36,138 bases of DNA from Candidatus Aenigmatarchaeota archaeon (lineage in GTDB: Archaea > Aenigmatarchaeota > Aenigmatarchaeia > Aenigmatarchaeales > JACQIB01). Positions within the stretch are counted from its first letter, which is position 1. The number at the start of each line of letters is the position of its first letter. The notes under the pieces were generated by a model. That model had not been told where the DNA came from, ran no database searches, and worked only from the letters and a program-made list of their open reading frames with translations. A program made the translations under genes and the position numbers. The stretch is from assembly GCA_038999215.1 (NCBI GenBank), contig JAWABM010000006.1:1-36138 (forward strand). The letters are read 5' to 3'. Below are positions 1 to 36,138 of the stretch, one piece after another.

Positions 1-1
1 G

Positions 2-613
2 CAGCTTGCGCTCGGGCTCTGGATGGGCGCAGAGGGATGGGACACGAACGACAGGAAGATGTTCGAAATGCCCTTCGCAGACTACCGCTACAGGAAGAAA
101 TGGGAGAGCATCGTGGAGGAAAGGGCAAGGGAAGAATATGCCTCAATCGCCGAAGAGCATGACAGCGAAACCGTCAGGGCAGGATTCGACCTGACCTATC
201 ACATCGCAAGGGAGCTGGCAGGCCTGGGCGAAGCAAGCGTGGAGGAACTGGAAAAGCAGTACACATTCCATCTGAGCGGGCTGCCTGTGAACGTAGGCGA
301 ATACAGCATAAGGCCGGCAAAGGAAAGCGAAACGCATGTTGACAATTTTTTTGAGGGCAAATCAATCGACGAGATAGTGCATTTCATGACAACGAACGTC
401 CCTAATGCCATGAACAAAGTGATGAATGACAACAGGCTTTACGGGGACCTCAGGAAGTTCGTAATACCGATATATGAAGGTGAAAACGTGGTTGCCACCG
501 TGAACATAATGAGGAAAGGCAATATTGGACAAATATATGAACCGAAGAACAAGAAAACATACGATAATCCCGTGGAATTCGTGAAGGAATTCAAGGAAAA
601 ATCAGAGGCGTAA
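2..613 (+). CDS. hypothetical protein, probably 5'-truncated by the window edge
   Basis: The frame is open from position 2 through the ATG at 23 to the stop at 613, with native purine-rich codon usage. No family recognised with confidence. Confidence 0.6.
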   Translation, partial: QLALGLWMGAEGWDTNDRKMFEMPFADYRYRKKWESIVEERAREEYASIAEEHDSETVRAGFDLTYHIARELAGLGEASVEELEKQYTFHLSGLPVNVGEYSIRPAKESETHVDNFFEGKSIDEIVHFMTTNVPNAMNKVMNDNRLYGDLRKFVIPIYEGENVVATVNIMRKGNIGQIYEPKNKKTYDNPVEFVKEFKEKSEA

Positions 614-1639
614 GGCCTCCAGCACAGCTTCTTCTGGAGCGTCTGTCTTCAGCGCATTGTCGCAGAAATGCGTGCGCGAGACAGCAAAGCCTTTCTCACG
701 CAAGCGCGAGATGACTGCATCCATCCTTGGCACGCCAGGCAGCTTTTCGCGCCTGGCGAGCTTGTGGAGGTCGAAGTAGAATGGCACGTCAAGCTCGAGC
801 AGGACGGAGGAGAGGAGGCTTATGACATCCTGTCCAAACTTCCTCCTCTTCGCCTCGTCAAGCGTTTCCTTGCAGAAATCATAATCCTTGAGCTTCCCGA
901 GATAGACCGCACCGACAACCCCATTGACAGGGCCGAATTTGTCAAGCAGCGGCCTTATCTCGGGCTCATGACCTATCCTTCCGAAGACCCTGAAATAATG
1001 CTGATCAGCGAAACAGAGCGCGGGCACGAAGGCTCTCTCATGCTTCGCGAATGCGAGCATAACATTAGAAAGGAGTATCCTCAGGCCCAGCTCTGCGTAA
1101 TAGTCAGCCTTGGCAGGGCGTATGCCGTATTTCCTGAAGCAGGCGTCAGGATGGGCGCCGCACAACGGGGCGGTATCCGTGGCTGTCACGCCGACAAAAC
1201 CGCGATGGAAAACCGAACGGGCCGCGGCATCCAGGAAGTTAACAGGCGGCCCGAAGGGGTCGATATCGATGAAATCGAACACGACCCCGCTGTAAAGATA
1301 GCGGTTGACGTCGTCCTTCACAGCCAAACACTTCCCGCATTTGTTCCCGCGGATGTTCTTCCTTATCAAGCGCACCGCCAGGGGGTTCTTGTCAACCATC
1401 ACGGCTTCGCGGACACCTGCGACCTCCTTGGCATACCTGATTCCCCGCACACCGGTCGCGGCGAGCGCGTCGCAGACCGATATCCTCCTTCCAACAGAGC
1501 GCTGGAATACCTGAAGGGCCGCGACAGAGACGTCGCGCGACAGCGCGGCCGCAGGGTTGTAGAACACCGGGGCTTCGTAAACGCCCTGCTTTGGCACCCA
1601 GAGACTGATTTTCCCTTCCGCTGTCTTCCGTAATTGCAT
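602..1639 (-). CDS. trm1: tRNA (guanine26-N2)-dimethyltransferase Trm1
   Basis: Motifs VFYNP...RD, DALAATGVRGIRY, DFIDIDPFG, VTATDTAPLCG and SRTHF...KTDAP. Start moved to MQLRK (ATG at 1639). Confidence 0.93.
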   Translation of the reverse strand: MQLRKTAEGKISLWVPKQGVYEAPVFYNPAAALSRDVSVAALQVFQRSVGRRISVCDALAATGVRGIRYAKEVAGVREAVMVDKNPLAVRLIRKNIRGNKCGKCLAVKDDVNRYLYSGVVFDFIDIDPFGPPVNFLDAAARSVFHRGFVGVTATDTAPLCGAHPDACFRKYGIRPAKADYYAELGLRILLSNVMLAFAKHERAFVPALCFADQHYFRVFGRIGHEPEIRPLLDKFGPVNGVVGAVYLGKLKDYDFCKETLDEAKRRKFGQDVISLLSSVLLELDVPFYFDLHKLARREKLPGVPRMDAVISRLREKGFAVSRTHFCDNALKTDAPEEAVLEALRL

Positions 1640-1712
1640 ACTGCACCACAATTCCGTAATTTGTCGAATTTTGCCTGACAAGCATATATACCTTGCTTTT
1701 CCATTATTTTTT

Positions 1713-2417
1713 ATGAAACTGCAGCACGAAGGCAAGGCGAGGGCCGACGTGACCAAGCTGACCGGCAGGAACAGGTACACCGGAGACCAGCAGGTCGAAG
1801 GCACAGCCAGCGTGGACATGCAGGAAATGCTCGAATCCCTGCAGCTGCAGGGAGCGATTTCAGGCAACTACCGCGAAGGCGACGGCACCGTCATGGCGGT
1901 GCTAAACGATTATGCGAGCGACATAGGCAAAACGCTCATGCCAAAACCGGAAGCAGCGCAGAAATGCAGAAACGTAAAGCTGAGCTTCCAGCATAGTGGG
2001 GAGATAGCCTTCTATGACGGAGAAAAGAGGGTCGGCGGATGCATAACCTCAGGCTCGCACGTCAGGATGAGAATAAGCAACTTCGACATAGAGGAGATAG
2101 AGCGAGGAAAGGGCTATGGCACAGCGGCAGCCAAGGAGCTTATAGACTATTCCAAAAGATTGGGGAGGATGCTGATATTCGAGACCTGCGGCCTCGGGAA
2201 GACCTGCGAATGGCTGCAAAAGAAGGATTTCGAAGTCGTTTGGTGGCCAAAAAGCCACTTCGACGACTACGCCTACCTTTGCGCGCCGGGGCAGCACGGC
2301 CTAAAGGAGAAGATGAACGACCTTGAGAGCTGCGGCTTCGGCAGCGGCGCAACAATGGCGCAAATAAGGGAGTTCGGGAAGCTCGTAAGAAAAAGGACAA
2401 AGGACATCACGGACTGA
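1713..2417 (+). CDS. GNAT-family N-acetyltransferase domain protein
   Basis: The C-terminal half has acetyl-CoA motif A (ERGKGYGTAAAKELI). First ATG is at 1713. Confidence 0.6.
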   Translation: MKLQHEGKARADVTKLTGRNRYTGDQQVEGTASVDMQEMLESLQLQGAISGNYREGDGTVMAVLNDYASDIGKTLMPKPEAAQKCRNVKLSFQHSGEIAFYDGEKRVGGCITSGSHVRMRISNFDIEEIERGKGYGTAAAKELIDYSKRLGRMLIFETCGLGKTCEWLQKKDFEVVWWPKSHFDDYAYLCAPGQHGLKEKMNDLESCGFGSGATMAQIREFGKLVRKRTKDITD

Positions 2418-2494
2418 TTTCTGGCAATTGACGTAGAGCGATGTTACGCTTTTATATTCTACAAATCCGTAAGAGATTTAGACAAGGGGGTTTG

Positions 2495-3574
2495 ATGGCG
2501 AAATACGACATAAAGCAGCTGCTCATGGAAAAGGCTCCAATGATAAACAGCATAATCAAGAAGTACATACCTGAAAAATATGACAAGGAATCGATGATAT
2601 TCGCGGCAGGCAAGGCCAGATACGAGTACAACATCGAGGCGCCGAACGTAGCCATAGCCGAACCCATCTGGGAGTTCCTCAACAGGGGAGGCAAGAGATG
2701 GAGGCCGTCGCTGTTTCTGCTTATCCTAGAGGCGCTCGGCGGAGACGTGAAGAAGGTTTCGGACTATGCCATAATACCCGAAGTCGTGCACAACGGCACA
2801 TTAATGATTGACGACCTCGAGGACTCGAGCCTCGAGAGAAGGGGCAAGCCCTGTACGTACATACTTTATGGCACGGACATAGCGGTCAATGCCGGCAACA
2901 TGATGTATTATCTGCCTTTGCTTCCGCTTATAAAGAACGTGGGCAACCTGCCATGCGAGACCAGACTGAAAATATACAACACCTACAGCCAAGAGATGAT
3001 CAACCTCTCGCTAGGGCAGGCAATGGATATAGCATGGCACAAGGGCATGGCGAACGCGGACGCTGTGAGCGAGGCCGAATACCTTCAAATGTGCGCATAC
3101 AAGACAGGCACACTCGCCAGAATGAGCGCCAAGATAGCGGCCATACTTTCAAATGCGAATGATGACACTGTCGAAAAAATCGGGAGGTTCGCGGAAGCGA
3201 TAGGGGTCGCATTCCAGATACAGGATGACATATTAAACCTCACTTCGGAGGAATTCGCCTCAAAGAAGGGGGGATTTGGCGAGGACATAACAGAAGGCAA
3301 GAGGACCTTGATGGTAATACATATGCTCAAGAAAGCTAGCGAGCCGGACAGGAAGAGGCTCATAGAAATTCTCAACATGCATACGACCGACCAGAAGCTC
3401 AGGGATGAGGCAATAGCGCTCCTGAAGAAATACGGCACAATAGACTATGCGAAAGAATACGCTAGGAAGCTTTTGGTGGAGGCGTGGGCGGAAACGGACA
3501 AGGTGCTGAGGCCGAGCGAGGCCAAAGAGAAGCTGAGGGCGTTCGCTGACTACCTGGTTGAAAGGAAAATCTGA
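2495..3574 (+). CDS. trans-polyprenyl diphosphate synthase (GGPP synthase family)
   Basis: Motifs GGKRWRP, FARM DDLED..RRG, GQAMD, KTG, SARM FQIQDD and [12 protein letters not shown]-like AAGGGGG precedes the ATG at 2495. Confidence 0.93.
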
Positions 3575-3584
3575 GGGCAGTCGC

Positions 3585-3989
3585 ATGATAAACCAGAGGG
3601 TAATGGCCACAGCGATAATAAGGAAGGGCAACAGATACCTCCTTCTCAAAAGAAGCAGGCGCAACAAGATGTATTCGGGCCAGTGGCAGTTCCCAGAGGG
3701 CGGGGTGGAGTTCGGAGAGACTCCCCTGGAAGCCCTCAAGAGGGAGCTTCACGAGGAGACCGGCCTGAACATAAGGAAGGCGAAGCTGCTTGGCGTCGGC
3801 TCAGGCACGATAAAATACTTTCACAGAGGAATCTACCATTTCATACGCGTTTTCTACGAGTGCCGAGTCACAGGCAAACTCAAGCTCTCGGACAAGCACA
3901 CTGACGCGGCATGGCTGACGAAGAAGGAGATAGGAAGGATGAAGCTGCTCAAAGGCTTCAGGTTCTCGGAAGCCGAGAAGATAATCTAG
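3585..3989 (+). CDS. NUDIX hydrolase
   Basis: Nudix box [23 protein letters not shown]. Confidence 0.9.
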
Positions 3990-4564
3990 ATACCAGGCAG
4001 CACTGCTGCCTGGGGCGTGAACAGGCTGAAGATTGCGTTCATCACGCCGCCCAGCACGAATAGGAGCAGGAGCAACAGCAACGCAACTACAGCCGCCTTC
4101 TTAGCATCGAATCCGTGCGCTACCTTGATGCTGAGGAACATCAGGTATGCCCCGTAAACCGTGAGCAGCATAACCGCGAAAATGCCGAAGGGCAAGAGTT
4201 TGACCAGCACCGAAACGAGCGAGAGCGGCAGCAGGAAGAATGCCATAAGGTACGACTGCACAGCGAAGCTCCCTCTGCCTTCCACTATCCTTGAAAGCGC
4301 CAACGCCATGAACGACAGCAGGAGCCAGCCGACGAACACGGAGGCGCATGACATAGCCATGACTATGCCTGCGAACAGCGCCGCGCTGGACGCAAGCTCC
4401 TGCGGGACCGAAAAGTAGGTCGAAGCGCCTGCGACAGCGCCGACAAAGACCGACGCCACCGCCATCTGCGCAACCGCGGAGGCGAAGCCGGCATCGTAGG
4501 CAGCCCTGCTTAGCTCGGCCTCAGGGTTCTTCACCAGCCCGATCCAACGGTCGAATATTGACAT
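3986..4564 (-). CDS. Yip1-family membrane protein
   Basis: About 5 hydrophobic segments, with an N-terminal LVKNP, a GRGSF loop and a SIKVAHG...KA pattern typical of Yip1. Confidence 0.65.
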
Positions 4565-4642
4565 GCGAACTCCCTAAGAACAATATGGCCGGCCCTTATT
4601 TAATAGTTTTGCAAGAAGAAAAATTAAAGAAGGGCGGAAGCC

Positions 4643-4927
4643 TTACGATCTGAACTTTATGCCTCCTACCCATCCTGCCACAACGTTGTAGATGAACGCC
4701 ATTACTATCCCGCCTATGAAGCCGCATATCGCCCACATTATCGGGAATATCACTATGGACAATATGCCGAATCCTGCGCCGAACCCTGCCATTCCAGGCA
4801 CAGACGACATCATCGCACCGAAGGCCGCTCCAAACAATCCCATCAGGAATCCCATGATTGCCCATATAACAGCGTTTATCTTGCCCACAGACATTATGTC
4901 CAGGCTCTTAATCTCTATTTCCGCCAT
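4643..4927 (-). CDS. small membrane protein (DUF3566-like)
   Basis: MAEIEIKSLDIMSVGK...YNVVAGWVGGIK with two TM segments. A strong SD (GGAGGTGA) lies just upstream of the ATG at 4927. Confidence 0.7.
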   Translation of the reverse strand: MAEIEIKSLDIMSVGKINAVIWAIMGFLMGLFGAAFGAMMSSVPGMAGFGAGFGILSIVIFPIMWAICGFIGGIVMAFIYNVVAGWVGGIKFRS

Positions 4928-4932
4928 CTTTT

Positions 4933-5727
4933 TCACCTCCCTTTGGATTTTTTGACCGATTTCCTGTTTTTGATGTAAAATGACGTGAGCGCCAGGTACT
5001 GCAGCGGCGAAGCCGCGAACATACCTACGATGAAGGCGATGTAAACCCCGACAAGCATGGCCATCGGCCCGAGGAAGATGAAGATGAAGAACGCCGCAAC
5101 AATGAAGGGTATTGCGATGGCTGCCATCATGATTAAAATTATTATAAACAGCGCGAACACAGAAAGGAACCTCGGCTTCGCGAAATTGTAGCTGCGCTTC
5201 ACCGCCTCGACAGCCCTCAGGTTGTCGACCACTGCGGCCGGGAACGAGAAAGAAAGGAGCAGCGTAAGGATTATGATCAGCACGTAGCCCACGATCATCG
5301 CCAGAATCATCATGATTGCGGCGGAGGCAGCGTAAGAATACGCCGAGCCCATCATCATGATGGGTGCCATCATGAGCAGGATTGGAATGAGCACTATTGC
5401 CGCGAACAGAAGCCCGATGCCGATGAAGGTCTGCCACCGCTCCCTCGCGGCCCTGAACATCGTGCCGACGCGAGCGCCCTTTCCGAGCGCGTCGAGGCAC
5501 ATCTTAAAGAGGCCGCCTGCCAGCGGATAGGACACCAGAATCGATATCGCGAAAAAAGCCATCATGAGCGCTGCCGAAATTGCCGTCTGGCCGAGCATGT
5601 AGAACAGGGCAAAGCCGAGCCCCATAATGGCATAGATGATGCCGAAGTAAATGATAACGGCGACAAGAAGCGTTCTGAAGTTCCTCTTGTAAGCGCGCCA
5701 GGCTTCTCTAGCAACTTCCATGATCAT
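4933..5727 (-). CDS. multi-pass membrane protein of unknown function
   Basis: 264 aa with about 6 TM segments, including the 'AVEAVKRSY' pattern seen in glycerophosphodiester-phosphodiesterase-membrane-domain-like proteins. Confidence 0.7.
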   Translation of the reverse strand: MIMEVAREAWRAYKRNFRTLLVAVIIYFGIIYAIMGLGFALFYMLGQTAISAALMMAFFAISILVSYPLAGGLFKMCLDALGKGARVGTMFRAARERWQTFIGIGLLFAAIVLIPILLMMAPIMMMGSAYSYAASAAIMMILAMIVGYVLIIILTLLLSFSFPAAVVDNLRAVEAVKRSYNFAKPRFLSVFALFIIILIMMAAIAIPFIVAAFFIFIFLGPMAMLVGVYIAFIVGMFAASPLQYLALTSFYIKNRKSVKKSKGR

Positions 5728-5784
5728 GGAGTAAATTTTGTCTTAATCGCCTTATAAATATTCCTATAATTGACGTATACGGGT

Positions 5785-6600
5785 TCACCACTTGTTGTAT
5801 CCGAGGTTCTCGAATATTCCCTTCATCCTCAGGCTGTCCTGCTCGAGGAGGGGCGATTCGCAAATTATAGTTATGTCCATTTTCTTTTCAAGTATCTCCC
5901 TTGCCAGACCGCGGAAATCCGGCTTCTTTGCAGACAAGGGGAGATGGTTCCTTTCGCCTGCGGCCGTGTAGTTTATGCAAGAAAAGTGCGAATGTAGGTG
6001 GCCGAAAGATTTGACTTCGCCAAGAATCTTGCCGAAATCTATCTTGCCTCCGGCCCTGGCATAGAGATGGGCAAAATCAACGACAGGGACGCAGTTTCTG
6101 ACCTTCTTCGCTATCGCGACGCATTCGTCGAGGCTGCCGAAAGCCGAGTGCTTGCCCGTAGTCTCGAGACCTAGAAGGATTTTCCAACCGTTGCCGCGCA
6201 ACTCATCCGACATGACTGCGCATTCCAGCTTTATTTTTTCAAATGCCTGCTCCTTCGCGAGCTTGCCGAAGTAGCCGGGATGGAACACCACTATGCGCGC
6301 TCCCATTGCGTGGCCGCGTTCGCACGAGTCCAGTATGCGGCGCCTGCTGGCCGCGACCTTCGCGCGCTCAGCTGAGCAGAGATTTATATAATAAGGGGCG
6401 TGTATCGACAGCTCGACGTCGACAGACGCAGCCGCAGCGCCGAGCTCCTTCGCAGTCCCGAGGTTCATGCTGACGCCGCGGACGAACTCCACTTCCATCG
6501 CTCGCAAGCCGAGCTCGGCGCATTTCCTGGCACCGTTCGCGGAGCCGGCGCCCTCGGCGGCAATCGGTATGCCTGCAGGGCCTAGCCTTATACGGGCCAT
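5785..6600 (-). CDS. nfo: endonuclease IV / AP endonuclease family TIM barrel
   Basis: Motifs GPAGIP, SIHAPYYINL, VFHPG, LETTGK, DFAHLYAR, HSHFS and ICESP. Confidence 0.88.
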   Translation of the reverse strand: MARIRLGPAGIPIAAEGAGSANGARKCAELGLRAMEVEFVRGVSMNLGTAKELGAAAASVDVELSIHAPYYINLCSAERAKVAASRRRILDSCERGHAMGARIVVFHPGYFGKLAKEQAFEKIKLECAVMSDELRGNGWKILLGLETTGKHSAFGSLDECVAIAKKVRNCVPVVDFAHLYARAGGKIDFGKILGEVKSFGHLHSHFSCINYTAAGERNHLPLSAKKPDFRGLAREILEKKMDITIICESPLLEQDSLRMKGIFENLGYNKW

Positions 6601-6630
6601 AAAACAAGTTCGTCAAGGCAGAATAAAAAC

Positions 6631-6795
6631 TTAAAGGGGGAACATGGTGTAAAGGATTATCTCCAGGACAACAAGGAACGAGCATATGGCGACCACATGC
6701 TGAGGCTTGAGCTTGATAAGGCTCTTCTCGTCCTCATAGTACCTCACGAGGCCCGCCATTCCAGAGGGCGCTTGCATCTGCTGCTTCTCCGCCAT
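6631..6795 (-). CDS. secG: preprotein translocase subunit Sec61beta (54 aa, absent from the ORF track)
   Basis: Hand translation MAEKQQMQAPSGMAGLVRYYEDEKSLIKLKPQHVVAICSFLVVLEIILYTMFPL shows the AGLVRYY...P motif and a single TM. Confidence 0.9.
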   Translation of the reverse strand: MAEKQQMQAPSGMAGLVRYYEDEKSLIKLKPQHVVAICSFLVVLEIILYTMFPL

Positions 6796-6820
6796 ACAAA
6801 CCACTTAATCAGAGAAGTAT

Positions 6821-7339
6821 TTAAATTTGCCTAGCCTCAAGCACCTTGCCGAGAATCATCTTGAACCAGGGCGTGTAGGCCTTCGGGTTTCTCTCTATGT
6901 CTTTCTTCAGCTCCTCGACGGAAATCCATTTCATCGCGCCGATTTCTTCGGGATTAGGCGCCAACGGACCGTCATACGTGCCGACGAATACGTGATCGAA
7001 CTCATGCTCAGACAGTTCCCCATCGGAATCTGCCTGATAGACGAAGCTCGTCAATTTTTTCAGCCTCGTGTCGAATCCGCACTCCTCCATCAGGCGGCGG
7101 TGGGCGGCGGCGAGCACGGCCTCACTCTTGCGCGGGTGGCTGCAGCAGGTGTTGCTCCAGAGCCCGCCGAAATGATACTTCGTCTTTGCCCTCTGCTGCA
7201 GGAGCATCTCGCCCTTTTTATTGAAGATGAACACCGAGAACGCGCGATGGAGCGTGCCGTGGTTGCGGTGGGCCTCGATTTTCTCCATCACGCCCAGCTC
7301 GTTGTCGTTCTTGTCGACCAAAACGACGAACTCTGGCAT
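6821..7339 (-). CDS. idi: isopentenyl-diphosphate delta-isomerase, type 1
   Basis: Motifs LHRAFSVF, LLQQRA..KYHF.GLWSNTCCSHP, EHEFDHVF and YTPWF. Alternative start at 7348. Confidence 0.93.
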   Translation of the reverse strand: MPEFVVLVDKNDNELGVMEKIEAHRNHGTLHRAFSVFIFNKKGEMLLQQRAKTKYHFGGLWSNTCCSHPRKSEAVLAAAHRRLMEECGFDTRLKKLTSFVYQADSDGELSEHEFDHVFVGTYDGPLAPNPEEIGAMKWISVEELKKDIERNPKAYTPWFKMILGKVLEARQI

Positions 7340-7406
7340 AAAGAACATTCAGCGGACAGATTATTAAAGTTGAAGAAGCGAGTTCAGCGATTGACGAAAA
7401 ATTAGG

Positions 7407-7710
7407 GGTGTGCTGGACATAGCCCGTCTTCTGTGGGGCGAATCAGCGCCGCGAACGGCGCGTCCTTTGCATCGCCCGGCAACATCTGTCTTAGCTGCCT
7501 ACCCGCCCCTCTTTCCTCATCAGGGCCTACTTGGCATTGCACCGCGCCGGCATTGCCGTGAGAAACCATTACGCTCCTCTTCGGCTGCCCTGACCTCTCG
7601 GCCATGCCACTTGGTGGCGGCGCCTTTGACGGTGGACGGAACTTCCTCGAACCCTTTTCAGCGAAAAGCGTTCACGGAAAAGGATCCGGCGGTTGCCTGC
7701 CCAGCTCACC
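7407..7710 (-). ncRNA. rnpB: RNase P RNA
   Basis: The sense strand has CR-I GAGGAAGTTCCGTCC and CR-V ACAGAAGACGGGCTAT (P4). P1 is GGTGAGCTGGGCA/TGTCCAGCACACC and P2 is GGCAAC/GTTGCC; P3, P15/16 and an extended P19 are also present. TATA-like TTTTAAAA lies about 25 nt upstream. Confidence 0.93.
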
Positions 7711-7750
7711 GAGATTTAGTAGGTTGCCAACCCTTTTAAAACTTCCAGAA

Positions 7751-8047
7751 TCAGCGCTTCAGCGGCTTTGGTTCTATCTTCAGGACGGTGTTGTCCATCA
7801 GCCTGAAATGCTCGTCGAAATAGGACCCGCATTCGCCCCTGTAGACGAGCGCCTTGCCTCCGTAGCGGGTCTCCATGACCGCGGGCATGAGCTCGCACTG
7901 CTCCCCGGGCCTCTTGAAGCCGTTGTTGCTGCAGTGGCCAACGCCTATCGAGTTCTGGCCGTAATCCTCGGTTATGCCTGTAACATAGGGGCAAAATACC
8001 GGCTTTTCTTCAGATCTCCCCTTTTTAGGCTGATCCTTTTGTTCCAT
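7751..8047 (-). CDS. hypothetical protein (98 aa, 4 Cys)
   Basis: The ORF fills the gap between the 23S 3' end and rnpB, with a TATA-like element upstream. No family recognised. Confidence 0.55.
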   Translation of the reverse strand: MEQKDQPKKGRSEEKPVFCPYVTGITEDYGQNSIGVGHCSNNGFKRPGEQCELMPAVMETRYGGKALVYRGECGSYFDEHFRLMDNTVLKIEPKPLKR

Positions 8048-8197
8048 CTTGACGCCTCGCAGTAAGACTGTCTAGATTTGGAAGGGATATATACCGGGGC
8101 CGCTAGAATTCGGCAAAGAATGGATTTCGGCAAAAAAAGAACCCCGGACAAATGCTTTATATATACGGCAGAGCTGGCGCTAATGCCAGAATTCACG

Positions 8198-8204
8198 AAA
8201 AAAA
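8198..8204 (-). terminator. oligo-T terminator of the 23S transcript
   Basis: A T7 tract on the minus strand directly follows the 3' arm of the processing stem. Confidence 0.5.
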
Positions 8205-8207
8205 TGT

Positions 8208-8244
8208 TGCCGTCGCAGGAGCGCGCTTTTAAGGAGGTCTAAAC
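8208..8244 (-). other. 3' arm of the pre-23S BHB processing stem
   Basis: GTTTAGACCT-CCTT-AAA-AGCGC-GC-TCCTGCGACGGCA pairs with the 5' arm at 11677-11713. Confidence 0.9.
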
Positions 8245-8521
8245 AAAAGGCCGTTGGGCGCAGTGGGCTGAAATGGTCGCCGAAGCTTCCATCTTACACC
8301 CCTGCTCCATCAAACAGGTCGTCTAGCCTGTGGCCAATTGCCTATTTTTCCCGAACGCTTCAACCTTAGATGCCTTCAGGCTTTAGCGTCTATGGCGTAG
8401 CTATCCGGCGTTACCGCAAGATAACCGGTGTACCAGAGGCCACGAGGGGGCGTTCCTTTCGTACTTGCCCCTTCTTCGGGTCAGGCAAATGCACCTTCAG
8501 CAGATATAAACCGTACTGTCT

Positions 8522-8917
8522 TTGTCGTTCGGTGTGGGCCGCGCTATCACAATTAAATTGTGCGAGACAATCTTGAGGGCTCATCAGCTACTCTTGTTTC
8601 GGCACGTAGCCATTGGGGCGGTCCAGTCATTGCCCGGACTGCCTCGCAAAAAACCTATTCCATACCCTGGTATACCGCAGTCATCGATATGGCTACCAAA
8701 CTCTGAAAGTTTCGGTCACAGCCGGAGCTAACGCTCGGTCTATGCGGTTCATCTTAGGGATATGGAAAGCAGGATCGGTGGTGACTTCATTTATCATCCG
8801 CACGCATCAACCGCTGTCGCAGTCTGCTTTCACCTGCGCGCGTCTAGCTATCGAAATAACCCATCCTCATTCCCTGCTTGAAAGACCCGTTGAATCATGC
8901 GCATCCCACTACCAAAT
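8522..8917 (-). other. archaeal BHB intron 1 in 23S rRNA (396 nt, after the G2597 equivalent), no ORF
   Basis: The 4-bp helix GTCG/CGAC carries TGA and AAA bulges, and the intron stem is TTTGGT-A-GTGGG/CCCAC-ACCGAA. Cutting after the 2nd bulge nucleotide restores CGTCGTGAGACAG. Confidence 0.92.
8767..8879 (-). ncRNA. intron-encoded box C/D guide module with three K-turns
   Basis: The 8-bp terminal stem is AAGCAGGG/TCCTGCTT. Box pairs are C ATGAGGA/D CCGA, D' TAGA/C' ATGATAA and inner GTGAAAG/TTGA. Guides match 9211-9220 and 9007-9015. Confidence 0.72.
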
Positions 8918-9081
8918 CACGACGTACTGAACCCAGCTAATGTCCCCCTTTAATCAGTGAACACCTGCACCCTTGGCTACAGCTGCGCAGCCAGGAGGGG
9001 GGAAGCCGACAGCGAGGTAGCAACGCGCGGGGTCGATAGGAGCTCTCGCCCGCCACGACTCGGTTATCCCCGGGGTAGCTT

Positions 9082-9207
9082 AATCAGGTTACGGGCACCG
9101 AATGCGGGCAGAGGCCGTCTTCCCGACAATTGCAACTCGTCATGGCTATCGCCACAACTGATTCCAAAATTAAAGACCGCGTCTCTGCCCGCCCGATATC
9201 CGAAACT
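9082..9207 (-). other. archaeal BHB intron 2 in 23S rRNA (126 nt, after the A2433 equivalent)
   Basis: The helix TCAG/CTGA carries AAA and TTA bulges, and the long intron hairpin includes a perfect GCGGGCAGAG/CTCTGCCCGC. Splicing restores TCAGAAAAGCTACC. Confidence 0.93.
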
Positions 9208-11676
9208 TTCTGAAGTCACCGGCATCCATCAAGGACAGACTGGTGTATCGCTAGCCCACGCTTTCGCGGCTGGATCCTTTACTTTGAAGGGTCCAGTCAG
9301 GCTTCCTTTTGCGCTTACACTCTACTCCCGATTTCTGACCGGGATGAGGAAACCTTTGGGCACCCTTGATCTTCTGTCAAGGGTGTACCGCCCCAGCCAA
9401 GCTGTCCACCAACCGGTGTCCCCCCGAGTTGAGGGTTAGCCATATGTTCACAAAATGGCAGTGTTACATTGTCGCCTATCCGATGCCCAAAAGCATCGGC
9501 ATGACGGCTCCTGCCTACGCTATGAAGCCGCAAACATACAGCAACGACAGGCTACAGCAGAGCTCCACGGGGTCTTCTCTTCCCTCTGAAGGTCTGTGGC
9601 CTATTCACCACAATAGCAGGTTCGCCGGGTTCCAACCCGGGACAGCGAGGATGTCGTTAACCCCTTCATGCAGGCCGACAATTAATCGGCAAGGGATTAC
9701 GCTACCTTAAGACGGTCAGAGTTACCGCCGCCGTTTACGGGGGCTTGGCCCGGTTGAGACCGGGTTTAACACACCCGCACTGGGCAGGACTCACTGACTA
9801 TACTCAGGATTTCTCCTTAGCAGTCAGCTATGTTTTTGTTAAACAGTCGCATCCTCCTTGTCACTGAGACCTACCTGATCGCCAGGTAGGCAAGGGTTCT
9901 ACCGAAGATACCCCTCTAATTTGCCGAGTTCCCTGGATTGGTGTCTCCCGTGACGCCGACGCCTTCTCAGCAAGAGTCACCTGTGTCGGTTCTTGATACG
10001 ATCGCGCCCAATCCGACAGGCCTCATTTTCATGGGCTCCCGGAATCGCCCGAACCCCGGTATACACCAGGGCTGTTATCGCCTTCGCCCGGTTCTCTCCT
10101 TGACGGAACTTCCCGGGATTGAACGGTTAACTTGCGTCGGACTATCCTGAAGCGTCTGAGGCCTGCCTTGCGTTGCCGCGTGTATGGCCGCGGTGCAGGA
10201 ATATTAACCTGCTTCCCTTTCCCGTCCGTCAGTTAAGGGGACGGTTAGGATCGACTAACTCCCGGTTGATAGACATTGCCGGGAAACTCTTGCTCTTCTG
10301 GCGGTTAGGATTCCAACCTAACTTTGCTGCTACTAACAGCAGGATTCTCATTCCCGCGCGGTCCACGCCTGCTTGCGCAGACGCTTCCGCCCGCGCGGAA
10401 CGCCTCCCTACGCTATGACTTTCGTCATCTGGGGTCTCGGTGGTGGACTTACTCCCGTCCATCTTCACCGCACTGCTCCTCGATGGGTCCGCTGTTACGC
10501 GTTGATTATCGGGTGGCTGCTTCTGAGCCTACCGTCCCACTGTTTTTGGAGAAGCACCAGCTTTGTGACTTAGCCCACACTTTGGGACCTTAACCCCAGG
10601 CCAGCTTGTTTGCTCTTCGGATACCAAGCTTACCCCGGTACCCTCACTCCCGCCTTCTACGACGCCGACAGATTATGAGTTTGACAGGAACGTCAGAGGT
10701 TTCCCTCCGTATCATCCCAATCAGTGCTTTACCCCATCGGCGGTCTCCAGCGAGGCTGTGCTGAGGCACATTTCGAGAGGAACCAGCTATCACCGCTTTC
10801 GATTGGCTTTTCACCCCTATGCCCAGGTCACCTGGCCGATTAGGATCAGGATCAGTAGCGGGCCTCCACGCGGCTTTCGCCGCGCTTCGCCCTACCCAGG
10901 TATAGATCAAGCGGTTTCTGGTATTATCCCCGTGACTCCCCGCCCTTTCAGACGGCGCCCCTGGTTGCCTGCGGGCATGTCGCTTTCGCTGCGGCTACGC
11001 GCACAGCGCTTAACCTTGCCACGAGAATAAACTCCCTGCCACGTGTTTCGAAACGGAGATCATGACGCTGCAAAGCCCTCCTCCTACACACCCATTTCTG
11101 GACTTTCGTTCGGAAGGCCGCCTTTCACGCCATGACTGACTATCACTGGCTGGTTTCAAGCTCTTTTCATCTTCTATGAAGAATGCTTTTCAGCTTTCTC
11201 TCACGATACTTGTTCGCTATCGGACTCCGGACATATTTAGGGTTGGATGTTGATGCCACCCGTCTTCCCACAGCATATCCGAGCTGAGGTACTCGATTTC
11301 CGCAATCACCTTTCCTCCCTTCCCCTAAGGGGCTATCACCCTCTATGGCACGCCTTTCCAGGCGACTTCGGGTCAGAAGGCGAAGGTGTGCGCGGCTCCC
11401 ACATCTCCCTGCGTTTCCGCAGGGATTCGGTTCGCCCTGCTCCGCTTTCACTCGCCGTTACTAACGGAATCGCATTGCTTTCTCCTCCTCCGCTTATTAA
11501 GATGCTTCATTTCAGCGGGTTCCCTTTCCCCGAAGGGAATGCCGGCCGAAGCCGGCGTGAGGTCACATTGAGCAATCCACGGTTCTAAGGCCGCTTGCGC
11601 CTCGCCGTGGCTTATCGCAGCTTGCTACGACCTTCATCGGTGCCGGAGCCAAGCTATCCACCAGACAGTTTGTGGT

Positions 11677-11713
11677 GTTTAGACCTTTACCTTAGCACTT
11701 TCCTGCAACGGCA
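11677..11713 (-). other. 5' arm of the pre-23S BHB processing stem
   Basis: TGCCGTTGCAGGA-AA-GTGCT-AAGG-TAA-AGGTCTAAAC forms a 4-bp AAGG/CCTT helix between the 3-nt bulges TAA and AAA. Confidence 0.9.
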
Positions 11714-11737
11714 TCATCGTGAAATAAATTTCACTAC

Positions 11738-11809
11738 GGAAGCTCTAACGACCGTCCTGAAGTCATCACCCTGCGGTTCCTCAGGTGTTCTGCTCTTATC
11801 ACAGCTCCC
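11738..11809 (-). ncRNA. box C/D sRNA in the 23S 5' leader (predicted Cm1920-equivalent guide)
   Basis: Terminal stem GGGAGC/GCTTCC encloses C GTGATAA, D' CTGA, C' GTGATGA and D TAGA. The D guide AGGACGGTCG is complementary to 9709-9718. Confidence 0.78.
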
Positions 11810-12116
11810 TTCTTCTACCCTTCCACCGCCAACGGCATCTGTCGCGGTGTGCATCCTTTGCCGTCCTTTACCCCGTGGGTCGGTCATCGCCTTCCGGCTC
11901 CGCAGACAATACACGGACCAGTCATGCGGCAAGCCATGCTGATGCATGACAATGATAGTTGATTTCGATGGGTTTTGATAAACCCAAAGGAATTTTGACC
12001 CTTTAAGGTCAGAAAAAGCGTCATCTCGTCGCCGATTCAGCCAGGTTTCCAATGAATTCCTAATCGTTGAACATACAAAGCCACCTTTATGGCAAGTATA
12101 TAGTGCCTCCCGAAGG

Positions 12117-12130
12117 TATTTAAAGGTTTT
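12117..12130 (-). promoter_or_regulatory. BRE/TATA promoter candidate for the 23S transcript
   Basis: AAAACC-TTTAAATA on the minus strand, which implies a leader of about 400 nt. Confidence 0.6.
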
Positions 12131-12189
12131 GACGGCGACTGCAAACGCAATGCGGTAGTATTTATCCTTTTTCTGCGCATTATTCTTTC

Positions 12190-12771
12190 ATGCAGAAGCC
12201 GGCATACTCGCAATCGATAGTGGAGCAGGCGAGATTCATAGACGATTTCTCGACATTCATGAACAGCGTGGGCGACTGCTGGATAGGAGGAGGTTGGTGC
12301 GCATCTCTGATAACCGAGAGACTCCAGAGGGAGCACGGCGGGGTCGATCTGTGCGCAGAATCCAGCAACAGGGAGGACATACTGGACTATCTTCTCGACA
12401 ACGGGTTCTCCATAAGAGCGCAGACAAAGAACAAGCTTATAGCGAACAAGGATGATCTGAGGGCGTACATAGTGCTCATGGACTACGCCAACGGATGCTT
12501 CATGTTTTCGACCGAGAAATTCTACAAGAACATAAGGGTGCCGAAGGAATTCTTCAGGCGCCACGAAGGAAGCATAGAAGACCTAGGTCTTGCGGCGATA
12601 ACGCTGACTCCGGCCCTGTTCGTGAGCTCGAAGAAGGCGTACGGGAGCCACATGCGGGACAAGGACCTTTCGGACATAAGGGCCGTCGAAGCAAAGCTCG
12701 CGGAAGAAGGAATGGAAAAAGAGAGGGAGCTTTACGAGAAGGAGAGCAGGGAACTCCTGGCCTACAGGTAG
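12190..12771 (+). CDS. nucleotidyltransferase-fold protein (ANT(2'')/LnuA-like), possibly catalytically degenerate
   Basis: WIGGGW, R-E-H-x-x-V-D and C-terminal RDKDLSD patterns. Confidence 0.6.
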   Translation: MQKPAYSQSIVEQARFIDDFSTFMNSVGDCWIGGGWCASLITERLQREHGGVDLCAESSNREDILDYLLDNGFSIRAQTKNKLIANKDDLRAYIVLMDYANGCFMFSTEKFYKNIRVPKEFFRRHEGSIEDLGLAAITLTPALFVSSKKAYGSHMRDKDLSDIRAVEAKLAEEGMEKERELYEKESRELLAYR

Positions 12772-12773
12772 GA

Positions 12774-14027
12774 TCAGGTCTTGCTTATCAGTATTTCCAT
12801 GAACTCGTCTATGGTTATTACCGGGCCGCGTGAGCAGCTGTGCTCGTCGTACCCCCTTACTTCATTGGGCTGCACATCCTTGCCGTAAATCGCGAAAGGG
12901 AACGCGCCCGACTCGTGCATGCCCGAAAATATAGAAGTTATGTGGTCTGACGTCACAACCAGAAGTGTCGAGGAAACGTCGAGATATTCCATTATCCTCT
13001 TGAAGACCTCCCTGTCTATTTTCTCTATGAAGCCGCGCTTGGTGTCGAACTTCCTGTCGTGCGCAGCGACATCCGGGCCTAGTATGTGAAGGATGACAAA
13101 ATCGTGCTTCCTGAGCGCGTCAAGGGCCGCCATGGCCTTGTCCCTCAGGTTCGTGTTAAGGTCGCCTGTAGCGCCCGGAACGTCGATGACGTCCATGCCC
13201 GTCGCCCGCGCGATGCCCCTTACGACCGGGGAGGCGGCCACGCAGGCGGCCTTCTTGCCGAACATGTTCTCGAACGAATCAATCTCCCGCCGCATGCTCG
13301 CTCCGCGGAGAAGAATCATGTTGGCAGGATTCATTCTGAACTTGTTGGCAGGGTGCTCCTTCATTATCCTGCCGGCCTCGCGCGTCCACCTGTTCAGCAC
13401 ACTCGCTGTGTGAACGGCCGCATTGTCGTTGGTGAGCGGCTTTATCTCCTGCACCTTCATGCCAGCGACGCCGGGGTCGGAATCGCTCACGTGCGGCGAG
13501 GCGAGCACGTTCCTCAGCATGACTATGCACCTGTGGCCGACAGACTTGTGGAAGCGCACTACAGTTCCGTCGATGCTTATGCTTGCAATGCTCTCGGCAA
13601 TCTCCTTGAGCCCCTCCTTCTCCCTGCCGGCGCGGCGGTCCAGCACGATGAAATCCGGCTGCAGCAGGGTCTTGGGATTGTACGGCACGGTGCTCATCGA
13701 AGAGGGGACCTCACGCACAGTGGCGAAATTGGCGCGTATGCACACCTCGTCAGGCTTCGGGTCAAGGCCTATGCCCAGTGCGTCCAGATAGCCCCTTCCA
13801 GGATAGTCCTTTGGGTCGTAACCGAAAAGCGCGAAAGTCGAAACTCCGGAATCGGGGCCAAATTTGTCTGTACCGAGGCGGTTGTCTATCAGGCCGGCAA
13901 AGCCCTTTTCGGCAAAGAAGTCGAGCGCCGGCTTATTCGCCGCCTGCAGAGTCGTCTGCTTGCCTTCAATAAGGCCGTCGGCCGCGCCGTCAAGTATAAC
14001 GAGCAATACCTTCTTGGCCATAATCAT
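12774..14027 (-). CDS. apgM: 2,3-bisphosphoglycerate-independent phosphoglycerate mutase, archaeal type
   Basis: Motifs ILDGAAD, PDSG, GYDP..YPGRG, RANFAT, DRRAGR, PDVAAHD and TSDH. Shares an ATGA overlap with the AMP phosphorylase gene. Confidence 0.92.
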   Translation of the reverse strand: MIMAKKVLLVILDGAADGLIEGKQTTLQAANKPALDFFAEKGFAGLIDNRLGTDKFGPDSGVSTFALFGYDPKDYPGRGYLDALGIGLDPKPDEVCIRANFATVREVPSSMSTVPYNPKTLLQPDFIVLDRRAGREKEGLKEIAESIASISIDGTVVRFHKSVGHRCIVMLRNVLASPHVSDSDPGVAGMKVQEIKPLTNDNAAVHTASVLNRWTREAGRIMKEHPANKFRMNPANMILLRGASMRREIDSFENMFGKKAACVAASPVVRGIARATGMDVIDVPGATGDLNTNLRDKAMAALDALRKHDFVILHILGPDVAAHDRKFDTKRGFIEKIDREVFKRIMEYLDVSSTLLVVTSDHITSIFSGMHESGAFPFAIYGKDVQPNEVRGYDEHSCSRGPVITIDEFMEILISKT

Positions 14028-15583
14028 CTCTCCAGCATGAACGCCTTCCTGTGAATCATCTTGTCTGGGGCAACACCCATGAGCATCCTCCTCTCGATGC
14101 TCTCGTCCACTATCGTGGGCTCCATTGTCTCGGCCATTTTTGCGGCATTGCCGAGCCTCCTCTGGTTCTCGGCGTAAAGCGTCATCAGCAGCTCGCCCTT
14201 CTTAACGCTATCGCCTATCTTCTTGTTGAGCATTATCCCAGCCTTCTTGTCCTGCGGCGCGCCGAGCTCCTTCGCTATCATGGCTATCTCCGCGTTCTTC
14301 ATCCACAGGACCTTGCCGGACTTCTTGGAGAATATCCGGGCAGTCCTCTTGGCCAGCGCGATGTCGGACGATCTTATCTTCGGATCCCCTCCCTGCGCGC
14401 CTATTATCTCCTTCATCTTTTTGAGCGCCTTCCCGCTGCCCAATATCTCCAGCGCCAGCTTCTTTCCGGCATCAATATTTCTGCTCTTTCCAGTCAACTC
14501 GAAGAGCGCTCCGACGACCGAAACTACCTTCTCGACAACGTCGGCAGGCCCCCTGCCCTCCAAGGTCTGCAAGGCCTCGCGGGCCTCGAGCGCAGGCCCG
14601 ATGCCGTTGCCAAGCGGCTGCTCTCCAAATGTTATGGCGCAGGCTATGTTCATGCCCATCCTCCTCCCGAGGTCCCTGAACTCGGATGCGAGCGAATATG
14701 CGCTGCCGATTGTTTTTATCTTGGCACCCCTGCCTGTAGGTATGTCTATCACCACGTACTTGGCGCCCACGGCCTTCTTCTTGGACATTATCGACGGAAG
14801 CATAAGCGGGTCTACGCCCAGCGGATGCTCGATCCTTATGAAAACATCGTCCGCAGGGGCAAGGTCAAGCGAACCCCCCCAGACAAGGCATCCGTTGGTC
14901 TTCTTGACGACCTTGTAAATCTCCTCTATGCCGAGGTCCACCGGCGCGATGACCTCCATCCTGTCGGCCGTTCCGGCCGGCGAAGTTATGGCCCTCGACG
15001 AGGTCTTCGGTATTGTCAATCCGGCCGCGGCTATTATCGGGACGGCTATCATCGATGTCTTGTCCCCCGGTATTCCGCCGACCGAGTGCTTGTCGCATAT
15101 CTTCTTTCCCTTTATTTTCAGGCGCTTGCCTGTCTCGACCATGGCCATGGAAAGGCCTTCGGCCTCGTCCATCGAGAGCGGGTGGTCATGGAGCGACATG
15201 ACGAAGGCGGAAAGCTCTATGTCCGACAAATGGCGTTCGACAACGTCCTTCACTATTTCCTTCATCTTCATGCGGTCGAGCCTTATTCCGTTTATCCTCT
15301 GCCTCACATATCTGACCGATTCCGGCGCCTCGGCAGGGACAACCTCGACCATGTCGCCCTGCCTGAACTTGAAGAACCTCGTAACCTCGCTGTTTGTGAC
15401 CACGTATCCCTTTTCAACGAACTTCTCGGCCACGTCCACTATCGCTATCAAGGTCCTGCCGTTCTTCCTGAGAACCGCCCTTTCCAGGACGCCTATACCC
15501 ATCTCGCCTGCGTCAGACTTGTTGAGCATAACTATGCCTATGCCGCCGGCCTCGAAGCCCATAGGCCTGACCTTAAGGTTCAT
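14024..15583 (-). CDS. AMP phosphorylase
   Basis: Motifs DKHSVGGIPGDKT, PKTSSRAITSPAGTAD, WGGSLDLAPADD, SIMSKK and GIGPALEA, with the N-terminal extension typical of AMP phosphorylases. Confidence 0.95.
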   Translation of the reverse strand: MNLKVRPMGFEAGGIGIVMLNKSDAGEMGIGVLERAVLRKNGRTLIAIVDVAEKFVEKGYVVTNSEVTRFFKFRQGDMVEVVPAEAPESVRYVRQRINGIRLDRMKMKEIVKDVVERHLSDIELSAFVMSLHDHPLSMDEAEGLSMAMVETGKRLKIKGKKICDKHSVGGIPGDKTSMIAVPIIAAAGLTIPKTSSRAITSPAGTADRMEVIAPVDLGIEEIYKVVKKTNGCLVWGGSLDLAPADDVFIRIEHPLGVDPLMLPSIMSKKKAVGAKYVVIDIPTGRGAKIKTIGSAYSLASEFRDLGRRMGMNIACAITFGEQPLGNGIGPALEAREALQTLEGRGPADVVEKVVSVVGALFELTGKSRNIDAGKKLALEILGSGKALKKMKEIIGAQGGDPKIRSSDIALAKRTARIFSKKSGKVLWMKNAEIAMIAKELGAPQDKKAGIMLNKKIGDSVKKGELLMTLYAENQRRLGNAAKMAETMEPTIVDESIERRMLMGVAPDKMIHRKAFMLER

Positions 15584-15625
15584 ATCGCACCCTCAATATA
15601 GTTTTGGAGAAGGCGCTATTTAAAA

Positions 15626-15988
15626 TTACAAGCCAGAACAAACCGTCTTGCCGGCCGCCTGGTTGCAGGCGAGCTTCAGGTTGGAACAATCAAGCTTGTC
15701 GGCATGATAGCGGTTATGGATGTTGCACAGGTTCCCAATGTACCATTCCACCTGCGGCAGGCTGTTGTCCGCAGACGTGTCGCAGTTCCACTTCGCCCAG
15801 TAATTGCAGTGCTCTATCATCACGTCCTTGGCCGAGGCGCACTTGTAGCCCGGTCGTGCCACTTCGCAGCCCTGCTTGTCGGTGTAGACCGGTATCGAGA
15901 CCAGAATTACGAATATTACCAAGGCTGCTATCGCAGCGATATCGAACCTTGACAGCCTAGGCATCTTCATGTTTGCCATGACAATCAT
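15626..15988 (-). CDS. membrane-anchored or secreted Cys-rich hypothetical protein
   Basis: N-terminal hydrophobic helix followed by about 85 aa containing 8 Cys. Confidence 0.75.
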   Translation of the reverse strand: MIVMANMKMPRLSRFDIAAIAALVIFVILVSIPVYTDKQGCEVARPGYKCASAKDVMIEHCNYWAKWNCDTSADNSLPQVEWYIGNLCNIHNRYHADKLDCSNLKLACNQAAGKTVCSGL

Positions 15989-16003
15989 CTGGCATTCAAG
16001 CTT

Positions 16004-17182
16004 TTAAACGTTTTCCACAGCCTTTCTCATGGCGGCAGCGCCAGCGCGGGTGCCGCCTGGATAACCGTGCACTCCTCCGCCGGCCTGTATTATGATGTCC
16101 TTGCCGAGCATATTCACGAGCGGCCTTACCAAGCCGGGATGCAGCCCGCCCGAGCAAACGGCGAAGACCGGCTTTACCCTCCCCCACTTCTCCGCCATCA
16201 TATGCTTCCCTGACTTGACGAACTGGCTTTCCATGTCCTCGACTATGCTTATCAAATCGGCCTTGCCGCCCTCCATCTTGCCGACTGCGGTCCCGACGTG
16301 GAGCTGATCGACGCCGACGAGCCTCGCCGCCTCCGCTAGCACGCGCATGGAAACGCCGTGCTTTGGGTTGCGCGTGAGGGCGGCGTGCATGGCCCTGTGG
16401 CCATGGAGCACGAGCTTGAGCTTTTGCATCTCTTCCCTCAGAGTCTGCAGGCCTGACCAGCCTACTGTAAGGATGTCAACCATGGCATAGTCGTTGCCGT
16501 GGTCCCTCAGGAATTTCGCTCTCTTCAGCATCTCCCTTGTCTCGGCAGTGACGTTGCATATGTAGACCTTTCGTTCACCTGTCTCGCGCTCGGCGCGCTC
16601 CTTCATCCTGATGGTCTCGATTGCCCTCGCGTAGAAATTATTGAAAGTCTGCGAAGAAAGGTTCTCATCATCCTTTACCATATCAATGCCGCCGACCCAT
16701 GCCTCGTACGCGACCTTGGCATGCTCCTTCGGGTCCAGTCCGAGCTTTGGCTTGATTATCGTGCCGACGAGCGGCCTCTTTGGCACGCGAAGCAGCTTCC
16801 TCACGCCCGGCACGCCATACTGCGGCCCCCTGAAGGAATCCATTATCTTCTTGGGCCAGCGCACGTCGATGAGGCGCAGGTTCTCGACCTCCTTCATGCC
16901 GAAGACGTTCCCTGCAATCGATGAGAATATCTGCGGCATGTTGCCAGGCTCGAAGAGCTCCTTCGGATAAGCAACCTTGAAATAGTTGCCCTTGACGCTG
17001 AATACCTTGGCGCCCATCCTCCTTATCCTCGGCGTCATTGTCGCTACTTCCTTCCATGTCCCCACGGAGGACTCGGCGGCAACGGCTTCCCTTGCCTGGT
17101 CGGTCGCTGGCTCTATCCTGAAGGTGCAGACCAGATCGTCCTTTGGCTTGTATCCGAGATGAACATAACCCTCGTAAACCAT
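16004..17182 (-). CDS. rbcL: RuBisCO large subunit, form III
   Basis: Motifs AAESSVGTW, GTIIKPKLGL, KDDENL, HRAMH, GTAVGKMEG, SGG and QAGGG. The start MVYEG overlaps the upstream stop (TGATG). Confidence 0.95.
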   Translation of the reverse strand: MVYEGYVHLGYKPKDDLVCTFRIEPATDQAREAVAAESSVGTWKEVATMTPRIRRMGAKVFSVKGNYFKVAYPKELFEPGNMPQIFSSIAGNVFGMKEVENLRLIDVRWPKKIMDSFRGPQYGVPGVRKLLRVPKRPLVGTIIKPKLGLDPKEHAKVAYEAWVGGIDMVKDDENLSSQTFNNFYARAIETIRMKERAERETGERKVYICNVTAETREMLKRAKFLRDHGNDYAMVDILTVGWSGLQTLREEMQKLKLVLHGHRAMHAALTRNPKHGVSMRVLAEAARLVGVDQLHVGTAVGKMEGGKADLISIVEDMESQFVKSGKHMMAEKWGRVKPVFAVCSGGLHPGLVRPLVNMLGKDIIIQAGGGVHGYPGGTRAGAAAMRKAVENV

Positions 17183-17991
17183 CACAACAACCTCATCAGA
17201 TTGCCCGGCGTCATGACGCCCTTCTCCGTGATTACGCGCGAAACGAGCTTCCACGGCGTGATGTCGAACGCCGGATTCAATATCTTCACGCCCTTCAGCG
17301 AATGATATATCTCGTTCGCAGGCCGCATCTCTATCCTGATTTTCCTGCGCCTGTCGAGCTTGAGCGTCGAAGCAGCGACATAATAAGGCTTCCCGAACTC
17401 GCGGGCGGCAAGAGCCAGATTGAACGAACCTATCTTGTTGACATTGCCTTCGCGGCGCATGGCATCGCTGCCCAGCAGAACGTAATCGACCTGCGGCATG
17501 AAATAGGAGACGGCGTTATCGGCTATCAGCGTCACCGGCATCTTCGCCTCGGCGAGCTCGGTGGCGGTCTTTATTCCTTGGTGCTTCGGCTCGGTCTCCG
17601 TTGCGATGACGGAGATCTTCTTTCCAGAGGCGGATGCGTGCTTGAGAACGGCCACTGCGACGCCAGAGTGGCAGTGCGTCATTATGACGTCACCTGACTT
17701 GATGAACTTGGCATTGACAGCTATCTTCTTTGTCGAGGACCTTATATTTGCCAGCAGACTTTCTATTGTTTCGCCTGAAGGCTCCCTTTTCAGCTCCTCC
17801 ACGCAGTTGTGCAGCACCACTGCTGTGGGCCGCGCCTCCTCCAGCTTCTGCATCGCTTCAAAGAATTCCTTGCCGTATCCGTATTCGCTGCCATAGCTCC
17901 GCAGGAACTTCAGGCTCTCCACGGCTATTTCCTGGGCGCCCTGTATACCAAGGCCCCTTATCTTCGCCACCATCTCGCGGAGCTCGGGCAT
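17182..17991 (-). CDS. ribose-1,5-bisphosphate isomerase (eIF2B family)
   Basis: Motifs IQGA, RPTAV, THCHS, GSD, NKIGS and NPAFDITP. Lies directly upstream of RuBisCO. Confidence 0.9.
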   Translation of the reverse strand: MPELREMVAKIRGLGIQGAQEIAVESLKFLRSYGSEYGYGKEFFEAMQKLEEARPTAVVLHNCVEELKREPSGETIESLLANIRSSTKKIAVNAKFIKSGDVIMTHCHSGVAVAVLKHASASGKKISVIATETEPKHQGIKTATELAEAKMPVTLIADNAVSYFMPQVDYVLLGSDAMRREGNVNKIGSFNLALAAREFGKPYYVAASTLKLDRRRKIRIEMRPANEIYHSLKGVKILNPAFDITPWKLVSRVITEKGVMTPGNLMRLL

Positions 17992-18024
17992 AGATTAATC
18001 TTGTTCCAGCCTTAAAATAAAGTT

Positions 18025-18666
18025 ATGGATTGGCGCTCGCAGCAGGAAGACATGATAAGGCTGATGAAGGAAAGGGGCGCGATAAAATCAAAAGCCATAG
18101 AGAAGGCGATAAGGGAAGCGCCGCGGCACCTCTTCGTTCCGAAAGAGCAGGAGGGCAAGGCTTACGAGGATGTGCCACTGCCCATAGGCGAGGGTCAGAC
18201 AATATCTCAGCCAAGCACCGTCGCCCTCATGACCTGGATGCTTGACGTCAGGGAAGGCGACAAAGTGCTTGAAATAGGAAGCGGAAGCGGCTGGCAGGCG
18301 GCGATACTCTCCAATCTCGGCGCGAAGGTGTGGACAATCGAGAGAATCGGAGAACTGGCCACTATGGCGGAGAAGAACCTGAAAAAGGCAGGCATAAGGA
18401 ACGTGGAGGTCATTGAAGGCGACGGCTCGCTGGGCCTGAAGGAGCACGCGCCATATGACAGGATAATCGTAACCTGCGCCTGCCCAGAAGTGCCGAAAGC
18501 CCTTGTCGACCAGCTGAAGACAGGCGGAAAGATGGTAATCCCTGTGGGCGGAAGGGACATGCAGACCATGCTTATAATAAGGAAGACCGCAAAAGGAATA
18601 GAGAGGAGGGACATGGGGAACTTTATATTCGTCCCCTTAATAGGCAAGTACGGTTTCAAGAGGTGA
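18025..18666 (+). CDS. pcm: protein-L-isoaspartate O-methyltransferase
   Basis: Motifs PRHLFVP, GQTISQP, VLEIGSGSGW, APYDRIIVT and FVPLIG. Confidence 0.95.
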   Translation: MDWRSQQEDMIRLMKERGAIKSKAIEKAIREAPRHLFVPKEQEGKAYEDVPLPIGEGQTISQPSTVALMTWMLDVREGDKVLEIGSGSGWQAAILSNLGAKVWTIERIGELATMAEKNLKKAGIRNVEVIEGDGSLGLKEHAPYDRIIVTCACPEVPKALVDQLKTGGKMVIPVGGRDMQTMLIIRKTAKGIERRDMGNFIFVPLIGKYGFKR

Positions 18667-18670
18667 CAAC

Positions 18671-18919
18671 ATGGGAAACATAGCGATAAACGTTATAAAG
18701 AGGGACAAATCAGTCGAGCCTTTCAGCCTGGCCAAGATTTCGAACAGCTGCATGAGGGCAGGCGCGAAGGCGGACGTGGCGAAGGAGATAGCGGAACTCG
18801 TAAGCAGGGAGGCGTACCAGGACATACCCACGCACGAGCTGAGGAAGATGGTGCACAAGGAACTGGCAAAAAGGGACCCTGCCGCCGCGGAGAAATACAT
18901 AAAATACAGGAAGAAGTGA
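18671..18919 (+). CDS. stand-alone ATP-cone domain protein
   Basis: VIKRD...EPF...KI and I.T.EL...V...L pattern. SD GAGGTGA upstream. Confidence 0.85.
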   Translation: MGNIAINVIKRDKSVEPFSLAKISNSCMRAGAKADVAKEIAELVSREAYQDIPTHELRKMVHKELAKRDPAAAEKYIKYRKK

Positions 18920-19999
18920 TCAGGGCTTCCCCATTACTATGGCGCTCTCACGGACCAGCCCGACTTTCACTGTCTTCTGCCTTGTGCACCAGCTCCGCCT
19001 TGCGATGAGCACGTCGCTTACGGAGAAGCCGCTTTTTTCGGCCAATTCGGCCAGCCTGCTGTCGACCTCGACCGCCCTGTCGGGAAAGCACCCGCCGCCT
19101 ATCACGACCGCAAGCCTGGCTCCCGGCCTGCATACCCTGAACAGTTCGCCGAGGACCTCAGCCATGTCCTCGAAGTAAGCCCTCTCAGGATCATCGCCTT
19201 CGCCCACGTAGGAACGCAGCTTGGTCTCGGGCATGTCGAAGAACAGGGAGAACTCCGTCCTGTAGATGCTGGTGTACTCTATCTTGTTCAAGTAGGGCGG
19301 GGATGTAATGACATAATCGATGCTGCCATCGGCCAAATCGAGCCTTCTGGCATCGCCCATGACGACATCCGCCTGGACGTCCGGCATAGGATTTTTTCTC
19401 AGGTCAGCAAGCATCCTCCTTATCTTGTACTTGAACATTTTGCCCACCGGGGCCACGGGCCTCTTCATTATCTTTACCAGAGCGCCGTCCTTGTAGGCAA
19501 ACGAACCCTTCATCGCAGAATCTATCAAGGCAAGGGAGAGGAAGTCCCTTTCCGCTTCGTCCGCCAACTCGAGTATCTTTTTCCTATAGAAAATTATGTC
19601 CTCGAGCGCCCATTTGGAAAAGGCCTTCCTCAGCCACTTTTCATTCGGTATGCTCTCCGGTTTCCTGAACCTCCATTTCAGGGCGTCCTTCACCGCGGCA
19701 TCGAGCTTTTCCATATCATAGTCCCTTGTTTTTACGCGGGAGACCAATACTGTGAGCGGTGAAACATCGAAACCGACCGACCTTACGCCCGCCTGCTTGC
19801 AGGCCAGGAGCGTGGTACCGACGCCGCAGAAAGGGTCGAGCACGAGCGCTCCCTTGGGAACGGCGAAGCGGCTGAGGAAAAAATCCACAAGCCCCTTCGA
19901 ATAGCCCTCCTTGTAATAATACCAGTTGTGAATGGGCTCGCGCTTGTTCGGAACGAACGTGACGAGCTCCCTGAGCTCGGGCGCCTCCACGAGGTTCAT
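18920..19999 (-). CDS. DNA methyltransferase (N4-cytosine-like, orphan)
   Basis: H.WY.YKEGYS, motif I LDPFCGVGTT and motif IV TSPPY. Shares an ATGA overlap with the fen stop. Confidence 0.82.
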   Translation of the reverse strand: MNLVEAPELRELVTFVPNKREPIHNWYYYKEGYSKGLVDFFLSRFAVPKGALVLDPFCGVGTTLLACKQAGVRSVGFDVSPLTVLVSRVKTRDYDMEKLDAAVKDALKWRFRKPESIPNEKWLRKAFSKWALEDIIFYRKKILELADEAERDFLSLALIDSAMKGSFAYKDGALVKIMKRPVAPVGKMFKYKIRRMLADLRKNPMPDVQADVVMGDARRLDLADGSIDYVITSPPYLNKIEYTSIYRTEFSLFFDMPETKLRSYVGEGDDPERAYFEDMAEVLGELFRVCRPGARLAVVIGGGCFPDRAVEVDSRLAELAEKSGFSVSDVLIARRSWCTRQKTVKVGLVRESAIVMGKP

Positions 20000-21024
20000 T
20001 TCAACCACTTGCCGAGCGACCCTGCTGCCGGCTTCTTTTCCGCCAGCTTTCTGACGGCCTTCTCTATGCGCTCGCGGGAGAATTCGAACTCGTCGACCAG
20101 CATGCTTATGACCTTGTCAGGCTTCATCAGCGGCGTCCTTATCTCGACCTTTTCGGAGGGCGGATTCAAAAAATAATCCATCACGCTGGCCGGGTCGGGC
20201 CCTTCCCACGGGCCTTTCTCGACCGCTTTCGCGATTATCCTGTCAAGCTTCTTCTCCTCCAGCACTATCTTCAGCGCGGTCTTCGGGCCTATGCCGTGCA
20301 CGCCAGGATTATAGTCTGTGCCCACGAGGAGCGAGAGAGCGATAAGCTGCTCCCTGCTAATGCCAAGCCCCTGCAAGACCTTGCTCAGCTCGAGCATTTC
20401 CGGGCTCACATCAACGTAAGCGCCCGTCTTCGGTATCCTCTTTTTGCCAGAGATGGAAAGGTTGCGCACCAGCCTCGGCGAACCAAAAAGGAGCGAGTCC
20501 CAGTCCTGGCTCGCTGTCGCATAGACGAGCTTCTCTCTGCACATGAAGGCGCATTGAGCCTCACCTTCGCCCAGCGCCTGCACGCACTGGATTCCCATGC
20601 AGTCAAGGAGCCTCTTTGACTGCTCAATCATCTCGCCAGTGAGGCGCGCGGTCATCTTGGCGGCCTTGACAGCGTCCTCCTTCCTGCCTTCGGACATGGC
20701 CTCCTTCCACCGCCTTTCCGCCTCGCTCTTTATCGCCGACCTCTCGGCAACGGTCGCCTCCTTGAAGCGCGGCCGCTGGCCGTCGAAGACGTAGATTGGC
20801 TTTATCCCTGCCTCAACGAGCCTGGCAGTCCTGTAGAAAAGGCCGGACAGATGGGACGTGACTCTGCCCTTCGAGTCCATCAGGGGCTGGCCCGTCTCCT
20901 TGTCCCTTATGATGGAAAGGAACTGATATAGCGTGTTGAAGGCATCAATTGCTATGAATTTGCCGTGAAGCCTATCGAGCTCTATCGTTTCCCCCTTTAT
21001 GAGCGAGCCTAGCTGGACTCCCAT
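19996..21024 (-). CDS. fen: flap endonuclease 1
   Basis: Motifs MGV, IDAFNTLYQFLSIIR, TSHLSG, EGEAQ, SQDWDSLLFG and GTDYN.GV.GIGPK, with a C-terminal PIP-like SLGKW. Confidence 0.96.
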   Translation of the reverse strand: MGVQLGSLIKGETIELDRLHGKFIAIDAFNTLYQFLSIIRDKETGQPLMDSKGRVTSHLSGLFYRTARLVEAGIKPIYVFDGQRPRFKEATVAERSAIKSEAERRWKEAMSEGRKEDAVKAAKMTARLTGEMIEQSKRLLDCMGIQCVQALGEGEAQCAFMCREKLVYATASQDWDSLLFGSPRLVRNLSISGKKRIPKTGAYVDVSPEMLELSKVLQGLGISREQLIALSLLVGTDYNPGVHGIGPKTALKIVLEEKKLDRIIAKAVEKGPWEGPDPASVMDYFLNPPSEKVEIRTPLMKPDKVISMLVDEFEFSRERIEKAVRKLAEKKPAAGSLGKWLK

Positions 21025-21049
21025 GGAAGAAAATTGCCGCCGCCATTAT

Positions 21050-22618
21050 TTATTTGGAATAGGTCTCCTTGTATATGGGCTCTGATTCGAGCTTCTTCTC
21101 GTCCCTCTTGTAAAAATCATCCGAGAGCTTCTTGCCAGTGGCCTTCTCCCAGTCCTCTATGCTTGAAGAGAACCGCCTCTGAACCTTGTCCCTGTACCAC
21201 TGCGGTATGACGTTGAAGGCGCAGAAAGGCACTATCGTGCCGTCAGGCTGCGAGTAATGTATGCAGCAGCGCTTGACCCTCTCGATGTCGTAGTTGTAAA
21301 GGTCCTGGAAATGCATCATCCCGAGGAAAAGCGACTTGTGCTGCAGCTCCCTGAGCGAGCCGTAATCCCTGTTCTTGAATATGTTGAAAAGTATGTTTGC
21401 CAGGTTGAGGTCCTTGGGCTGCCTCTTGCTGTCTATGAAGCTCTTGAGCTTGAACAGCATCTCGGCTCCGACAAGCAGCTTGCTCCTTCCACCCTTTATG
21501 TCGTCCGCCTTCTCGTTGAGGTACTCCATCATGCCGTCGACATCGACGAACCTGGTTATCGGCACAGGCTTGCCATTGTCCATGAAGACATATGTTGCCA
21601 TGCCGCACACCGGATGGGCCGTGAGCTCGTACCTTCCTCTTCCTGAGAGCGCCTCGATGAAGTGGGTTATAGCCGTTACAGTCGGAACAGGATACCAGTC
21701 ATCCCTCGCTATCTCTCCGTTCGTCTGCTCCTCTATCCTTTTTATGGCGTCGGGTATGGTTATCCTGAACTTCTCCCTGTCGGCCTTGGTTATCCTGCCG
21801 ACAAGAGAAACCGGTTGGAAGTTGACTCCCCTGACTATGTCCAAATTCCTTATGCCGAACCTGATTATGTCGCCGAGCTCATGGTCATTGACGCCATTTA
21901 TCACAGTCGGGACCAGCACCACGCCCATGCCGGTCTCCCTGACGTTCCTGAAAAGCCTCGGTATCTCCCAATGGTTCTTCGGGTTGGTCTTCGCAGTGAC
22001 GCCGTCGAAGCTCAGGTAGAGGGTGTTCACCCCTGCCGAACGCAGCATCTTGACCAGCTCCGGATTCTGCGACATCCTTATGCCGTTCGTGTTGAGCTGC
22101 ACGTGGTCGAAGCCCTCCTCCTTCGCTACCCTCACTATGTCCACTATGTCCTCCCTTATCGTGGGCTCGCCTCCGGTCAGCTGTATTGCGTTGGTCGCAA
22201 CCGGCCTCTCCTGCCTGAGGTTCTTGAACATGAGCCTTATCTGCGGAAGCGTGGGCTCGTAGAGGTAGCCCATGGCCTTCGCATAGAAGAAGCAGTAGAA
22301 GCAGGCAAGGTCGCAACGGTTGGTTACGACCGTGTTCGCGAGCGCCGTGTGCGACTTGTGCGCGTCGCACAGCCCGCAGTCCATCGGGCATGCCCTGAAC
22401 TCCGTGGCAGGGTTATCTATGCCCTTTCCGTCGTGGGCCCACTTCATGGCTCTCTTGTACATCTCATAATCGCCGTAGTAGAGATCGGAGAACTCGCCGT
22501 GCTCGAGGCACTTCTTCCTTATCCAGACCTTGCCGTCCCTCTCGAAGAGCTCCGCATCCAGTATCTTCAGGCATTCGGGGCAGAGGCTCCCGGTTTTCTT
22601 GATGTGATTTTCCTTCAT
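21050..22618 (-). CDS. tes: radical SAM tetraether synthase / GDGT-macrocyclic archaeol synthase (MJ0619 family)
   Basis: N-terminal SLCPEC...KKC.EHG, CP.DCGLC..H, radical SAM CDLACFYC, NFQPVS and C-terminal RCCIHY...PFC. Confidence 0.85.
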   Translation of the reverse strand: MKENHIKKTGSLCPECLKILDAELFERDGKVWIRKKCLEHGEFSDLYYGDYEMYKRAMKWAHDGKGIDNPATEFRACPMDCGLCDAHKSHTALANTVVTNRCDLACFYCFFYAKAMGYLYEPTLPQIRLMFKNLRQERPVATNAIQLTGGEPTIREDIVDIVRVAKEEGFDHVQLNTNGIRMSQNPELVKMLRSAGVNTLYLSFDGVTAKTNPKNHWEIPRLFRNVRETGMGVVLVPTVINGVNDHELGDIIRFGIRNLDIVRGVNFQPVSLVGRITKADREKFRITIPDAIKRIEEQTNGEIARDDWYPVPTVTAITHFIEALSGRGRYELTAHPVCGMATYVFMDNGKPVPITRFVDVDGMMEYLNEKADDIKGGRSKLLVGAEMLFKLKSFIDSKRQPKDLNLANILFNIFKNRDYGSLRELQHKSLFLGMMHFQDLYNYDIERVKRCCIHYSQPDGTIVPFCAFNVIPQWYRDKVQRRFSSSIEDWEKATGKKLSDDFYKRDEKKLESEPIYKETYSK

Positions 22619-22661
22619 TTCAAACCACGGCTTATAATATAGCATTAAACTACTTAAAGGT

Positions 22662-23501
22662 TCAGACAGCGTACTTGGCCTGTATCGCATGGGATATCTG
22701 CGTTTCTATCGCCGCACCGACCAGTATGAGCGCTATCGCTATGCCCAAGAGCAGCATCGCAACTCCGAGCAGCCTGTTGCTGTTCCTTGAGAAAGGCGCA
22801 TACCTCATCATCGCCGAAGCTATGAAGGCGCCAGCGACCGAGGCGTAAAAATATGCAACGACCTCAGGGACAAGGTGCAGTATGTAGTAAGCCGCGCCCA
22901 TCGAGAACCCCTGCATTATGGCGACGGGCAGGACCGTGCCAGCGGCTCTTATCTTGGCTATCAGCAGACCCATGGCAACGCCGACAACCGAGGCGTTCCA
23001 TGAGAGTATGAAGAGCGCGCCGGCTCCGAAAATGAAGCTCATTATCGTGCACAGCACGACGAGCTTGACGTTGTTCACGGCTATCGTCATGAAGACGTCA
23101 GTGGACGTAGCGGACGCAGTCGAAACGCCTATCTGCCTGAGGTTGTAGAGCTGCTCGGAGAAAAGCACCTGGGTGAGGTCCTGCGAAAGGACGCTGTACC
23201 AGAAGGCGATGCCAACAGCCATGCCTATGAAGAGGAAAAGGTAGAGCTCGGCTATATCGGCATTGGTCTCAAAAAGCTTCCTTATGGAATGCAGCCTCGC
23301 CTCCTGGACGGATTTCTTCTTCAGGATGTTGGTGAACACGTATATCGCCGGCAGGGTCATGAATGTGACCACGACCATGCTGGGCGCGTGCGCGAAGAGC
23401 GCGACCGAAATGAACACCGATATCGAGGAGATGAAAAGGCCGACCAGGAAAAGGTGCCACGGCCTCTTTATCTCCAGATTCATCAGGAAGTCCATTATCA
23501 T
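22662..23501 (-). CDS. SpoIIM/DUF95-family membrane protein
   Basis: Multiple TM segments with NN.K, WNAS.VG, H..PE..AY and GAAIE motifs. Confidence 0.75.
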   Translation of the reverse strand: MIMDFLMNLEIKRPWHLFLVGLFISSISVFISVALFAHAPSMVVVTFMTLPAIYVFTNILKKKSVQEARLHSIRKLFETNADIAELYLFLFIGMAVGIAFWYSVLSQDLTQVLFSEQLYNLRQIGVSTASATSTDVFMTIAVNNVKLVVLCTIMSFIFGAGALFILSWNASVVGVAMGLLIAKIRAAGTVLPVAIMQGFSMGAAYYILHLVPEVVAYFYASVAGAFIASAMMRYAPFSRNSNRLLGVAMLLLGIAIALILVGAAIETQISHAIQAKYAV

Positions 23502-23558
23502 GCCATCACTATAAAGATTACGGAAATCCTCTTATATAAAATTATAAAACGGCCAGTA

Positions 23559-23576
23559 CCGCACCGCACGGTGCGG
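23559..23576. repeat. perfect GC-rich inverted repeat in an intergenic gap
   Basis: CCGCACC-GCAC-GGTGCGG, just downstream of the 75-aa gene. Confidence 0.5.
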
Positions 23577-23596
23577 CGCCGCCTTTCCAAAAGCTC

Positions 23597-23824
23597 TCAG
23601 ATGCTGCCCAGCGCCTCAACGAGCTGGCTGAGTATGTCCTTGTCGGCCGGGAAGCCCAGGGCGTTCTTGAACCTCTTCTTGCCCTCCTGCGTGACAAACC
23701 CCTTCGAAATGGAGATTATTTCCGTCTCCCCTTCCTCGGTCTTTGCCTTCTTCCTTGCTATCTCAAGGAACTTGTTCGTTCCGAACTTTATCTCTTTTGC
23801 CTCAACAGTCTCGAATTCTACCAT
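23597..23824 (-). CDS. small protein, possibly PC4-like nucleic-acid binding
   Basis: 75 aa, with a beta-rich pattern followed by a C-terminal helix. Strong SD GGAGG; operonic with EF-1beta. Confidence 0.75.
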   Translation of the reverse strand: MVEFETVEAKEIKFGTNKFLEIARKKAKTEEGETEIISISKGFVTQEGKKRFKNALGFPADKDILSQLVEALGSI

Positions 23825-23848
23825 TTTTCCAACCTCCTTTTTCTTTTG

Positions 23849-24103
23849 TCATATGAGTGTTGCCGACTCAACTTCCACGTCGCCCACTCCTTCAATGCCC
23901 CTCAACAGGTCCTCTACAACCTCGGTCCCGCCCTTGGTGTCCGGCCTCACGACCATTATCTTCAGCGCCTTCAGCCCGAAGCCGAGGAGCTCTATCTTGG
24001 AGTCCTGAAGCTTGATCTTCCTGCCTATCCTCTTCCTGAGATCCTCCATGTCCACTTCCTGCGAAGCCGGCATTATCCTTATTGAAATGGCCACGTTTCC
24101 CAT
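23849..24103 (-). CDS. ef1b: translation elongation factor 1-beta
   Basis: Motifs IMP...VD, GFGLKAL, GGTE.VE and IEGV. Confidence 0.92.
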   Translation of the reverse strand: MGNVAISIRIMPASQEVDMEDLRKRIGRKIKLQDSKIELLGFGLKALKIMVVRPDTKGGTEVVEDLLRGIEGVGDVEVESATLI

Positions 24104-24267
24104 CAGGGTCCCTCAAAGCCGCATTTTGCGCATTTGTACGGCGAAGAAAGAGTCTTGCATTTCCTGCACCTTATTATCGTCATTTCCCCGCACTGCGGGC
24201 ACGGGAACTTCACGAATTCCTCCTCGCCAACCAAGTCCTTCCCGCACGTCACGCACTTCAATTTCAT
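24103..24267 (-). CDS. zinc-finger protein, DUF1610/HVO_2753 family (54 aa, absent from the ORF track)
   Basis: Hand translation MKLKCVTCGKDLVGEEEFVKFPCPQCGEMTIIRCRKCKTLSSPYKCAKCGFEGP has four CxxC motifs and a GFEGP end. It sits in the usual position upstream of EF-1beta. Confidence 0.92.
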   Translation of the reverse strand: MKLKCVTCGKDLVGEEEFVKFPCPQCGEMTIIRCRKCKTLSSPYKCAKCGFEGP

Positions 24268-24323
24268 CCTATCACGCTTGTTGATTGCTTATTTAAAAAG
24301 TTCAAGTATTTAAAGTTATATAA

Positions 24324-24397
24324 GCCCCCGTAGTTTAGCTTGGATAGAATGCGAGGTTGCGGACCTCGAAACCTGGGTTCGAATCCCAGCGGGGGCA
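24324..24397 (+). tRNA. tRNA-Arg (anticodon GCG)
   Basis: Acceptor stem GCCCCCG/CGGGGGC, anticodon arm CGAGG-TTGCGGA-CCTCG and T arm CTGGG-TTCGAAT-CCCAG. No intron; followed by a T-tract. Confidence 0.96.
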
Positions 24398-24428
24398 CCT
24401 TTTTTAATAAGCGGCGCAAAGTGATATC

Positions 24429-24968
24429 ATGGCTGACCTATGGGTCGAGTTCGTGTTCGCATGGTGGATACTGTTCCCCGCGTACGCAGCAAACCTTTTC
24501 CCGCCGTTCGCGAAGGGCAGGCTGCCAATAGACCTCGGCGCCAAGCTGGTTAGGCACAGGCTGCTCGGCGAGAGCAAGACAATGGAGGGCTTCACCCTCG
24601 GGGTGGTTGCGGGCACTGCGGTCGGGGCGCTCGAGACAGCGGTCGCGCCGCAGCTCAACATGTTTGCGGCCCAGTACGGAGTGCAGCTGCCTCACATGGA
24701 CTTTTTTGTAGGATTCATGATAGCGTTCGGCGCAATGTGCGGCGACGTCGCAGGAAGCTTCCTTAAGAGGAGGCTCGGAATGAAGAACGGCGGGAACGCT
24801 CCGCTGCTGGATCAGCTGAACTTCGTGATAGGGGCGATATTCTTCGCGTTCGCATTCACGCAGATAACCATATGGATGATAATCTTCATGCTGATAATGA
24901 CGCCGGTAATACACAGGTTGTCCTGCATAATAGGCTACAGGCTTAAAGTTAAGAAGGTGCCCTGGTGA
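24429..24968 (+). CDS. carS: CDP-archaeol synthase
   Basis: Motifs PAYAAN, PID, LG.SKT.EG, GD..GSFLKRRLG, PLLDQL and C-terminal K.VPW. Confidence 0.93.
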   Translation: MADLWVEFVFAWWILFPAYAANLFPPFAKGRLPIDLGAKLVRHRLLGESKTMEGFTLGVVAGTAVGALETAVAPQLNMFAAQYGVQLPHMDFFVGFMIAFGAMCGDVAGSFLKRRLGMKNGGNAPLLDQLNFVIGAIFFAFAFTQITIWMIIFMLIMTPVIHRLSCIIGYRLKVKKVPW

Positions 24969-25414
24969 TGTTCGAGTCGCTAATTGATATGGGGGCAATC
25001 GGCCTTCTCATAGCGACCTTTCTTTCAGCATCAATATTGCCGTACCCAGCCGAGCCCCTGATTGTCGCGGCTGTATCGCTCCTAGGACCGTTCCTGACTT
25101 TTGTCGCATCGTTCATCGGAGGTCTTCTGGGCGCCGTGTCAAACTACTATATCGGGCTGAAAGGCGTGCACAGGCTGGCTGTACGATGGCCGGAGAAGGA
25201 GAAGAAGGCGCAGAGATGGATCCAACAATGGGGCTCGCCGATAATAATAGCGGCCCCATGGATACCCTTCATAGGGGACCCGATGATAATAGCTGTCGGC
25301 ACGCTCCAGATGCCCCTGAAAAGGTTCCTGACTTATGCCGTGATAGGCAGGGCGATAAAGACCGCGGCCCTCGTAATGCTAGGCAACGCCCTGCTTGCGC
25401 TCTTCGCGCCCTAG
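24968..25414 (+). CDS. VTT/DedA (YqaA-like) membrane protein
   Basis: FLSASILP.P.E, GA..NYYIG and W.PFIGDP....G patterns. Confidence 0.85.
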   Translation: MFESLIDMGAIGLLIATFLSASILPYPAEPLIVAAVSLLGPFLTFVASFIGGLLGAVSNYYIGLKGVHRLAVRWPEKEKKAQRWIQQWGSPIIIAAPWIPFIGDPMIIAVGTLQMPLKRFLTYAVIGRAIKTAALVMLGNALLALFAP

Positions 25415-25719
25415 AGCCTCCTGGAATAATCTCTGAGAAATCGCTTTCCTGACGCAAGTTCCGCTCGGCCTTTCTTCGTTATCCTATAGGCGACGCACTT
25501 GCCCCGCCTTTCGGATGTGACGAAGCCGTTCGCTTCGAGCGCGTAGAGCACCTTGTAGGCGGTCACCGTCCCTGTCAGGAGGCCGAACTTTCCCTTGACA
25601 AGATTGCGCAGCTCCCTGCCGTTCATGGCTCTCCTCTTCAGAAGGCTCAGCACTGCCAGCCATAGGTTCTCCAATTCGACCTTCTCTTTCAGCCTTTCGC
25701 ACGGCCTCATGAAAATCAT
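25411..25719 (-). CDS. PadR-family transcriptional regulator
   Basis: LW..VL.LL....NG.EL, Y.VLY.LE..G.V and Y.IT.KG..EL. Start placed at the ATGA overlap (alternative 25710). Confidence 0.85.
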   Translation of the reverse strand: MIFMRPCERLKEKVELENLWLAVLSLLKRRAMNGRELRNLVKGKFGLLTGTVTAYKVLYALEANGFVTSERRGKCVAYRITKKGRAELASGKRFLRDYSRRL

Positions 25720-26234
25720 ATCTTCCTTATCTTGAACGAGGCAATCATAAGAAAGGACGGTATGAGGTAAAGCCACAGCAGCCAATCGAGCGGCAGGCCG
25801 CAATACTCGAGCACGAAATAGGCTATCGGTATGGCTATAGTATAAGTGACCGGCAGGCCCTCATAGCTGTCCACTATCTTTATCACCCCGCTCCTCGCGA
25901 GCCTCATGACGCCGGTTATGACGAACAATATGTAGATCATTATCGCGGCAACGGAGTTCAAGCCTACCGAATACCCGAATATCACGATGGCCATCAGATA
26001 CAGGACCACGTCGCAGAGCAGGTCAAGTATCACCCCGTAATCGCCCTTCCTCTTCATGGCCCTTGCGAACTTGCCGTCCATGGTATCCATCGCCAAAGAA
26101 ACTATTATGAAGACCGTTGCGTGCAGAAAGAACTTTTCCAGCGCAAGAAACACGGCCAGAAGCGCAAAAATTGCTCCGGCTATCGACACCATGTCGGAGC
26201 AATGGGTGTGCCTTCTCATGCTGCTGAAAAACAT
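25716..26234 (-). CDS. CDP-alcohol phosphatidyltransferase (archaetidylserine/inositol synthase family)
   Basis: Signature DTMDGKFAR...G..LD..CD, plus RLAR and EGLP. Confidence 0.88.
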   Translation of the reverse strand: MFFSSMRRHTHCSDMVSIAGAIFALLAVFLALEKFFLHATVFIIVSLAMDTMDGKFARAMKRKGDYGVILDLLCDVVLYLMAIVIFGYSVGLNSVAAIMIYILFVITGVMRLARSGVIKIVDSYEGLPVTYTIAIPIAYFVLEYCGLPLDWLLWLYLIPSFLMIASFKIRKI

Positions 26235-26236
26235 TC

Positions 26237-27469
26237 CTACACCTTTCTGAGAGCTTGGTCGATGTCGCTTATAAGGTCATCGGCGTCCTCTATGCCTATT
26301 GACATCCTTATCATGGTATCGCCTATGCCTGCTTTCCTTCTTTCCTCGGGCCCGAGCTGCTCGTGCGTGGTCGCCGCAGGCTGTATCACTATGGATTTTG
26401 TTGAGCCGAGATGCGTAGTATGGGTGAATATGTCCAACGCATTCACGAATCGTTTCGCGCCCTCTATGTCGCCCTTGATATCGAAGGACATCAGGCCGCC
26501 GACACCTTTCATCTGGGACATGGCGAGCTTGTACTGCGGATGGCTCGGTATGCCCGGGTACCTGACCGTCTCCACTTTCGGGTGCTTCTCAAGGAACTTC
26601 GCAACCTTCACGGCGTTCTCGCAGTGCCTGGCCATCCTCAATGAAAGCGTTTCAAGCCCCATAACGCAAAGCCACGCGTTGAACGGCGAAAGCGATGGCC
26701 CCATGTTCCTGTAAGGAATCCTTCTGACGGTATTGATGAAATCCGTTCCGTCAACATCTCTCCCGCCAATTAGCACCTTCTTTCCTGCGACGAGCACTCC
26801 GCCTATCGCCGAGGCGTTCCCGCTTATGTCCTTTGTGCAGGAATGCACAACGAAATCCGCGCCCAATTTCAACGGGGTCATCAACGCCGGCGTGCAGATC
26901 GTGCTGTCTACGCCGAGCGGCAAACCGTGCTCATGGGCAAGCTTTGCCAAAGCCGGAACATCGGCTATGAAGAGCGCCGGATTGCTCGGCGTCTCGACAA
27001 AAAGCAGCCTGGTCTTGTCGGTTATCTGGCTTTCCCATGAAGAAATGTCCTCCGGATTCGTGGCCCACTTCACCTTTACGCCCATCTTCGCAAATGTGAC
27101 GCGAAGGAGCTCGAACGTGCCTCCGTAGACCCTGTTGGAACATACTATCTCGTCACCGGCCTCGGTGAGCTGATGCATGAGGAGAAATATCGAAGCCATG
27201 CCTGTCGCTGTCCCCAACGAAGCGGCCCCGTCCTCCAGAATGGCCATCCTTTCCTCAAGGACCTCGCAAGTCGGATTGTCTATCCTGCCATAGGTGTTGC
27301 CCTTAACCTGATGTCTGTAGAGCTTTGCGGCGTAATCTGCGCTCTCGTACGGATATACTGCCGTCTGGTGTATCGGAACAACGGCAGAATTGTACTTCAG
27401 CGCCTTCTCCTTGGCATACCCGCCATGGATCTGCGCGGTGTCGAACTTCCACCTCCTTTCCTTCTCCAT
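26237..27469 (-). CDS. Cys/Met metabolism PLP enzyme (trans-sulfuration family)
   Basis: Motifs YGRIDNPT, TGMASI, YGGT, ETPSNP, HSCTK (PLP lysine) and RMSIGIE. Confidence 0.9.
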   Translation of the reverse strand: MEKERRWKFDTAQIHGGYAKEKALKYNSAVVPIHQTAVYPYESADYAAKLYRHQVKGNTYGRIDNPTCEVLEERMAILEDGAASLGTATGMASIFLLMHQLTEAGDEIVCSNRVYGGTFELLRVTFAKMGVKVKWATNPEDISSWESQITDKTRLLFVETPSNPALFIADVPALAKLAHEHGLPLGVDSTICTPALMTPLKLGADFVVHSCTKDISGNASAIGGVLVAGKKVLIGGRDVDGTDFINTVRRIPYRNMGPSLSPFNAWLCVMGLETLSLRMARHCENAVKVAKFLEKHPKVETVRYPGIPSHPQYKLAMSQMKGVGGLMSFDIKGDIEGAKRFVNALDIFTHTTHLGSTKSIVIQPAATTHEQLGPEERRKAGIGDTMIRMSIGIEDADDLISDIDQALRKV

Positions 27470-27523
27470 GTTTTACATCTGTAAAACGTTATATATAAAT
27501 CTATTCCTCGAGCAAGTGGGATA

Positions 27524-28216
27524 ATGAAATTCGACATGCACACCCACACGGTTTACAGCAGGCACTGGTTCTGGGGGGTTGATGCGATAAACACGCCGCA
27601 GGAGATGGTGGACGCCGCAATAGCAAAGGGACTGGGCGGCATCGCAGTTACGGACCACAACTGCGTCAAGGGCAGCCTTGCGGCTGAAAAGTACGCGAAA
27701 AGCCTTGGGAACGACTTCAAGATCATCACAGGCAGCGAGATAAGGAGCGCATCGGGAGACATACTTGCCCTGGGGATAAGGGAGGATGTAAAGCCGGGAA
27801 TGAGCGTGGAGGAAACGGTCGACAGCATAAGGGATCTGGGAGGCATAGCTGTAGCGCCGCATCCTTTCTCGGAGTTCCTTTTCAGGCAATGCGTAGGGAA
27901 AGATGCCCTTAAGGCGGATGCCGTGGAGGCGTTCAATGCCAGCAGCAGCCTGACATTCCAGAACATGAAGGCCGAGGCGTTCGCCGCCAAGCACGGGATG
28001 CCCGTGTGCGCTGGAAGCGATTCGCATTGCACCAGGACCGTAGGGAACGCAGGAATATCGTGCGAAGGCGACCCGATTGAAGACATTCTCGGCAAAAAAG
28101 CGGAGATATTCGGCAAAAGGACAGGCAAGTTGGACATGATATTCCTGATATCCAAGAAGTACGGAAGGTCGATGAAGTGGAGGCTGGTCGGGAAAGATCG
28201 CGGCAAACAGATTTAA
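27524..28216 (+). CDS. PHP-family metal-dependent phosphoesterase
   Basis: Motifs DMHTHT, AVTDHN, G.EI, APHPF and GSDSH. Confidence 0.9.
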   Translation: MKFDMHTHTVYSRHWFWGVDAINTPQEMVDAAIAKGLGGIAVTDHNCVKGSLAAEKYAKSLGNDFKIITGSEIRSASGDILALGIREDVKPGMSVEETVDSIRDLGGIAVAPHPFSEFLFRQCVGKDALKADAVEAFNASSSLTFQNMKAEAFAAKHGMPVCAGSDSHCTRTVGNAGISCEGDPIEDILGKKAEIFGKRTGKLDMIFLISKKYGRSMKWRLVGKDRGKQI

Positions 28217-28248
28217 AGTAAGAACCCGAAAAATGATAAGATGATTCC

Positions 28249-28587
28249 ATGAAGCAGGCAATAGCAGTCAGGACCGACCTCAGGATGGGCAAGGGCAAGC
28301 TGGCCACCCAGGTGGCGCACGCGAGCATAGGCGCCTTCGTGAAAGCCGACGGCAAAGCGAAGGAAAAATGGCTCAGGGAAGGCATGATGAAGATAGTCGT
28401 GAAAGTTTCAAGCGAGAAGGAGCTCGAGGAAGCGCACGAAAAAGCGATGAGGCTCGGGCTTCCCGCTGACCTCGTATCAGACGCGGGCAGGACCCAACTG
28501 GAGCCCGGGACCAAGACGGCGGTCGGAATAGGGCCTGCAGAGGACGGCAAGATAGACCAGATAACCGGCAAGATGAAGCTGCTGTGA
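28249..28587 (+). CDS. pth2: peptidyl-tRNA hydrolase 2
   Basis: Motifs KQ.I.VRTDL.MGKGK.A.QVAHAS, DAGRTQ and GIGP...ID.ITG..KLL. Confidence 0.96.
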   Translation: MKQAIAVRTDLRMGKGKLATQVAHASIGAFVKADGKAKEKWLREGMMKIVVKVSSEKELEEAHEKAMRLGLPADLVSDAGRTQLEPGTKTAVGIGPAEDGKIDQITGKMKLL

Positions 28588-28591
28588 TACC

Positions 28592-29371
28592 ATGCTCCAA
28601 GAATGGCTGTCCGAAAAGTTCGTGGAGCCCCTCTGCAAATACTACACGATCGAGGCAACGATAACATATGCCCTCGTGCTGGCCGCGGTCGTATACGGCG
28701 TTTACATGCTTCTGAAGAAGCTGAAGGTGAAGATAGACAGGAGATTGCTCATAGGCGTGCTGCCTTTCATATTGTTCGGCGGCTGGACAAGGGCGCTGAG
28801 GGACCACGGGCTTTACCAGGGCTGGTGGTGGTGCTCCCCGCCTATATATGTGCTCGTGTTTGCGATCACGCTGGGTTCGCTGCTGGCAGGGCTCCTGCTG
28901 CAGAAAAGGTGCGGACTGGAATACCACAAGGCAATGCTCGCAATAGGCGGCGCCCTCCTGCTGTACGACCTGGCGCTGACGAACATAACCAACCTGGAAG
29001 GCTTCGGGACGATACTGGGGCTCTCGGCAGCATGGGCAGCAGCCATTTTCGGTTTCCACAGGCTCAGGCCGAAGCTGCTGAGCCTTGAGAACGCCGGCAT
29101 AATCTCCGCGCACATGCTTGACGCGAGCAGCACCTTCACGGCGCTCTCTTTCTTCGGATATTACGAGCAGCACGTGCTACCGACTTTTCTGATAAGCATG
29201 GCAGGCCCGTGGGTGATGTTCCCGCTCAAGCTCGTCGTAATAACATCAGTACTGCTCATAATAGACAAGTACGGGGAGGACAGGTTCTTCTGCAACTTCC
29301 TGAAGCTGGCCATACTGATATTGGGGCTTGCGCCCGGCTTCAGGGACCTCATGACGGTGAGCATGATATGA
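28592..29371 (+). CDS. DUF63-family membrane protein
   Basis: Motifs PF...GG..R.L.D, SPPIY, AHMLDASST, Y.EQHVLP and LGLAPG.RD. Confidence 0.88.
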   Translation: MLQEWLSEKFVEPLCKYYTIEATITYALVLAAVVYGVYMLLKKLKVKIDRRLLIGVLPFILFGGWTRALRDHGLYQGWWWCSPPIYVLVFAITLGSLLAGLLLQKRCGLEYHKAMLAIGGALLLYDLALTNITNLEGFGTILGLSAAWAAAIFGFHRLRPKLLSLENAGIISAHMLDASSTFTALSFFGYYEQHVLPTFLISMAGPWVMFPLKLVVITSVLLIIDKYGEDRFFCNFLKLAILILGLAPGFRDLMTVSMI

Positions 29372-30486
29372 AGGGCATAGGCGGAAGGCTTAGGCAAAGG
29401 ATAGAGGACTTCAGGGTAGAGGAGATACCCAAGCCTCTGCCTGAGGGGGAGGAATTCACAATAGCGTGGATGGAGAAGTTCAACTGGGACACGAACAGCG
29501 CCGTGAGGGCGATAGCGAAGCGCCTGCACATCAGCTCCAAGAGGATAGGGGTGGCGGGGACAAAGGACAAGAGGGCGGTGACAAAGCAGAGGATATCTTT
29601 CTGGAACGTGCCGAAGGAGCGGATTGAAAACCTGAAAATAAGAGGCATCAAGCTTTCAGACTTCGGGAAGTCCGGCAGGAGGATAAAAGTAGGGGACCTC
29701 GAGGGGAACAGGTTCGTTATAACCATAAGGGACGTGAAACTGAGCGAGGAGGAGATAAGAGCTAGACTTGGAAGGGTGTTCGCGGCGCTTGAGAAAGGAA
29801 TACCCAACTTTTTCGGGCCGCAGAGGTTCGGGGAGGTCAGGCCGACAACGCACCTGGTGGGAAGGGAGATGCTCAAAGGAAATTTCGAGGAGGCCGCCAA
29901 GATATACCTGACAATGGTCTTCGAGAGGGAACCGGATGACGCGAAGGCCGCCAGGAAACTGCTTGCAGAGAACTGGGGATCTAAGGAGGGATACCTGAAA
30001 GCGCTCAGGATATTCCCGATGAGGCTCAAATATGAAAGGTCCATGCTTGATTATCTTGCGAAGTTCCCGAACGACTTCGGAGGGGCCATAAGGAGGATGC
30101 CATTAAGGATGAGGAAGATGATGATAAACGCTTTCCAGTCCTTCATATTCAACCAGGTCGCGAAGGAGGGCATGGACACCGTAAAGCTCCCTGGATATGA
30201 CACGAAGCTCGGCAAAGGCGCGTCCGACCAGAAGATAAAGAAAATACTGGAGAAAGAAGGCGTGAAAATACAGGACTTCAGGATGCTCGGAATGCCGGAG
30301 CTGGCCTGCACAGGCAGCGAAAGGAAGGTCATGCTGGTCCCAAAGGACCTGAAGATAGAAGAAATCGCAGATGACGATTTCAACGATAGCAAGAAGAAGG
30401 TCACTATATCCTTTTCTCTGCCTTCTGGAGCCTATGCAACAGTGGTGCTGAATAAAGTGATGGGGGAACAGAAATCCGGGCGTTGA
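29368..30486 (+). CDS. truD: tRNA pseudouridine(13) synthase TruD/Pus7
   Basis: Motifs EDFRVEE, AGTKDKRAVTKQ, GDLEGNRF, PNFFGPQRFG, AFQSFIFN and F.LPSGAYAT. Start at an ATGA overlap. Confidence 0.95.
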   Translation: MKGIGGRLRQRIEDFRVEEIPKPLPEGEEFTIAWMEKFNWDTNSAVRAIAKRLHISSKRIGVAGTKDKRAVTKQRISFWNVPKERIENLKIRGIKLSDFGKSGRRIKVGDLEGNRFVITIRDVKLSEEEIRARLGRVFAALEKGIPNFFGPQRFGEVRPTTHLVGREMLKGNFEEAAKIYLTMVFEREPDDAKAARKLLAENWGSKEGYLKALRIFPMRLKYERSMLDYLAKFPNDFGGAIRRMPLRMRKMMINAFQSFIFNQVAKEGMDTVKLPGYDTKLGKGASDQKIKKILEKEGVKIQDFRMLGMPELACTGSERKVMLVPKDLKIEEIADDDFNDSKKKVTISFSLPSGAYATVVLNKVMGEQKSGR

Positions 30487-31489
30487 GAAGCTTCTCCGCC
30501 TCCTCAAACATGATTTTGTAGGGATTCTCGAACTTCCCTATTATCTTGCCGTTCGATTCCCTCTCGCCCTTCATCAGCGCATCGATGCTCCATTTCAGCG
30601 CCTGCCCGGTGTCGAGCGTGAACCTCATCAGGCCCTTTTCTATCATGAACCTGTCCACAGCCGGCAGCTCGTCCGGGTATATGGAGATGGTAGGGCAGCC
30701 GGAGAGCGCAGCCTCCCTGTTCATGCAGCAGCCTGCGCCGAGCATGAGGTTGGCGTACCAATAAAGGCTCTGGATATCGACCTCGTTGCCCGGTATTATG
30801 ACATCGAGCTTGGAGAACTGGACTGCGTCCACGGTGTTCCTCGGCACGAACACGACCTGGGCGTCGATGCTGTCGACGAGCTCGGCGAGTATCATGTAGA
30901 GCTTGCTCTTGCGGAAGACATGGGATGAAAGGAAGGGCTCGGGCCTTGTTATGACTATCGGCTTCCTTTCCGAAAGCTTCAGTTGCTTCAGCACATGTTT
31001 TGAGGGCCTGAAGCCTATGAAATGGGTGTAATCGGAAACCCCGAAAAACTGCCTCAGCTTTCTTGGTCCGAACTGGGCCAAATATCCGGGCGAAACGAAT
31101 GACGGCGTTATAGTAACATCCGAAAGCGGTATCATCAGCCTGTTCTGTATGAGGGCGCTGTCATGATCGATGACGTTCACGCAAGGTATGCCCAGCCCGT
31201 AGCAGACCCTCGAGCCTTCGATGCCGTGCTTGAAGAAACCTATGTCAGGCTTCTCCTTCTCCACGATCCTGGCCAGCTCCACGATCCTTTGCGATCCGGC
31301 CACGAGCTTGCCCATTCTGCCCCTGCCGCCGTGCCTGCCGACAAGCGTGTAGTCTATGCCGTACCTATTGAGCGATTCTTTTATCGGTCCGAAATCGCGC
31401 GCCGTAACTACCACGTCGTCCATCTTCTGCATCAGAGCCCTGAAGAACGACGCGTGCGGCGGAGCCGTCAGGTCTATCCATATCTTCAT
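30404..31489 (-). CDS. DUF354-family GT-B-like protein
   Basis: Motifs MKIWID...PPH..FF, TARD, GRHGG and MNREAAL.G.PTIS.YP. Confidence 0.85.
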   Translation of the reverse strand: MKIWIDLTAPPHASFFRALMQKMDDVVVTARDFGPIKESLNRYGIDYTLVGRHGGRGRMGKLVAGSQRIVELARIVEKEKPDIGFFKHGIEGSRVCYGLGIPCVNVIDHDSALIQNRLMIPLSDVTITPSFVSPGYLAQFGPRKLRQFFGVSDYTHFIGFRPSKHVLKQLKLSERKPIVITRPEPFLSSHVFRKSKLYMILAELVDSIDAQVVFVPRNTVDAVQFSKLDVIIPGNEVDIQSLYWYANLMLGAGCCMNREAALSGCPTISIYPDELPAVDRFMIEKGLMRFTLDTGQALKWSIDALMKGERESNGKIIGKFENPYKIMFEEAEKLLNARISVPPSLYSAPLLHRLQKAEKRI

Positions 31490-32409
31490 ACCATCACCAT
31501 CAATGTGGCCATCCCTATAACCACCTCAATAAGCCATAAAACGCTTACTGTGCGCCTCTCCGTCATGGGCCTTATCCTCAATGCGAGCCTTATCACGGAA
31601 AGGAAATCGTCGCGCGGCTGCAGTATGCCGTTCCTCAGCACGCGCGTCGGCTTCTTCTCATGGCTGCTGAAATAGCCTGCAGAACATCCTTTGAGCAGAC
31701 AATCCAGTATGTGGAGGCTCAGCAGCGGCACTAGGACGTACCACAGGCCGTAAAGGAGCGCCAATGAGGAGAAGAAACCGCCCATCAGCATCGTCCCCAC
31801 GTCTCCGGGGAATATCCTTGCAGGGTACCTGTTGTACGCCAGGAAAGCGAGGAGAATGAGGAACATCGATGCCGAAAGCATGGAAGGCGTTTGCAGGCCC
31901 ATGGCAAGCGCTGCTACCGAAAGGAAGGCCGCCACTATGGCGGATGAGCCCATTTCAAGGCCGTTCAGCCCGGCGAAAATGTTGAATATGTTCGTTGCCG
32001 CAACAAGGAAAAGCAGCGCCAGCACGAAATAAGCTCCCGTAAGGCCGGAAAGCCAGGCCCCTGCAAAGGCTATTGGGAGCGATATCAGCAGCTTCCGGTA
32101 CTTGCCTAACCTGAACATGTCGTCGACAAGACCGTAGATTGAGAACGACGTGGCTAGCAGAGCCACATAAGCTATCCTCAAATCCCCTAACAAAAAGTAT
32201 GCCGCCAAAAGCAGCAATGAAGACGCGACTAGCAGGATGATGCCTCCTGATTCCGCCACCTTCGGCCTGTCAAGCTTGTGCACATCGATGCCGCACACGC
32301 CCTTTTTCTTCATGAACCTTATGAAGCCCGGCAGCGCGAGGTAAACGGCAGCCGACAGCCCGAAGGCTAATGCGAGTAGCATCTGCATAGCACTGAACTG
32401 CTCAAACAT
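31486..32409 (-). CDS. polyprenyl-phosphate N-acetylhexosamine-1-phosphate transferase (GPT/AglH-like)
   Basis: Motifs G.DVHK...P.VAE.GG, GLVDD, N..N..AGLNGLE and N.YPA.IFPGDVGT. Confidence 0.88.
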   Translation of the reverse strand: MFEQFSAMQMLLALAFGLSAAVYLALPGFIRFMKKKGVCGIDVHKLDRPKVAESGGIILLVASSLLLLAAYFLLGDLRIAYVALLATSFSIYGLVDDMFRLGKYRKLLISLPIAFAGAWLSGLTGAYFVLALLFLVAATNIFNIFAGLNGLEMGSSAIVAAFLSVAALAMGLQTPSMLSASMFLILLAFLAYNRYPARIFPGDVGTMLMGGFFSSLALLYGLWYVLVPLLSLHILDCLLKGCSAGYFSSHEKKPTRVLRNGILQPRDDFLSVIRLALRIRPMTERRTVSVLWLIEVVIGMATLMVMV

Positions 32410-32472
32410 ACCAAATCTTATCAGAAAAAGAGCCTATATATGTAACCGTTGAAATTGTTGTGAAACGTTTCA

Positions 32473-33411
32473 CTATTCTACCTTCATCCTAGGCTCGACC
32501 ACATAGGTCCTCTTGGCCTTCTTCCTCTCTATTATCCCCCTTTCCTCAAGATTCTGCACCAGCCTGGAGACCTTGGGTTTCGAGAAGCCTGTAATTGCCG
32601 GCAGCTCGTTCTGATTGAGCGGCTTCTTTCTTATCGCATACATTATCTTCTTCTCCTCGCTGGTCAGTATCTGGGACGGCAATCTCCCCCTTGTCAACAG
32701 GACGACAGCGACGATCGCAACGCCTATCAGGGCGAAAGGCAACAGATTGAACTGCGCTCCTGAAACGCTCCCTACGTCCGCAGACGCCGAGCTCATCTGC
32801 TCGACCTCTATGCCGAGGCCATCGCCGACAGGCCCGAAAGCGTAGGCCTTCCTTGCACCTATCCTAGCGATTGCGGTCCTGGTCTCATCCGGCACATTTC
32901 CGCCGGAAGTGAAAAGCACAGGCATGCTGTTCTTCATTGCGAAGCGCTGCGCCGTAAGAAGGCTGTCATAACTGCTTCCTTCCACGAGCACTATGTAATC
33001 GCTCTTGCCCCAGAGCTCTATAGCGACCCTGCCGGCAGTGCCTTCCCTGTTCCAGTCCCAGAGCCTTGTTACACTGAATCCCATATTGGTCAGCTCGTCC
33101 TCAACATTCACTGATATGGCGTCCTTTCCTCCGACCAGCAGCAAATTCTTGTATCCTGAGGAGACATAGCCCCGCATCTCGCTTTTAACATTCTCAGGTA
33201 TCTCATCAGGGTTGACCAGCACGATAGGTATGTCCTTGTAGTTTCCGTAGACCGATGCGACAACATACTCGGTCGGTATGTCGGCCCTGACGACTATCAG
33301 GTCATATGAATCCGCCGCCAGCGCAGGAGCACCTAAGAAGAACAGAACGAAAATGGCGCAAATTACCTTGACCTTAAGCCCTTCCACAACATCAACCCTA
33401 GGACTGCACAC
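32473..33411 (-). CDS. membrane protein with an extracellular cell-wall-binding-2-like region and a C-terminal winged HTH (start uncertain)
   Basis: Signal peptide (PALA/AD), then PIVLV...LLVGG..AIS..VE..L...G..V.RL...R..TA, a second repeat PVLFT, a TM helix and Q.EL...TGFSK.KVSRLV..LEERG.IER. Confidence 0.8.
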   Translation of the reverse strand: MCSPRVDVVEGLKVKVICAIFVLFFLGAPALAADSYDLIVVRADIPTEYVVASVYGNYKDIPIVLVNPDEIPENVKSEMRGYVSSGYKNLLLVGGKDAISVNVEDELTNMGFSVTRLWDWNREGTAGRVAIELWGKSDYIVLVEGSSYDSLLTAQRFAMKNSMPVLFTSGGNVPDETRTAIARIGARKAYAFGPVGDGLGIEVEQMSSASADVGSVSGAQFNLLPFALIGVAIVAVVLLTRGRLPSQILTSEEKKIMYAIRKKPLNQNELPAITGFSKPKVSRLVQNLEERGIIERKKAKRTYVVEPRMKVE

Positions 33412-34589
33412 GATACCGCGGCCGAAATCAGCACGGCATCGATTGCCCCCACATACTTTAGCTGCGGCACCAAATAAAAGTTTAACGCAAGGGCCAAGCA
33501 GAGGAACACCGCAGAGGCCGCAGCGGCATACCTCTGCATACAGATGGCGCTCGCGAAGAAGCTGAGGACGGAGAGAATGCCGAGCAATGCGTACGCCATG
33601 GCCATAGGCGCCAGGAATGATACCACGGGAAGATATGCTGGGTTGAGCAGACCCACAAAGGGCGCTGCTGCAAGCAAGAGGATGGCAGTATAGAGCAGAT
33701 AAAGCATTGAAACGTACTTCAATGTCTTTTTAATGCCCGACCACAGGAGTGAAACGTTTCCATGGCTCCTGCTCGCAACAGGCAGAAGGGCGTTTGCATA
33801 CGAGGCCGCTATTATAAGATAGCCTATGCAGAGCGAGGCGCCAAGGTCATATATGCCCGTTTCCATTGTAGTATAGAAGCCCGTGAGGAAGAACCTGTCA
33901 AGGCCCATTCCGAATGTCCTCAAAGCTTCTGAAAGGAATATGGGAAAAGAATAAGCCAGCAACATCCTATAGCTGGACACGACCTCTTTCAGGGAAGGGA
34001 ACATCCCAATGCGGACCTCCTTTCTGAGGATGAAAACCGCATCAAGCAGCATGTGCCCGAGAAGGAACGCCATGTAAGGAGGATAAGCCACTCCCATGAC
34101 AAAGAAGGCGATGAGCAGCAGCATCTTCAACAATGAAAGGAACATCTCCGAATAGGTCGACGCCTTCATCCTGTAGAGCCCCCTGAAGTAGAACACGGTC
34201 ATGTTGTAGAAGACCGCGAATGGAAGGACCGCAGCTAGCAGCAGCAGTATGGGGGCATCGCCGAGCCCTATCAAGCCCGATGTCTGATTCGAGAACACCA
34301 CAAGAATTCCCGAAATGAGCAGCGAAAGCAGGGTCGAACCGAAAAGCGCGGACGCATAAAGCTTCTCCTTCATGGCCCTTTTTTCCGAAACAAACTTCGC
34401 AAGGCCTATCGTCGTGTTGAAGGTCGCTATCAGGAGCATCCAATTGAACATTATGAGATAAAGGGCCAGCTTGCCGTACTCGGCAGGCGGCAGCTGGTTG
34501 ACGGCGATGAACTTGAACACCGTGGCCCCCAGCTTCGAGAAGGCGAAGCCTGCGAGAAGTATCAATCCGGCCTTCTTGATGGAATCCAT
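33363..34589 (-). CDS. oligosaccharide flippase (Wzx-like)
   Basis: About 12 TM segments, with L.PAEYG, D.F.L......G.Y and LVP...VGA patterns. Confidence 0.85.
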   Translation of the reverse strand: MDSIKKAGLILLAGFAFSKLGATVFKFIAVNQLPPAEYGKLALYLIMFNWMLLIATFNTTIGLAKFVSEKRAMKEKLYASALFGSTLLSLLISGILVVFSNQTSGLIGLGDAPILLLLAAVLPFAVFYNMTVFYFRGLYRMKASTYSEMFLSLLKMLLLIAFFVMGVAYPPYMAFLLGHMLLDAVFILRKEVRIGMFPSLKEVVSSYRMLLAYSFPIFLSEALRTFGMGLDRFFLTGFYTTMETGIYDLGASLCIGYLIIAASYANALLPVASRSHGNVSLLWSGIKKTLKYVSMLYLLYTAILLLAAAPFVGLLNPAYLPVVSFLAPMAMAYALLGILSVLSFFASAICMQRYAAAASAVFLCLALALNFYLVPQLKYVGAIDAVLISAAVSCAVLGLMLWKGLRSR

Positions 34590-35743
34590 CCGATCAACCT
34601 CAGGTAAAGTATGGCGAAGAGCAGCATGAACGGCACGTTCATTCCTATCTCTATTGCCGCTATGGCGTTTGCCATGCCCAATGCATAAAGTGGATAGTCC
34701 TTCTCATAAAGCTTGCCCAGCACCGCAGCCATGAAGAACGCCAGAAGGAACACGCCCGGCAGGCCGAAATTGAGCATAATTTCTCCGAAAGCGGTGGAGG
34801 TTATCCTTGACGTGCAGCCGTAGAGCAGCCCGCATATCGCCATGTCTCCTCCGCCCGCGGTAAAGTATGTCGAGCCGAACGCATAACCCAGGGGGAAGGA
34901 TTTCTTCACAATGTCATCGAACACGTGCAAGGTGAAGCCGGCCCTGTATTCCGCGACCTCCAAAGGCCCGCCTATCTCGTTGCCCTTCGCCGTTTCGAGC
35001 GAGCTTCCGACAAGAAGGAAGAATCCTACGAATGCAACGGCGATGAGCGATAGCAGCAGCATCTGCCTCGGCTTCGGCGCTGAAGACTTCATCTCCAGCA
35101 GGACCGCTGTGATAAGGACCAATGTCGGATAGAGCCTGAAGCTGGAAAGCGCTGCCAATGCCAATAGGGCTGCGGCAAGCAGCCAGAACATCCTCCTGTC
35201 CGCTCGGGCATGCAGGCGGACCAGCGAATACAGCGCAAGATAGAACCCCGCAATAAAGACTGGATTGGTGAAGTCGGCAAACCCCAAAAACCCCCTTGAC
35301 GAGGCCACATGCAGCTGAACGTTAAGCAAAGGCACACCGAAGGCAGCCATGTTCAAAATCAGAAGGGCTACGCCTGCCAGGAAAAGTTTCAGGAAGTCCC
35401 CATTGAAGTTCACAACGAAATAGGCTATCGCCGCTCCGGCAAGGCTGAAGGCTAAAGAGGCATACAGCGGCATGGAATAATATGAGCTGAAATGGGCCAC
35501 ACCGGCAATGAAGATGACAAGAGCCGGCAGCTGCCTAAGCCTGAATATTCCCCCGCCATACCGCAGGCCGAGCATGAATGAGCAGGCGGCAAAGAGCCAT
35601 ACGAAAAGCGAGAGCGGCGAGAACGAAAGGTTAGGATTGACTGCCGAGAAGTACGGATTGAATATTGTCGCAAGTCCTGCCACAAGGAACAGCATTGACA
35701 GCGAAATGAAGAGCTCCGGCCTAATGCTCGCGAACTTCATCAT
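34562..35743 (-). CDS. oligosaccharide repeat-unit polymerase-like membrane protein
   Basis: Multi-TM protein with a FR motif, a late loop YRAGFT...ITST.FG...NFG, and a position between the GT4 and flippase genes. Confidence 0.7.
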   Translation of the reverse strand: MMKFASIRPELFISLSMLFLVAGLATIFNPYFSAVNPNLSFSPLSLFVWLFAACSFMLGLRYGGGIFRLRQLPALVIFIAGVAHFSSYYSMPLYASLAFSLAGAAIAYFVVNFNGDFLKLFLAGVALLILNMAAFGVPLLNVQLHVASSRGFLGFADFTNPVFIAGFYLALYSLVRLHARADRRMFWLLAAALLALAALSSFRLYPTLVLITAVLLEMKSSAPKPRQMLLLSLIAVAFVGFFLLVGSSLETAKGNEIGGPLEVAEYRAGFTLHVFDDIVKKSFPLGYAFGSTYFTAGGGDMAICGLLYGCTSRITSTAFGEIMLNFGLPGVFLLAFFMAAVLGKLYEKDYPLYALGMANAIAAIEIGMNVPFMLLFAILYLRLIGWIPSRRPD

Positions 35744-36138
35744 ACACCTTTTCAATGCCATCAATCATCCTCTCGATACCGAATCGTTTCGCTATGTCCG
35801 CGTTCTTTCTTACCATGATGTCCCTGAAATCTTGGTTTTCCAAAACATCCCTTATCCTTGCCGCGATGTCCTCGGCAAGCGATTCCTTGGCCAGCATCTC
35901 CTTCAGCGCTCCGGCAGGCTTTGCGACGACCGGTGTGCCCAGGGCCATGCCTTCAAGCGCCGTTAGCCCGAAGCCCTCGAACTTCGACGGAACAACCAGC
36001 ACATCGGCAGAACGAATATATTCAAGGGCTGTGCCGTGCTCTCTCATGCCCTCAAACCTCACGTTCGCAATGCCGTTCCTTTTCGCATACATCCTCAACT
36101 CCTCCTCCATGCTCCCGCTCCCTACAAAGACGAAGAGG
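35721..36138 (-). CDS. GT4-family glycosyltransferase, C-terminal part (runs off the window)
   Basis: ADVLVVPS..EGFGL..LEGMALG.PVV (EX7E motif). Confidence 0.92.
   Translation of the reverse strand, partial: LFVFVGSGSMEEELRMYAKRNGIANVRFEGMREHGTALEYIRSADVLVVPSKFEGFGLTALEGMALGTPVVAKPAGALKEMLAKESLAEDIAARIRDVLENQDFRDIMVRKNADIAKRFGIERMIDGIEKVYDEVREH

What the first reader, a model, noticed from the sequence alone, without database searches (positions are those of the whole stretch)
8522..8917. 23S rRNA BHB intron that appears to be a cassette of modification-guide RNAs aimed at its own host rRNA
Seen: this 396-nt BHB intron has no sense-strand ORF. It folds into three side-by-side domains (8767-8879, 8656-8766, 8561-8648), each closed by an 8-12 bp stem and each with K-turn-type GA/GA motifs. 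Segments in guide positions are antisense to the same 23S: TGAAGTCACC to 9211-9220, CGACAGCGG to 9007-9015 and ACCGCCCCA to 9387-9395. Known: large archaeal rRNA introns usually carry LAGLIDADG homing endonucleases, excised BHB introns circularise, and the textbook archaeal intron-encoded C/D guide is in pre-tRNA-Trp. Inference: a domesticated rRNA intron releases a circular multi-guide sRNA in 1:1 stoichiometry with its substrate. Caveat: roughly one chance 10-mer match is expected between 400 nt and 2.9 kb, so the case rests on the matches sitting in box-defined guide slots.
Basis: partly seen in the sequence, partly recalled or inferred. Interest (0 to 1): 0.95.

Follow-up and report, generated by a model that had tools for sequence, protein, structure and literature searches.

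The report
rRNA intron carrying modification-guide RNAs
An intron in the large ribosomal RNA gene of a tiny archaeon is built from three small guide-RNA units, at least two of which are aimed at the catalytic centre of the ribosomal RNA that hosts them.

Summary
The 396-nt insert (window 8522-8917, minus strand) is a bulge-helix-bulge intron in the helix-93 loop of the 23S rRNA of an Aenigmatarchaeota genome (site G2597/A2598, E. coli numbering). All 25 genomes of the order in which both exon flanks were found carry an intron there (151-642 nt).

The family is modular.

- **Module A (8573-8639)** is a box C/D sRNA. Its K-turn covaries. A model of it finds exactly one copy in 69 of 151 genomes of the class. 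That copy is free-standing in 16 of the 43 copies whose surroundings I read.
- **Module A guides.** Its D' guide pairs with the P-loop (predicted target G2251); 386 of 387 guide cells stay pairable. Its D guide pairs with a helix-74 strand and co-varies with that target in 4 genomes of 2 families.
- **Module C (8767-8879)** is a family-specific C/D-like unit aimed at GGUGACUUC in the 23S.
- **Module B (8652-8767)** has full H/ACA architecture, but I found no target for it.

Methylation, splicing and circularisation are not shown. My literature searches found no guide RNA reported in an rRNA intron.

The parts
8235..11686 (-). 23S rRNA gene (host), 3452 nt including the intron
   Evidence: Rfam RF02540, 2407.8 bits, model 1-2987
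8522..8917 (-). 396-nt BHB intron in the helix-93 GNRA loop, between E. coli G2597 and A2598
   Evidence: Alignment to E. coli 23S. Same-site introns in 25 of 25 genomes of the order with both flanks. RNA contigs of run X9 stop at 8521 and at 8917/8918 while DNA contigs run across both borders.
8917..8923 (-). 5' splice site: central-helix strand GUCG (8923-8920) and 3-nt bulge UGA (8919-8917); the cut is inferred after G8918
   Evidence: Sequence and cofold/fold. Placing the cut two bases into each bulge is recalled knowledge.
8521..8533 (-). 3' splice site: ACCGAA (8533-8528, pairs with UUUGGU 8916-8911), central-helix strand CGAC (8527-8524), bulge AAA (8523-8521)
   Evidence: Sequence. The intron-end helix changes on both sides across the family, seen by eye in the end sequences printed.
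8767..8879 (-). Module C, a C/D-like unit. Terminal stem AAGCAGGG/UCCUGCUU, bulge AAU, GA; D box CCGA 8775-8778; C' GAUGA 8794-8798; D' UCGA
   Evidence: A terminal K-turn with a different stem sequence in each of 5 of 5 family-f1 genomes. Found only in that family.
8780..8789 (-). Module C D guide UGAAGUCACC, 15 nt between the C' GA and the D box
   Evidence: Exact 10-nt complement of 9211-9220. GARGUCAC kept at a fixed offset from the D box in 5 of 5 genomes.
8652..8767 (-). Module B, an H/ACA-like unit. Lower stem 8758-8767/8658-8667, pocket strands CUAAGAUGA (8749-8757) and AUACCA (8668-8673), upper stem, K-turn (GAUGA 8681-8685), AUA at 8656-8658
   Evidence: Structure counted on 9 relatives: 90.6% of cells paired, 10 of 19 pairs changed on both sides, 0 of 500 shuffles. 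Model R2 hits 8654-8765. ANA box 15-16 nt from the pocket in 13 of 13.
8573..8639 (-). Module A, a box C/D sRNA. Stem GGGC/GCCC, bulge AAU, GA (8627-8631 = AAUGA); D-like AUGA next to the stem (GAUGA 8581-8585)
   Evidence: K-turn pairs: 6 of 6 changed on both sides, 0 of 500 shuffles. Model R1 hits 8573-8639. Homologous free-standing genes.
8614..8622 (-). Module A D' guide ACCGCCCCA
   Evidence: Unique complement of the P-loop in the rRNAs. 386 of 387 cells pairable across 43 copies.
8586..8593 (-). Module A D guide GAGUAGCU (plus G, then the AUGA box)
   Evidence: Pairs with AGCUACCC at 9073-9080, with one bulged or mismatched A. Guide-target covariation.
9387..9395 (-). Target 1: P-loop UGGGGCGGU (E. 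coli 2249-2257). The base paired to the 5th guide nucleotide upstream of the D' position is window 9393 = G2251.
9073..9080 (-). Target 2: AGCUACCC, the helix-74 strand just 5' of GGGGAUAAC. Predicted site is U at window 9077 (about E. coli U2438).
   Evidence: The E. coli number is derived plus recalled standard numbering.
9211..9220 (-). Target 3: GGUGACUUCA (similar to E. coli CCGGUGGUUCUGAA, helix-88 region). Predicted site is G at window 9217.
   Evidence: The E. coli mapping is by eye and uncertain.
8811..8819 (-).
   Evidence: 8 of 9 match only. Lies in an insertion absent from G001.

Best explanation
The intron is a carrier for small modification-guide RNAs that act on the rRNA hosting it. 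It is cut out at a bulge-helix-bulge motif by the archaeal splicing endonuclease.

Between its ends lie three independently folded K-turn units. Module A is a box C/D sRNA. Its terminal K-turn would bind L7Ae and then Nop5-fibrillarin. Its two antisense elements pair with the P-loop (placing G2251 at the fifth position from the D' site) and with the helix-74 strand AGCUACCC (placing a U, about U2438, at the fifth position from the D box). Module C is a second, family-specific C/D-like unit whose D guide pairs with GGUGACUUCA of the helix-88 region. Module B has the architecture of an H/ACA pseudouridylation guide.

Shown here: the intron and its borders; the modular family; K-turn and stem covariation; homology of Module A to free-standing single-copy sRNA genes; guide conservation restricted to pair-preserving changes; guide-target covariation; and the presence of genes for the needed proteins.

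Inferred: RNP assembly; 2'-O-methylation at the three sites; whether the guides act in cis on the unspliced precursor or in trans after excision; and circularisation of the excised intron.
For: Intron.
- 25 of 25 genomes of the order with both flanks have an intron at the site. At least 27 genomes of other orders have the two exons adjacent.
- Two splicing-endonuclease domains and RtcB are encoded.
- RNA contigs of run X9 end at 8521 and at 8917/8918, with none inside the intron, while DNA contigs cross both borders (one RNA study, so a weak hint).

Module A.
- It was found by pattern in 20 of 25 distinct introns.
- K-turn: the three stem pairs next to the bulge are paired in 20 of 20; both GA dinucleotides are present in all 20 (though the pattern that picked these 20 required them); the 4b-4n pair is 20 of 20 Watson-Crick with U-A 17, A-U 2, C-G 1. 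On 19 of these 20 copies (the near-duplicate L018 was left out), 6 of 6 pairs change on both sides and 0 of 500 shuffles reach the score.
- Model R1 finds exactly one hit in 69 of 151 genomes of the class.
- Of 43 copies examined: 20 lie in the helix-93 intron, 2 in the 23S 5' leader, 5 inside 23S near the P-loop, and 16 are free-standing with no rRNA within 1.5 kb.
- All 23 copies outside the helix-93 intron have xxGA at the D' position. By eye, about 20 of these 23 have AUGA/GUGA 15 nt upstream of the D box, the canonical C-D'-C'-D spacing.
- D' guide: 386 of 387 cells can pair with UGGGGCGGU. There are 10 variants, differing only by C/U opposite G and A/G opposite U. The two C's opposite G2250 and G2251 are invariant, while flanking columns use all four bases.
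- D guide: GUAGCU with target AGCUAC in most genomes, but GUAACU with target AGUUAC in G035, G029 and G026 (family f3) and in G012 (family f7).

Module C.
- 5 of 5 family-f1 genomes have a terminal K-turn, each with a different stem sequence, and GARGUCAC at a fixed offset from the D box.
- The target YCGGUGACUUCAGA is conserved in the rRNA of the order.
- G005 carries a second guide, CUGAAGUCAA, against the same stretch (read from the sequence).

Proteins. Fibrillarin, Nop5 and L7Ae; Cbf5-type TruB and Nop10.

Literature. C/D-guided modification of G2251 is predicted in three archaea (PMC4644070, passage read).
Against: No expression, methylation or RNP data exist.

- From G000 alone neither the complementarity nor the K-turns exceed chance.
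- The boxes deviate from consensus. The C box reads AAUGACU rather than RUGAUGA, the D box AUGA rather than CUGA, and the 4b-4n pair is U-A rather than G-C.
- In G000, and in 16 of 20 helix-93 copies, the internal C' box is lost. Only 12 of 20 keep xxGA at D'. D'-guided methylation may therefore be weak or lost, with pairing kept for another reason.
- The D guide forms only 8 pairs, with one bulged or mismatched A.
- The D' guide of Module C is short and not conserved between G000 and G001.
- Module B has no rRNA or tRNA target: the best pocket match scores 7 paired positions, reached by 42% of shuffles, and a looser score was reached by 78% of shuffles.
- Gar1 was not found; the genome is 88% complete.
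- Copies were collected with a model that contains the guide, so strongly diverged guides would have been missed.
- No Rfam family matches the intron.
- The outer exon-exon helix of the BHB is weak.
Confidence: 0.78

Rival explanations
1. The K-turn units bind L7Ae, and their antisense elements pair with the P-loop, helix-74 and helix-88 strands. They would do so as folding chaperones or timers for the peptidyl-transferase centre, holding those strands until the intron is removed. They would not act as methylation guides.
For: Most helix-93 copies have lost the internal C'/D' K-turn yet keep the P-loop antisense element. The boxes are non-consensus. All three targets and the intron site lie in domain V. 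The element travels with the rRNA transcript in four different arrangements.
Against: The free-standing homologues have complete C-D'-C'-D layouts with canonical 15-nt spacing. That layout places G2251, a universally conserved 2'-O-methylation site (table in PMC2584109, passage read), exactly at the fifth position. Fibrillarin and Nop5 are kept in a 0.57-Mb genome.
Confidence: 0.15
2. The intron is a decayed mobile intron, for example a former homing-endonuclease carrier. Its conserved structure would serve only splicing or persistence, and its matches to the rRNA would be chance.
For: Single-sequence statistics are not significant. Intron size varies from 151 to 642 nt. The third claimed guide is spurious.
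Against: No ORF or Pfam match on either strand. Module A is homologous to free-standing promoter-flanked genes present once per genome. Changes in the guide are restricted to pair-preserving ones, and guide and target co-vary.
Confidence: 0.04
3. The insert is not spliced and stays in the mature 23S as an expansion segment that recruits L7Ae.
For: DPANN rRNAs carry many insertions. The outer BHB helix is weak.
Against: The 3-4-3 motif restores the universal GUGA loop exactly. The intron-end helix covaries. RNA contigs stop at both borders. The site is in the peptidyl-transferase centre, where a 396-nt insert would be hard to tolerate (inference).
Confidence: 0.03

Closest known systems
Box C/D guide in the intron of archaeal pre-tRNA-Trp (Haloferax volcanii; Pyrococcus sR50)
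   Same: A BHB intron whose RNA is a C/D guide for nucleotides of its own host transcript (passages of PMC7994747 read).
   Different: Here the host is 23S rRNA. The intron carries three units of two guide classes. The main unit is demonstrably the same gene that is free-standing in sister lineages.
Free-standing archaeal box C/D sRNAs predicted to target G2251 of the P-loop
   Same: Same predicted target; three organisms in PMC4644070 (passage read). Same C-D'-C'-D layout and 12-nt guide spacing in the free-standing Aenigmatarchaeota copies.
   Different: No sequence match to any Rfam family. Variant boxes (D = AUGA/UUGA/GUGA). In this order the gene sits inside an rRNA intron.
Eukaryotic intron-encoded snoRNAs
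   Same: Guide RNAs processed out of the introns of host genes (PMC7994747, passage read).
   Different: Those hosts are pre-mRNAs or non-coding host genes spliced by the spliceosome. Here the host is the substrate rRNA itself, and excision is by the tRNA-type endonuclease.
Archaeal rRNA BHB introns carrying homing endonuclease genes
   Same: Same kind of intron and splice motif, also in domain V of 23S. BHB introns often contain homing-endonuclease genes (PMC6125680, passage read).
   Different: No ORF here. The cargo is structured guide RNA, and the intron is fixed at one site across the order.
Archaeal H/ACA sRNAs (e.g. Haloferax sR-h45; search listing only)
   Same: Module B has a lower stem, pocket, 5-6 bp upper stem, K-turn and an ANA box 14-15 nt from the pocket.
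   Different: No target found. The pocket sequences (AGAUGA / UACC) are conserved but unexplained.

Membership tests
Archaeal box C/D sRNA (Modules A and C) | Terminal K-turn formed by the C and D boxes and closed by a terminal stem | tested here: met
   Module A: 6 of 6 pairs change on both sides, GA/GA present in all 20 copies picked by pattern, 3-nt bulge. Module C: 5 of 5 genomes with a different stem sequence in each.
Archaeal box C/D sRNA (Modules A and C) | Consensus box sequences RUGAUGA and CUGA | tested here: inconclusive
   Module A has C = AAUGACU and D = AUGA, so the 4b-4n pair is U-A rather than G-C, and it covaries. Module C has C = AAUGAGG and D = CCGA. The consensus itself is recalled knowledge.
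Archaeal box C/D sRNA (Modules A and C) | Internal C'/D' motif | tested here: not met
   For Module A of this window: GGCU sits at the D' position and there is no C' box. 12 of 20 helix-93 copies keep xxGA at D' and 4 of 20 keep C'. The feature is met in 23 of 23 copies outside that intron, and in Module C (UCGA / GGAUGA).
Archaeal box C/D sRNA (Modules A and C) | About 12-nt guide spacers (15 nt from the sheared GA to the next D or D' box) | tested here: met
   Module A has 15 nt from AAUGA to the D' position. Free-standing copies and G016/G024 have 15 and 15. The Module C D guide has 15 nt in G000 and G001, and 16-22 nt in the other three genomes.
Archaeal box C/D sRNA (Modules A and C) | Guide complementary to rRNA, with a target at the fifth nucleotide from D/D' | tested here: met
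   9 pairs with the P-loop (G2251), 10 pairs with GGUGACUUCA, and 8 pairs plus one bulge with AGCUACCC.
Archaeal box C/D sRNA (Modules A and C) | Guide and target evolve together | tested here: met
   GUAGCU/AGCUAC against GUAACU/AGUUAC in 4 genomes of 2 families. D' guide: 386 of 387 cells pairable.
Archaeal box C/D sRNA (Modules A and C) | L7Ae, Nop5 and fibrillarin encoded | tested here: met
   all above the Pfam cut-offs.
Archaeal box C/D sRNA (Modules A and C) | 2'-O-methylation at the predicted sites | not testable with these tools
   No modification data are available for this uncultured lineage.
Archaeal H/ACA sRNA (Module B) | Lower stem, pocket, upper stem, K-turn, and an ANA box 14-16 nt from the pocket | tested here: met
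   (ANA in 13 of 13).
Archaeal H/ACA sRNA (Module B) | The two pocket strands pair with a substrate around an unpaired U-N | tested here: not met
   No rRNA, tRNA or genome-wide site above chance.
Archaeal H/ACA sRNA (Module B) | Cbf5, Nop10 and Gar1 encoded | tested here: inconclusive
   A TruB_N match with a 317-aa frame and Nop10 are present. Gar1 was not found in a genome that is 88% complete.
Archaeal BHB intron | Two 3-nt bulges separated by a 4-bp helix, with cuts that restore the mature sequence | tested here: met
   UGA / GUCG:CGAC / AAA. The joined exons read GUCGUGAGACAG.
Archaeal BHB intron | Flanking helices on both sides | tested here: inconclusive
   The intron-side helix is strong and covaries. 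The exon-side helix is weak, and the minimum-energy fold prefers the native helix-93 stem.
Archaeal BHB intron | Splicing endonuclease and ligase encoded; splicing observed | tested here: inconclusive
   EndA domains and RtcB are present. RNA contigs stop at both borders, but no joined read was seen.

The most novel reading that the evidence does not exclude
The guides act in cis on the unspliced precursor. In that case the 23S rRNA carries inside its own peptidyl-transferase-centre helix 93 the RNPs that modify the neighbouring P-loop, helix-74 and helix-88 strands. Splicing at the BHB would then serve as a checkpoint, releasing a functional catalytic centre only after those strands have been visited.

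The same sRNA gene appears in four settings in one archaeal class: free-standing, in the 23S leader, and at two different insertion sites within 23S. That would be a prokaryotic parallel to the eukaryotic move of snoRNAs into introns.
Probability: 0.3. Interest if true: 0.92.

Novelty: new variant of a known kind. Interest (0 to 1): 0.85.

Why it matters
Guide RNAs hosted in introns are a hallmark of eukaryotes. In archaea the accepted case is the tRNA-Trp intron. Here an rRNA intron, fixed across an order of DPANN archaea, carries C/D and H/ACA-type units aimed at the catalytic core of its own host.

The main unit can be followed as one gene through free-standing, leader-borne and intron-borne states. 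That makes several things testable:
- how guide genes come to be co-transcribed with their substrate;
- whether modification is coupled to rRNA splicing;
- what keeps non-coding rRNA introns fixed in very small genomes.

It also supplies a guide RNA for the universally conserved P-loop Gm2251 in a lineage with few recognisable sRNAs.

Tried and rejected
- **Public scans with a 22-mer of the intron.** The metagenome scan gave three mutually related, AT-rich contigs without rRNA, which are chance matches. The species-genome scan returned only the same-genus MAG.
- **Rfam.** No family at E up to 10 on the intron. No C/D family on 16 free-standing loci at gathering score.
- **Strict canonical C/D pattern over the genome.** 0 hits, and 0 in shuffles.
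- **k-mer complementarity of the intron to mature 23S.** Not significant.
- **Generic K-turn finder.** 5 hits against 4.65 expected; not informative.
- **H/ACA target search for Module B.** Searched in 23S, 16S, the tRNAs and the whole genome; nothing above chance.
- **Predicted targets of two free-standing H/ACA-like relatives, searched in their own genomes.** Only mismatched or self hits.
- **Module C outside family f1.** The pattern gave 20 matches against 11 for the reversed control. The 16 matches outside the known intron copies read like coding sequence.
- **Pfam on five intron ORFs.** Nothing.
- **Sequencing runs.** The RNA run of the source study (X22) laid nothing. Run X9 gave no cover inside the intron and no joint. 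Neither result says anything about the absence or stability of the intron RNA.
- **The 11-nt complement CCGAAACUUUC (8705-8715) to 9200-9210.** Rejected as a guide: the same hairpin is present in G001, whose rRNA lacks that target.
- **A C/D-looking unit in the 23S 5' leader.** It is conserved only in G001 and has no rRNA complement of 10 nt or more.
Full report
**What is there.** Rfam places an archaeal 23S rRNA on the minus strand at 8235-11686, 3452 nt against a 2987-position model. The genome (G000) has 571 kb in 24 contigs and is 88% complete. The same-genus record is titled Candidatus Aenigmatarchaeota.

Reading the minus strand and aligning the intron-free sequence to an E. coli 23S puts a 396-nt insert between G2597 and A2598, in the GUGA loop of helix 93. 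The flanks allow a 3-4-3 bulge-helix-bulge:
- exon GUCG (8923-8920) pairs with intron CGAC (8527-8524);
- the bulge UGA (8919-8917) holds the 5' cut;
- the bulge AAA (8523-8521) holds the 3' cut;
- the intron ends pair as UUUGGU/ACCGAA.

The exon-side helix is weak, and the minimum-energy fold prefers the native helix-93 stem (z = -2.57).

Two splicing-endonuclease domains and RtcB are encoded. The longest sense-strand ORF is 36 aa, and none of five ORFs on either strand hits Pfam.

**Chance.** Complementary 8- to 11-mers between intron and mature 23S are not enriched: 11-21% of 500 shuffles reach the observed counts. A generic K-turn finder returns 5 sites against 4.65 in shuffles. Two of the three claimed matches are exact. 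The third (CGACAGCGG) is 8 of 9 and lies in a stretch absent from the same-genus homologue.

**The family.** A search of the 42 genomes of the order with exon-intron-exon DNA found the region in 27. In all 25 genomes where both exon motifs could be located there is an intron at this site, 151-642 nt long, giving 25 distinct sequences. Outside the order, at least 27 genomes of the class have the two exons adjacent. The intron-end helix next to the bulge changes on both sides from genome to genome (read by eye).

**Module A (8573-8639).** A pattern finds it in 20 of 25 distinct introns. Its layout is: stem, 3-nt bulge (R-A-U), GA, four variable bases, ACCGYCCCA, a variable hairpin, GGAGUAGCU, N, AUGA, stem.

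*K-turn.*
- The three stem pairs next to the bulge are paired in 20 of 20, with several pair types.
- Both GA dinucleotides are present in all 20, though the pattern that picked the 20 required them.
- The 4b-4n pair is always Watson-Crick: U-A 17, A-U 2, C-G 1.
- On a MAFFT alignment of 19 of these copies (the near-duplicate L018 was left out), 6 of 6 pairs change on both sides, 89.5% of cells pair, and 0 of 500 shuffles reach the covariation score. Slid partners drop to 9-49% paired.

*Distribution.* A covariance model of the unit finds exactly one hit in 69 of 151 genomes of the class. I examined 43 copies, which sit in four settings:
- 20 in the helix-93 intron, in the order of G000;
- 2 about 45 nt upstream of the 23S 5' end (G012, G010);
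- 5 inside the 23S gene about 55 nt 3' of the P-loop, all in family f23, where intron versus expansion is not resolved;
- 16 free-standing, with AT-rich 5' flanks, T-runs 3' and no rRNA within 1.5 kb.

*C/D layout.* The 23 copies outside the helix-93 intron all have xxGA (CUGA, CCGA, GUGA, GGGA, AUGA and others) two bases after the conserved 9-mer. By eye, about 20 of them have AUGA/GUGA exactly 15 nt upstream of the D box. That is a full C-D'-C'-D layout with canonical spacing. Among the helix-93 copies only 12 of 20 keep xxGA and 4 of 20 keep C'. G000 has GGCU and a plain hairpin there.

**Guides of Module A.**

*D' guide.* ACCGCCCCA is the unique complement of UGGGGCGGU (9387-9395), the P-loop U2249-U2257. 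Counting from the D' position, the fifth guide base pairs with G2251 (window 9393). Across the 43 copies there are 10 guide variants, and 386 of 387 cells can still pair with the invariant target. The only changes are C/U opposite G and A/G opposite U. The C's opposite G2250 and G2251 never change, and the flanking columns use all four bases. The caveat is that the copies were found with a model containing this motif.

*D guide.* GAGUAGCU (8586-8593) pairs with AGCUACCC (9073-9080), the helix-74 strand just 5' of GGGGAUAAC, with one bulged or mismatched A. Free-standing copies read GGGUAGCU and pair perfectly. Three genomes of one genus (G035, G029, G026; family f3) and G012 (family f7) have GUAACU in the guide and AGUUAC in their own rRNA. 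All others seen have GUAGCU and AGCUAC. This is a G-C to A-U exchange between two distant parts of the transcript, or between two genes in G012. The fifth position falls on a U (window 9077, about E. coli U2438).

**Module C (8767-8879).** It occurs only in family f1 (G000, G001, G002, G004, G005). All five have a terminal K-turn with a different stem sequence in each (AAGCAGGG/UCCUGCUU, UGCUAG/CUAGCA, UUGCAAG/CUUGCGA, GGGAA/UUCCC and so on), a 3-nt bulge, GA, and a D box YBGA. GARGUCAC lies at a fixed offset from the D box. In G000 it is the 10-mer UGAAGUCACC, 15 nt after a C' GAUGA, and it is complementary to GGUGACUUCA (9211-9220), placing a G (window 9217) at the fifth position.

The target YCGGUGACUUCAGA is conserved in the rRNA of the order, with or without Module C. 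G001's A-to-G change gives a G-U pair. G005 has a second element, CUGAAGUCAA, against the same stretch (read). The D' side of Module C is short and not conserved. A pattern search outside the family gave only coding-looking chance hits, 20 against 11 for the control.

In relatives the Module C target and the Module A D-guide target are adjacent: GGUGACUUCAGAAAAGCUACCCC. G000 has a private 126-nt insertion between them.

**Module B (about 8652-8767).** It is recognisable in about 16-18 of 25 introns. On nine compact members a structure of lower stem, internal loop, 5-6 bp upper stem, K-turn and apical hairpin pairs in 90.6% of cells. Ten of 19 pairs change on both sides, and 0 of 500 shuffles reach the score. 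An ANA triplet (ACA, AUA or AAA) begins 15-16 nt after the first pocket base in 13 of 13. This is the architecture of an archaeal H/ACA guide (recalled definition).

A Cbf5-type TruB and Nop10 are encoded; Gar1 was not found. Model R2 hits 14 of 151 genomes, 12 of them in the order of G000. The other two are free-standing, promoter- and terminator-flanked H/ACA-like genes with different pockets. The pocket strands (AGAUGA / WUACC) are conserved, yet no rRNA, tRNA or genome site fits them above chance. I therefore call Module B H/ACA-like, with its function open.

**Proteins and transcripts.** Fibrillarin and Nop5 are adjacent on contig 14, and L7Ae is on contig 13. Of the runs found, a sediment metatranscriptome (X9) has contigs covering 8306-8521 and 8917/8918-8971 that stop at the intron borders, with none inside. 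DNA runs X1 and X2 cross both borders. This is one RNA study and contigs only, so it is a weak hint of splicing. It says nothing about a circle.

**Reading.** The best account is that a single-copy C/D sRNA gene, ancestrally free-standing in this class, has come to lie within the 23S transcript in several different arrangements. In the order of G000 it sits in a fixed helix-93 intron together with an H/ACA-like unit and, in one family, a second C/D-like unit. The guides address three strands of domain V close to the intron's own site. Whether they methylate, act in cis or in trans, or serve partly as pairing chaperones is not shown. The chaperone reading is suggested by the decay of C'/D' in most helix-93 copies.

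**Literature.** Four full-text searches and passages of PMC7994747, PMC6009581, PMC6125680, PMC2584109 and PMC4644070 list archaeal C/D genes as intergenic, next to tRNAs, or in tRNA introns. None mentions an rRNA intron carrying guides. Subscription-only papers were not searchable. Earlier notes of this scan describe C/D-type guides in tRNA introns of the same genome. I did not test them.

Noticed in passing
window about 9082-9207 (minus strand): A 126-nt insertion in the 23S, private to G000, sits exactly between the Module C target and the Module A D-guide target. Relatives, including same-genus G001, read GGUGACUUCAGAAAAGCUACCCC without it. It is closed by a long stem GGGCAGAG/CUCUGCCC. 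Whether it is an intron or an expansion segment is not resolved.
   Followed up: partly
G000 contig C5:16024-17971 (locus L041): The 16S rRNA match spans 1948 nt for a 1478-position model, so the 16S also carries about 470 nt of insertions. Models R1 and R2 find no copy of Modules A or B there.
   Followed up: partly
window 11738-11809 (minus strand), 23S 5' leader: A 72-nt unit that looks like a C/D sRNA: stem GGGAGC/GCUUCC, GUGAUAA, CUGA, GUGAUGA, UAGA. Only G001 has a homologue (71% identity), in which two inner stretches (GGAACACCU, UCAGGACGGUC) are conserved. No rRNA complement of 10 nt or more. It may instead be part of the processing stem.
   Followed up: partly
loci L099-L103 (family f23): Module A lies inside the 23S gene about 55 nt 3' of the P-loop, in a short insertion made of little else. 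Two of these genomes (L102, L103) also appear to have another insertion inside the P-loop sequence itself.
   Followed up: partly
L089 (G012) and L090 (G010): Module A lies about 45 nt upstream of the mature 23S 5' end, in the rRNA leader. The helix-93 intron of the same genomes keeps only Module B.
   Followed up: yes
window 8705-8715 against 9200-9210: An 11-nt perfect complement links the apical hairpin inserted in Module B (GACCGAAACUUUCAGAGUUUGGU, identical in G001, similar in G005) and the rRNA at the border of the 126-nt insertion. The hairpin's 3' half also resembles the rRNA sense sequence CUUCAGAAAGUUUCGG.
   Followed up: partly
window 8623-8641 (minus strand): An alternative hairpin GUCCGG/CUGGAC would sequester the C-like box of Module A. 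It shows two compensatory changes in G001 (GUUCAG/CUGAAC) and competes with the K-turn stem.
   Followed up: no
L002/L008 (G001) and many loci: The 23S genes of this order are broken by several further insertions (for example at query positions 24-30, about 124 and about 604). G001 has over 2 kb of extra sequence in the 3' third of its 23S.
   Followed up: no
window 7408-7709 (minus strand); G000 C9:9572-10359: The archaeal RNase P RNA lies about 500 nt downstream of the 23S 3' end on the same strand. Two splicing-endonuclease catalytic domains lie in tandem on contig 9, which could be two subunits or one two-domain enzyme.
   Followed up: no
run X1, joint 8465 to 8949: The best-holding DNA run, a hot-spring metagenome that may be the source sample, also contains a contig of a relative in which 88 letters replace the 483 skipped. 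That is about the length of the two exon parts, so it is a co-occurring organism without this intron.
   Followed up: no

Follow-up and report, generated by a model that had tools for sequence, protein, structure and literature searches.

A putative three-guide box C/D RNA in a BHB intron of an aenigmatarchaeal 23S rRNA gene

The window analysed here is a 36,138-nucleotide stretch of a Candidatus Aenigmatarchaeota archaeon (assembly GCA_038999215.1, contig JAWABM010000006.1, positions 1 to 36,138). It carries a stand-alone 23S rRNA gene; the 16S gene lies on a separate contig (C5). The 23S gene is interrupted at the helix 93 loop by an intron with BHB ends, inside which lie several K-turn elements, and further C/D-like RNAs lie in its leader (Table 1). 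The genome (571 kb, 88% complete) encodes L7Ae, Nop5, fibrillarin, Cbf5 and Nop10, and a genome search returned two PF01974 matches, i.e. two subunits of the splicing endonuclease. Other insertions are present. The 126-nt insertion after A2433 is also found in the relative L071, is absent from the same-genus genome G001, and holds a GGUCUU stretch and long stems. An 11-nt match between the intron (8715-8705) and the junction of this second insertion was dismissed as chance because G001 keeps the stretch without having the second intron. Close downstream of the 23S gene lies the archaeal RNase P RNA gene (7408-7709, minus strand), which has a 39-nt insertion near its 3' end. The 16S gene (L001:1501-3448 on G000:C5) has a 45-nt insertion near position 727 and a 5'-proximal insertion with a reading frame, running into a gap of Ns, that we take from its motif to be LAGLIDADG-like.

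Table 1. Features of the 23S rRNA gene, its intron and its leader. Positions are those of the window; 23S and 16S residues carry E. coli-equivalent numbers; a slash within a bulge marks the exon-intron junction.
Feature	Position	Strand	Remarks
Host 23S rRNA gene	8235..11686	-	Rfam RF02540, 2407.8 bits
BHB intron, 396 nt, helix 93 loop	8522..8917	-	between E. coli-equivalent G2597 and A2598
BHB 5' side	8912..8923	-	exon helix GUCG (8923-8920), bulge UG/A, intron stem
BHB 3' side	8521..8532	-	intron stem, helix CGAC (8527-8524), bulge AA/A
Second 23S insertion, 126 nt, after A2433	9082..9207	-	BHB-like ends, read by eye
Unit 1, putative three-K-turn C/D RNA, 113 nt	8767..8879	-	8-bp terminal stem, 8879-8872 with 8774-8767
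Box C variant AUGAGG	8865..8870	-	G-C, G-C with D box CCGA
Box D variant CCGA	8775..8778	-	partner of AUGAGG
Box D' variant UAGA	8843..8846	-	U-A, A-U with C' AUGAUA
Box C' variant AUGAUA	8792..8797	-	partner of UAGA
Shared 8-bp helix and enclosed nested unit	8799..8842	-	strands 8842-8835 and 8806-8799; K-turns 2 and 3
Third box C variant GUGAAA	8828..8833	-	GUGAUA in L071
Third box D variant UUGA	8807..8810	-	UAGA in L071
Predicted D guide	8779..8790	-	10 Watson-Crick pairs with 23S 2421-2430; fifth base on G2424
Predicted D guide target	9211..9220	-	G2424 equivalent at 9217
Putative D' guide slot	8847..8858	-	7 Watson-Crick pairs around 23S U2479; alternative 9 bp with 16S U39
Putative D' slot target	9033..9039	-	U2479 equivalent at 9036
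Putative nested-unit guide	8811..8822	-	9 bp (8 Watson-Crick and 1 GU) around 23S U2504
Putative nested guide target	9007..9015	-	U2504 equivalent at 9011, adjoining the lineage's C2503
Unit 2, conserved K-turn hairpin, H/ACA-like build	8661..8764	-	covarying stems
Unit 3, putative C/D RNA	8578..8634	-	predicted guides to G2251 (8622-8614) and U2438 (8591-8586; D box AUGA 8584-8581)
Putative leader C/D sRNA, UGAUAA/UAGA pair	11738..11809	-	guides, by eye, to U2552 and C1920

Removal of the intron restores the conserved GUCGUG/AGACAG of the host. The junction maps to 2597/2598 in 31/31 introns of this site, and the central helix of the BHB has 4/4 pairs in 33/33 (31 distinct introns and two metagenome loci), with a two-sided change in L057. 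Group I introns follow a U, end in G and have a catalytic core. Such an intron was ruled out by the ends of the element, the exon ending in G and the intron in A, and an Rfam search of the intron with E values up to 10 gave no match beyond one chance hit. Introns of the BHB type are cut by the splicing endonuclease and circularised after excision (PMC7714728; papers are cited here and below from excerpts). The insertion could instead stay in the mature 23S rRNA as an expansion segment with architectural K-turns. No spliced read was seen for this organism, which such a segment would fit; the RNA contigs are those of relatives. In two RNA runs the relatives' contigs gave no cover inside introns, which is uninformative for this organism; one RNA contig of a relative joins the exons and two stop at 8521, a weak hint of splicing. 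The perfect BHB in 33/33 introns argues against retention, as do the location of the site, which is the loop of helix 93 in the peptidyl transferase centre, and a length range of 61-752 nt with LAGLIDADG genes at the same site; we regard an expansion segment as very improbable. Over 8582-9033 the window is matched without a difference by a DNA contig of run X1, possibly the sample of origin. By its sequence, the three-K-turn segment thus sits in a BHB intron of the very 23S rRNA that it would modify.

The segment had been described in a first-pass annotation as a nested C/D design with three non-consensus box pairs, each restoring Watson-Crick pairs next to the GA/GA tandem. All motifs quoted there were located at 8767-8879, on the minus strand only (ATGAGGA at 8870, TTCG at 8855, TAGA at 8846, CGCGCGCA at 8842, GTGAAAG at 8833, TTGA at 8810, TGCGTGCG at 8806, ATGATAA at 8797 and CCGA at 8778). 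A K-turn descriptor (stem of at least 3 pairs, 3-nt bulge, GA.GA, two Watson-Crick pairs) found three K-turns in the segment and no others, all with an 8-bp stem and a 3-nt bulge, and these are the three pairs named earlier: AUGAGG/CCGA (C/D), AUGAUA/UAGA (C'/D') and GUGAAA/UUGA (third). The bulges, the canonical stems and the single 8-bp helix common to two K-turns were likewise confirmed; in a fold of the segment the shared helix has pair probabilities of 0.96-1.0. The K-turn geometry of box C/D sRNAs is present at C/D and C'/D'. Unit 1 departs from the usual build of these RNAs in having three box pairs and 113 nt, against two pairs and 50-70 nt. It contains no consensus RUGAUGA or CUGA box, RUGAUGA is absent from the whole intron, and a scan for RUGAUGA..CUGA gave 47 matches, 0 of them in the intron. 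No Rfam sRNA family scores above its gathering cut-off at unit 1. The expectation that consensus-based finders would miss the element was therefore borne out by both searches.

Dinucleotide shuffling of the segment gave the nested triple in 0/20,000 cases, and 1/28,432 windows of the genome has it, namely unit 1 itself; since the descriptor was written after the element had been seen, these figures show rarity and not function. A chance arrangement in a decaying mobile intron would agree with the outcome of the genome-wide search for compensated C/D pairs that had been proposed as a check. This loose scan, which required a guide of 9 Watson-Crick pairs, yielded 17 matches versus 9-24 in 8 shuffles and so no excess; unit 1 had the longest stem among the 17. 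The 0/20,000 shuffles and the conservation of registers and compensations across genera make chance barely credible.

Two relatives show how the scaffold varies. In L071, a close relative known from a metagenome, all three K-turns are kept with 2 two-sided and 3 one-sided changes, and the shared helix keeps 8/8 pairs through 3 one-sided changes and 1 two-sided change. At its third box pair, A-U is replaced by U-A, in agreement with the compensatory boxes claimed earlier; the terminal stem and the UUCG hairpin each lose one pair. Scaffold changes of this extent between two sequences were reached by 115/500 shuffles and are not significant alone, so that conservation of the three-K-turn scaffold between unit 1 and L071 is suggestive only. 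The L052 intron, which is equal to the one in G001, a genome of the same genus, retains the two outer K-turns and has a 3-nt loop where the third unit would sit; compensation is lacking in its C'/D' pair (C.U, A.A). The third unit would thus be an addition in one sub-lineage, or else was lost in L052; under the first course, a single-domain C/D unit would have been inserted into the D'-C' stem.

The box variants were analysed across 24 introns, two near-duplicates having been dropped, through 53 D-type boxes anchored on recurring guides. Partners were assigned by stem pairing alone for 44/53 D boxes; 9 had no partner, and at least one partner (in L061) is wrong. The positions adjoining GA.GA are Watson-Crick in 65/88 cases, compared with 33.6 when boxes were permuted (0/5,000), a test that overstates significance because kin are not independent. 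The usual combination of U.U and G-C occurs in 0/44 box pairs and CUGA in 1/44 D boxes, and the G2424 unit has four different compensated box pairs among six introns. The first-pass idea of compensated boxes therefore holds lineage-wide as a rule of these introns, as judged from the pairing. It does not hold as a novelty. The archaeal norm at these positions is U.U and G-C (PMC5689011), and a Watson-Crick 3b.3n pair makes K-turn folding protein-dependent (PMC4382518). Divergent K-turns have been reported, together with 3-11% of sRNAs missed by a model (PMC6009581). The AUGAGG/CCGA pair also appears in Methanopyrus kandleri (Mka) sR58, and Iho sR204 has a compensated D'/C' pair (PMC4644070 supplement 1; both pairings read by eye). 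Compensated boxes are thus already present in published sRNAs and are not new in kind. Guide inventories of DPANN archaea would nonetheless be undercounted, because the box pairs here keep pairing and not sequence.

The three target sites of unit 1, read by the N+5 rule, all lie within 80 nt of the 23S rRNA. Random 12-mers reached the match level of the D guide in 3/300 cases, that of the nested 9-bp guide in 44/300 and that of the D' slot (7 Watson-Crick pairs) in 218/300; thus, only the D guide stands alone. Its duplex of 10 Watson-Crick pairs, where 9 or more are asked of such guides, ends by box D with a Watson-Crick pair at N+5 and is the best in 23S and 16S rRNA combined, by 4.8 kcal/mol. 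By pattern, the register is conserved in 6/26 guide-type introns for G2424, 5/26 for U2479 and 2/26 for U2504. Under a relaxed rule from PMC6009581 (distance of at most 100 nt, combined score of at least 32), hand scores were 34 for the D' slot and 37 for the nested slot, each alone at chance level. The whole intron has 7 pairing slots versus 6.2 in shuffles, which is no excess. The D slot very probably guides modification of 23S G2424.

The D' slot had been read as a guide position replaced by a UUCG-capped hairpin, a claim that had to be abandoned. The hairpin has a U-A closing pair, amounts to -0.1 kcal/mol alone and has a pairing probability of 0 in the whole segment. In L071 the hairpin fails to fold, and it is missing from L052, L053 and L056, three introns with the same guide core and an unchanged register; the slot retains this register in 5/26 introns. 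Judged from these features, the slot with UUCG is an eroded guide and not a replacement. That 23S U2479 is what it guides is slightly favoured. The slot pairs better with 16S U39 than with U2479, L071 has only 6 pairs at U2479, and recurrence of U2479 in 3/22 introns is within the null; the L052 target is split by further insertions and was left out of scoring.

External comparison adds to all three assignments. PMC4644070 predicts guides for alignment positions G2698, U2753, U2778, U2712 and G2520. With its offset of 274, which is given for 2556 and 2606 and was extended here and checked on guide sequences, the first four become 2424, 2479, 2504 and 2438; the paper itself equates 2520 with G2251. 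Its supplement 1 lists Mma sR103 and Mka sR126 at G2424, Tte sR50 (apparently the same as TtesR150) at U2479 and Iho sR204 at U2504, all as predictions and not as mapped methyl groups. The Iho sR204 guide reads CGACAUCGG then AGGA, versus CGACAGCGG then UUGA in the nested unit; the two have one difference in nine bases, which matches the lineage's C2503. As a separate observation, two guides of Sulfolobus acidocaldarius sR103 fit 2479 and 2504 by eye in the same registers, for which the table in PMC4644070, as excerpted, predicts none. Among the relatives, several vary at 2496-2501 and 2552 is G in L044, L051 and L061, which is unusual for the peptidyl transferase centre. The equivalent of E. 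coli A2503 (window 9012, minus strand) is C in all 23 sequences readable there; to our knowledge, A2503 is near-universal.

The nested slot probably guides U2504. Alternatively, unit 1 could be a C/D RNA with two guides or one, whose third K-turn is structural, binds L7Ae alone and is capped by a hairpin, the U2504 match being chance. The loop does fold as CUGC-GACA-GCGG with a probability of 1.0, a 4-bp hairpin of -4.1, and in L051, L053 and L061 the D'-C' stem ends in tetraloop hairpins of a similar kind. The U2504 duplex ranks second in energy (-15.8 vs -16.3 near 1993), and 9-bp matches are as common among random guides as stated above. The nested unit is present in two sequences only, unit 1 and L071; a pattern search of 6 family genomes (80-92% complete) did not find the nested U2504 guide. 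Against a structural K-turn, the nested C-to-D spacing of 23 falls within the 22-26 of single-domain units in the same introns, and the 12-nt slot is identical in L071 while its 5' spacer differs. A near-identical guide in the same register is found in Iho sR204 with the same predicted site, and the U2504 target lies at most 80 nt from the D target. A purely structural third K-turn is therefore unlikely in our view. We favour the reading of unit 1 as a three-guide box C/D RNA, housed in a BHB intron and aimed at its own 23S rRNA, as the probable one.

Archaeal C/D particles assemble stepwise from L7Ae, Nop5 and fibrillarin and follow the N+5 rule (PMC7994747). On a three-guide RNA, L7Ae would bind each of the three K-turns and Nop5-fibrillarin would join at each, giving three RNP heads on one RNA. 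The riboses of G2424, U2504 and probably U2479 would then be 2'-O-methylated, either before excision, in the precursor, or by the excised intron circle acting in trans. Another possibility is that the RNA acts as a chaperone without catalysis: its slots would pair with domain V and hold it open during assembly, and its non-consensus boxes would recruit L7Ae alone, with no methyl group added. PMC4644070 proposes a chaperone role for double guides, and such a role would suit both the lack of the usual U.U/G-C stem in all 44 box pairs and the decay of some D' boxes whose antisense stretch is kept, as in the G2251 unit of the window. On the other hand, the duplex-to-box distance is fixed, with the fifth base on known methylation sites (G2251, 2552), and a chaperone would not need such a distance; fibrillarin and Nop5 are, moreover, retained in a 571-kb genome. 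Pure chaperoning seems to us rather unlikely, and somewhat more so than a structural third K-turn.

Unit 1 belongs to a site that is occupied throughout the relatives examined. Of 40 relatives searched, 27 gave a match; the site was readable in 23 and not visible in 4 loci. The intron at 2597 is present in 23/23 of the relatives with a readable site. A contig scan with a pattern for the interrupted site returned 30 loci, labelled Aenigmatarchaeota (18), Nanoarchaeota (2), Micrarchaeota (1) or simply archaea (9). Together with the window these make 31 distinct introns of 61-752 nt, among which 24 have K-turn units, 4 have ORFs and 3 are short. The four of the long, ORF-bearing type (722-752 nt; L032, L038, L058 and L060) include 2/2 tested that match LAGLIDADG_3; the L060 frame is split in two pieces.

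The guides recur and are exchanged. Among 22 introns, the same base recurs as a target 11 times for U2438, 5 for G2424, 4 for G2251 and 3 each for U2479, 2552 and A2600, compared with a maximum of 2-3 in 200 shuffled sets. By pattern, 21 of the 26 guide-type introns have the G2251 guide and 23 the U2438 guide, L054 being a false match. Guide and target change together at 2437 in L042, L043 and L047 and at 2550 in L051 and L061. Genera differ in the units they carry, and the guide for U2552 is intronic in L059 and part of the 23S leader in the window. The intron is, by this comparison, a modular guide cassette with swappable C/D units. The largest guide-type intron (L056, 642 nt) has at least five guides in nested units, with C2426 and G2424 guides in one RNA. 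In L033, L035, L041, L044, L045, L052 and L072, further insertions around 23S 2478-2483 interrupt the U2479 target, and domain V of these genes is crowded with introns.

Several known systems resemble parts of this arrangement. The pre-tRNA-Trp intron of Haloferax and Pyrococcus (sR50) likewise carries a C/D guide within a BHB intron aimed at its host RNA, and is circularised after excision (PMC7994747, PMC7714728); according to PMC7994747, its guide has been shown to act in trans. Here, by contrast, the host is a 23S rRNA, there are several units, and unit 1 would have three box pairs and guides with non-consensus boxes. Archaeal double-guide sRNAs (PMC4644070, PMC6009581) share the N+5 geometry, predicted target sites, linked targets within 100 nt and mobile guide modules; Neq sR14 even has a guide for U2438, as in unit 3 (PMC4644070). 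They are 50-70 nt long, lie outside rRNA genes and have two box pairs, usually with a K-loop, whereas C'/D' of unit 1 forms a full K-turn whose stem bears the third unit. The minimal single-domain guide of PMC6770171, with one C and one D box, one antisense element and a terminal stem, has the layout of the third unit and of several stand-alone units in the relatives' introns. That guide is an engineered Drosophila RNA with a consensus K-turn that works in Xenopus oocytes, unlike the third unit, which is natural, archaeal and nested. U4 snRNA-type K-turns also have a Watson-Crick 3b.3n pair and depend on the L7Ae family for folding (PMC4382518); the U4 K-turn is no methylation guide, in contrast to the proposed role of unit 1. 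Finally, BHB rRNA introns with LAGLIDADG genes in Desulfurococcus, Staphylothermus and Pyrobaculum have the same BHB ends (PMC3608112, PMC6125680); the window intron holds guide RNAs in place of the gene.

New here would be a nested unit with three guides, a cassette at 2597 found across the order, with endonuclease versions at the same site, and box compensation throughout the lineage. The excerpt of PMC7994747 names only tRNA introns as hosts of C/D guides, that of PMC3608112 treats it as open whether rRNA introns give noncoding RNAs, and that of PMC6125680 covers group I introns at other sites. In the openly licensed PMC and bioRxiv literature, as far as its excerpts go, neither C/D guides in archaeal rRNA introns nor a three-guide archaeal C/D RNA was found; a literature search for nested scaRNA precedents in eukaryotes gave nothing usable. 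If the proposed role is true, a 0.6-Mb genome would have a selective reason for retaining an intron in the catalytic centre of its ribosome, and the open question about functional noncoding RNAs from archaeal rRNA introns would be answered. A natural C/D RNA could then bear three guides on three K-turns, contrary to the two-domain model. More tentatively, a homing-endonuclease BHB intron of helix 93 may have been domesticated across an entire DPANN order into a polycistronic guide host, comparable to the snoRNA host introns of eukaryotes and released as a circle with exchangeable C/D, and perhaps H/ACA, units. In this lineage, a three-headed RNP would grip three domain V sites simultaneously and couple the splicing of the peptidyl transferase centre with its folding and methylation, with a Nop5 tolerant of any Watson-Crick stem II. 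This wider scenario is possible, with the balance somewhat against it.

The nested design of the first-pass reading has stood; that reading had missed the BHB intron around the segment, the targets in rRNA, the guide in the loop of the third K-turn and the other units of the intron. Unit 2 shows two-sided changes at 12/19 consensus pairs in 15 hand-picked sequences, and its build recalls SL2 of Haloferax volcanii sR-h45 (PMC7075261). The strands of its loop could pair with the region of helices 69-71 but also with each other. Archaeal H/ACA RNAs have an open pocket around a target U and an ACA box at about 15 nt; by this measure the pocket strands of unit 2 gave no clean framing of one target U. 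Hairpins of this type occur in most introns of the order; in the window, L052 and L071, unit 2 has, in addition, a hairpin in which 8 nt are complementary to the loop of helix 69. The D' box of unit 3 has decayed in the window. Hammerhead-like CUGAUGA/GAAA words near 8590 have no stem I by eye, and the stretch is unit 3. A stretch at 8563-8571 (minus strand) is antisense to the spliced helix 93 junction and has no D box in the window. The junction-antisense stretch is shared by the window, L035, L041, L042, L043 and L072, and is a full single-domain A2600 unit in some relatives; the target of that unit exists only once the host intron has been removed. A further single-domain unit, in G001, is directed across the splice junction of helix 93. 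A GGUCUU stretch close to the 5' end of the intron (8882-8888, minus strand) is found by pattern in 13/26 introns; it is complementary to positions 2059-2065 of 23S, is not followed by a box and is possibly an extra pairing element.

The UGAUAA/UAGA variant that had been reported to recur in a leader sRNA is indeed present upstream of the 23S gene, at 11801 and 11747. G001 keeps both guides of this leader sRNA (L074) in register with different boxes, and of 41 other genomes in the order, 1 has the leader DNA. The leader holds a second C/D-like RNA (11858-11932, minus strand), which has compensated boxes AUGACU/AGGA and a D guide with 9 Watson-Crick pairs to C2064.

What the first reader, a model, noticed from the sequence alone, without database searches (positions are those of the whole stretch)
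8775..8797. Intron-1 guide targets the exon sequence that forms the BHB of intron 2
Seen: the guide TGAAGTCACC between C' and D is a perfect 10-nt complement of GGUGACUUCA (9211-9220). The last bases of this target are the CT outer pairs and the TCA of intron 2's 4-bp BHB helix. D+5 gives the G at 9217, 8 nt before the AAAA run (about E. coli 2424). By manual alignment this matches yeast 25S Gm2793, a known snoRNA-guided site. Inference: guide binding and intron-2 splicing are mutually exclusive, which could impose an order on splicing and methylation.
Basis: partly seen in the sequence, partly recalled or inferred. Interest (0 to 1): 0.78.

Follow-up and report, generated by a model that had tools for sequence, protein, structure and literature searches.

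The report
rRNA intron packed with modification guides
An intron in this tiny archaeon's large ribosomal RNA gene carries a conserved set of small guide RNAs that likely direct chemical marking of that same ribosomal RNA; one guide's overlap with a second intron's splice site is real but looks incidental.

Summary
Observation confirmed. Minus-strand 8780-8789 is a perfect 10-nt complement of 9211-9220, between a C'-like box and a CCGA D box. D+5 gives G9217. Alone the match is weak (P 0.53 without boxes, 0.05 with them). It is real by comparison: 16 of 16 related introns with the motif keep the D-box register, and published guides Mma sR103 and Mka sR126 aim at the same base. G9217 equals yeast G2793, but E. 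coli G2421 (E-site pair), not 2424.

The ordering idea is not supported. Guide pairing and the intron-2 helix do exclude each other, but 9 of 15 guide carriers lack intron 2, 8 of 14 intron-2 carriers lack the guide, and intron 2 is present or absent between near-identical strains with identical guides.

The real object is the host intron (8522-8917, Ca. Aenigmatarchaeota). It is an ORF-less BHB intron found in 21 of 42 order genomes, carrying several C/D guides (G2421, U2438, G2251, U2479, probably U2504) and an H/ACA-like hairpin (predicted U2611). No modification was measured. This scan noted rRNA-intron guides earlier on other DNA; my limited literature searches found none.

The parts
8235..11686 (-). 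Archaeal 23S rRNA gene (host) with two BHB introns
   Evidence: Rfam RF02540, 2407.8 bits; 2930 nt after removing both introns
8522..8917 (-). Intron 1: 396-nt ORF-less BHB intron after G2597 (helix 93 loop); the guide cassette
   Evidence: central 4-bp helix intact in 66 of 66 related introns; 8582-8917 also seen with no difference in a DNA-run contig (possibly the source sample)
9082..9207 (-). Intron 2: 126-nt BHB intron after A2433; transcribed before intron 1; patchy in relatives
   Evidence: present in 14 of 58 relatives with data
8767..8879 (-). C/D module A, closed by terminal stem 8879-8873/8773-8767; C box 8870-8864; two or three guides
   Evidence: sequence; alignment with L118 and L024; fold
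8791..8797 (-). C'-like box AUGAUAA
   Evidence: sequence; RUGA kept in L118 and L024
8780..8789 (-). Guide for G9217 (E. coli G2421, yeast G2793): the finding
8775..8778 (-). D box CCGA
   Evidence: GA at this offset in 16 of 16 carriers; CUGA in L022, L104, L129, L155
8843..8854 (-). Guide 1 (7 bp) plus D'-like UAGA; predicted target U2479 (window 9036)
   Evidence: motif in 23 of 66 introns, register in 18; same register in Sac sR103
8807..8833 (-). Inserted third unit: C-like 8833-8827, 8-bp guide, D-like UUGA 8810-8807; predicted target U2504 (window 9011)
   Evidence: only window and L118, absent from L024; weak
8656..8765 (-). H/ACA-like hairpin: lower stem 8765-8758/8667-8660, pockets 8754-8749 and 8673-8669, upper stem, K-turn, AUA box 8658-8656; predicted target U2611 (window 8508)
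   Evidence: geometry from PMC4652768
8577..8635 (-). C/D module C: C box 8630-8624, guide 8622-8614 for G2251 (window 9393), internal hairpin in place of D'/C', guide 8592-8586 and D box AUGA 8584-8581 for U2438 (window 9077)
   Evidence: guide/target covariation 42 C-G and 4 U-A; same guide and register in Neq sR14 and Mma sR106
9211..9220 (-). Target in the 5' exon of intron 2 (end of helix 88 and E-site linker); G9217 is the predicted methylated base

Best explanation
The stretch is one guide of a conserved guide-RNA cassette inside a 23S rRNA intron; it likely directs 2'-O-methylation of the E-site guanosine G9217 (E. coli G2421, yeast Gm2793), and its overlap with the intron-2 splice motif is likely incidental. 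Shown: the complement, box layout, conserved D+5 register, BHB ends, and the genes for EndA, RtcB, L7Ae, Nop5, fibrillarin, Cbf5 and Nop10. Inferred: EndA and RtcB excise intron 1; L7Ae binds its degenerate K-turns; Nop5-fibrillarin methylate G2421, U2438, G2251, U2479 and perhaps U2504; Cbf5 uses the hairpin for U2611. By analogy with the tRNA-Trp intron the guides would act mainly in trans. Intron 2 is finished about 290 nt before the guide is transcribed and the target survives splicing whole, so 'splice, then methylate' would be the default order without any dedicated control.
For: Register kept in 16 of 16 carriers against a GA frequency of 0.083. 200 box-plus-duplex hits in 66 introns versus 98 in shuffles (max 116), clustering on G2251, G2421, U2479, A2600 and U2552. 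Published RNA-seq-detected guides with the same predicted target and register: Mma sR103 and Mka sR126 (G2421), Neq sR14 and Mma sR106 (U2438), Sac sR103 (U2479). U2438 guide covaries with its target in two clades. Machinery present. Independence from intron 2; G002 and L127 have identical intron 1 and 300/300 identical upstream exon, yet differ in intron 2. Intron junction in 21 of 42 order genomes; no native intron-less copy assembled.
Against: No RNA, protein-binding or modification data; laid RNA runs did not cover the introns. Boxes are degenerate (C' AUGAUAA, D CCGA). In the window alone P is only about 0.05. The 16 carriers are kin (5 changes on the tree). Target never varies among carriers, so this guide shows no covariation; L024 has a G-U pair in the guide. 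Naive tables do link intron 2 with the sister guide (p 0.009) and with either guide (p 0.023), although independent pairs do not, and that test has little power. The G002/L127 difference could be an assembly difference.
Confidence: 0.75

Rival explanations
1. One reading: guide binding gates or orders intron-2 splicing and has been selected for that.
For: 9 of 10 target bases are paired in the precursor; the guide duplex (-15.1 kcal/mol) outweighs the cost of opening the target (+6.9), so a trans-acting RNP could melt the BHB. G9217 and U9077, both predicted targets, pair with each other in the precursor (P 0.83). Either guide co-occurs with intron 2 in 9 of 14 versus 12 of 44 (p 0.023, uncorrected).
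Against: 9 of 15 guide carriers lack intron 2; 8 of 14 intron-2 carriers lack this guide. No co-change in 8 independent pairs. The same targets are guided by sRNAs of other archaea that were catalogued as ordinary sRNAs. In the window, the chance that one of 5 guides overlaps one of the 2 BHBs is about 0.43. Transcription order favours BHB formation first.
Confidence: 0.1
2. The guides act mainly as folding chaperones that melt local alternative helices of domain V; methylation is secondary or absent.
For: The two exon strands around 2433 can pair with each other, and guides cover both. Chaperone roles and non-methylating guides are proposed in PMC4644070 and PMC6009581. D'/C' is replaced by a plain hairpin in module C.
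Against: The strict D+5 register (16 of 16) and Watson-Crick pairs at D+5 are expected of catalytic guides. Opening the spliced target costs only 1.7 kcal/mol locally.
Confidence: 0.1
3. The complement is a chance match or a decayed relic in a neutral intron.
For: P 0.53 for a 10-mer without boxes; degenerate boxes; another 11-nt match in the same intron (8715-8705) looks like chance.
Against: Conserved register, enrichment over shuffles, identity with published guides and covarying stems.
Confidence: 0.05

Closest known systems
Box C/D guide in the BHB intron of archaeal pre-tRNA-Trp (Haloferax volcanii; Pyrococcus sR50), as summarised in PMC7994747 and PMC4090602 (passages)
   Same: BHB intron carries a C/D guide for its own host RNA; reported to act in trans.
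   Different: Host is 23S rRNA; intron is 145-642 nt in relatives and holds several modules, including an H/ACA-like hairpin; boxes are degenerate; nothing is tested here.
Methanococcus maripaludis sR103 and Methanopyrus kandleri sR126 (PMC4644070 supplement 1)
   Same: Guide, 2-nt spacer and D-type box giving D+5 on the last G of helix 88 (my reading of the listed sequences against supplement 2).
   Different: They have consensus AUGAUGA/CUGA boxes and use the D' guide; here it is the D guide with CCGA, inside the rRNA intron. Common origin versus convergence is untested.
Nanoarchaeum equitans sR14 and M. maripaludis sR106
   Same: Same guide core and register for U2438; sR106 shows the same A-C mismatch against its listed 23S.
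   Different: Listed as separate sRNA loci, not as parts of an rRNA intron.
Yeast snR48 (Gm2791 and Gm2793; PMC5389607, PMC5199042)
   Same: Equivalent target base in helix 88.
   Different: Eukaryotic snoRNA with an atypical D' marking two bases; no sequence homology was tested.
[quoted passage not shown]
   Same: Lower stem, pocket, GA stem with K-turn, ANA box 14-15 nt from the pocket top; some relatives have lost lower stem and box, as H/ACA-like motifs do.
   Different: Embedded in an rRNA intron; predicted target U2611 was not found in the passages read; the 3' pocket usually has a U-U mismatch.
Archaeal rRNA BHB introns (homing-endonuclease, hairpin or remnant; PMC4496867, PMC6125680)
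   Same: BHB ends; LAGLIDADG-like ORFs occupy the same site in other lineages (motif read by eye).
   Different: ORF-less, apparently fixed in the order, and carrying conserved guide cargo; those papers' passages give such introns no host function.

Membership tests
Archaeal box C/D sRNA | C/C' (RUGAUGA) and D/D' (CUGA) boxes | tested here: inconclusive
   RUGA and GA cores kept, full consensus not: AUGAUAA and CCGA here; CUGA in 4 of 16 carriers. CCGA D boxes occur in listed Mka and Iho sRNAs.
Archaeal box C/D sRNA | Guide of about 10-12 nt with at least 9 Watson-Crick pairs to rRNA, including D+5 | tested here: met
   12-nt spacer, 10 pairs, C8783-G9217; criterion from PMC6009581.
Archaeal box C/D sRNA | Conserved guide-to-box register across relatives | tested here: met
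   16 of 16.
Archaeal box C/D sRNA | Terminal stem and bipartite layout | tested here: met
   Terminal stem and C-guide-D'-loop-C'-guide-D in L024; the window and L118 add a third unit.
Archaeal box C/D sRNA | L7Ae, Nop5 and fibrillarin encoded | tested here: met
Archaeal box C/D sRNA | Stable RNA, RNP assembly and 2'-O-methylation of the target | not testable with these tools
   RNA contigs did not cover the intron; Rfam has no matching family at gathering score.
Archaeal BHB intron | 3-nt bulges around a 4-bp helix; exons rejoin to conserved rRNA; EndA and RtcB present | tested here: met
Archaeal box H/ACA sRNA (module 8656-8765) | Stem-pocket-stem with K-turn; ANA box 14-16 nt from the pocket top; Cbf5 and Nop10 present | tested here: met
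   92.5% of cells paired, 10 of 11 pairs with double changes in 34 selected rows (the upper stem was required at extraction, the lower was not); ANA at 15 nt in the window.
Archaeal box H/ACA sRNA (module 8656-8765) | Bipartite pairing around an unpaired target U | tested here: inconclusive
   Pockets match 2607-2609 and 2613-2617; U2611 invariant in 66 of 66; partial covariation at 2610 and 2612, but a U-U mismatch is usual.
Splicing-order control element | Guide co-occurs and co-evolves with the intron it would control | tested here: not met

The most novel reading that the evidence does not exclude
A former homing-endonuclease intron was domesticated across a whole archaeal order into a polycistronic snoRNA-like cassette, including a three-guide C/D ring and an H/ACA hairpin. 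Its released RNPs also melt the splice helices of other rRNA introns, so that splicing, modification and folding of the peptidyl-transferase region are coupled as a checkpoint. I put the cassette part alone at about 0.75; the probability given is for the whole, checkpoint included.
Probability: 0.1. Interest if true: 0.85.

Novelty: new variant of a known kind. Interest (0 to 1): 0.6.

Why it matters
Archaeal rRNA introns are treated as mobile or remnant elements. An apparently fixed, ORF-less intron that supplies guides for the P-loop (G2251), the E-site pair (G2421, whose pairing with C2395 is needed for translation, PMC4615901) and other domain-V bases would give such an intron a host job. 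It would be an archaeal parallel to eukaryotic intron-hosted snoRNAs and would tie guide supply to rRNA transcription one-to-one. In this 88%-complete genome the intron holds the only G2251 guide motif found outside rRNA exons and no SpoU-family methylase was found. The cassette is small and can be rebuilt in vitro. The specific splicing-order claim would be new if true, but the comparative data give it little support.

Tried and rejected
1. An 11-nt complement (8715-8705) to the exon/intron-2 junction looked like a splice-site guide. Rejected: it is identical in L024, which lacks intron 2, and is broken in L118, whose intron 2 also starts differently. The adjacent conserved part matches helix 69 (U1915 family) but lacks a D box here.

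2. First guesses of a U2449 guide at 8858-8864 and a hammerhead at 8580-8600 were dropped: alignment showed the U2479 guide and module C's D box instead.

3. E. coli number 2424 from pairwise alignment was replaced by 2421 after structural alignment. Labels 'G2424' and 'C2426' mean G2421 and the C two bases downstream.

4. RNA evidence: 23 runs listed, none held half the words. Four were laid; RNA contigs covered only exons and came largely from other organisms; one joint skipping intron 2 had a 25-nt side. Inconclusive.

5. Rfam gave no C/D or H/ACA family at gathering score or at E up to 10.

6. A genome-wide scan for C/D units gave 20 hits of at least 9 bp, without a shuffle control; not pursued.

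7. Intron-less junctions in G013 were foreign contigs, 63-73% identical to its own locus or bacterial-like.

8. Rows dropped: of 154 loci with the junction pattern, 24 had no 3' exon; loci L028-L094 were left out of the 66-intron set (other families, duplicates of L007-L027, or non-archaeal); 8 of 66 lacked the intron-2 site. 34 of 46 extracted hairpins were aligned.

Full report
Setting. The window holds an archaeal 23S rRNA gene on the minus strand, 11686-8235, in a 571-kb, 88%-complete genome. Named relatives carrying the same intron are mostly labelled Ca. Aenigmatarchaeota. Two insertions have bulge-helix-bulge (BHB) ends whose exons rejoin to conserved rRNA: intron 2 at 9207-9082 (after A2433) and intron 1 at 8917-8522 (after G2597). 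Intron 2 is transcribed first.

The observation. 8789-8780 is a perfect complement of 9220-9211, with AUGAUAA at 8797-8791 and CCGA at 8778-8775; D+5 is G9217. The guide duplex is -15.1 kcal/mol; opening the target costs 6.9 in the precursor and 1.7 in a local spliced stretch. The two pairings do exclude each other. By itself the match is weak: 53% of 2000 shuffles of intron 1 give a 10-mer complement to the 23S, and 4.8% do so with loose boxes.

Which base. Rfam structural alignments place this G at the last pair of helix 88, in the same-genus relative and in E. coli, where that base is G2421; bacteria have three more linker bases. The published yeast oligonucleotide starting at 2793 (PMC5199042 supplement) puts G2793 the same 11 nt before the end of the A run. 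PMC8430933 says tRNA A76 stacks between G2793 and G2794 and equates G2794 with bacterial 2422. The yeast equivalence is right and the E. coli number should be 2421, the E-site pair studied in PMC4615901. Yeast Gm2793 is guided by snR48.

Relatives. A pattern for an insertion after G2597 hit 32 of 371 class genomes, including 21 of 42 in the order. An intact junction was found in 1 of 42, on foreign contigs; the other genomes gave no hit either way, which may reflect unassembled rRNA. Genome and metagenome loci gave 66 distinct complete introns of 145-642 nt. All keep the BHB helix and none has an ORF above 73 codons. The metagenome loci are unnamed; those on the exon tree fall among order genomes. 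The guide motif occurs in 16 of 66, and in all 16 a GA sits at the offset that makes D+5 fall on G2421 (background GA 0.083). Four have a perfect CUGA. These are kin: the trait changes 5 times on the tree. Across the 66 introns a box-plus-duplex scan gave 200 hits against 98 in shuffles (max 116 of 50 sets), concentrated on G2251 (20), A2600 (13), G2421 (12), U2479 (10), the C two bases after G2421 (7), C2601 (7), U2492 (5) and U2552 (4). The U2438 guide has the register in 59 of 66 and covaries with its target (42 C-G, 4 U-A, the latter in two clades). In the sRNA catalogue of PMC4644070, Mma sR103 and Mka sR126 read by D+5 onto the same helix-88 G, Neq sR14 and Mma sR106 onto U2438, and Sac sR103 onto U2479 (my reading of listed sequences). 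The genome encodes fibrillarin, Nop5, two EndA subunits, Cbf5, L7Ae-family proteins, RtcB and Nop10.

Anatomy of intron 1. Module A (8879-8767) has a terminal stem, C box, a U2479 guide, D', C', the G2421 guide and D. In the window and L118 a third C-guide-D unit aimed at U2504 is inserted; L024 lacks it. Two sequences are thin support for a three-guide ring. Module B (8765-8656) looks like an H/ACA guide: lower stem, pocket, upper stem, K-turn and an ANA box 15 nt from the pocket top, within the published 14-16 (PMC4652768). In 34 aligned rows 92.5% of cells pair and 10 of 11 pairs show double changes, far above slid controls. The upper stem was required at extraction; the lower (86%) was not. 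The pockets match 2607-2609 and 2613-2617, predicting pseudouridine at U2611, invariant in 66 of 66, but a U-U mismatch is usual and a subgroup has lost the lower stem and box. Module C (8635-8577) carries the G2251 and U2438 guides with a plain hairpin in place of D'/C'.

Testing the ordering idea. Of 58 introns with data at the intron-2 site: guide with intron 2, 6; guide without, 9; intron 2 without guide, 8; neither, 35 (p 0.16). Against my reading, the sister guide and 'either guide' do associate naively (p 0.009 and 0.023). But on the tree intron 2 changes 9 times, and in 8 independent pairs differing in it the guide is unchanged in about 6.5 and 'either guide' in 7.5; the test has little power. 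G005 (same genus) has the guide without intron 2. G002 and L127 share an identical intron 1 and 300 of 300 upstream exon bases, yet only G002 has intron 2. The lineage has 18 intron sites in 2240-2620; 67% of positions, and all 11 guide targets listed, have footprints touching some BHB. For the window's two introns and five guides the chance of an overlap is about 0.43 (footprint sizes are my assumption). Intron 2 ends about 290 nt before the guide is made, and the target lies wholly in the exon. The tRNA-Trp precedent acts in trans.

Mechanism. Most likely (0.75) intron 1 is excised by EndA and RtcB, binds L7Ae, Nop5-fibrillarin and Cbf5, and modifies domain V of the host 23S. The G2421 guide binds after intron 2 has gone, or transiently competes with it, without selection for order. 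Complementarity, registers, BHBs and genes are shown; excision, binding, modification and trans action are inferred. Rivals: selected gating (0.1), chaperone only (0.1), chance (0.05).

Literature. I read passages of PMC7994747, PMC11542601, PMC5389607, PMC6125680, PMC6009581, PMC4644070, PMC4496867, PMC11077068, PMC4652768, PMC5199042, PMC8430933, PMC4615901, PMC8339473 and PMC4090602; parts 1, 3 and 4 of supplement 2 and term searches of supplement 1 of PMC4644070; and a term search of the PMC5199042 supplements. None was read whole. The primary tRNA-Trp papers were seen only as cited. Searches listed no report of an rRNA intron encoding guides. They are weak: 'C/D' cannot be searched, only the spelling Aenigmarchaeota was tried, subscription papers are missing and bioRxiv supplements are closed. 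This scan had noted rRNA-intron guides on other DNA, including a 347-nt intron (the length of L024), and first-reader notes on this same intron; my reading was recorded before seeing them.

Verdict. Observation confirmed, interpretation partly supported. The guide is real by comparative evidence; the splicing-order role is unsupported. The host intron, a multi-guide cassette apparently fixed in the order, is a new variant of intron-encoded guide RNAs. Interest 0.6.

Noticed in passing
window 9012 (23S position 2503): C in place of E. coli A2503, in 63 of 63 related loci with data; the putative U2504 guide pairs with this C.
   Followed up: partly
window about 9248 (base before helix 88); L024 alignment: The base aligned to the universally conserved E-site C2394 appears to be A; alignment confidence there is lower.
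   Followed up: no
window 9217 and 9077: The two predicted methylation targets G2421 and U2438 pair with each other (G-U, P 0.83) in the intron-2 precursor helix.
   Followed up: partly
window 8882-8890 and the 5' part of many related introns: A GGUCUU motif just inside the intron stem is widely kept and complements 23S about 2059-2064, without evident boxes. Unexplained.
   Followed up: no
L013, L099, L111, L115, L122, L123, L136, L146, L149, L150: Relatives carry a guide for A2600/C2601 that overlaps intron 1's own BHB; in L111, L115 and L146 it extends across the ligated junction.
   Followed up: partly
L028, L038, L056, L088, L092: Introns at the same site in other Aenigmatarchaeota and Micrarchaeota encode LAGLIDADG-like ORFs (motif read by eye), suggesting a homing ancestor; direction not tested.
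   Followed up: partly
L111, L115, L146, L025, L122 and window 8690-8742: C/D-like units are nested inside the apical loop of the H/ACA-like hairpin.
   Followed up: no
L001:1630-2060 and about 2580-2625 (own 16S, G000:C5): The 16S has an endonuclease-type intron with an assembly gap and a short BHB-like insertion (by eye).
   Followed up: no
window 11687-12060: The 23S leader has several RUGA-type motifs; a first-reader note proposes guides there.
   Followed up: no
window 7408-7709, 24324-24399, 12774-17254: RNase P RNA next to the 23S 3' end, tRNA-Arg(GCG), and genes for a phosphoglycerate mutase, an AMP-phosphorylase-like protein and a RuBisCO large chain.
   Followed up: no
L169, L170 (G013): Genome G013 contains foreign 23S contigs, one bacterial-like and one distant archaeal.
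   Followed up: yes

What the first reader, a model, noticed from the sequence alone, without database searches (positions are those of the whole stretch)
11738..11809. Complete box C/D sRNA in the 23S 5' leader, predicted to guide Cm1920 in helix 69
Seen: about 25 nt upstream of the processing stem lies stem GGGAGC / C GTGATAA / 11-nt guide / D' CTGA / C' GTGATGA / guide / D TAGA / stem GCTTCC. The D guide AGGACGGTCG pairs over 10 nt (2 G-U) with 23S UGACCGUCUU (9709-9718). The D+5 rule lands on window 9715, the E. coli C1920 equivalent. Known: Cm1920 is an established H69 modification, made by TlyA in some bacteria. Inference: the external transcribed spacer supplies a co-transcribed guide that BHB cleavage releases. 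No convincing 23S target was found for the D' guide GAGCAGAACAC.
Basis: partly seen in the sequence, partly recalled or inferred. Interest (0 to 1): 0.88.

Follow-up and report, generated by a model that had tools for sequence, protein, structure and literature searches.

The report
Methylation guide RNA inside 23S leader
The stretch of RNA transcribed just ahead of this archaeon's large ribosomal RNA contains a built-in guide RNA that appears to direct chemical marking of two key sites of that same ribosomal RNA, an arrangement I did not find described in the papers I could search.

Summary
It is a 72-nt box C/D-type double guide between a conserved TATA box and the 23S rRNA of a Candidatus Aenigmatarchaeota (DPANN) genome. 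Its D guide pairs over 10 bp with helix 69, and the N+5 position is E. coli C1920, as claimed.

That guide is antisense to the A loop (helix 92). In the register shared with relatives, N+5 falls on U2552, the near-universal Um site.

- A covariance model finds one copy per genome, in 20 of 42 genomes of the order and in 5 genomes of other orders, next to 23S wherever checked.
- The terminal stem and internal hairpin covary.
- Where helix 69 has U1920 instead of C, the guide has A instead of G at N+5.
- Fibrillarin, Nop5 and L7Ae are encoded. No RlmE orthologue was found.
- The boxes deviate from consensus.
- No expression or methylation data exist.

A second such unit lies upstream in the same leader. 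A free-standing one elsewhere in the genome targets 16S C1402. Verdict: a new variant of a known kind.

The parts
12117..12124 (-). TATA-like promoter box (TTTAAATA) of the 23S transcription unit
   Evidence: Read. The exact octamer occurs once in 16 of 21 relatives' leaders, always upstream of the unit. Function is inferred.
11858..11932 (-). Upstream second C/D-like double-guide unit (U1). Its D guide is antisense to 23S around E. coli 2062-2070, with N+5 = C2064 (window 9571).
   Evidence: The antisense 9-mer (at most 1 mismatch) is in 11 of 21 leaders, and 7 of these give a full parse with a covarying terminal stem.
11804..11809 (-). 5' strand of the terminal stem
   Evidence: Pairs with 11743-11738. 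The 4 pairs next to the k-turn are 100% paired in 14 units, and 3 of the 4 change on both sides.
11796..11803 (-). Box C strand of the terminal k-turn: 3-nt bulge 11803-11801, sheared GA 11800-11799, stem II 11798-11796
   Evidence: Parse of 14 units. GA is present in 13 of 14; the same-genus G001 has GG.
11782..11795 (-). D' spacer (14 nt). The antisense core 11790-11782 pairs 9 bp with the A loop of 23S. N+5 is 11786, opposite U2552.
   Evidence: The 7-nt core lies upstream of 23S in 21 of 24 leaders examined.
11778..11781 (-). D' box in the homologous register (AGGA).
   Evidence: Ungapped alignment with relatives. Only this register gives 9 contiguous bp and N+5 = U2552.
11768..11777 (-). 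Hairpin closing the internal C'/D' k-turn
   Evidence: 3 pairs, 93.3% of cells paired, all 3 with changes on both sides.
11760..11767 (-). C' strand of the internal k-turn: bulge 11767-11765, GA 11764-11763, stem II 11762-11760
   Evidence: This register gives a 12-nt D spacer in 10 of 13 parsed units.
11748..11759 (-). D guide (12 nt), 10 bp with the helix 69 3' strand. N+5 is 11752, opposite C1920.
11744..11747 (-). Box D (UAGA); family consensus NNGA
11738..11743 (-). 3' strand of the terminal stem
11701..11712 (-). 5' strand of the 23S processing stem; pairs with trailer 8220-8209 (12 bp, one G-U)
   Evidence: Read. Equivalent leader-trailer complements of 11-15 nt occur in 7 relatives: G010, G012, G017, G018, G026, G031 and G034.
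9709..9718 (-). Target of the D guide: helix 69 3' strand; C1920 equivalent = 9715
8959..8967 (-). Target of the D' guide: A loop (helix 92); U2552 equivalent = 8963
8235..11686 (-). 23S rRNA gene
   Evidence: Rfam LSU_rRNA_archaea, 2407.8 bits.

Best explanation
The 72-nt element is a box C/D-type double guide RNA built into the 5' leader of the pre-23S rRNA. Shown: it has a covarying terminal stem, two k-turn-type motifs (a terminal C/D, and an internal C'/D' closed by a hairpin) and two single-stranded spacers. The spacers are antisense to the A loop (D' guide) and to the 3' strand of helix 69 (D guide). Inferred: L7Ae binds the k-turns and Nop5-fibrillarin assembles on them. Fibrillarin then 2'-O-methylates the nucleotide paired to the fifth guide position, giving Um2552 and Cm1920 on the 23S rRNA transcribed just downstream. 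The guide may act in cis on the same precursor. Alternatively it may act in trans after cleavage at the processing stem frees the leader. The element is one of at least two such units in this leader. It belongs to a small lineage-specific set of C/D-like RNAs with degenerate boxes.
For: - **Sequence, pairing and numbering** were verified.
- **Family architecture** in 14 units: the closing C-G pair is present in 14 of 14, GA in 13 of 14, and the D spacer is 12 nt in 10 of 13 parsed.
- **Structure counts**: 87.3% of cells are paired against 63.1% shuffled, with 0 of 500 shuffles reaching it. The best slid control gives 48.9%. RNAalifold on its own predicts only the terminal stem and leaves the guides open.
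- **Model R1** gives one hit per genome in 20 of 42 genomes of the order. It hits 16 of 151 genomes in a phylum sample, 5 of them outside the order. Six hits that were not in the training set all lie 40-70 nt upstream of 23S.
- **Guide-target covariation:** 5 of 5 genomes from other orders have U1920 in helix 69 and A, not G, at the guide's N+5 position. The 7 in-order genomes with both sequences have G opposite C. G071 and G093 also covary at A-loop position 2549.
- **C-to-U changes** in the guides of G008 and G020 keep pairing as G-U, assuming their helix 69 (not in the fetched stretch) matches that of the 12 in-order relatives where it was read.
- **Guide swap:** in G007 the D guide is replaced by one with an 11-bp match to the neighbouring site, N+5 = C1934. 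This was tested on G000's 23S because G007's own is cut by the contig end.
- **Proteins:** the Nop5-fibrillarin operon and L7Ae are encoded. Fibrillarin is present in 42 of 42 genomes of the order.
- **No RlmE/RrmJ orthologue:** 0 of 42 genomes score over the cut-off, and the best is 31.7 bits over part of the model. The four FtsJ-like hits in G000 are other methyltransferases.
- **A free-standing RNA of the same architecture** (G000 contig C3, 3124-3193) has a D' guide with N+5 on 16S C1402.
- **Literature:** U2552 is a predicted C/D target in 5 of 7 archaea, and helix 69 is a methylation hotspot (PMC4644070, passages).
Against: - There is no expression, RNP or methylation evidence. Four public runs, including an RNA run from the likely source study, gave no RNA cover of the leader, which is not informative either way.
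- The boxes depart from RUGAUGA/CUGA. Stem II is mostly A-U or U-U rather than U-U plus G-C. As I recall it, stem II matters for Nop56/58 assembly in eukaryotes.
- The same-genus G001 has G-G in place of the second sheared pair of the terminal k-turn.
- The D' spacer is 14 nt in G000 and 12-15 nt across the family, rather than a strict 12.
- The duplexes are only 9-10 bp.
- The covariations probably trace to one or two evolutionary events.
- A run of five T lies between the promoter box and the unit in G000 and could terminate some transcripts.
- G000's single-sequence fold pairs the two guide regions over 7 bp, though this pairing is not conserved.
- The genome is 88% complete, so a missing RlmE cannot be excluded.
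Confidence: 0.7

Rival explanations
1. The leader elements are antisense chaperones or timers only. They pair transiently with helix 69 and the A loop of the nascent 23S, and the k-turns bind L7Ae as an assembly scaffold. This delays or orders folding of domains IV and V without any methyl transfer.
For: The boxes are degenerate and stem II is non-canonical. G001's terminal k-turn is imperfect. The two targets lie 632 nt apart in E. coli numbering, whereas most dual guides in Pyrobaculum target sites within 100 nt of each other (review PMC7994747, section 5). Chaperone roles for archaeal C/D RNPs have been proposed (PMC3608112, passage).
Against: The 12-nt D spacer and the fifth-position rule land exactly on U2552 and on 1920. 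The guide also changed G to A when the target became U1920. A G-U pair would have sufficed for mere pairing. I recall, without having tested it here, that methylation needs a Watson-Crick pair at that position. Fibrillarin is kept in 42 of 42 reduced genomes, and no canonical C/D RNAs were found for it to use in G000.
Confidence: 0.2
2. Strictly trans-acting released sRNA. The unit is only hosted by the leader for expression. It is trimmed to about 70 nt after BHB cleavage and then works on other pre-23S molecules like any C/D sRNA. This is a sub-variant of the best explanation and differs only in cis versus trans action.
For: The unit lies outside the processing stem. Archaeal C/D sRNAs mature from longer transcripts independently of their flanking sequence (PMC7994747, section 9). 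For the tRNA-Trp intron guide, in vitro work favours trans action (PMC2584109, passage).
Against: Nothing here separates cis from trans action. The strict one-copy-per-23S linkage, across the class wherever flanks were checked, would be equally expected for a cis role.
Confidence: 0.35
3. Chance resemblance: ordinary leader secondary structure that happens to contain GA dinucleotides and short complements to 23S.
For: Generic scans for loose C/D-like patterns give 22 genome hits against 9-15 in shuffled genomes. Nine-mer complements between leader and 23S are about as frequent as in shuffles.
Against: The specific element is single-copy and sits beside 23S wherever its flanks were checked. It is conserved over a class with covarying stems and guide-target covariation.
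Confidence: 0.03

Closest known systems
Archaeal box C/D sRNAs that guide A-loop U2552 and helix 68-71 methylation (predicted in 5 of 7 species; PMC4644070) and yeast snR52 (Um2921, named in PMC2584109)
   Same: Double-guide layout, terminal stem, two k-turn motifs, 12-nt D spacer, fifth-position rule, the same target nucleotide U2552, and the same protein set encoded in the genome.
   Different: Described archaeal genes are free-standing, overlap ORF ends, sit next to tRNAs or lie in tRNA introns (PMC7994747, section 9). This one lies inside the pre-23S leader. The boxes are degenerate (family pattern: 3-nt bulge, GA, then A/U-rich stem II; D = NNGA). The internal k-turn is closed by a hairpin rather than a K-loop. 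There is no Rfam match.
C/D guide in the intron of archaeal pre-tRNA-Trp (Haloferax and others)
   Same: The guide and its targets are parts of one primary transcript, and the cis-or-trans question is the same (PMC2584109, passage).
   Different: The host is an rRNA leader, not a tRNA intron. The targets lie about 2.0 and 2.8 kb downstream rather than a few nucleotides away. Release would come through the rRNA processing stem.
Stand-alone enzymes for the same sites: RlmE/RrmJ (Um2552) and TlyA (Cm1920)
   Same: The same nucleotides are 2'-O-methylated (PMC2584109, passage; PMC7317525, abstract in the search listing).
   Different: Those are protein-only enzymes. No RlmE orthologue was found here. 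I did not search for TlyA.
U3-like sequences in cis in prokaryotic 5' ETS (Dennis et al. 1997; seen only as a citation in PMC3608112, otherwise recalled) and k-turn RNAs from archaeal rRNA spacers (Tang et al. 2002, recalled)
   Same: The idea that a function carried by a C/D-type RNA in trans can be carried by the pre-rRNA spacer itself.
   Different: Those proposals concern the 16S leader and processing or folding. They do not involve a full double-guide methylation module.

Membership tests
Archaeal box C/D sRNA | Consensus box C (RUGAUGA) and box D (CUGA) at the ends | tested here: not met
   G000 has a C box with one mismatch and UAGA as box D. The family pattern is AUGA plus A/U-rich positions, with NNGA as box D. 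Scans with the consensus find no such RNA in the genome.
Archaeal box C/D sRNA | Terminal k-turn geometry: helix, 3-nt bulge, tandem sheared G-A/A-G, then stem II | tested here: met
   Across 14 units, the closing C-G pair is present in 14 of 14, GA on the C strand in 13 of 14, and GA on the D strand in 14 of 14. The stem is 100% paired with covariation.
Archaeal box C/D sRNA | Internal C'/D' motif | tested here: met
   NNGA plus a hairpin or short loop plus a 3-nt bulge and GA. The 4b-4n position is a standard pair in 13 of 14 units.
Archaeal box C/D sRNA | Spacers of about 12 nt between C and D' and between C' and D | tested here: inconclusive
   The D spacer is 12 nt in 10 of 13 units, 13 nt in 2 and 17 nt in 1. 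The D' spacer is 12-15 nt, and 14 nt in G000.
Archaeal box C/D sRNA | Guides complementary to rRNA or tRNA, with the fifth nucleotide upstream of D/D' opposite a plausible methylation site | tested here: met
   The D guide pairs 10 bp and points to C1920. The D' guide pairs 9 bp and points to U2552.
Archaeal box C/D sRNA | Guide and target co-evolve | tested here: met
   G-C at N+5 in 7 in-order genomes against A-U in 5 genomes of other orders. A second covariation occurs at 2549 in G071 and G093. Few independent events underlie these counts.
Archaeal box C/D sRNA | L7Ae, Nop5 and fibrillarin encoded | tested here: met
   Fibrillarin is present in 42 of 42 genomes of the order.
Archaeal box C/D sRNA | Stable small RNA bound by the core proteins; target nucleotide 2'-O-methylated | not testable with these tools
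   The RNA runs laid on the region gave no cover of the leader. No modification data are available.
Any Rfam RNA family | Match to a curated covariance model | tested here: not met
   Permissive cmscan of 11650-12250 returned only one spurious lncRNA match at E 2.8.

The most novel reading that the evidence does not exclude
The pre-23S rRNA of Aenigmatarchaeota guides its own modification. An array of at least two C/D-type modules assembles co-transcriptionally on the leader and acts in cis on the same molecule. The modules methylate the A loop (U2552), helix 69 (1920) and the peptidyl-transferase region (C2064). They also tether domains IV and V during folding, and in these minimal genomes they replace stand-alone enzymes such as RlmE. 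Fibrillarin would then be retained largely to serve guides encoded within the rRNA transcription unit.
Probability: 0.3. Interest if true: 0.85.

Novelty: new variant of a known kind. Interest (0 to 1): 0.68.

Why it matters
Box C/D guides are normally separate genes. Here the guide for Um2552, described as quasi-universally conserved (PMC2584109), travels on the rRNA precursor itself. This couples guide dosage and timing to rRNA synthesis.

The finding bears on several questions:
- It explains why DPANN archaea with genomes under 1 Mb keep fibrillarin and Nop5 even though consensus scans of this genome find no C/D sRNAs.
- It shows how far the box sequences can drift while k-turn geometry, the 12-nt ruler and the fifth-position rule are kept.
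- It offers a natural system to test cis versus trans action of a methylation guide, and the proposed chaperone role of double guides.
- In practice it supplies a covariance model and box pattern for annotating guides that consensus-based finders miss.

Tried and rejected
- **Canonical C/D scans** of the whole 571-kb genome (strict, one-mismatch, C...D with stem, spacing histogram) found nothing, and there was no excess at 12-nt spacing.
- **A loose architecture scan** gave 22 hits against 9-15 in shuffles. Only the leader unit and the contig C3 RNA looked real.
- **Rfam** gave no relevant match with the gathering or the permissive threshold.
- **Public runs:** 20 were listed, and only one DNA run holds most of the stretch. 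Laying 4 runs (3 RNA, 1 DNA, all as contigs) gave RNA cover only over a conserved 23S segment and none over the leader. This is no evidence either way.
- **A 12-nt perfect complement of the D-guide region** at window 7789-7778 was considered as a long-range leader-trailer helix. I rejected it because it lies inside a small ORF with its own upstream signals, downstream of T-rich terminators after the 23S.
- **A global count of 9-mer complements** between leaders and 23S is no higher than in shuffles, so only the positioned guides carry signal.
- **Guide-target covariation within the order** is impossible to test, because helix 69 and the A loop are invariant there. It was found only after reaching other orders.
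- **The D' guide of the upstream unit**, and the D guides of G016 and G032, have no convincing target.
- **The 16S leader of G000** has no comparable unit.
- **The D guide of the contig C3 RNA** has no convincing target. Its near-matches are in coding sequence, not in tRNAs.
- **A 112-aa mechanical ORF** overlaps the leader. I rejected it as coding because the G000/G001 alignment has gaps of 1, 1, 2, 3 and 3 nt, so frame is not kept.
- **Earlier findings of this scan:** three look-ups returned nothing.
- **Automatic unit parsing** picked wrong outer stems in several genomes and was redone with stricter rules. In one search the second half of the G032 row is a carry-over artefact and was not counted.
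- **Literature searches** for a C/D guide inside an archaeal rRNA leader found none. The library holds only open-licence papers and bioRxiv preprints.

Full report
**What is there.**
- The window is contig C6 of a 571-kb, 24-contig archaeal genome that is 88% complete.
- Record titles of homologous contigs place the lineage in Candidatus Aenigmatarchaeota, a DPANN group. That scan returned 18 stretches: 10 archaeal and 8 from unrelated bacteria. My own rough estimate was about 19 chance hits.
- The 23S rRNA runs 11686..8235 on the minus strand with no 16S beside it. RNase P RNA follows at 7709..7408.
- The D guide pairs over 10 bp, two of them G-U, with 9718..9709.
- Alignment to an annotated E. 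coli 23S maps window 9715 to C1920.
- A 12-bp leader-trailer helix (11712-11701 with 8220-8209) begins 25 nt downstream of the element, and helix 1 of the 23S lies inside it.

- The core of the first spacer (11790-11782) is the exact complement of the A loop of helix 92 (23S positions 2720-2728, window 8967-8959).
- In relatives the sequence after this core aligns without gaps. The homologous D' box in G000 is therefore AGGA at 11781-11778, not the CUGA 3 nt upstream.
- Likewise the homologous C' GA is 11764-11763, not the first GA of the canonical-looking heptamer.
- In this register the D' duplex is 9 contiguous bp and its fifth position faces U2552 (window 8963). The C'-to-D spacer becomes exactly 12 nt.
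- U2552 is the quasi-universal A-loop Um site. RlmE/RrmJ makes it in bacteria and is predicted to in Haloferax, and a guide RNA makes it in yeast cytoplasm (PMC2584109, passages). It is a predicted C/D target in 5 of 7 archaea analysed (PMC4644070, passages).

**Conservation and structure.**
- The 7-nt A-loop antisense core lies upstream of the 23S in 21 of 24 leaders examined. One of these is a one-letter variant. G010, G012 and G017 lack it.
- Fourteen double-guide units were parsed. The closing C-G pair is present in 14 of 14, and GA after a 3-nt bulge in 13 of 14 (same-genus G001 has GG).
- The D spacer is 12 nt in 10 of 13 units. The G032 second half was mis-parsed and excluded; its spacer is 10 nt by eye.
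- On alignment A2, my named structure is paired in 87.3% of cells against 63.1% in shuffles (0 of 500 reach it) and at most 48.9% when slid. The terminal stem is 100% paired with double-sided changes in 3 of 4 pairs, and the internal hairpin is 93.3% paired.
- RNAalifold independently predicts only the terminal stem and leaves both guides unpaired. The 7-bp pairing of the two guide regions in G000's own fold is not conserved.
- Model R1 hits each positive genome once: 20 of 42 genomes of the order, and 16 of 151 in a phylum-wide sample, five of them from other orders of the class.
- Six order hits not used for training all lie 40-70 nt upstream of a 23S 5' end. So do the two outside hits I inspected.
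- G004 and G018 (weak R1 hits) and, by my own parse, G013 carry a single-guide unit with the A-loop guide only.

**Guide-target co-evolution.**
- Within the order, helix 69 reads the same in all 12 other genomes where the full 3' strand was read, and the A loop in all 6.
- Five genomes of other orders (G058, G071, G093, G138, G161) have A1910/U1920 in helix 69. All five have A instead of G at the fifth position of the leader's D guide (duplex tables for three of them).
- All 7 in-order genomes with both sequences show G opposite C.
- G071 and G093 also changed guide position 2 from U to C where A-loop 2549 changed from A to G.
- C-to-U changes in the guides of G008 and G020 would keep pairing as G-U, if their helix 69 matches that of their relatives.
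- In G007 the D guide is replaced by one with an 11-bp match to the neighbouring site, with the fifth position on C1934. This was tested on G000's 23S because G007's contig ends early.
- G029, G032 and G035 have other D guides without a clear target.

**Machinery.**
- G000 encodes an overlapping Nop5-fibrillarin gene pair and L7Ae.
- Fibrillarin is present in 42 of 42 genomes of the order.
- The rrmJ equivalog model scores over its cut-off in 0 of 42 genomes, with a best of 31.7 bits over part of the model. The cut-off is strict, since only 2 of 14 control genomes pass it.
- The four weak FtsJ matches in G000 are a permease-methyltransferase fusion, a PRMT-like protein, a Trm5/TYW2 enzyme and a generic methyltransferase.
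- Consensus-based scans find no canonical C/D sRNA in the genome.

**Context.**
- The exact octamer TTTAAATA lies 438 nt upstream of the 23S (12124-12117). It occurs once in 16 of 21 relatives' leaders, always upstream of the unit.
- G000 has one run of five T between this box and the unit.
- A second C/D-like double-guide unit occupies 11932..11858. Its D guide faces 23S 2062-2070 with the fifth position on C2064 (window 9571). The antisense 9-mer occurs in 11 of 21 leaders, and 7 of these show a covarying terminal stem.
- A free-standing RNA of the same architecture lies on contig C3 (3124-3193). It has its own AT-rich upstream box, and its D' guide has the fifth position on 16S C1402. Homologues exist in G001 and G013.
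- These degenerate-box RNAs therefore form a small lineage-specific repertoire aimed at ribosomal sites that are also methylated in other organisms. That is what a real guide system would look like.

**Mechanism and what remains inferred.**
- Shown: the anatomy, the conservation, the complementarity, the ruler and the co-evolution.
- Inferred: transcription from the upstream box, L7Ae/Nop5/fibrillarin assembly on non-consensus boxes, methyl transfer, and whether the guide acts in cis or after release.
- An engineered guide lacking C/D motifs can still direct methylation (PMC9670817, abstract in the search listing only), so box degeneracy is not disqualifying.
- From recall, eukaryotic snoRNP assembly depends on stem II. 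Also from recall, methylation needs a Watson-Crick pair at the target nucleotide, which would explain the G-to-A change of the guide.
- Public RNA runs gave no cover of the leader.

**Comparison with what is known.**
- The review of archaeal C/D genes lists these contexts: independent promoters, overlap with ORF ends, clusters, tRNA fusions and tRNA introns. It does not list rRNA leaders (PMC7994747, sections 5 and 9 read in full; passages).
- Passages of PMC6009581, PMC3608112 and PMC8339473 and five full-text searches gave no description of a C/D guide inside an archaeal rRNA leader. The library covers only open-licence papers and bioRxiv preprints, so this is not proof of absence.
- TlyA as the Cm1920 enzyme is confirmed from the abstract of PMC7317525 shown in the listing.
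- The element works like an archaeal double-guide C/D sRNA. It fails the consensus-box criterion but meets the geometric, spacing, targeting and co-evolution criteria. I file it as a new variant of a known kind.

Noticed in passing
window 11858-11932 (-): A second C/D-like double-guide unit in the same leader. Its D guide is antisense to 23S 2062-2070, with the fifth position on C2064 (window 9571). It is conserved, with a covarying stem, in 7 relatives. Its D' guide has no clear target.
   Followed up: partly
G000 contig C3 3124-3193 (+), locus L101:325-394: A free-standing C/D-like RNA of the same degenerate-box architecture: 7-bp stem and an internal hairpin with a UUCG loop. Its D' guide pairs 9 bp with the 16S decoding centre, with the fifth position on E. 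coli C1402. Homologues exist in G001 and G013. A conserved core of its D guide resembles an antisense to the 16S 3' end, but the match is only about 7 bp.
   Followed up: partly
window about 11995-12066 (-): The leader start holds a conserved element: CUGA, a 3-bp hairpin with a GNRA loop that covaries with relatives, then GAUGA and a U-rich stretch. A 6-bp outer stem flanks it, but there is no terminal k-turn. Its function is unknown, and it contains the only run of five T in the leader.
   Followed up: no
window 11815-11831 and 11706-11720 (-): Two conserved elements bracket the unit in many relatives and can pair (8 bp with several G-U in G000). One is a GGUGGAAGGGU-like segment. The other is a GAUGA-plus-processing-stem segment preceded by a small hairpin. 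Together they suggest a larger leader fold from which the unit projects.
   Followed up: no
loci L038, L040, L041, L045, L046 (relatives G004, G038, G017, G021, G016): Large insertions, presumably introns, interrupt the 23S inside or right after the helix 69 target. In G017 and G038 the break is after the equivalent of 1923, and in G004, G016 and G021 after 1927. In those genomes the full guide duplex can form only on spliced rRNA.
   Followed up: no
window 8235-11686 (-) and G000 C5:16024-17971: The 23S is 3452 nt against a 2987-position model. About 120 extra nt lie between the 2064 and 2552 equivalents, with more downstream. The 16S is 1948 nt against 1478. The insertions were not characterised.
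   Followed up: no
window 9716-9724 (-): The helix 69 loop reads C at the E. coli A1916 position, both in this order and in the other orders examined.
   Followed up: no
window 7753-8046 (-): A small ORF lies between the 23S terminator region and RNase P RNA. It contains a 12-nt perfect complement of the D-guide region (7789-7778), which I judged to be chance.
   Followed up: partly
G000 C5, 212 nt upstream of the 16S: The 16S leader has a 9-nt complement to the 16S 530-loop region (CCGCGGUAA) lying partly inside a hairpin. No k-turn features were seen.
   Followed up: no
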